Shown in pieces: positions 1 through 6,755 of a stretch of DNA of 6,755 bases (positions are counted from its first letter, which is position 1; every line of letters begins with the position of its first letter). The position numbers were made by a program, and so were the translations under genes. The notes below the pieces were generated by a model that was given only the letters and a program-made list of their open reading frames with translations, searched no databases and was not told the origin of the DNA. The DNA lies in the IMG/VR virus record IMGVR_UViG_2706794690_000012; one strand, 5' to 3'. The stretch comes from a virus. Taxonomy: Duplodnaviria > Heunggongvirae > Uroviricota > Caudoviricetes.

Positions 1-12
1 GTCCAATGTGCA

Positions 13-50
13 TAAAAAAATCCGGAAACAAGTGAGCGTTTCCGGATTCT
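13..50 (-). terminator. Rho-independent terminator downstream of ratB, ending the ratA-ratB transcript
   Basis: Perfect 10-bp inverted repeat ATCCGGAAAC (20-29) / GTTTCCGGAT (38-47) with an 8-nt loop. An A7 tract at 14-20 on the plus strand gives a U7 tail on a minus-strand transcript. It lies about 75 nt past the ratB stop (125-127). Confidence 0.55.
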
Positions 51-124
51 TACACAGCCACTGGATCGGTCAACTGATCCTTAACTGATCGGCATTAGCT
101 CAATGAGCACCTTTTTTCTGTCTG

Positions 125-415
125 TTATTTATTCGCTGATTTTTCTGCTCGTTGCCTGCGAAGCTCTTTCGGATCGGCAATGAGAGGGCGATAAATCTCC
201 ACCCGATCGCCATCATGCACACTATCGCTTAGTTTTGCCGGACGGCTGTAAATGCCGACTTTGTTTTTAGTTAAATCGATATCGGTACGCAATTCCAGCA
301 AGCCACTGGCGCGAATAGCTTCTTCAACCGTCGCGCCCTCCTGCAGCGTCACGCGCTGCAGGTACTGCTTCTCAGGTAGCGCATAAGCCACCTCAACGGC
401 AATTTTACCTAGCAC
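125..415 (-). CDS. ratB: RatB (YfjF, UPF0125 / RnfH-like small protein), 96 aa, GTG start
   Basis: The ORF track gives 125..499, but the upstream part overlaps the ratA coding end. An in-frame GTG at 413-415 is preceded by AAAGAGGT with a 5-nt spacer and yields a 96-aa product ([17 protein letters not shown]...AEKSANK), the length I recall for E. coli YfjF. The start overlaps the ratA stop by 11 nt in another frame. Confidence 0.8.
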
Positions 416-881
416 TGTAAACCTCTTTCGCACGAACCGTAAAAGCCTGGACCATATTAGACGCCAGCTCTTTAAACACGCGACCAAAGGCGAGTTCAAT
501 CAACTTATTGGTAAACTCAAAGTCGAGATGAAACTCGATACGACACGCCTCCTGGCTCAGCGGCGTAAACTTCCATCCACCAATCAATTTCTTGAACGGC
601 CCATCCACCAGATTCATAAGAATACTTTGGTTACTGGTCAACTGGTTGCGGGTAGTAAACGTTTTGCTGATCCCAGCCTTAGAGACATCTACCGCCGCAG
701 TCATCTGCCCAGGAGTGGACTCCAGAATCCGACTTCCGGTACAACCCGGCAAAAACTGAGGATAAGACTGAACGTCATTCACTAACTGATACATTTGCTC
801 CGCGCTGTAGGGTACCAGTGCGGTCCGGCTAATCTGAGGCATAACTATTTCCATCAACAAAAATCCAACAAATAATATCAT
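405..881 (-). CDS. ratA: Ribosome association toxin RatA (YfjG; SRPBCC / polyketide cyclase-like fold), 158 aa
   Basis: Complete ORF beginning [43 protein letters not shown], matching E. coli RatA as I recall it. It sits in the conserved position divergent from smpB. An alternative internal ATG at 840-842 (MPQISR...) cannot be excluded from sequence alone. Confidence 0.85.
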
Positions 882-1012
882 TTATCCTGCTGTAAAAAAA
901 ACGCTATCCCGGCGCTGGGTAACATCGGGTTCATGCTAAGATAGAGCCTTGTCCCCCGCAGGATTGATATGGGGTGTTTTCGATTTCAGATTACCGATGA
1001 TTCACGACGCTT
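882..1012. promoter_or_regulatory. Divergent intergenic region expected to hold the ratA (minus) and smpB (plus) promoters
   Basis: A 131-bp AT-rich spacer between two divergently transcribed genes. No hexamers could be assigned confidently by eye. Confidence 0.3.
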
Positions 1013-1495
1013 ATGACGAAGAAAAAAGCACATAAACCTGGTTCAGCGACCATCGCGCTTAACAAGCGCGCCCGTCACGAATACTTTATCGAAGAAGAGT
1101 TCGAAGCGGGACTTGCCCTGCAAGGCTGGGAAGTTAAATCCCTGCGCGCAGGAAAAGCCAATATCAGCGACAGCTACGTCCTTCTGCGTGACGGAGAGGC
1201 ATTTCTGTTTGGCGCTAACATCACGCCAATGGCCGTGGCCTCCACGCATGTGGTGTGCGATCCTACCCGTACCCGCAAGTTACTTCTCAACCAGCGCGAA
1301 CTGGACTCATTGTACGGTCGCGTCAATCGAGAAGGCTATACCGTAGTGGCGCTCTCCCTGTACTGGAAAAATGCCTGGTGCAAAGTGAAAATCGGCGTCG
1401 CCAAAGGTAAAAAACAGCACGATAAACGTTCAGATATCAAAGAACGCGAATGGCAGGTGGATAAAGCACGTATCATGAAAAACGCCCACCGTTAA
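1013..1495 (+). CDS. smpB: SsrA-binding protein SmpB (trans-translation factor), 160 aa
   Basis: Complete [67 protein letters not shown]...; I recognise this as enterobacterial SmpB. It lies immediately upstream of ssrA, as in E. coli. Confidence 0.95.
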
Positions 1496-1665
1496 ACCTG
1501 CACTCCAATTATTGACCAGTTCCTCACCGCGCCTCCCTCTCCGGCGGCGCGAATGAACATCTTATTGGCTATCACATCCGACACAAATGTTGCCATCCCA
1601 TTGCTTAATCGAATAAAAATCAGGCTACATGGGTGCTAAATCTTTAACGATAACGCCATTGAGGC

Positions 1666-1695
1666 TGGTCATGGCGCTCATAAATCTGGTATACT
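1666..1695 (+). promoter_or_regulatory. Candidate sigma70 promoter for ssrA
   Basis: A -10-like TATACT at 1690-1695, about 14 nt upstream of the mature tmRNA 5' end (1710). A weak -35-like TGGTCA at 1666-1671 with an 18-bp spacer. The implied short 5' leader would be removed by RNase P. Confidence 0.3.
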
Positions 1696-1709
1696 TACCT
1701 TTACACATT

Positions 1710-2072
1710 GGGGCTGATTCTGGATTCGACGGGATTTGCGAAACCCAAGGTGCATGCCGAGGGGCGGTTGGCCTCGTAAAAAGCCGCAAAAAATAGTCGC
1801 AAACGACGAAAACTACGCTTTAGCAGCTTAATAACCTGCTTAGAGCCCTCTCTCCCTAGCCTCCGCTCTTAGGACGGGGATCAAGAGAGGTCAAACCCAA
1901 AAGAGATCGCGTGGAAGCCCTGCCTGGGGTTGAAGCGTTAAAACTTAATCAGGCTAGTTTGTTAGTGGCGTGTCCGTCCGCAGCTGGCAAGCGAATGTAA
2001 AGACTGACTAAGCATGTAGTACCGAGGATGTAGGAATTTCGGACGCGGGTTCAACTCCCGCCAGCTCCACCA
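1710..2072 (+). ncRNA. ssrA: tmRNA (SsrA, 10Sa RNA), complete 363-nt mature sequence ending in CCA
   Basis: Begins GGGGCTGATTCTGGATTCGACGGG (tRNA-like acceptor 5' half) and ends GGACGCGGGTTCAACTCCCGCCAGCTCCACCA (T-arm plus acceptor 3' half plus CCA). The internal tag frame is present. The sequence matches E. coli ssrA as I recall it. Confidence 0.95.
1799..1831 (+). other. tmRNA tag-peptide reading frame: GCA AAC GAC GAA AAC TAC GCT TTA GCA GCT TAA, encoding ANDENYALAA plus stop
   Basis: The exact canonical E. coli degradation tag codons, read directly inside ssrA. Confidence 0.9.
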
Positions 2073-2190
2073 CTTTTGACAGGACTGCAACCGGACAGAG
2101 ACTATAAAAACAGTCACTTACGGACACTGACCAGACAGTAAGCGGACCAGAAAAAGACAAAAATATACACGCAAAATGCACGTGCATTTC

Positions 2191-2226
2191 AAAAAAGCCT
2201 CTGATTATGAAGTCAGAGGCTTTTCT
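2191..2226. terminator. Bidirectional rho-independent terminator between ssrA and the convergent phage tail operon
   Basis: Perfect 8-bp stem GCCTCTGA (2197-2204) / TCAGAGGC (2213-2220) with an 8-nt loop, flanked by A6 (2191-2196) and TTTTCT (2221-2226). It lies about 45 nt past the stop of the last minus-strand ORF (2271) and about 120 nt past the ssrA 3' end. Confidence 0.6.
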
Positions 2227-2270
2227 AGTTGTAAATAAGGGTAACAATTTAACACGATGCAGCTTACCAA

Positions 2271-2492
2271 TTACGTAACATCAAACGCTCTAATTGTTCC
2301 CAAATCCTCCAGACCACTCAGCTCCTCTTTCATTTCACGCTGACGGCGATAAATCTCATCGTTGCGATCGACCTGCGCCTGCACCATTGCTGCCGCCAGT
2401 TCTTCCAGTTCCGGCATCGACAGTTTCACCTGCTGATTATCGGCATCACCCCACGCCATATGCGTTTGTGCTGTGACAGATTTTGCCAGCAT
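2271..2492 (-). CDS. Hypothetical small protein (73 aa from the ATG; frame open upstream to 2525), predicted helical; possibly the C-terminal part of a frameshifted tail-fibre chaperone
   Basis: Codon usage is E. coli-like (ctg gaa gaa ctg gcg gca gca atg gtg cag...). It is the last ORF before the terminator in the tail-fibre operon. No clear RBS precedes the ATG at 2490-2492. It overlaps the preceding ORF in another frame. Confidence 0.4.
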   Translation of the reverse strand: MLAKSVTAQTHMAWGDADNQQVKLSMPELEELAAAMVQAQVDRNDEIYRRQREMKEELSGLEDLGTIRAFDVT

Positions 2493-2700
2493 GACTACCG
2501 GGGACAGGCGGCCCAGTGAGTCGGGCTATCTCACCCCATTTGCCACTTTGCAGTTCCTGCCAGATTCGCTGACCCGTCGGTGCGACATCATCAGCGGTGG
2601 CTGTGTAGGGGACTGCCTGGTCCCTGTCGTCAAAAAAAACGTCACAGTCTACTGCGCCACTTTCGGTATAACGGGGATTAATGATTTTTTTAATTTCCAC
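2446..2700 (-). CDS. Hypothetical protein (84 aa, GTG start) directly downstream of the Stf-like gene; possible N-terminal part of a tail-fibre assembly/chaperone protein
   Basis: An in-frame GTG at 2698-2700 is preceded by GAGGAA with a 6-nt spacer, directly after the Stf stop (TGA 2711-2713). The ORF-track ATG at 2758-2760 would overlap Stf by 50 nt. The product ends in a proline-rich stretch (LTGPPVPG) reminiscent of Tfa inter-domain linkers. Confidence 0.4.
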   Translation of the reverse strand: MEIKKIINPRYTESGAVDCDVFFDDRDQAVPYTATADDVAPTGQRIWQELQSGKWGEIARLTGPPVPGSHAGKICHSTNAYGVG

Positions 2701-2710
2701 GGTGCATTCC

Positions 2711-3979
2711 TCACGATGTGCGAATAAAAAGCCCGGGCATTGCGCCAGAGACATGAGCATCCGGCACCCCGGACAGGGCGCTATATGACCCCGGTAATGA
2801 ATGCTCTGAACATCCCGTAATGAAAAATTGTGGGGATGCTATATACGTTCCGGTGGGAGTACTGGGCACTGAAATCCCCACCGGTCCCAGTCGTGAGCCT
2901 CTGTATGACTGCCCCCTGACAAGTCTGATGACTTTATCACCGTCAGCTTCTCCCTGGTACGCAGCAATAATCAGCCCGCCAATGTCAGGGTCTCCCCATC
3001 TGTTGCAGACAGAGCTCGCCACGATTCTGTAAATAATATCTTCTGTGGTTATATTTATTTTCACCCAGCCAGTCAGTCTGGATATGGGCCAGTAGCAGTA
3101 GCGGGTGTGATAAATGGGGCCGTTAATGCCGTAAAAAGTAAGGGATTTGGCTCTGTACCTCGGTTCTGTTGTCTCAGGGCGTGCATCAGTCCACCGGATG
3201 CTGAGCACCCCTTCAAACCGTGTGTCGGGTATGATGATGTCGTAGGGGCCAGCAACGGAATATTCACCTGGCAGCGCATTCCTTACCCAGGCCAGGAAAT
3301 CACTCTTAGTGTCAAAACGGATAACATCTTCAGGCAGAAAAGCACACCCAAAGCCGAATGCGCCGGGTATCGCCAGACGGCCTTTTGTCCGGTCGTAAAT
3401 GTCGCTCTGTGCTTCCATCGTGGCCGCACTTTTCAGCCCCAGATTATCCCGGGACTTCTGTTGTGCCTTTTCGCCTGCTGCTGCGATTTCAGACAGATGG
3501 TTAGCCGTTTTCAGAGTGCCGGTCAGCGCAGCATCAATGTCATTTTTGGCCTGCTCTGCTGCGCGGGCATAACCTGCGGCTGCCGCCACATCCTGCGCCG
3601 TCTGCTGTGCGTTTCCGGCTGCGGCCCCGGCGCTCTGCTGCGCCTGCGCCACCATTTCCTCAAAGCGTTTGACGACATCCGGTTTCAGGTCGCCCTCATC
3701 AGGAGCAATCAGAAAGTCATTCAGCGTGCCGGGCTTTGAGTCGTCGTATACAGCAATGTCGCCAACACAGTACTCGTCGCGCCAGTCCCGTTTCAGATAC
3801 ACGCAATATTTTCCGACCTGTGCCTCAAACGAATATTCACCGTTATTTCCGGTCACTACATCAGCCCTGGTACGCATCACCACTTCTGAGGTGTTTACAC
3901 GGGATTTCAGAATAATCTGGCATCCGGACATGGGGATGCCTGCGCCATCAGTCAGCGCACCTGATATCACTACAGACAT
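2711..3979 (-). CDS. Side tail fibre protein, 422 aa, with a lambda Stf-like N-terminal domain, an Ala/Gln-rich shaft and an unrecognised C-terminal region
   Basis: The N-terminus MSVVISGALTDGAGIPMSGCQIILKSRVNTSEVV...VYDDSKPGTLNDFL parallels lambda Stf (MAVKISGVLKDGTGKPVQNCTIQLKARRNSTTVV...VYEDSQPGTLNDFL; recalled from memory). This is followed by an AAAGNAQQTAQDVAAAAGYARAAEQAK-type shaft. The last roughly 230 aa have no family I recognise. Confidence 0.85.
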   Translation of the reverse strand: MSVVISGALTDGAGIPMSGCQIILKSRVNTSEVVMRTRADVVTGNNGEYSFEAQVGKYCVYLKRDWRDEYCVGDIAVYDDSKPGTLNDFLIAPDEGDLKPDVVKRFEEMVAQAQQSAGAAAGNAQQTAQDVAAAAGYARAAEQAKNDIDAALTGTLKTANHLSEIAAAGEKAQQKSRDNLGLKSAATMEAQSDIYDRTKGRLAIPGAFGFGCAFLPEDVIRFDTKSDFLAWVRNALPGEYSVAGPYDIIIPDTRFEGVLSIRWTDARPETTEPRYRAKSLTFYGINGPIYHTRYCYWPISRLTGWVKINITTEDIIYRIVASSVCNRWGDPDIGGLIIAAYQGEADGDKVIRLVRGQSYRGSRLGPVGISVPSTPTGTYIASPQFFITGCSEHSLPGSYSALSGVPDAHVSGAMPGLFIRTS

Positions 3980-4002
3980 AGTTTTTCTCGCGATAAATTA
4001 AA

Positions 4003-4548
4003 TCAGGAAGAACCTTCCGGAGAGACGGACCATTCAATGGCGTTATATGAGGATTTATCAGTGATGGTGCTGAAATCCATCGCCTGCAGCGATTTCGCGT
4101 AAATACGGTACGCTTTCAGTTTTTCCCGGTCTTCGTCGCTGATTAGCCCCAGCAGCAGGTCTTCTTCCCATTCCCCTGTCCGGGCACTGACCTGAGCCAG
4201 AAGGGCATCACGCTCATCTTCCGCTTTGAGTCTGTAGTCAAAGACAAATTCATCATTGCGGTAAAACCAGTAACCCGGCGCGGTAATGCGGCGGTTGGCG
4301 GTAATATCAGGAACTTCAATAACACTGGCGTTACGGGGTTCAATGCCTGTCACATCCTTACCGACCCACACCACGCGCCCGTCTCCGGTGTAAACCATTT
4401 TTATGGTGTCACTGGCAAAGTTCTTCTGTTCTTCATACCAGTTTTTGCCGTCTTCCGAAAAAAGCCAGGTGACATCATACTGTTTTGTCAGCTGATATTA
4501 TTCCGCGGTTTTCGGATTACCTGCCGTAATATTTTTTAAATGCAACAT
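4003..4548 (-). pseudogene. Tail-fibre assembly protein (Mu U / TfaE-like) interrupted by an in-frame ochre stop at codon 17; the ORF track shows only the distal 131-aa part (4003..4398)
   Basis: The ATG at 4546-4548 sits 2 nt after the upstream tail-fibre stop (TAA 4551-4553). It reads MLHLKNITAGNPKTAE, then TAA at 4498-4500, then continues in the same frame YQLTKQYDVTWLFSEDGKNWYEEQKNF...ITANRR...IEWSVSPE. The N-terminal signature matches Mu U / TfaE-type proteins (MHLKNI.AGN.KT..QY.LTK...DGKNWYEE) as I recall them. Confidence 0.6.
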
Positions 4549-4550
4549 TG

Positions 4551-5603
4551 TTAAATACTCGCTACGTTATACCAGGTGCCATTAATCAGTTTTTGCAGCG
4601 GTCGGTAATACACGCCGTTGACGTTATCCGCTGAGTTACGGCCGGTATCCGATATCGATATCCCTGACAGCCCGTGTCCCGAAGGTGAGCGAAATGTCCA
4701 CGAAACGGTGTTACTGCCGGGGGGGTAATACATTTCATAACCATACCGCACATCCTGCACGCCACCATTTCGCTGCTGGTAACGGGCATCAAAGTTTCCG
4801 TAGTCTGACGGTGTTACCCGTCCTGTAACGTTTACAGCTTTATTACTCTGGATACTGCCACTCTGAAAACGCAACACATGCACGCTATTGGCATAAACAT
4901 CCAGCAGGCCATCACCATTCTGTTTGAATCCGGTGTCATTATCACCAAGAACAATTGAATTCCCCCCCAGGGCGTTCTGAACGCCGATACCCAGCGCACC
5001 ATTGACCTGCGAACCACCGCCAACAGACACTTTATGCGACATGGATATTTCACCCGTCCGCAGATTAATGGTGAACGGGCGCAGGGGACCAATATCGCCA
5101 TTTTCCCCCTGACCTTCACTGGTGGGAATAAGGTGCAGGCACTCTTCCGAACGACGAAAAATCAGGCCAAAAGCTTCGTTGAAAATCCTCAGCGCATTAA
5201 CACCACGGATTTTCAGCTCTCCGGTCATGGTGTCGCCATCACGCTGAACGGCATTTTTTGCCTTATCCACCGTGGGTTTTAATCCGAGGTTTTCAACAGC
5301 CTCATCCCTGTCTTCCACATCCGAAAGGTTATTTTTTATCAGCAATGCCTCTTCGTTAATTGCACCGCCCACCAGCAATAATATAGCCTTATATAGCTGG
5401 TCGTGTTCTTCTTTATTCAGTTCTATCCCGGCCTTCTCAATGACACCACAGATTTCCTCCTGAATGGCATTCCACATGGCACTGTTCAGCCAGGTAGCAA
5501 GACGTCCTGTGCGAAGATTTCCGTCAGTAAATCCGTTCTTACCCGGACCAAACTTATCTTTTACCGCAGTCAGCGTATCAATCCTGTGCATCTTCATCCT
5601 CAT
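4551..5603 (-). CDS. Tail fibre protein (Mu S-like), 350 aa
   Basis: The N-terminal motif FTDGNLRTGRLATWLNSAMWNAIQEEICGVIEKAGIELN resembles the conserved N-terminal region of Mu S-type tail fibres. The C-terminal part is Gly/Asn/Ser-rich. It is followed 2 nt later by the Tfa start. Possible starts at 5603, 5597 or 5591 all overlap the upstream gene. Confidence 0.8.
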   Translation of the reverse strand: MRMKMHRIDTLTAVKDKFGPGKNGFTDGNLRTGRLATWLNSAMWNAIQEEICGVIEKAGIELNKEEHDQLYKAILLLVGGAINEEALLIKNNLSDVEDRDEAVENLGLKPTVDKAKNAVQRDGDTMTGELKIRGVNALRIFNEAFGLIFRRSEECLHLIPTSEGQGENGDIGPLRPFTINLRTGEISMSHKVSVGGGSQVNGALGIGVQNALGGNSIVLGDNDTGFKQNGDGLLDVYANSVHVLRFQSGSIQSNKAVNVTGRVTPSDYGNFDARYQQRNGGVQDVRYGYEMYYPPGSNTVSWTFRSPSGHGLSGISISDTGRNSADNVNGVYYRPLQKLINGTWYNVASI

Positions 5604-6168
5604 CTGGATAGGAAAATAAAACGACGGTGTGTGACGGACATAATTTATTAATCACGCACTCCGCAACCGTATCCCCCCACGTCCGGATCGGTGTGTTGCA
5701 GGCGTCCGTGCATGTCTGCCACTGAGCACCGGCATCCATCGGCAACGTCACACGCCAGAAATAACGCCAGCGATCTCCCCATTCCGGATCGGGGCTTGCA
5801 TCCAAGTGCTGGAACTGTTCGATCGTTACGCCGGTATATCCCAGCGCCTCAAGCTGATCCAGGAAGAACTGCTCATTTATGCCACCAGCCACATTGGCTT
5901 TTGCTTCAAGACGTTGCTGACGCTGGCGTAATGTCTGGGTTCCGACAGGGGAACAGGAATCAGGTAAACCATACAATTCTTCATAACGTTCAATCAGCTC
6001 TGTGGACTGACCGGGATCGATTTCAATCACCAGTTCATCAGCCCGCTGGTGAACACGCACAAGCGATGGTGCCAGACCGTCAAGTACACCGTCGGTATCT
6101 GACCATGCAGGCCCCGGCGGCATCAGTCCGTACAGCAGCTTTGTATAATCATCCTGTAACGAATCCAT
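5578..6168 (-). CDS. Phage tail protein, Mu gp48 / P2 gpI / YmfQ-like (DUF2313-type), 196 aa
   Basis: The N-terminus MDSLQDDYTKLLYGLMPPGPAWS and the C-terminal TWGDTVAECVINKLCPSHTVVLFSY follow the pattern of YmfQ/gp48-like tail proteins (from memory). It sits between the baseplate J-like and tail-fibre genes as in Mu and P2. Its ATG (6166-6168) overlaps the upstream stop in a TAATG arrangement. Confidence 0.75.
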   Translation of the reverse strand: MDSLQDDYTKLLYGLMPPGPAWSDTDGVLDGLAPSLVRVHQRADELVIEIDPGQSTELIERYEELYGLPDSCSPVGTQTLRQRQQRLEAKANVAGGINEQFFLDQLEALGYTGVTIEQFQHLDASPDPEWGDRWRYFWRVTLPMDAGAQWQTCTDACNTPIRTWGDTVAECVINKLCPSHTVVLFSYPDEDEDAQD

Positions 6169-6566
6169 TATTTACTCCTTGCCGGGTCATAAGCCTGCCA
6201 GGTGATCTCGCCGAGCACCGGAAGCTCGGTCTCCCCCAGGTCAATATCCGATGAAGGGACGATTAACCGGTGGGCCACTTCACCAGCAGACAAACTGATG
6301 GCCTCACTGATTCTGGACAGATACATACGCCCCTCTGGCACACCATCCCGTAACATCAGTGCATTCAGCTCTGCTTTTATTGCAGTCCTGATCTGCGGTG
6401 TGTCTTTCGATAATGCAATCGTCATCGGGATGACTTTTTCTGTGGCACCGAATACATACAATCCGCTTCCGGCAACAGGTGCCAGAGGAAGGATGTGGTC
6501 CCTGACTGCGTTAATCACGCTTTCATCCGGGGCCGGGCGTTCCGGATCGTTTGTCGCCACCATCAC
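6168..6566 (-). CDS. Baseplate J-like protein (Mu gp47 / P2 gpJ family), C-terminal portion; the frame stays open upstream to an in-frame TAA at 6681-6683 and again from there to the window edge
   Basis: The ORF-track product MVATNDPERPAPDESVINAVRDHILPLAPVAGSGLYVFGATEKVIPMTIAL... has the layout of baseplate J C-terminal halves. The in-frame upstream translation VGSITGGADPDYVIWAKEVQGINRAWTFRHWKGTGTVGV also looks coding. The gene is therefore probably truncated or disrupted rather than a true 132-aa protein. Confidence 0.6.
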   Translation of the reverse strand: MMVATNDPERPAPDESVINAVRDHILPLAPVAGSGLYVFGATEKVIPMTIALSKDTPQIRTAIKAELNALMLRDGVPEGRMYLSRISEAISLSAGEVAHRLIVPSSDIDLGETELPVLGEITWQAYDPARSK

Positions 6567-6755
6567 GCCAACCGTTCCAGTGCCTTTCCAGTGTCTGAAA
6601 GTCCATGCACGGTTAATACCCTGAACTTCTTTCGCCCAGATAACATAATCAGGGTCTGCGCCCCCGGTGATGCTGCCAACTTACTGATTTAGTGTATGAT
6701 GGTGTTTTTGAGGTGCTCCAGTGGCTTCTGTTTCTATCAGCTGTCCCTCCTGTTC

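Follow-up and report, generated by a model that had tools for sequence, protein, structure and literature searches.

We analysed a 6,755-nucleotide stretch of DNA (the window) in which the tmRNA gene ssrA is followed by a convergent operon of phage tail genes. Our comparisons indicate that positions 2073-2247 are, very probably, an arm supplied by a phage at the junction of ssrA with a defective phiP27-like prophage, and that the short repeats within it would dock recombination proteins. The feature is of a known kind and has an ordinary lambda-type arrangement, namely the integrase-distal att junction of a defective prophage. What the analysis adds is a well-supported comparative map of where proteins may bind in the att arms of a widespread integrase family that targets ssrA.

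The left third of the window is enterobacterial and carries yfjF-ratA on the minus strand and smpB (1013-1495). An intact ssrA gene follows on the plus strand at 1710-2072; it was called by ARAGORN, matched Rfam RF00023 at full length (295.8 bits, model positions 1-374) and was 100% identical to most E. coli ssrA genes. The minus-strand operon of tail genes, assigned with Pfam, occupies 2271-6665. The window was 100% / 99.9% identical to chromosomes assigned in the literature to Shigella sonnei, with CP022457.1 being strain 2015C-3566 and CP060117 being UKMCC1015.

We compared the junction with complete E. coli genomes and with free phages. All 5426 complete E. coli genomes matched ssrA, and a homologue of 2073-2270 was present in 572 of them. 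The initial annotation had pointed out that the repeats would be host sequence if they occurred unchanged at empty ssrA sites; we found that nearly all E. coli matches ended at window positions 2072-2077 and that the segment was carried by free phages. In the genome of Escherichia phage LMessi, the integrase gene was followed by an arm of 134 bp, by the block matching the ssrA 3' end and by a homologue of 2073-2247; opposite-strand tail-fibre genes came next. Cronobacter phage phiES15 and Citrobacter phage phiNP, read from their circular records, had the same layout. The suggestion that the repeats lie in a genuine att arm was thus borne out, since in all three genomes the segment directly adjoins the core. 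For annotation, the boundary of the element is to be set at 2072/2073.

The same type of arm was found at the end of five different phage backbones. These were the Mu-type tail of the window, the Stx2e phages with a P2-type tail (cq9 and A36), phiES15, phiNP, and lambda-like phages, the last comprising the O157:H7 prophage at ssrA, CP-1639, LMessi and PhiR12. Homology to the phiP27-like tail module began only at 2271. In E. coli FDAARGOS_944, a tail module of 97.8% identity lies at another locus, and its similarity to the window starts exactly at 2271, at the stop codon of the last tail gene. By these comparisons the arm belongs to the integration module and travels with the integrase rather than with the tail genes. 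Because this closest E. coli copy of the tail module lies elsewhere and lacks the 2073-2270 arm, the ssrA integration module was acquired by module exchange. Next to the FDAARGOS_944 tail module (extract positions 18180-19821), a frameshifted gene of the ipaH effector type occupies the place of the att arm.

The att core, shared by phage attP and host ssrA, comprises 25 bases at 2048-2072 on the plus strand, as defined with cq9, LMessi, phiES15 and phiNP. Near-identity reaches back to about 2037, giving a core of 25-36 bases. The core recurs inside the attP of LMessi, phiES15 and phiNP, and in phiES15 the attP is annotated at 1-26. For phiNP, experiments have established the 25-bp attP/attB, the phage integrating into E. 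coli K-12 at the 3'-terminal 25 bp of ssrA (PMC6456863). Within the window the core was single-copy, with no second copy of the ssrA 3' end.

No integrase gene was found inside the window. The initial annotation had regarded a junction at ssrA without an integrase as unusual and had proposed that the integrase was deleted or lay at the far junction. The second placement was correct for intact relatives. E. coli cq9 carries a complete Stx2e prophage that begins with the arm beside ssrA; at its far end, about 43 kb from ssrA, we found a 390-aa integrase gene, a 130-bp arm and then a direct repeat of the ssrA 3' end, CGGGTTCAACTCCCGCCAGCTCCACCA. The tail of the cq9 prophage is of P2 type, and the phiP27 match belongs to the window and not to cq9. 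A P4-like island with its own integrase lies beyond the far end of the cq9 prophage. The premise itself did not hold, as the standard lambda-type order places the integrase and the tail fibres at opposite ends. Integrase genes adjacent to a tRNA gene account for only 15% of cases according to Panis et al. 2010 (PMC2951348). An integrase beside the RNA gene is the rule for P4-like islands, not generally, and its absence beside ssrA is no sign of an odd element.

The integrases of cq9, LMessi and a second phage found in S. sonnei each contained an Arm-DNA-bind_2 domain (PF12167) and a Phage_integrase domain (PF00589). Judged by this domain content, the integrases of these phages can be classed as heterobivalent. 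Searches of NCBIfam with the integrase gave sub-threshold matches of Xer type and nothing else. An ORF of 68-69 aa overlaps the start of the integrase gene and is about 70% conserved between lineages; this excisionase-like ORF had no match in Pfam or NCBIfam. We also retrieved the 10-kb flanks of the window's tail-fibre protein from eight S. sonnei-type chromosomes, and these reach as far as the tape-measure gene. An intact far junction of the prophage would be expected to show a PF12167 integrase gene, next an arm that bears GGAC units with an ATGCAC pair, and finally GGTTCAACTCCCGCCAGCTCCACCA.

The repeats in the arm share the motif RGAC. In 2073-2165 we counted seven RGAC on the plus strand, starting at 2082, 2093, 2099, 2122, 2133, 2144 and 2155, and none on the minus strand, against a background of 0.59 per 93 bp over the whole window. 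Seven is also the plus-strand maximum for the window, reached in the 93-bp stretches starting at 2066-2068, with no comparable cluster elsewhere in the window; on the minus strand no 93-bp stretch held more than three. Shuffles of the region that preserved dinucleotides gave a mean of 2.7 RGAC, and seven or more arose with P = 0.00125. The two GGAC sites beginning at 2082 and 2093 are separated by 11 bp, and the four RGAC sites beginning at 2122, 2133, 2144 and 2155 are exactly in phase; five of the six RGAC intervals are 11 bp or a non-multiple of it. Of the five motifs quoted in the initial annotation, four lie exactly where it placed them, and GACAGGA lies at 2078-2084 rather than 2079-2085.

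Three groups of sites can be distinguished in the arm, all on the plus strand. Nearest the core is a pair of RGAC sites at 2081-2098 (AGGACT at 2081-2086 and CGGACAG at 2092-2098), which was invariant in an alignment of eight phages. In that alignment the RGAC cores in general were invariant and the spacers differed. The phased array of four RGAC sites follows at 2121-2160; three of these sites are general, and the one at 2122 is peculiar to the lineage of the window. Beyond it, at 2162-2183, lies a tandem pair of 11-bp units, T1 and T2 (AATATACACGC AAAATGCACGT), which is of a lineage-specific type. Between the core-proximal pair and the array, an A-tract with a predicted IHF-like site (AAAAACAGTCACTTA) was found at 2105-2120 by its match to the consensus. 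Positions 2108-2120 differ by one mismatch from the IHF consensus WATCARNNNNTTR, but matches as good as this are frequent in the window (17 against 9.5 expected); the site may be a bend site. The initial description of the junction as free of ORFs was loosely right, save that two mechanical minus-strand ORFs, 1962-2117 and 2008-2247, cross it. Both run antisense into ssrA, and conservation has a period of 11 bp, not 3 bp; a protein-coding reading of ORF 2008-2247 was rejected.

We then examined how far the pattern extends. One genome per species was scanned for the core followed by 9 nt, GGAC, 7 nt and GGAC. The scan gave 97 stretches, of which 87 adjoin the 3' end of ssrA; they represent 84 distinct arms from about 85 species. 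The genera with the arm were Escherichia, Enterobacter, Klebsiella, Yersinia, Xenorhabdus, Photorhabdus, Erwinia, Pantoea, Serratia, Aeromonas and Tolumonas. Arm positions 31-100 were free of the search constraint, and unforced counts were taken there. On average, each of the 84 arms carried 2.44 plus-strand and 0.19 minus-strand RGAC, with 0.52 expected, and successive RGAC spacings were 11 bp in 108 of 128 cases and 22 bp in nine. As the arms are homologous, these counts do not represent independent events. The information content peaked at the GAC cores, where it was near-maximal, and at AAAAACAG..TTA of the IHF-like site, and the spacers varied. The meaningful signal is this conservation of cores against free spacers, which points to selection on the repeats. 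In Yersinia, Serratia, Aeromonas and Tolumonas the pattern follows a different ssrA 3' end (TTCAAATCCCCCCAGCTCCACCA). The Aeromonas arms have a tandem pair of the TGATCCA type, and their third array is degenerate.

Forty-eight distinct integrase-proximal arms were compared with the distal arms. The proximal arms carry TTGGACAGAATCAGGACGTTAGACAGACC, then ATATGCACGTAAAATGCAC and, after a variable stretch, TCAATGAGTTA near the core, a possible bend-site sequence of that arm. They contain three RGAC sites at 11-12-bp spacing, followed by a T1/T2 pair of the matching type. T1/T2 types differ by lineage (ATGCACG, GGAKCCG and GATACGC, with TGATCCA in Aeromonas) and match between the two arms of one phage, being ATGCAC in LMessi, phiES15 and cq9 and GGAKCCG in phiNP. 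Local alignment of proximal with distal arms singled out the last GAC unit together with T1/T2; for three of the four phages, and solely in direct orientation, its score exceeded that of every one of 500 shuffles. These results showed that repeated arm-type sites, both RGAC units and T1/T2, are conserved at the sequence level on both arms. An alternative reading of positions 2120-2185 is a series of six units in phase (GGACA, AGACA, GGACC, AGACA, ATACA and ATGCA), in which case T1 and T2 may be diverged copies of the RGAC unit. In Xenorhabdus koppenhoeferi the pair has grown to four or more copies of AAAAGATACGC, about 85-125 nt past the core.

The origin of the junction is shown by the relatives, in which attP runs from the integrase gene through a proximal arm (about 130 bp) and a core of 25-36 bases identical to the ssrA 3' end to a distal arm that abuts the last part of the tail-fibre operon. 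By recombination inside this core, ssrA was rebuilt from host 5' and phage 3' sequence; the distal arm was left beside ssrA, and the integrase gene and the other arm went to the far end of the prophage. On the lambda paradigm, the repeats would be docking sites for the N-terminal arm-binding domain of the integrase, for the small excisionase-like protein, or for both. A bend at the A-tract site could let arm-bound integrase reach the core, as in lambda. We lean towards RGAC as the arm site of the integrase, because it is universal, because it forms three clusters on both arms and because the N-domain is strongly conserved. Counting against the docking of recombination proteins, the two arms together hold about 12 repeat units, which exceeds the need of an integrase tetramer.

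The main rival assignment keeps the arm and exchanges its proteins, with the phased RGAC array bound by an excisionase (recombination directionality factor) and the T1/T2 pair serving as the arm sites of the integrase. We regard this as possible, though distinctly the less probable assignment. The excisionases lambda Xis, P2 Cox and L5 Xis occupy tandem, helically phased sites, and the arrangement here, with four to six direct repeats every 11 bp, is similar; the 69-aa ORF overlapping the start of the integrase gene could encode such a protein. The T1/T2 type shifts by lineage yet is matched between arms, as expected of sites that co-evolve with a protein. However, three RGAC clusters are spread over both arms, while excisionase sites are usually confined to one arm, and the N-domain of the integrase is strongly conserved between two lineages of different T type, which fits a universal RGAC better. 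The small ORF, moreover, lacks a match in either family database, and between these two lineages the integrase and the small protein diverge equally (68-72% identity), so that covariation with T1/T2 does not discriminate between them.

A role of the repeats as RNA is very improbable. They would then belong to the 3' trailer of the precursor of ssrA and, in the free phage, to the 3' untranslated region of the integrase mRNA, like lambda sib. Every repeat does lie on the strand transcribed from ssrA and from the integrase gene, with a strong hairpin and U run downstream at 2193-2224. However, helical phasing at 11 bp is a property of DNA, no Rfam family matched, no conserved pairing involved the repeats, and the arm-binding domain of the cognate integrase predicts DNA arm sites. 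The chance is slighter still that 2073-2247 is host sequence with the boundary elsewhere, or that the repeats arose by chance from base composition. GA and AC dinucleotides abound in the region, and shuffling it already gives a mean of 2.7 RGAC. Against this stand the limits of the E. coli matches, the presence of the segment inside free phage genomes, and motif positions that are kept across about 85 species while the spacers vary; on these grounds both a host origin of the segment and a chance origin of the repeats were rejected.

With the segment read as a phage-supplied arm, the closest known system is attP/attR of lambda with Int, IHF and Xis. In both, the tyrosine integrase is heterobivalent, with arm binding assigned to a separate domain, and a short core is shared with the host. 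Both have two arms with repeated sites (candidate sites here); lambda has a bend site between the arm sites and the core, where the window has a candidate one. In both, the integrase gene lies by one arm and the tail-fibre genes by the other, so that they come to opposite junctions after integration; 2073-2247 is equivalent to the P arm in attR. Unlike in lambda, where the core lies between gal and bio, the core here is the 3' end of ssrA. The arm-binding domain is PF12167 here, whereas the lambda type is PF09003, and lambda Int matched the integrase weakly (E = 1e-4, residues 93-247 only). The repeat unit also differs, being RGAC with 11-bp phasing and more units, and a similar composite of the last RGAC unit with T1/T2 is present here on both arms in direct orientation.

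The temperate, ssrA-integrating phages phiNP and phiES15 share with the window the core of 25-26 bp, a homologous distal arm, the RGAC positions and the integrase family, whereas their virion modules are different. In addition, phiNP has a T1/T2 pair of the GGAKCCG type instead of the ATGCAC type, and phiES15 has two extra genes between integrase and arm. The published descriptions of these two phages, in their accessible parts, define the core alone. No published arm sites for this ssrA integrase family, and no protein binding to such sites, were found in the searchable literature, and the RGAC repeat pattern appears to be undescribed so far.

Other elements at ssrA could be placed in the same way. 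The O157:H7 ssrA prophage (Sp17 type) and CP-1639 have the arm after ssrA with 80-93% identity over 2073-2247, including all RGAC sites and a terminator. They differ from the window in their lambda-like tail genes, in a dinI-like gene after the arm and in a cargo of type III effectors. The Stx2e phage phiP27 resembles the window in a tail-fibre and baseplate module of 91% identity, with a Mu-like order ending in tail-fibre genes. P4-like islands at ssrA (CP4-57 type) share the target gene and a core at its 3' end and often stand in tandem with this phage family. In contrast, they have the integrase gene directly beside ssrA and a downstream sequence of a different class with no RGAC array; in the window, the first gene after ssrA is an opposite-strand tail-fibre assembly gene and not an integrase gene.

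A bidirectional intrinsic terminator was recognised at 2193-2224 from an inverted repeat and from folding. It consists of a perfect 12-bp inverted repeat (2193-2204 and 2213-2224) around an 8-nt loop, and an A run and a T run flank the stem at its two ends. The hairpin folded at -20.6 kcal/mol on the minus strand (z = -7) and at -19.7 kcal/mol on the plus strand (z = -6). Other phages have a hairpin at the same position with different stem sequences. A simple consensus scan for terminators flagged a weaker candidate at 2165-2187 and missed the main hairpin, because A-T pairs lengthen its stem into the T run; folding revealed it. On the minus strand the hairpin ends the tail-fibre operon. As integration displaces the former 3' flank of ssrA, the hairpin is the first terminator downstream of ssrA, and on the plus strand it would terminate the ssrA precursor in place of the host terminator. 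A perfect 16-bp palindrome, AAATGCAC/GTGCATTT, lies at 2174-2189 and overlaps T2. This palindrome can give rise to a weaker minus-strand hairpin, the second of the arm, which a T-rich run follows (2165-2187), just past the main terminator.

The tail operon does converge on ssrA, as first noted: it lies on the minus strand, ends at 2271 and matches the Pfam families DUF4376, phage_tail_N, Caudo_TAP, Mu Gp48 and Baseplate_J. Its last gene, a DUF4376 tail-fibre assembly gene (2271-2760), is broken. In related chromosomes this gene is intact and encodes 207 aa. The window has lost 134 bp from it at 2514-2525, between the imperfect 12-bp repeats AGTGAGTCGGGGC and AGTGAATGGGGC; the 134 bp are kept in eight near-identical S. 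sonnei-type chromosomes, and their loss splits the gene into two overlapping ORFs. Upstream in the operon is a 422-aa tail-fibre gene of the phage_tail_N family (2711-3979; PF08400, E = 2.4e-63); many S. sonnei-type chromosomes encode exactly this protein. The Caudo_TAP gene for tail-fibre assembly (4003-4548) has an in-frame TAA after codon 17 (near 4498-4500), and some related chromosomes carry the full gene of 162 aa. A second tail-fibre gene, of 350 aa (4551-5603), had a weak gp37_trimer match and 91% DNA identity to the tail-fibre region of phiP27. It is followed by a gene for a Mu Gp48-like baseplate protein (5578-6168; PF10076, E = 2.3e-25) and by a C-terminal fragment of a baseplate J gene (6168-6665; Baseplate_J), which is cut by IS1 and whose frame is open up to 6665.

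The end of the IS1 copy occupies 6666-6755, and this stretch had several matches per related chromosome, at the InsA/InsB genes of IS1. Three inactivating lesions thus lie within the window: the 134-bp deletion, the nonsense codon in the Caudo_TAP gene and the IS1 in J. The match of phiP27 to window positions 2271-6667 was 91% identity over 65%, and the gene order in related loci was tape measure, DNA_circ_N, gpP, Gp45, GP46, J, Gp48 and fibre genes. By this content and similarity, we class the element as a decayed phiP27-like prophage in a Shigella sonnei-type chromosome. As the prophage is decaying, the arm here would be a relic. In related chromosomes, another IS1 lies between the genes for tape measure and DNA circulation.

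In two S. sonnei-type chromosomes (CP032523.1 and CP044191.1), a second phage lies between ssrA and the remnant (about 11843-14700 of the extracts). It has ORFs of 272 aa and 82 aa and then a 391-aa PF12167 integrase of the same family. Its presence beside ssrA implies that the rebuilt ssrA core remains a usable target. The junction of this second phage with the remnant is attP-like, with a proximal arm of the GAGCCG type, the core, and the window's distal arm of the ATGCAC type, so that the T1/T2 types are mismatched.

We tentatively consider a two-tier organisation of the arm sites, although the odds appear to be against it. It would combine a universal, one-stranded RGAC every 11 bp with a lineage-specific end pair, the composite being duplicated on both sides of the core. 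If so, the variable pair would set whose proteins excise which prophage in the tandem arrays that are common at ssrA, which would also explain the stability of mismatched hybrid junctions such as those of the two S. sonnei strains.

The comparisons also provide a searchable att signature, consisting of the core, 9 nt, GGAC, 7 nt, GGAC and the phased array, found in about 85 species from Escherichia to Aeromonas. The integrase family has a universally conserved target gene and, in the case of phiNP, is already functional in E. coli K-12, and the well-sampled map of candidate sites could guide the design of a minimal attP for single-copy integration vectors.

On the host side, an IS4-family element lies beyond yfjF in S. 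sonnei-type chromosomes, to the left of the window. Past this element the gene order varies among these chromosomes, with raiA-pheA in some and bamE-recN in one. The differing gene order beyond yfjF indicates IS-mediated rearrangement near ssrA.

Follow-up and report, generated by a model that had tools for sequence, protein, structure and literature searches.

Two overlapping reading frames behind a Shigella sonnei prophage tail fibre gene are very probably the two ends of one broken DUF4376 gene

What are the two small, overlapping reading frames that lie between a tail fibre gene and a terminator-like hairpin next to ssrA: two genes, one gene expressed through a frameshift, or the remains of a single gene? 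They occupy positions 2271–2700 (minus strand) of a 6,755-nt stretch of DNA, the whole of which was analysed and is referred to here as the window. It consists of the end of the Mu-like prophage tail module of a Shigella sonnei draft contig, together with the chromosomal genes at ssrA. The window is identical to CWSU01000173.1 at all unmasked bases, and differs from CWTT01000193.1 (NCBI collection) at 6 positions. The original prediction considered a divergent tail fibre chaperone split by a frameshift or, alternatively, two independent cargo genes. Our analysis indicates that the two frames are very probably the front and back ends of one broken DUF4376 gene.

The chromosomal genes of the window are yfjF and ratA (both minus strand), smpB (1013–1495, plus strand) and the tmRNA gene ssrA (1710–2072). 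The prophage genes are all on the minus strand. They comprise a baseplate J fragment of the Mu-like tail module, gp48/YmfQ (5578–6168), a first fibre gene (4551–5603) with a Caudo_TAP assembly gene behind it (4003–4548), and an Stf-like fibre gene (2711–3979), whose 422-aa product contains the prophage tail fibre N-terminal domain (PF08400, E = 2.4e-63). The region under study follows. A terminator-like hairpin and a subsequent U-run on the same strand (2190–2227; −20.6 kcal/mol, z −5.4) close the fibre operon just short of ssrA.

The left end of an IS1 element, which comprises the terminal repeat GGTGATGCTGCCAACTTACTGAT and the beginning of insA, is present at 6667–6755, where it interrupts the baseplate J gene at the contig end. 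Finished genomes have an IS1 InsA/InsB pair at this spot in baseplate J, and an IS4-family transposase after yfjF at the position of the other contig end. Thus, the contig has an IS copy at either end, a typical feature of Shigella drafts. The Caudo_TAP gene has an in-frame TAA at codon 17 (4498–4500), where the relatives L003 and L004 have CAA (Gln), and its sole listed ORF is a 131-aa frame from an internal methionine. Since the TAA is also found in finished S. sonnei genomes, this pseudogene is real. In two finished genomes (L017 and L021; CP032523 and CP044191), identity to the window ends at about window position 2035, within the 3′ end of ssrA, and a further integrase-bearing element lies beyond this point, so that the ssrA attachment site is occupied in tandem. 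In two records labelled E. coli (L001 and L003; FDAARGOS_943 and 944), an ipaH type-III effector gene, either ipaHa or a frameshifted ipaHe, is located just past the DUF4376 gene, in the cargo position that the original prediction had in mind. These two records look like enteroinvasive or Shigella-type genomes.

Both predicted reading frames are present, and both are on the minus strand, a point absent from the original prediction. The 73-aa ORF starts with ATG and covers 2271–2492. The other frame covers 2446–2760 if it is read from an upstream ATG (104 aa), while a GTG at 2700–2698 gives the 84-aa form. The two overlap in different frames by 47 nt (2446–2492). Direct reading of the sequence bears out the GTG start and its GAGGAA ribosome-binding site (2707–2712, minus strand), which overlaps the Stf stop codon (TGA, 2713–2711) and is separated from the GTG by a 6-nt spacer. 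The GTG is 10 nt past this stop codon. A ribosome-binding site that overlaps the preceding stop is an arrangement typical of coupled translation. The annotated (RefSeq-style) start is the ATG at 2760, which would result in a 50-nt overlap with stf. Homologues in L002 and L004 begin at the position equivalent to the GTG, and the 187-aa GTG form is probably the true product of the intact gene. There is no obvious ribosome-binding site before the 73-aa ORF. In product look-ups, a 102-aa form was found on 2 contigs only, and no record was found for the 104-aa product.

The family of the two ORFs is readily assigned. The 73-aa ORF matches Pfam DUF4376 (PF14301) with 33.9 bits (E = 4.7e-8; the gathering score is 25 bits), covering only positions 47–96 of the 106 in the profile. 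The intact protein, reconstructed by restoring the missing 134 nt, matches over residues 70–174 and profile positions 1–96 (61.6 bits, E = 1.1e-16). Thus, the window does not encode a complete DUF4376 domain, as profile positions 1–46 fall in the missing stretch; finished genomes carry the complete domain. The 84-aa ORF has no Pfam match because it corresponds to the variable N-terminal part of the protein, outside the domain. Both ORFs are recognized by phrog_1141, a 194-position PHROG profile named "tail fiber protein": the 84-aa ORF at positions 4–65 (E = 2.9e-24), the 73-aa ORF at positions 118–190 (E = 1.3e-26), and the intact protein collinearly at positions 4–190 (E = 7.7e-88). The window therefore encodes both ends of this family without its middle. 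It is this homology, rather than their length, that marks the two ORFs as more than chance open frames. DUF4376 is formally a domain of unknown function. The original prediction recognized neither product, whereas the 73-aa product already has an NCBI name, [quoted passage not shown]. Its suggestion of a divergent Tfa or tail-assembly chaperone does not hold, since PF02413 (Caudo_TAP) matches neither ORF nor the intact protein at E values up to 1, and the family is DUF4376; the ORF at 4003–4398 in the same window matches PF02413 with E = 7.3e-21. A sequence search of the PDB returned nothing meaningful (best E = 0.15).

Comparison with related prophages revealed a single uninterrupted ORF, which finished S. 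sonnei genomes also have at the very same locus. A megablast search of window positions 2100–2800 against 5,426 complete E. coli genomes matched a single gene annotated as "DUF4376 domain-containing protein", always behind a gene for a "prophage tail fiber N-terminal domain-containing protein". The best of these matches are in two pieces, with 677 nt spanned for 543 nt of query, and none of the 5,426 genomes has the arrangement of the window over at least 80% of 2100–2800. Alignment to the homologues of L001 (207 aa) and L002 (188 aa, also adjoining ssrA) places the difference in the middle of the gene, where 134 nt are missing from the window. Many finished S. sonnei chromosomes encode an Stf identical to the 422-aa protein of the window. 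Where ssrA and smpB adjoin it, as in CP022457, CP151357, CP049163 and CP110404, the next gene is an uninterrupted 624-nt DUF4376 ORF, whose product is 207 aa from the annotated ATG or 187 aa from the GTG. The window and CP022457 are 100% identical on either side of the gap, and only gene positions 236–369 are absent. The reconstructed protein exists verbatim in the databases as P0121 (207 aa), on 502 contigs of up to 4.9 Mb, and 74 contigs carry its 187-aa GTG form (P0136). The 134 nt are present in each of the ten finished or near-finished chromosomes inspected. The DUF4376 ORF is uninterrupted in eight of them, and the other two (L018 and L019) have single-base frameshifts elsewhere in the gene. 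In these two and in a further long-read assembly (L025), single-base homopolymer indels, e.g. at window positions 2639, 4968 and 6237, break several genes of the locus; they look like uncorrected long-read errors, not biology.

The aligned intact genes also define which parts of the two ORFs are native. The 5′ fragment (2526–2700) encodes residues 1–59 of the 187-aa protein (VEIKK...WGEIA) in the native frame. The remainder of the 84-aa ORF (2446–2525) is an out-of-frame tail of 25 codons and a stop, and the same bases are native coding sequence in the other frame. This tail is the Pro-rich "linker" of the original prediction (RLTGPPVPGSHAGKICHSTNAYGVG, 25 residues), which turns out to be the 3′ part of the gene read in the wrong frame. 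The native frame of the 3′ fragment extends over 2271–2525 (84 codons and a stop). The 73-aa ORF within it begins at an internal methionine of the intact 207-aa protein and matches its residues 135–207 exactly.

Taken together, the two ORFs are very probably the ends of one DUF4376 gene, which follows the Stf-like fibre gene in the Mu-like tail module of a decayed S. sonnei prophage at ssrA and, in this contig, lacks 134 nt (gene positions 236–369) in its middle, corresponding to the first long helix and a β-hairpin of the DUF4376 domain. As 134 is not a multiple of three, the frame shifts. The 5′ part then runs out of frame for 25 codons to a stop, yielding the 84-aa ORF, while the 3′ part survives as an ORF from an internal methionine, the 73-aa ORF. 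The earlier split-gene idea stands insofar as the pieces belong to one gene at the fibre-helper position; the cause is a 134-nt gap, however, and not a point frameshift.

The contribution of the missing stretch (about 45 codons) was assessed with a structure model (pLDDT 85) of P0041, a homologue from E. coli with 78% identity to the reconstructed query. The lost residues, 59–103, map to a helix (residues 65–88) and a β-hairpin (91–102) of this model, and 17 invariant alignment columns fall within the missing stretch. With the helix, the hairpin and these positions lost, even a fusion that restored the frame would be crippled. Judged from the sequence as written, neither fragment should yield a working protein. 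A Foldseek comparison of the homologue model with viral models returned other DUF4376 proteins, and the evidence of the fold on function is mixed.

The missing 134 nt belong between window positions 2525 and 2526 (break point at 2507–2526, minus strand), with a 3-nt GGG/CCC ambiguity at 2523–2525. The break coincides with a pair of imperfect direct repeats. One copy, R2, is kept in the window at 2507–2525 (CCCGACTCACTGGGCCGCC on the gene strand, gene position 370), and the other, R1 (CCCCATTCACTGTGACACC, gene position 236), is lost. They are identical at 14 of 19 positions and are spaced 134 nt apart, with a CCC microhomology at the crossover. This score is the best in the gene, and R1/R2 is one of 3 such pairs among ~180,000 pairs of 19-mers. 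The junction of the window is GAGATAGCCCGACTCACTGG; on the gene strand it reads GAGATAG before the break and CCCGACTCAC after it. The product of this type of junction is found on 2 contigs only. A separately deposited assembly, L005, has exactly the same junction with R2 kept. In L006, R1 is kept instead of R2, with the same net length and 5 clustered mismatches. A third junction, in L007, has lost ~17 nt more and has a 51-nt poly-A filler nearby.

We consider the chances of an assembly error and of a true deletion as the origin of this gap to be about even, leaning slightly to error. By the first of these explanations, which we judge to have marginally better than an even chance of being correct, the gap is a draft-assembly artefact, produced by scaffolding or gap closing through a two-copy repeat, and the isolate carries the intact 207-aa gene. 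The repeat is created by a second S. sonnei DUF4376 gene, which adjoins sitABCD (in L026–L030; product P0019 or P0025, 207 aa). The ssrA and sitABCD copies share 580 nt exactly, consisting of the last 287 nt of stf and the first 293 nt of the gene; differences in the sitABCD copy occur at gene positions 293, 348 and 373, and the two copies diverge from position 390. An IS element cuts off the repeat upstream of the sitABCD copy. The missing piece lies inside the stretch common to the two copies, and all three versions of the junction have their right-hand end at, or immediately beside, position 373 or 390. We also considered that the left end of the gap may be a k-mer node boundary, at 293 minus ~55–57, i.e. 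~237. The three junction versions occur among otherwise near-identical S. sonnei drafts. Their backgrounds differ, L006 having a private SNP at 2782 and L007 a T at gene position 143 (window 2618), the allele of the finished genomes L017, L021 and L022, so that a single inherited deletion does not explain the three versions.

The same gene is damaged in other drafts as well, which also favors an artefact. In at least 21 sister contigs from the same project, it contains a scaffold "N" 65 nt further on, with the loss of 15 nt, and a contig of SKESA type, from another assembler, ends at window position 2493. Further support comes from the presence of the 134 nt in every finished or near-finished chromosome inspected, and from the rarity of the junction product, which is on 2 contigs only. 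Searches with the exact junction and with degenerate versions (R1, R2 and mosaic) found none in GTDB species genomes or JGI metagenomes; these negatives carry no information, since the collections place Shigella within E. coli. Against an artefact, the end points lie on the 14/19 direct repeat, where a random mis-join would almost never land, and end points on a repeat pair are the signature of a homology-driven event. The assemblers behind these drafts were presumably Velvet, SSPACE and GapFiller. These programs join by exact overlaps, so that a gap-free junction should require spanning reads, and this would count against an artefact, as does the occurrence of the same junction in two separately deposited assemblies.

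The second explanation is that a few S. sonnei isolates truly lost the segment by slipped mispairing between R1 and R2, which would add another pseudogene to the remnant. This is possible, though we put it somewhat below an even chance. End points exactly on repeats, together with a microhomology at the crossover, have the classic look of slipped mispairing, and either R1 or R2 is kept at the same net length, as recombination between the repeats predicts. The exact agreement between the junctions of the window and L005 is consistent with a deletion, and the remnant is decaying in finished genomes too, as seen from the TAA at codon 17 of the Tfa-type gene and the IS1 in baseplate J. However, three junctions on different backgrounds would require the event to have happened independently several times, at a repeat that is poor (5 mismatches in 19 positions). 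When folded as single-stranded DNA, the missing segment has no unusual hairpin to promote slippage (z −0.46), and the deletion was seen in no finished genome and in no contig longer than 10 kb. That the loss is real and also recurrent, with the DUF4376 gene of several S. sonnei lineages inactivated by independent deletions at R1/R2, seems improbable to us; if true, it would imply a local deletion hot spot, or selection against a fibre-helper gene in a prophage remnant.

The two remaining explanations concern the ORFs themselves, and we regard both as next to impossible. The first treats them as independent small accessory ("moron") genes, a reading that has in its favor the cargo position at the end of the fibre operon and the ipaH effector genes just past the DUF4376 gene in related elements; but the two ORFs are collinear with a single family profile, on non-overlapping parts of phrog_1141, and with one 207-aa protein, the 84-aa ORF ends in 25 out-of-frame residues, the 73-aa ORF begins at an internal methionine without a recognizable ribosome-binding site, and no relative has them as two genes. 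The second, a programmed +1 frameshift in the 47-nt overlap that would produce a ~160-aa fusion, draws on the superficial likeness of the two-frame overlap to recoding sites, whereas a single ORF, longer by ~45 residues at this point, encodes each of hundreds of homologues, the fusion would still lack the helix, the hairpin and the 17 invariant positions, and the two-frame layout is limited to a handful of draft contigs and is not conserved in relatives.

Gene conversion between the ssrA and sitABCD copies is suggested by the mixed alleles that some lineages show at the ssrA copy (an Asn variant at gene position 373, and HMAWS in L025). The Asn variant (GPNSL) was at one point regarded as an assembly chimera in sister contigs; this idea was dropped, as the long-read assembly L025 and the protein P0123 carry the same allele. 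In L009–L015, the stretch lost at the scaffold "N" is equivalent to window positions 2449–2463. The proteins P0001–P0004 (200 and 202 aa), which derive from contigs with the scaffold "N", lack the residues HMAWG, and this 5-aa "deletion" in nr and UniRef is artefactual.

Should the gap in the window stem from an assembly error, the gene would be intact in the organism and the term "broken gene" would describe the record alone. In practical terms, where a Shigella draft shows small, overlapping ORFs at the close of a fibre operon, these can be the fragments of a multi-copy prophage gene on either side of a gap. Public protein records can inherit such defects, as in the case of the 73-aa "partial" protein and of P0001–P0004.

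Intact copies of the gene are common among Shigella and E. coli, and the family, its genomic position and its probable role are already on record. The DUF4376 gene is directly downstream of the fibre gene in the window and in all relatives. Based on this position and on the Pfam domain shared with distant DUF4376 proteins that have been studied, the intact protein most likely acts as an intermolecular chaperone for the folding or trimerization of the upstream fibre. The 422-aa Stf-like fibre would be its presumed client, and the overlap of the ribosome-binding site with the Stf stop codon fits a helper role.

How does this locus compare with known systems? The Tfa/Caudo_TAP proteins, such as lambda Tfa and Mu U, are alike in their position behind a fibre gene and in their presumed helper role. 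They differ in belonging to the PF02413 family, unmatched by the ORFs of the window or by the intact protein. The closest counterpart is the DUF4376 protein of the ssrA remnant in other S. sonnei genomes (P0121, or P0136 in the WP-type form). It is the product of the same gene with the same neighbors, the 422-aa Stf, ssrA and smpB, and the copy in the window differs in the absence of gene positions 236–369, hence the broken frame. Functional precedents are provided by intermolecular tail-fibre chaperones of distant phages, established by experiment: by gp27 of Alteromonas phage V22 (PMC7289586) and gp9 of Alteromonas phage A5 (PMC10579305), DUF4376 proteins encoded directly behind the fibre gene and needed for a functional fibre, and by the Campylobacter CJIE1 prophage, where the DUF4376 gene downstream of the H-fibre gene is likewise needed for a functional fibre (PMC7882524). 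All three proteins have a C-terminal DUF4376 domain and a variable N-terminal part, and their genes are located immediately behind the fibre gene, as is the case here.

Follow-up and report, generated by a model that had tools for sequence, protein, structure and literature searches.

Introduction

The bacteria within reach of a phage, or of a particle derived from one, are determined by its fibre tips, and chimeric Stf fibres are already in use to retarget lambda particles (PMC11338833). Two of the described systems closest to the fibre considered here sit at different places on the virion. In lambda, the N-terminal domains of Stf assemble on the tube into a 12-mer collar directly above the tip (PMC12617516), and this collar binds both the tube and gpM (PMC12617516). 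In phage XM1, six trimers of gp40 bind the neck via a 100-residue N-terminal domain (PMC10457771). The fibres of phages V22 and A5 are built as shoulder, stem, neck, knob(s) and head, with pyocin-like knobs that are duplicated in the longer variants (PMC7289586, PMC10579305). Experimentally, the DUF4376 protein gp27 is required for functional fibre gp26 of Alteromonas phage V22 (PMC7289586); size exclusion separates this chaperone from the mature fibre, which binds cells on its own (PMC7289586). Transient caps have been proposed for Alteromonas phages (PMC10579305).

We analysed a stretch of 6,755 nt from a virus record, referred to below as the window. An earlier note, made from the sequence alone, had singled out one of its genes as a lambda Stf-like side tail fibre with an unrecognised C-terminal region.

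The fibre gene is an intact relic in a decayed prophage

The window runs through ratA/yfjF, smpB and ssrA into a prophage end that lies entirely on the minus strand, an arrangement of ssrA and prophage also seen in E. coli C311. The fibre gene, intact and with exactly the coordinates given in the earlier note, is the fifth of the following features:

1710-2072, plus strand: ssrA (tmRNA), the chromosomal site abutted by the prophage end (ARAGORN)
2271-2700, minus strand: DUF4376 fibre-chaperone gene, inactivated (PF14301 match on the 3' piece; tblastn)
4003-4548, minus strand: Tfa assembly gene of the lambda gpK/Tfa type for the upstream fibre (PF02413, 7.3e-21)
4551-5603, minus strand: first tail fibre, about 346-350 aa, baseplate-proximal (phrog_6859, 5.7e-209; weak match to a gp37 trimerisation region)
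2711-3979, minus strand: the fibre gene under study, 422 aa
5578-6168, minus strand: YmfQ / Mu gp48-like baseplate protein (PF10076, 2.3e-25)
6168-6566, minus strand: C-terminal fragment of a Mu gp47-like baseplate J, truncated upstream by IS1 (PF04865, 3e-08)

The genes are thus ordered baseplate J fragment, YmfQ/gp48, fibre 1 (phrog_6859), Tfa, target fibre and DUF4376, in the context of a Mu-type baseplate cluster (gp45, gp46, gp47, gp48). This order is common to E. coli prophages, at ssrA and elsewhere, and to phages phiP27, Rac-SA53 and pPE4. The tail-fibre region of the last of these (vB_Apl-pPE4, deposited as an Actinobacillus phage, locus L006) is close at the protein level to those of E. 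coli phiP27 and Rac-SA53; one would not expect this of a phage from Pasteurellaceae, and a mix-up of hosts or assemblies may lie behind it.

A great many Shigella-type genomes (723 index blocks) encode this 422-aa protein without any change, and homologues that are 100% identical over the C-terminal 232 aa carry the source name Shigella sonnei. Apart from one deletion in the DUF4376 gene, the window is 99.9-100% identical to these Shigella loci. Loci L009 and L013 carry this same fibre gene at another chromosomal site, where its neighbours are a phage integrase and yfdP-like genes in place of ssrA, and some Shigella genomes may carry more than one copy of the tail module. The ends of the window (about 6567-6755 and 1-97) appear to be insertion sequences, with IS1 in baseplate J and an IS4-family element beyond yfjF; because of them, megablast matches were obtained in all 5,426 E. 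coli genomes, at tens of thousands of places.

Three lesions were seen in the prophage. In 99.9% identical loci, IS1 genes separate the halves of baseplate J just beyond the window. The Tfa gene, otherwise 98% identical to a 181-aa homologue, has a premature stop at codon 17 (window 4498-4500), where intact homologues have Gln; in other loci with an identical fibre gene Tfa is called as 162 or 123 aa, below the intact 181. Finally, compared with the otherwise identical Shigella locus L012, a 122-bp internal deletion splits the DUF4376 gene into two ORFs, removing aa 86-123 of an intact 207-aa homologue and shifting the frame (tblastn). The 12-bp overlap at the deletion junction (window 2514-2525) suggests that the deletion arose by slippage between short direct repeats. 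Given the DUF4376 deletion, the Tfa stop and the IS1 in baseplate J, the prophage is a decayed remnant and the fibre gene an intact relic within it. The gene probably does nothing in the present genome, a Shigella-type chromosome with a dead prophage; since the prophage is dead, the fibre matters little for its present carrier.

A Stf-type N-terminus is followed by a stalk, a neck and two compact domains

The fibre can be divided into five parts, all on the minus strand:

3704-3979: Stf-type collar/attachment domain, an Ig-like beta domain, residues 1-92 (PF08400; 9e7m; 7kjk)
3455-3703: short Ala/Gln-rich stalk, residues 93-175 (PF08400 to residue 131; XM1 gp40 alignment to 198)
3347-3454: conserved neck motif before the knob, residues 176-211, the family's most conserved block (NLGLKSAATMEAQSDIYDRTxGRLAxPGAFGFG)
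3053-3346: knob domain D1, one helix and five strands, residues 212-309 (AlphaFold2)
2714-3052: terminal head domain D2, one helix and six strands, residues 310-422 (AlphaFold2), the presumed receptor-binding tip

Residues 1-131 correspond to PF08400, 'Prophage tail fibre N-terminal' (Pfam; 2.4e-63, 212.6 bits against a cut-off of 26.6). The lambda Stf collar domain (PDB 9e7m, residues 1-92) aligned to fibre residues 1-92 with an E-value of 4.6e-17, and a weaker alignment to residues 1-198 was obtained for the XM1 gp40 collar spike (PDB 7kjk; 1.1e-06). The stalk comes next, and the Stf-type N-terminus and Ala/Gln-rich shaft read by the earlier note are both borne out. By analogy with the description of lambda Stf (PMC12617516), from which its coiled-coil character is taken, the stalk (residues 93-175) is presumed to be a trimeric coiled coil. 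It is recombination-prone: indels of 5-45 aa or more separate relatives.

In the AlphaFold2 model, built from a 38-sequence alignment, the neck is disordered and the two compact domains follow it. Single chains were modelled, although the protein almost certainly forms trimers, and the low confidence of the neck in the monomer (pLDDT <50) is expected for a trimer-dependent segment. D2 modelled alone gave a pLDDT of 86 and a pTM of 0.77. An internal duplication giving D1 and D2 was ruled out, the hhalign probability being 1%. As had been noticed from the sequence, the C-terminal region lacks Gly-rich repeats and contains several cysteines, four in all (C213, C295, C325, C390).

The tip belongs to a narrow family of fibre modules

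The last ~245 aa matched nothing in Pfam, NCBIfam or the sequences of the PDB, the latter searched with both the single sequence and a profile. The C-terminal 232 aa did match phrog_2636, 'tail fiber protein', at 1.9e-97 (profile positions 330-567 of 568). To call the region unrecognised is therefore right for the former three resources and wrong for PHROGs: the phrog_2636 tip is an already known, though uncharacterised, fibre module, and it is the head D2 alone that is without structural or functional assignment. Our literature search found no experimental work, receptor or binding assays included, on phiP27 L56, the Avunavirus fibre or the phrog_2636 tip family.

Relatives of the tip found by tblastn share 30-35% identity over 99-100% of the query and lie at the C-termini of annotated tail fibres, among them phiP27 L56, Rac-SA53 tail3, Av-05 gp76 (Vequintavirinae), SerU-LTIIb and pPE4 gp69; the giant fibre of phage Goslar has an internal match to the first half of the tip alone. 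A profile search recovered 391 homologous proteins in Escherichia, Shigella, Salmonella and Yersinia, and among 1.84 billion cluster representatives screened exhaustively with an HMM, only 146 belonged to the family. Judged by these sequence searches, the family is real but narrow. Many of the E. coli homologues (e.g. P0071, P0075, P0087) are source-named 'shikimate transporter', which looks like a propagated misannotation.

HMMs for the separate domains gave the layout D1-D2 in 157 proteins, D1-D1-D2 in 18 and three copies of D1 followed by D2 in 2. D2 was always C-terminal, at times on otherwise unrelated fibres, and each copy of D1 follows the conserved neck motif QSDIYDRTxGRLAxPGAFGFG, which is seen repeated in Rac-SA53 tail3. 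That protein, of 1,061 aa (L003 1390-4575), has three knobs, each with its own neck motif, as well as repeated collar-like segments (SPALTGTPTxPTPPDDAxGxExAN), and looks like natural fibre lengthening by module repetition.

Profiles of D1, D2 and D1+D2 found nothing in the PDB beyond a chance-level match to an SH3 'ALYDY...KKGD'-like sequence (E 0.33). Foldseek against the PDB returned nothing below E 1e-3, the best hit being the C-terminal domains of phage K gp144 (E 0.015, TM 0.25). The structural neighbours listed were the phi812 receptor-binding proteins, phage K gp144, phi11 Gp45, T4 gp34 and the fibres of Pa193, R2 pyocin and Mu. The earlier note would have considered the region unremarkable had it matched an ordinary, well-characterised tip; such a match is moderate for the knob D1, and none is confident for the head D2. 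Since D2 has no significant structural neighbour in the PDB (Foldseek), its description as a receptor-binding head rests on position, variability and analogy.

The tip is exchanged between fibres

The earlier note had asked whether the C-terminal module recurs on other fibre N-termini, and it does. In Shigella, one tip (97-98% identical) is fused to three mutually strongly divergent PF08400 N-termini; the crossovers lie within the conserved FEEMVAQAQQSAGAAAGNAQQTAQDV segment of the stalk, and stalk length varies by 5-45 aa. In E. coli, the tip is also found behind PF12571 and PF03406 fibre N-termini. As far as sequence comparison can tell, this region is the distal, most variable and swappable part of the fibre, which supports a role in setting receptor specificity. 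Since the tip also recurs in other enterobacterial phages, the fibre is fairly ordinary.

A model for the fibre and the alternatives to it

We propose that the protein is a modular, trimeric fibre from a prophage that resembles phiP27 and has a contractile tail of Mu type. Its PF08400 domain would anchor it to the virion as part of a collar, and the short coiled-coil stalk and conserved neck would lead to one knob, D1, and then to the terminal head D2, the presumed receptor-binding tip. To fold and trimerise, the tip would rely on the DUF4376 protein encoded directly downstream, whose gene appears translationally coupled to that of the fibre. The tip itself would be a non-enzymatic adhesin module, exchanged among phages through recombination within conserved segments of the stalk and neck. 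To this explanation as a whole, a non-enzymatic receptor-binding fibre with a knob-head tip matured by a DUF4376 chaperone, we give a probability of roughly 0.7.

The pairing with DUF4376 is visible in the arrangement of the genes. The DUF4376 gene was directly downstream of the fibre gene in all six homologous loci checked, and in the window its likely start is a GTG at 2700, 10 nt past the fibre stop, with a GAGGA Shine-Dalgarno sequence that overlaps that stop.

The earlier note had suggested that the tip could be an enzyme, and one may imagine a depolymerase, esterase or deacetylase that degrades or modifies surface polysaccharide. Conservation computed over 53 sequences (non-redundant at 80% identity) gives a different picture: D1 and D2 contain no conserved His, Asp or Glu, and conservation falls on Gly, Pro, aromatic and hydrophobic residues together with D196/R197/T198 of the neck, K278, S362 and R420. 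Variable segments lie at 216-225, 266-275, 306-325, 366-395 and 406-415. Conserved residues of this kind, alternating with variable segments, imply a structural core with variable surface loops and not the pattern of an enzyme. None of the four cysteines is conserved among close or distant homologues, which rules out functional cysteines, whether for disulfides or for catalysis. Neither a family nor a PDB match to a catalytic domain (beta-helix or SGNH fold) was found, and the model of two alpha/beta domains of ~100 aa each shows no such features. With no match to a hydrolase family or structure, no conserved residues of catalytic type and structural neighbours that are non-enzymatic, we reject the enzymatic tip as highly improbable; an ordinary modular receptor-binding fibre is the most likely reading. 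Another alternative moves the adhesin elsewhere: D2 would be mainly a docking platform, and a retained DUF4376 protein would itself be the adhesin, or else a cap that can come off, as with Mu Tfa, gp38 of T2/S16 and the Alteromonas caps (a cap model is described in PMC10579305). The constant adjacency of the two genes fits this, as does the PHROGs label 'tail fiber protein' for DUF4376 proteins (phrog_1141). Moreover, the strongly conserved D2 motifs GGLxLAAY, PGSRL, PGxYxALSG and GLFxRIA could form a docking surface, and between the window type and phiP27 the chaperone is 66-78% identical, the tip only about 30%. A chaperone so much more conserved than the tip could dock on conserved motifs, stay bound and alter which protein touches the receptor. 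The same difference cuts the other way, however: a chaperone acting as adhesin should be hypervariable in place of D1/D2, and the opposite is seen. In V22, furthermore, the chaperone separates from the mature fibre, and the chaperone-free fibre binds cells (PMC7289586). We therefore consider a retained DUF4376 protein unlikely to be the part that meets the receptor, and prefer D2 as the putative receptor-binding head.

Where on the virion the fibre would sit is a separate question. By analogy with XM1 gp40, it could be a neck or collar fibre bound to the connector and tail terminator, and not a side fibre at the tail tip. The sole solved myophage homologue of its N-terminal domain is that of Vibrio phage XM1 (7kjk), which is neck-bound; the surfaces to which the lambda collar binds, the tube and gpM, are covered by the sheath in a myophage; and the prophage already has a separate baseplate fibre with a Tfa of its own. 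On the other hand, the fibre is closer in sequence to lambda Stf than to XM1 gp40 (4.6e-17 against 1.1e-06), and its gene closes the cluster of baseplate and fibre genes. The contractile tail of Mu type, the separate baseplate fibre and the neck binding in XM1 together make the neck or collar position a serious possibility, which we hold at a little under even odds. A bolder combination seems doubtful to us: D2, with its 113 residues, may be a receptor-binding fold without counterpart among solved structures, maybe a small SH3-like barrel, whose narrow family comprises some 150 clusters from enterobacterial phages and which is displayed on the neck collar, not the baseplate, of contractile-tailed phiP27-type phages. 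The head domain would extend the receptor-binding repertoire by a new structure. For practical purposes, a compact knob-head tip with a known type of cognate chaperone and clear natural fusion points could serve in the targeting of Shigella and E. coli.

Comparison with known systems

With lambda Stf (Ur-lambda, 9e7m) the fibre shares the collar domain of residues 1-92, the start of the stalk, PF08400 and a modular logic. Beyond this the two part ways: in lambda Stf a long proximal coiled coil and a hinge come before a T4 gp37-like distal region, which binds OmpC, and the chaperone is Tfa (PF02413), whereas the present fibre has a very short stalk, a knob and head tip and a DUF4376 chaperone, and belongs to a Mu-type contractile tail and not to a siphovirus. 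We found neither a distal region of lambda type, the match to 9e7m being limited to residues 1-92, nor a downstream Tfa; the PF02413 gene of the window lies upstream of the target fibre and belongs to the other one. XM1 gp40 (7kjk) likewise has a homologous N-terminal domain and stalk start, and comes from a contractile-tailed phage, but it is 839 aa long with an unrelated distal part, and attachment to the neck has been shown for XM1 only. The R2 pyocin fibre PA0620 (6cl6, 6cu2), T4 gp34 and Mu gpS gave low structural scores and no sequence similarity, and D2 matches none of their tips.

True homologues of the tip (30-35% over 232 aa) are found in phiP27 L56, Rac-SA53 tail3 and Av-05 gp76, where the order fibre 1, Tfa, fibre 2, DUF4376 is also kept. 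The N-termini of the phiP27 and Rac-SA53 fibres are about 90% identical to that of the present fibre; the fibres of all three phages differ from it in stalk length, in knob copy number and in their strongly diverged tip sequence. V22 gp26 and A5 gp8, with their chaperones gp27 and gp9, have the same architecture, the same duplication of knobs and a DUF4376 gene immediately downstream, yet there is no detectable similarity in fibre sequence and the N-terminal anchor is different. The V22/A5 head resembles the lectin-like head of AP22 gp53, which was not recovered for D2. The present fibre thus follows a V22-type logic, yet stands outside the V22 group by head fold and sequence.

Follow-up and report, generated by a model that had tools for sequence, protein, structure and literature searches.

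Why does a Mu-like tail module carry two tail-fibre genes of different families, one directly after the other and on the same strand? The question is raised by a 6,755-nucleotide stretch of viral DNA (IMG/VR record IMGVR_UViG_2706794690_000012), the whole of which is referred to here as the window. An earlier sequence-only reading described a Mu S/U-like fibre pair followed after 23 bp by an Stf-like fibre, and offered two explanations: a mosaic dual-fibre tail, or the fossil of a host-range switch. The ORFs and their domain matches bear out the co-directional order, all on the minus strand, and the gap is exactly 23 bp (Table 1). Our analysis supports, with good confidence, the view that the window is a relic phiP27-type prophage end with a conserved, co-directional, two-pair host-recognition module; the second fibre is probably attached by a collar off the baseplate. 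The Mu S-type fibre and its assembly gene (tfa) are referred to as fibre 1 and cassette 1, and the Stf-like fibre and the gene downstream of it as fibre 2 and cassette 2.

Table 1. Features of the window, with positions given in nucleotides of the whole stretch unless marked otherwise.
Feature	Position	Strand	Basis
ssrA (tmRNA) gene, integration target	1710..2072	+	ARAGORN
Intrinsic-terminator-like hairpin, AAAAGCCTCTGA-cttcataa-TCAGAGGCTTTTTT	2191..2224	-	Read from the sequence; not listed by the terminator scan
DUF4376-type tail-fibre chaperone gene for fibre 2 (putative role), pseudogene	2271..2760	-	PF14301 on distal ORF; alignment to intact relatives
Fibre 2, 422 aa, intact ORF	2711..3979	-	PF08400; PDB matches
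Fibre 2, variable C-terminal, putatively receptor-binding part	aa ~215-422, nt 2714-3337	-	C-terminal variability
Fibre 2, invariant SRDNLGLKSAA junction	NLGL at 3434-3445	-	Invariant alignment columns
Fibre 2, N-terminal collar/anchor domain	aa 1-92, nt 3704-3979	-	PF08400; 9E7M, 7KJK
23-bp spacer, tfa to fibre 2	3980..4002	-	Sequence; weak GAG ribosome-binding motif
Mu U-type tail fibre assembly gene (tfa), pseudogene	4003..4548	-	PF02413; aligned to intact 181-aa relatives
Fibre 1 (Mu S type), intact ORF	4551..5603	-	PDB 5YVQ/9KI1 Mu S match; phrog_6859
Best gix-like 26-mer, CTGTTGAAAACCTCGGATTAAAACCC, coding for VENLGL in fibre 1	5274..5299	-	16/26 to Mu gixL, the mean best in shuffles
YmfQ / Mu gp48-type baseplate wedge protein	5578..6168	-	PF10076, E 2e-25
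Baseplate J / Mu gp47-type gene, 3' fragment (last 165 codons), cut by IS1	6168..6665	-	PF04865; translation
Terminal 90 bp of an IS1 copy within baseplate J	6666..6755	.	100% identity to annotated IS1 in P1 and other records

The window is the decayed end of a phiP27-type prophage

The window is the ssrA-proximal, damaged end of a phiP27-type temperate prophage with a contractile, Mu-like tail, and the phage host is most likely Shigella. The record 'Traversvirus P27' (PMC12502783) was discarded as a source for phiP27, being a different, short-tailed phage. The final ~37 nt of ssrA (about 2036-2072) come from the prophage end and constitute the att core; identity with a near-identical prophage copy (L028) ends at position 2035, and the E. 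coli C311 relative is integrated in the same ssrA site. At its other end the window stops inside IS1, transposase genes of which lie beside this position in L059-L064; the two halves of baseplate J in L028 are separated by about 760 bp. An intact relative of baseplate J matches Mu gp47 (9KI1, E 2e-36).

The copy of the module in the window is dead: IS1 has cut baseplate J, tfa bears a nonsense codon, and a 134-bp deletion has shifted the frame of the DUF4376 gene. Alignment and translation give tfa a full length of 181 codons, with codon 17 changed from CAA to TAA (Q17*, 4498-4500), a lesion common to L006, L007 and L028. The 131-aa ORF of this region is an internal restart and not the whole gene; the Caudo_TAP domain (PF02413) was found on ORF 4003-4398 with an E value of 7e-21. 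The fibre-plus-assembly pair that had been placed at 4003..5603 is thus Mu S/U-like as described, but its assembly gene occupies 4003-4548 and is interrupted at codon 17. Similarly, the 'small ORFs' that had been noticed after fibre 2 are present, but are halves of one broken DUF4376 gene rather than separate genes: the deletion, at about 2524, puts the gene out of frame and splits it into ORFs 2446-2760 and 2271-2492. Intact relatives of this gene encode 188-207 aa, and L028 is 99.9% identical to the window yet retains the missing 134 bp.

Two fibre pairs with different anchors

Fibre 1 matched the Mu tail fibre protein S (PDB 5YVQ/9KI1) with an E value of 4.6e-25, and the two are 30% identical over 251 aa by blastp; residues 5-69 are 58% identical to e14 StfP. 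The true start of fibre 1 is probably at 5591 (MHRIDT), which gives a protein of 346 aa. Its N-terminal ~110 aa are predicted to be the baseplate-docking part, its C-terminal part is variable, and residues 100-180 are about 80% conserved in every carrier. The neighboring YmfQ is 56% identical to e14 YmfQ, and an intact relative of tfa is 41-47% identical to Mu U and U'. With homology to both S and U, and adjoining gp47/gp48-type baseplate genes, this is a pair of the Mu S/U kind.

Fibre 2 belongs to another family. PF08400 (phage_tail_N) covers its residues 1-131 (E 2e-63), and about 45% identity to the N-terminus of lambda Stf extends over 110 aa. Matches were obtained to PDB 9E7M (Ur-lambda Stf; E 4.6e-17) and to PDB 7KJK (XM1 gp40; E 1.1e-6, residues 1-198; Foldseek prob 1.0). 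The AF2 model consists of a beta domain (residues 1-90) followed by long helices, a predicted helical stalk, and its N-domain superimposes on 9E7M with a TM score of 0.86 and 2.0 A (Foldseek). A fold search with the C-terminal domain gave no confident match, the best being phage K gp144 (prob 0.57) and the R2 pyocin fibre (0.23).

The gene downstream of fibre 2 has the layout of a DUF4376 chaperone gene, with the conserved C-terminal domain, a position right after the fibre, and an N-part that tracks the fibre tip. Such a role has been shown experimentally for V22 gp27 and for the member from the CJIE1 prophage, and A5 gp9 has been counted in the same class; we infer that the gene in the window pairs with fibre 2 in this way. 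Among relatives, conservation is 48% in the N-part and 74% in the C-part. The protein had no match among PDB sequences. DUF4376 has been remarked in print to resemble the C-terminus of Mu U, but blastp of the protein against Mu U/U' found no similarity, so that the resemblance is not seen at the sequence level.

The same module in intact relatives

The complete Stx2e phage phiP27 (NC_003356) carries the same four genes as L54-L57, in the same order and orientation, closing its late operon, and no invertase is found among its 63 annotated features. The layout is also undamaged in the C311 prophage at ssrA, and the same order and orientation are found in FDAARGOS_944, Rac-SA53 and pPE4. About 20 of 41 close IMG/VR relatives have the co-directional four-gene arrangement, and 88 of 5,426 complete E. 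coli genomes contain the junction of tfa with fibre 2. The window shows the phiP27-type order gp48/YmfQ - S-type fibre - Caudo_TAP - PF08400 fibre - DUF4376, co-directional and att-proximal. Phages of this group normally have two same-strand fibre-plus-chaperone pairs, and the proposal of a mosaic dual-fibre tail is supported by the gene identities and by this arrangement in relatives. The carriers are not of lambda type, since DUF4376 lies downstream of fibre 2 and genes for a tail sheath and a Mu-type baseplate are found in the relatives. Cassette 2 is missing from some relatives, among them a lineage with a deletion scar and L009, where an IpaH-like gene takes its place; this indicates that the second fibre is an optional extra in this group.

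The module extends beyond P27-like phages. The baseplate, sheath, tube and neck proteins of Rac-SA53 and pPE4 are unrelated to those of P27-like phages, with only the module in common: fibre 1 from about aa 115, tfa, fibre 2 aa 1-202 (96% identity), and DUF4376. None of 16 other structural proteins compared is shared between Rac-SA53 and P27-like phages. An anchor this similar over 202 aa, amid unrelated structural proteins, is a poor fit to a specific neck partner.

Transcription and variation of the cassettes

A promoter scan between the cassettes predicted no promoter-like site. The sole terminator-like element listed there is a weak hairpin of 5 pairs over the tfa stop codon (4006-4018). 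Just 3' of cassette 2 is a strong hairpin (2191-2224), which is likely to be the end of the late operon. Because the 23-bp spacer lacks a promoter-like site and a strong hairpin follows cassette 2, we place both cassettes in one transcription unit; both fibres are presumably co-expressed in intact relatives.

The N-terminal anchors of the fibres are about 89% conserved, whereas the last 150 aa of either fibre average 30-34% identity. The C-termini of fibre 1 and fibre 2 vary independently of each other (rho 0.11), and the variable N-part of DUF4376 tracks the C-terminus of fibre 2 (rho 0.47), both values being taken over non-independent pairs with a few truncated ORFs among those extracted. 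Judged by these patterns of variation, both fibre pairs appear to behave as host-range cassettes.

Frozen switch or accidental junction

A potential explanation for two adjacent fibre sets is that they once lay in opposite orientation within a Gin/Pin/Cin-type invertible segment that afterwards lost its invertase and became fixed with both sets pointing the same way. A genuine switch does occur in this baseplate family, that of e14 (jayE-ymfQ-stfP-tfaP-(tfaE-stfE inverted)-pinE). A search with a two-sequence YmfQ alignment yielded 11 e14-like loci, in which YmfQ is 56-70% identical; 7 of them have Pin, or what is left of it, on the downstream side. Fibre 1 also retains ENLGL and the 10-nt core AAAACCTCGG at the spot that is the gix site in Mu. 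Relatives with an inverted set and an invertase, suggested as a point of comparison by the sequence-only reading, therefore exist in this more distant clade, but none is among the 41 close relatives, which have no Pin within 10 kb. The statement that the window holds no invertase was confirmed by tblastn with PinE and Gin (best E = 1), and the same queries detected none in 12 related loci of 11-30 kb. None of the 11 e14-like loci carries fibre 2 or DUF4376.

The search for crossover sites was equally negative. The best gix-like 26-mer in the window scores 16/26, no higher than shuffled sequence does, and has no inverted partner; it is a remnant resembling one half-site and not a crossover site. 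Scans of the full length with the real Mu gixL/gixR and e14 pixL/pixR sites gave at best 15-16/26, again equal to shuffles. A degenerate 27-nt gix pattern had 0 matches in the window at up to 3 mismatches, the core AAACCNNGGTTT had one 1-mismatch match, within chance, and a general search for inverted repeats found nothing longer than 27 nt at 74%. Thus the window contains none of the three features of a Din-type switch: an invertase, paired inverted 26-bp sites, or opposite orientation with a common N-terminus. The alternatives of a switch are C-terminal fragments that share an N-terminus. Fibre 2 starts from an ATG of its own and possesses an entire PF08400 anchor domain, from another family than the anchor of fibre 1, and for this reason it cannot serve as a replacement C-terminal half for fibre 1; the two chaperones, Caudo_TAP and DUF4376, are of different families as well. 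As far as gene arrangement is concerned, the co-directional order in phiP27, C311 and about half of the close relatives also speaks against a fossil. We consider a frozen switch very improbable.

Still less credible is an accidental junction, in which cassette 2 would be left over from another, lambdoid prophage beside a P27-like remnant. It is true that PF08400 fibres, found in 311 phage records, belong nearly all to lambda, Stx or Gifsy types (lambdoid siphoviruses), and that ssrA is a hotspot for stacked elements, with a second prophage beyond the module in L060 and L064. However, cassette 2 lies within the att boundaries of the complete phiP27 genome, the phage-derived att core comes directly after it in the window, and the 23-bp spacer is kept in relatives, including those at different chromosomal sites. 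The origin of cassette 2 from a neighboring lambdoid prophage was rejected on the basis of phiP27 and this conserved junction.

Position of fibre 2 on the virion

In the dual-fibre model that we favor, pair 1 would consist of a Mu S-type fibre, docked by its N-terminus on the gp48/YmfQ wedge, and a Mu U-type assembly protein. Pair 2 would consist of a fibre whose N-terminal 90-130 residues form a collar domain like that of lambda Stf and XM1 gp40, together with a DUF4376-type chaperone. Intact relatives would make both fibres together and mount them at different places on the virion, so that two receptor specificities would be simultaneous and not alternating, and the variable C-terminal ends of both fibres would be swapped independently by recombination.

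In Mu, gp48 bears the fibre-docking loop, gp49 docks there, and S fibres occupy all six gp48 docking loops. Because these loops are all taken by S in Mu, and because the N-domain of fibre 2 matches collar domains, different anchor points are suggested for the two fibres. Fibre 2 probably sits away from the baseplate docking sites, and its collar would most plausibly be found at the neck, as in XM1, a contractile-tail phage in which six gp40 trimers are carried on the neck. In Ur-lambda, StfN forms a 12-mer collar at the gpV/gpM junction. The terminator and head-closure (neck) proteins of the P27-like prophage had no sequence match to the XM1 chains.

The same dual-fibre module could also be built with fibre 2 elsewhere than in a neck collar, either docked on fibre 1 or elsewhere within the module, so that the fibre would be branched, or forming a partner-tolerant ring elsewhere on the tail. 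We regard this as unlikely, although it deserves some weight, given that the module is all that Rac-SA53 and pPE4 have in common with P27-like phages and that the lambda collar touches its partners solely through its beta4-beta5 loops. The conserved residues 100-180 of fibre 1 might be taken to point the same way, but this stretch is conserved in Mu S too, which has no fibre 2, and is thus not specific to dual-fibre phages; as a candidate docking site for fibre 2 it was set aside as non-discriminating. Furthermore, both solved homologues encircle the tail axis with this domain and bind no other fibre.

A further reading, which we put forward tentatively as possible but short of probable, is that fibre 2 and its DUF4376 chaperone are a self-contained 'clip-on' receptor-binding unit that could be mounted on contractile tails of unrelated lineages. 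The presence of the anchor in P27-like and Rac-SA53-like phages that share none of the 16 other structural proteins compared would suggest a low-specificity ring round the neck or tail, or docking on fibre 1. If the clip-on reading is true, then the myoviruses represented by phiP27-type Stx, Shigella and E. coli prophages would bear undescribed neck or side fibres.

Comparison with known systems

The window itself matters little, being a decaying prophage end of a common and already annotated type, and it holds no frozen host-range switch. The wider point concerns the two-receptor problem on Mu-like baseplates, to which there appear to be two solutions: an e14-like Pin switch, which presents a single fibre at any given time, and a phiP27-like addition of a second complete fibre with a different anchor, in which both would coexist. 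The collar-domain anchor, together with its transfer between unrelated contractile tails, leads us to expect that phiP27-type phages carry additional fibres at the neck or side. The group includes a Shiga-toxin 2e converting phage, and the arrangement bears on host-range prediction and on fibre and tailocin engineering.

The Mu G (S/U, S'/U', Gin) and e14 P (StfP/TfaP, TfaE/StfE', PinE) segments have fibre 1, tfa, baseplate J and gp48/YmfQ homologues in common with the window. They differ in having an invertase, paired 26-bp sites, opposite orientation, and a constant fibre N-terminus outside the invertible segment. Lambda Stf/Tfa (Ur-lambda, 9E7M) resembles pair 2 in the collar domain, in a coiled stalk, and in a downstream chaperone gene. 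In contrast, lambda has a non-contractile tail, its collar is on the tube/distal-tail junction, its chaperone is of the Caudo_TAP and not the DUF4376 family, and its receptor-binding C-terminus is unrelated.

XM1 gp40 (7KJK) shares with fibre 2 an Ig-like N-domain and a long helix, as well as the setting of a contractile tail with a simple, Mu-type baseplate. In XM1 a second receptor-binding protein is placed away from the baseplate, and fibre 2 may be placed likewise; gp40 differs in ending in a tailspike domain, and XM1 neck proteins lack a P27-like sequence match. The DUF4376 chaperones of Alteromonas phages V22 (gp27) and A5 (gp9) and of Campylobacter CJIE1 are likewise encoded by small genes after a fibre and have a conserved C-terminal domain and a variable N-part. 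Their partner fibres have other N-terminal anchors, and the window gene, whose chaperone role is a prediction from these likenesses, is broken.

The closest system is phiP27 itself. Its L54-L57 differ from the window in that all four genes are intact, the C-terminus of fibre 2 (490 aa, about 31% identity) and the tip of fibre 1 are not those of the window, and the phage integrates at another site, while the window copy has three inactivating lesions. The module nevertheless lies in both at the att-proximal end of the late operon, after the same Mu-like baseplate genes, and the DNA is 80-93% identical over most of its length.

Organization of the fibre module

The window holds two co-directional fibre cassettes, as an earlier reading of the sequence alone had proposed, and the gene identifications made in that reading were borne out by domain, PDB and protein matches. 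Fibre 1, described there as Mu S-like, matches the Mu tail fibre protein S (PDB 5YVQ/9KI1; E 4.6e-25), and over the first 65 residues it shares 58% identity with e14 StfP. The assembly protein carries a Caudo_TAP domain and in its intact form is 41–47% identical to Mu U and U'; its assignment as Mu U-like stood, but the gene is really of 181 codons with a CAA to TAA change at codon 17, and the 131-aa tfa ORF is an internal restart within it. Fibre 2, described as lambda Stf-like, contains PF08400 at residues 1–131 (E 2e-63) and shares approximately 45% identity with the lambda Stf N-terminus; the spacer between tfa and fibre 2 is 23 bp, as previously given. The small ORFs noted after fibre 2 are present but are not separate, being two halves of one DUF4376 gene that is split by a 134-bp deletion with a frameshift. 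Where a DUF4376 protein is encoded directly downstream of a fibre gene, it serves as a chaperone for fibres, as experiments showed for gp27 of Alteromonas phage V22 and for the Campylobacter CJIE1 prophage, and A5 gp9 is put in the same class by listing (PMC7289586, PMC10579305, PMC7882524). Cassette 2 is thus not a fibre with stray ORFs but another complete pair of fibre and chaperone. For phrog_11571, a PHROG family whose members are 223 aa long, two matches were obtained, one to the N-part of the Mu U-type protein and the other, in the DUF4376 protein, to the C-part. The family looks like a hybrid of the two chaperone classes, and the matches suggest that domains may have been shuffled between them.

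Layout of the window, with phage genes listed in transcription order
Feature	Position	Strand	Remarks
Chromosomal part	left third		ratA and yfjF-like ORFs, smpB, ssrA
smpB	1013-1495		chromosomal
ssrA (tmRNA gene)	1710-2072		encoded tag ANDENYALAA
Prophage end	~2036-6665	minus	extent of phage genes
IS1 copy, terminal part	6666-6755
Baseplate J / Mu gp47-type gene, 3' fragment	6168-6665	minus	first
YmfQ / Mu gp48-type wedge gene	5578-6168	minus	second
Fibre 1	4551-5603	minus	third; start probably 5591
tfa (tail fibre assembly gene)	4003-4548	minus	fourth
Spacer	between tfa and fibre 2		23 bp
Fibre 2	2711-3979	minus	after spacer
DUF4376 gene	2271-2760	minus	last
Terminator-like hairpin	2191-2224		after DUF4376 gene; then att core within ssrA 3' end

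A near-identical prophage copy (L028, 14230-14300) departs from the window exactly within the ssrA 3' end (window 2036-2072) and continues beyond that point into other DNA, not smpB-ssrA; elements therefore appear to be stacked at the ssrA att site. Beyond the fibre module, two loci of the same lineage (L060 and L064) carry a further, integrase-bearing prophage.

Conservation of the module in related prophages

The complete Stx2e phage phiP27 carries at its att-proximal end a fibre gene (L54), an assembly gene (L55), a second fibre gene (L56) and L57, in the order and orientation of the window. This phage is reportedly inducible and transducing. The same order and orientation were found in the E. 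coli C311 prophage, which is integrated at ssrA exactly as in the window, and for the four module genes of FDAARGOS_944, Rac-SA53 and the phage labelled pPE4. IMG/VR was searched with the YmfQ protein, and the 41 loci returned (YmfQ 93–100% identical) were probed by tblastn. About 20 of the 41 have YmfQ, fibre 1, Tfa, fibre 2 and DUF4376, all co-directional. The tfa-to-fibre-2 junction is present in 88 of 5,426 complete E. coli genomes (coverage of at least 80%). The complete fibre-plus-chaperone pairs and the co-directional relatives support the mosaic dual-fibre tail that was one of two readings offered from the sequence alone, and the dual-fibre arrangement recurs among phiP27-type prophages, where it has already been annotated.

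The window copy itself is a relic. Its lineage (L006, L007, L028 and L059-L064) comes from IS1-rich chromosomes, and the closest proteins carry the names Shigella sonnei, flexneri, boydii and dysenteriae; no match to the window above 97.7% was found among complete E. coli genomes. The tfa nonsense codon is common to the L006, L007 and L028 copies and the IS1 in baseplate J to several copies of the lineage, while among the lineage copies compared the 134-bp DUF4376 deletion is found in the window only. In the window the baseplate gene and the two chaperone genes are disrupted, but both fibre ORFs are still intact. An identical fibre 2 protein occurs in 723 blocks of the assembly collection.

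Loss, replacement and transfer of cassette 2

Cassette 2 is dispensable in evolution. In one related locus (L038, 13718-13901) we found a deletion scar in which, after the tfa stop and the usual spacer, fibre 2 codons 1–13 are fused to the last ~35 DUF4376 codons, and L032, L033, L037, L041 and L042 carry this type of scar as well. Cassette 2 is ancestral in the L038 lineage and was later lost. In this lineage (L038, 10001-12033) the YmfQ ORF is lengthened to 319 aa and is separated from fibre 1 by an extra 349-aa ORF without a Pfam match. In another locus (L009, 12386-14689, minus strand) cassette 2 is replaced by an IpaH-like gene for an IpaH/SspH-type NEL E3-ligase effector. The att-proximal phage end is a cargo slot. 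An effector gene of the IpaH/SspH NEL type also lies at the att-proximal end of the prophage in L001 (10193-11834); in FDAARGOS_944 a frameshifted ipaHe adjoins the DUF4376 gene.

The module is also present in Rac-SA53 (L065/L067, KU052037), where fibre 2 residues 1–202 are 96% identical to the C311 copy. Rac-SA53 was tested for 16 other P27-type structural proteins and none was detectable, its sheath and hub belong to families of their own, and its fibre 1 is common with the P27-type only from about residue 115, the N-terminus being different. The fibre 2 anchor is thus functional, or has at any rate been retained, in contractile tails of two unrelated kinds; the module moves as a unit and has a portable second anchor. 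Two explanations would fit: the anchor forms a ring-like collar that shows little specificity for its partners, or it docks on some part of the module. The contractile-tail lineage of Rac-SA53 and pPE4 (L004) shares the four-gene module. In pPE4, deposited as an Actinobacillus pleuropneumoniae phage (PP818812.1), the module DNA is 82–89% identical to that of E. coli/Shigella prophages, and the host label looks doubtful.

Mounting, transcription and variability of the two fibres

In Mu, a loop of gp48 receives the N-termini of six trimeric S fibres (PMC11915804), and by homology fibre 1 would dock on YmfQ in the same manner. The N-terminal domain of fibre 2 matches two solved structures, Ur-lambda Stf and XM1 gp40. 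Twelve copies of Ur-lambda Stf residues 1–94 form a collar around the gpV/gpM junction that bears four trimeric side fibres (PMC12617516). XM1 gp40 is a collar spike in a contractile-tail phage with a simple baseplate, where six trimers sit at the neck, bound to the connector and terminator rings (PMC10457771). The AF2 model of fibre 2 (mean pLDDT 65; 75–90 for the N- and C-domains) has a beta-sandwich at residues 1–90, long helices and a globular C-terminal domain, and its N-domain superimposes on Ur-lambda Stf (9E7M) with a TM of 0.86 at 2.0 A. Based on these two matches, we infer that fibre 2 may form a collar elsewhere than at the six sockets of the baseplate. As the tube of a contractile tail is enclosed by the sheath, the neck would be the likeliest site. 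Where and how fibre 2 is mounted is the sole point on which the analysis has some novelty value.

A promoter/terminator scan gave no promoter-like site in the 23-bp spacer, and between the cassettes it listed a single weak hairpin of 5 pairs, which spans the tfa stop (4006-4018). The hairpin after cassette 2 is strong and terminator-like. The short spacer without a promoter-like site and the placement of the weak and strong hairpins suggest that the two pairs may form a single transcription unit.

Co-variation was examined across 12 loci, and since the pairs are non-independent and a few ORFs were mis-extracted, the figures are indicative only: mean identity is approximately 89% for the N-terminal anchors and 30–34% for the last 150 residues of each fibre, the C-termini of fibre 1 and fibre 2 vary independently (rho 0.11), and DUF4376 has a conserved C-part and a variable N-part, the latter varying together with the fibre 2 tip (rho 0.47). 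An invariant motif, SRDNLGLKSAA, marks the conserved/variable boundary of fibre 2. The indications are that both pairs may be working host-range cassettes in relatives.

Comparison with invertible fibre switches

The other reading offered from the sequence alone, a fossil of a host-range switch, is rejected, each defining feature of a Din-type switch failing in the window. An invertase is absent from the close relatives searched and, as the sequence-only reading had noted, none is detectable in the window; the phiP27 annotation has a tyrosine integrase and an excisionase and no invertase. The inverted arrangement with a flanking invertase proposed as a check was not found in close relatives: those with the full module are co-directional, and a Pin homologue lies within 10 kb in none (0 of 41 IMG/VR loci by tblastn). 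Paired crossover sites are likewise absent. Scanned with the real gixL/gixR sites of Mu and pixL/pixR sites of e14, the window gave as its best 26-bp match one of 16/26 (5274-5299), equal to the mean best in shuffled sequence. This 26-mer encodes VENLGL, a conserved fibre junction peptide within which the crossover sites of Mu and e14 also fall, and is a coding-level echo of common ancestry, not a crossover site. The peptide NLGLK, whose coding sequence in Mu and e14 coincides in part with the crossover site for inversion, occurs in both fibres (window 3434-3445 and 5279-5290) at the border of the conserved N-part and variable C-part; the DNA at the two positions is loosely similar (~13/21, read by eye) in direct orientation.

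A real switch is found in e14 of K-12, where jayE-ymfQ-stfP-tfaP is followed by inverted tfaE and stfE' and then by pinE; the YmfQ proteins of e14 and the window are 56% identical. Among 11 genome loci with YmfQ 56–70% identical, Pin or Pin remnants lie downstream in seven, and fibre 2 or DUF4376 in none. The slot after tfa is therefore filled differently in the e14-like and phiP27-like clades. The alternative fibre part of Mu and e14 is a C-terminal fragment, which relies on a constant N-terminus encoded outside the segment. Fibre 2, by contrast, is encoded by a complete gene that has its own start, and its anchor domain is from a different family.

Follow-up and report, generated by a model that had tools for sequence, protein, structure and literature searches.

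A fixed premature ochre codon in a Mu U-like tail-fibre assembly gene of a cryptic prophage remnant beside ssrA in Shigella sonnei-type genomes

The stretch of DNA analysed here, referred to as the window, is 6,755 nucleotides long and carries a prophage remnant that abuts the ssrA gene. Its features, from left to right, are the following.

1013-1495: smpB, from the open reading frame (ORF) list.
1710-2072, plus strand: ssrA (tmRNA), located with ARAGORN; the chromosomal attachment region that the remnant abuts.
2271-2760, minus strand: DUF4376 gene (ORF list and Pfam), split into ORFs of 104 and 73 aa.
2711-3979, minus strand: second fibre gene, lambda Stf-type, 422 aa, with a phage_tail_N N-terminal domain (PF08400, 212.6 bits).
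4003-4548, minus strand: tfa, a Mu U-like tail-fibre assembly chaperone gene read here as a pseudogene; 181 codons plus stop, broken at codon 17.
4498-4500, minus strand: premature ochre codon TAA at codon 17, ancestrally CAA (Gln), as judged from DNA alignment, conservation of Gln-17 and 17 of 17 assemblies.
4546-4548, minus strand: ancestral tfa ATG, with a weak SD sequence and a junction that is the same in intact homologues.
4551-5603, minus strand: tail-fibre gene, 350 aa from the first ATG, stop codon TAA at 4553-4551, with a weak gp37_trimer Pfam match.
5578-6168, minus strand: Mu gp48-like baseplate/tail-fibre-adaptor gene, 196 aa (PF10076, 89.6 bits).
6168-6665, minus strand: C-terminal fragment of a baseplate J/gp47 gene; the alignment to the intact 360-aa gene of locus L001 ends at 6665.
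6666-6755, plus strand: left end of IS1 (GGTGATGCTGCCAACTTACTGAT...), cut off by the window boundary; 99-100% identical to annotated IS1 transposase elements on more than 5000 plasmids.

Both fibre genes are still open reading frames. A protein identical to the 422-aa Stf-type product occurs in 723 blocks of the collection, including complete genomes in which smpB is adjacent. An exact look-up of the 350-aa product of the first fibre gene gave no match because public gene callers start four codons later; the public calls (L012, L015 and others) are of 346 aa, which by calculation corresponds to a start at 5591. Within this gene, at window positions 4823-4858, 34 nt stand in place of about 202 nt in E. 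coli FDAARGOS_944, leaving the window gene 56 codons shorter and still in frame (346 versus 402 aa). This shortening of the fibre shaft is either a mosaic replacement or a deletion.

On the minus strand the fibre stop codon (TAA, 4553-4551) is followed by a CA spacer and then by the tfa ATG (4548-4546). Only 2 nt therefore separate the two genes, and the preceding bases are AGTATT. The coding strand of tfa begins ATG TTG CAT TTA AAA AAT ATT ACG GCA GGT AAT CCG AAA ACC GCG GAA TAA TAT CAG CTG, such that codons 1-16 specify MLHLKNITAGNPKTAE and the in-frame TAA at 4500-4498 is codon 17, in the context TAA-T and outside any homopolymer run. Beyond it the frame is open for 164 codons, up to the TGA at 4005-4003, and this part of the ORF is free of other disabling mutations. 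The earliest ATG, GTG or TTG after the stop is the ATG at 4398-4396, which opens a 131-aa ORF (4003-4398). Reading of the minus strand bears out all the coordinates given in an earlier note on this DNA, those of the fibre stop, the start codon, the ochre codon and the downstream ATG, as well as its count of 164 downstream codons.

With Gln restored at codon 17, the 181-aa Tfa protein scored 87.7 bits with the Pfam family Caudo_TAP (PF02413; threshold 22.1) over residues 40-178. It also matched Mu U (PDB 5YVQ_B) with an E-value of 8e-39, query residues 1-158 aligning with residues 1-164 of the chain, and is 50% identical to Mu U'. Of 173 phage-collection records that match, 133 align over at least 80% of the Tfa query, and the homologues from Mu, D108, SfMu, P1, P7 and P2 are each aligned from query residue 1. 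The assignment of the gene as Mu U-like made in the earlier note is upheld by the Caudo_TAP score and by the match to 5YVQ from the first residue.

Tfa resembles Mu U (TfaMu, 5YVQ), the U and U' proteins of P1 and P7, P2 G and lambda Tfa in being homologous from residue 1. The proteins are also alike in size (181 aa here, 175 aa in the 5YVQ_B chain), and, as in the Mu U relatives, the gene lies immediately 3' of a fibre gene with the stop and start codons nearly overlapping. A summary of the TfaMu structure in PMC9608196 describes an N-terminal β-sandwich domain with helices that binds the fibre and C-terminal helices that trimerize. Structure prediction suggests that Tfa would share this Mu U-type plan of an N-terminal β-rich domain followed by C-terminal helices. 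In the AlphaFold2 model of an intact orthologue, residues 1-58 contain three strands and two helices, and long helices occupy the chain from residue 105 on, although pLDDT is below 50 over most of residues 1-46 and the model gives only a weak indication of secondary structure there. Unlike Mu U, the copy in the window has a stop at codon 17. A further difference from Mu is that tfa lies outside any invertible G/C segment and is followed on the same strand by the lambda Stf-type second fibre gene and the DUF4376 gene. Because both fibre/chaperone pairs are on the same strand, an invertible segment of the Gin/Cin kind was rejected.

The ancestral state of codon 17 is seen in close relatives of the window. 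The closest complete E. coli genome match is FDAARGOS_944 (locus L001), with 99.3% DNA identity, in which the tail fibre assembly protein is annotated intact at 181 aa (WP_000902847.1) and is 98% identical to Tfa. VL46 (L002) likewise has an intact annotated 181-aa protein, 95% identical. Over a 191-nt alignment at the start of tfa, the sole difference from FDAARGOS_944 is the first base of codon 17 (TAA versus CAA); VL46 also has CAA, in flanking DNA that is identical or nearly so. The lesion is thus a single C>T transition on the coding strand, or G>A at plus-strand base 4500. Mu U reads NPKTKEQYQLTK at the equivalent site, with its Gln aligned to codon 17. A database-wide protein search found 799 Tfa homologues at E ≤ 1e-10. 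Among the best 120 cluster representatives of these, 108 are exactly 181 aa long, and all 108 have Gln-17. Conservation extends across the N-terminal region, with 29 invariant columns in residues 1-50 of a 30-sequence alignment. The sense codon that the earlier note gave for homologues, probably CAA (Gln), is the one present in FDAARGOS_944 and VL46, and Mu U and the 108 representatives have Gln at this position. Its view of the ATG at 4546-4548 as the original start is likewise borne out, the fibre-tfa junction being identical in intact homologues.

The same module is found in a complete phage genome. PP818812 shares the gene order of the remnant, with J, gp48-like gene, fibre gene, intact 181-aa Tfa, second fibre gene, small hypothetical gene and integrase, and it has the same 2-nt spacing between fibre stop and Tfa start. 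The record (PP818812.1, L031, 'Actinobacillus phage vB_Apl-pPE4', host Actinobacillus pleuropneumoniae) encodes a Tfa protein 86.7% identical to that of the window within the same two-fibre module. Its Actinobacillus host label is odd, given the closeness of the phage to E. coli and Shigella prophages.

The 546-nt tfa allele bearing TAA was identical at 546 of 546 positions in all 17 independent assemblies examined, which comprise 8 Logan run assemblies (ERR runs) and 9 NCBI complete genomes from different projects. Sampling was by exact-sequence look-up of the residual ORF of 131 aa and of the 422-aa Stf-type protein encoded beside it, which gave the 8 Logan assemblies and 8 of the NCBI genomes; one further complete genome and a second locus of a sampled genome agree. 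Two of the 17, CP060117 (UKMCC1015) and CP022457 (2015C-3566), are S. sonnei according to the literature, and we extend that label to the remaining assemblies and to the window on the basis of near-identity. A 71-nt probe spanning the TAA matched none of 5426 complete E. coli genomes perfectly; its closest match (98.6%) had one mismatch. The exact 162-aa product that public annotation derives from this allele occurs in 2404 blocks of the collection, and TAA was present wherever a place with exactly this 162-aa sequence was sampled. An annotation of 162 aa is by itself no proof of the stop, since contigs with an intact ORF can also be called at this length (discussed below). A test for an occurrence beyond chance is unsuited to a lesion of a single base, for which reality and fixation are what count. 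The tfa TAA is a fixed allele of the Shigella sonnei-type lineage.

The remnant carries other lesions. The baseplate J gene, uninterrupted in FDAARGOS_944, is broken by IS1 at 6666; the IS1-split J gene is also present in S. sonnei-type complete genomes, where it gives Baseplate_J_C Pfam calls. The DUF4376 gene has lost 134 bp flanked by two imperfect direct repeats, CAGTGAGTCGGGGC and CAGTGAATGGGGC, with the junction at about 2514-2525. Elsewhere this gene is intact and encodes 207 aa (L001, L011, L015 and others), and none of the 16 S. sonnei-type comparators that cover the region shares the deletion, which is either peculiar to this strain or an artefact of assembly. Within 4.5 kb the remnant thus has a premature stop codon, an inserted IS1 and a short deletion. 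The element has the marks of a cryptic prophage: its J gene is cut by IS1, it abuts ssrA, and the same set-up recurs in multiple complete S. sonnei-type genomes. The earlier note had raised the concern that loss of the chaperone might leave the upstream fibre non-functional; the point is moot because the prophage is already defective through the IS1 insertion in the J gene.

The chromosomal surroundings of the remnant vary. In the complete genomes L012 and L016 an incomplete ssrA 3' end and another integrase-bearing prophage come after it, in place of intact ssrA-smpB, and other genomes differ in gene order beyond an IS4-family transposase gene (raiA-pheL-pheA versus bamE-recN).

FDAARGOS_944 and a set of S. 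boydii-labelled copies provide the closest comparison outside the S. sonnei-type lineage. Their Tfa is 98% identical to that of the window and their neighbouring genes are alike (gp48-like, fibre, Stf-N-type fibre and DUF4376), but they have CAA at codon 17 where the window has TAA, and their islands adjoin an ipaH effector gene (NEL domain), whereas the window island adjoins ssrA and has no ipaH. In five S. boydii-labelled loci (L026-L030) the fibre gene is split into 217 and 206 aa, the Stf-type gene is cut to 234 aa and the island is IS-flanked, while tfa is intact. Another S. boydii-labelled locus (L025, GCA_902503745.1) has an independent TTA>TAA change at tfa codon 4, and its gene is called at 175 aa from an ATT. 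Different lesions in the same element across lineages are a signature of neutral decay. On four S. boydii-labelled draft contigs (L021-L024), annotation starts tfa (2019-2507) at CTG codon 20 and gives it 162 aa, despite an intact ATG and CAA. The CTG start on these intact genes appears to be an annotation artefact propagated from the abundant truncated S. sonnei-type protein.

The tfa gene of the window has a match to the family HMM, full-length homology that includes the N-terminal domain, and a position directly downstream of a fibre gene. What it lacks is the uninterrupted frame of a functional Caudo_TAP member, owing to the TAA at codon 17, and we therefore classify it, on sequence grounds, as a pseudogene descended from the Mu U / P2 G / lambda Tfa chaperone family rather than as a functional member. 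Observation establishes the stop at codon 17, the sense codon from which it arose, its fixation in independent assemblies and the further damage to the element. Very probably, then, tfa became a pseudogene through a CAA>TAA change (Gln-17 to ochre) that is now fixed in the S. sonnei-type lineage, within a cryptic, defective prophage next to ssrA. Inactivation of the chaperone gene was one of two outcomes put forward in the earlier note, and the TAA at codon 17, set against CAA in intact relatives, favours it.

The events at the locus may be pictured as follows. The remnant comprises a Mu-type baseplate module and then two fibre/chaperone pairs, beside ssrA. Ribosomes coupled from the fibre gene would start at the ATG at 4548 and terminate after 16 residues at TAA-T, and this early termination would leave no functional chaperone. 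The weak SD sequence at the native tfa ATG (an anti-SD duplex of -3.0 kcal/mol) is consistent with such translational coupling to the fibre gene. The remnant as a whole is decaying through unrelated lesions, namely IS1 in the J gene and, in the window, the 134-bp deletion in DUF4376. The 164 codons downstream of the stop are still open because the mutation is recent and the lineage highly clonal. From these data we infer that functional Tfa is absent and that its loss was neutral.

The alternative that fares best is that an N-terminally truncated Tfa is made and keeps chaperone or some other activity. Three starts downstream of the ochre codon come into question.

4003-4398, minus strand: residual 131-aa ORF from the ATG at codon 51; no SD sequence; gene callers report it only on 16 short Logan contigs.
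4372-4374, minus strand: GTG at codon 59, with GGAG and an 8-nt spacer, giving 123 aa; -6.6 kcal/mol; the caller start in L013, L014 and L016.
4489-4491, minus strand: CTG at codon 20, 6 nt past the stop, giving a 162-aa 'tail fiber assembly protein' in L011, L012, L015, L017 and L018.

For such a product speak the open frame of 164 codons, the Caudo_TAP match to residues 40-178, most of which would be kept, and the public gene calls of 162, 131 or 123 aa. The GTG at codon 59, whose GGAG lies 8 nt upstream, is the strongest internal start signal in tfa; the calculated anti-SD duplexes are -3.5 kcal/mol for CTG codon 20 and -0.2 kcal/mol for the ATG at 4398, and a low-level 123-aa fragment may be produced from the GTG. 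The open frame is, however, accounted for by the clonality and youth of the lineage, in which 17 of 17 copies are identical at 546 of 546 positions. CTG is a very poor initiator, which counts against the 162-aa product. Re-initiation at the ATG at 4396-4398, the other outcome envisaged in the earlier note, is not supported, this codon being devoid of an SD sequence and 99 nt downstream of the TAA. A scan of positions 3950-4750 for σ70-like promoters found none.

Comparison with homologues also argues against a truncated product. None of the best 120 of the 799 homologues starts at the equivalent of Met-51 or Val-59, so that naturally short homologues beginning at codon 51, which the earlier note had named as evidence that would overturn its reading, did not turn up in that set; the Mu, D108, SfMu, P1, P7 and P2 proteins align from residue 1. 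Residues 1-50 are strongly conserved and, going by the summary in PMC9608196, form part of the fibre-binding N-terminal domain of TfaMu. The AlphaFold2 model, of low confidence in this region, places the three strands and two helices of the N-terminal domain in residues 1-58, and a fragment of 123 to 131 aa would miss about half of that fibre-binding domain. The host element is in any case defective. We consider an active truncated Tfa, whether of 131, 123 or 162 aa, to be improbable.

A more specific proposal is that the residual ORF, started from GTG codon 59, the CTG or the ATG, represents a free-standing C-terminal trimerization module retained in S. sonnei. If this were true, the C-terminal Tfa module might assist neighbouring fibres or be co-opted by the host. 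We regard it as highly improbable.

Less probable again, and hardly to be expected, is read-through of the ochre codon, by a suppressor tRNA or as a programmed event, yielding a useful level of full-length Tfa. An intact start, coupling and downstream frame are compatible with it, but nothing points to it specifically. No context is known to terminate more efficiently in E. coli than UAA followed by U, which is that of the tfa stop; ssrA is the one tRNA-like gene of the window; and the Gln at codon 17 of homologues indicates a recent loss rather than a conserved recoding site. Finally, a sequencing or assembly error in an intact tfa, which the earlier note had allowed for at 4498-4500 and for which a difference of just one base from the closest E. 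coli homologue might speak, is excluded for practical purposes because the same TAA allele, identical at 546 of 546 positions and outside any homopolymer run, is present in 17 independent assemblies of different projects.

The reading of tfa as a pseudogene in a cryptic prophage fits what is seen in these bacteria generally. Shigella genomes are characterized by the formation of pseudogenes and by prophages eroded through IS elements, and the window remnant is a typical instance that differs in no respect from this pattern. It is a case of ordinary gene decay with nothing mechanistically new, and the truncated product is already in public annotation as a 'tail fiber assembly protein'. The locus should instead be flagged as a pseudogene, and not as a protein of 162, 131 or 123 aa under that name. 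The CAA>TAA change might also be used as a simple marker of the lineage. The importance of the finding is limited, in that it touches no open biological question, and it stands as a further example of prophage and gene decay in clonal S. sonnei.
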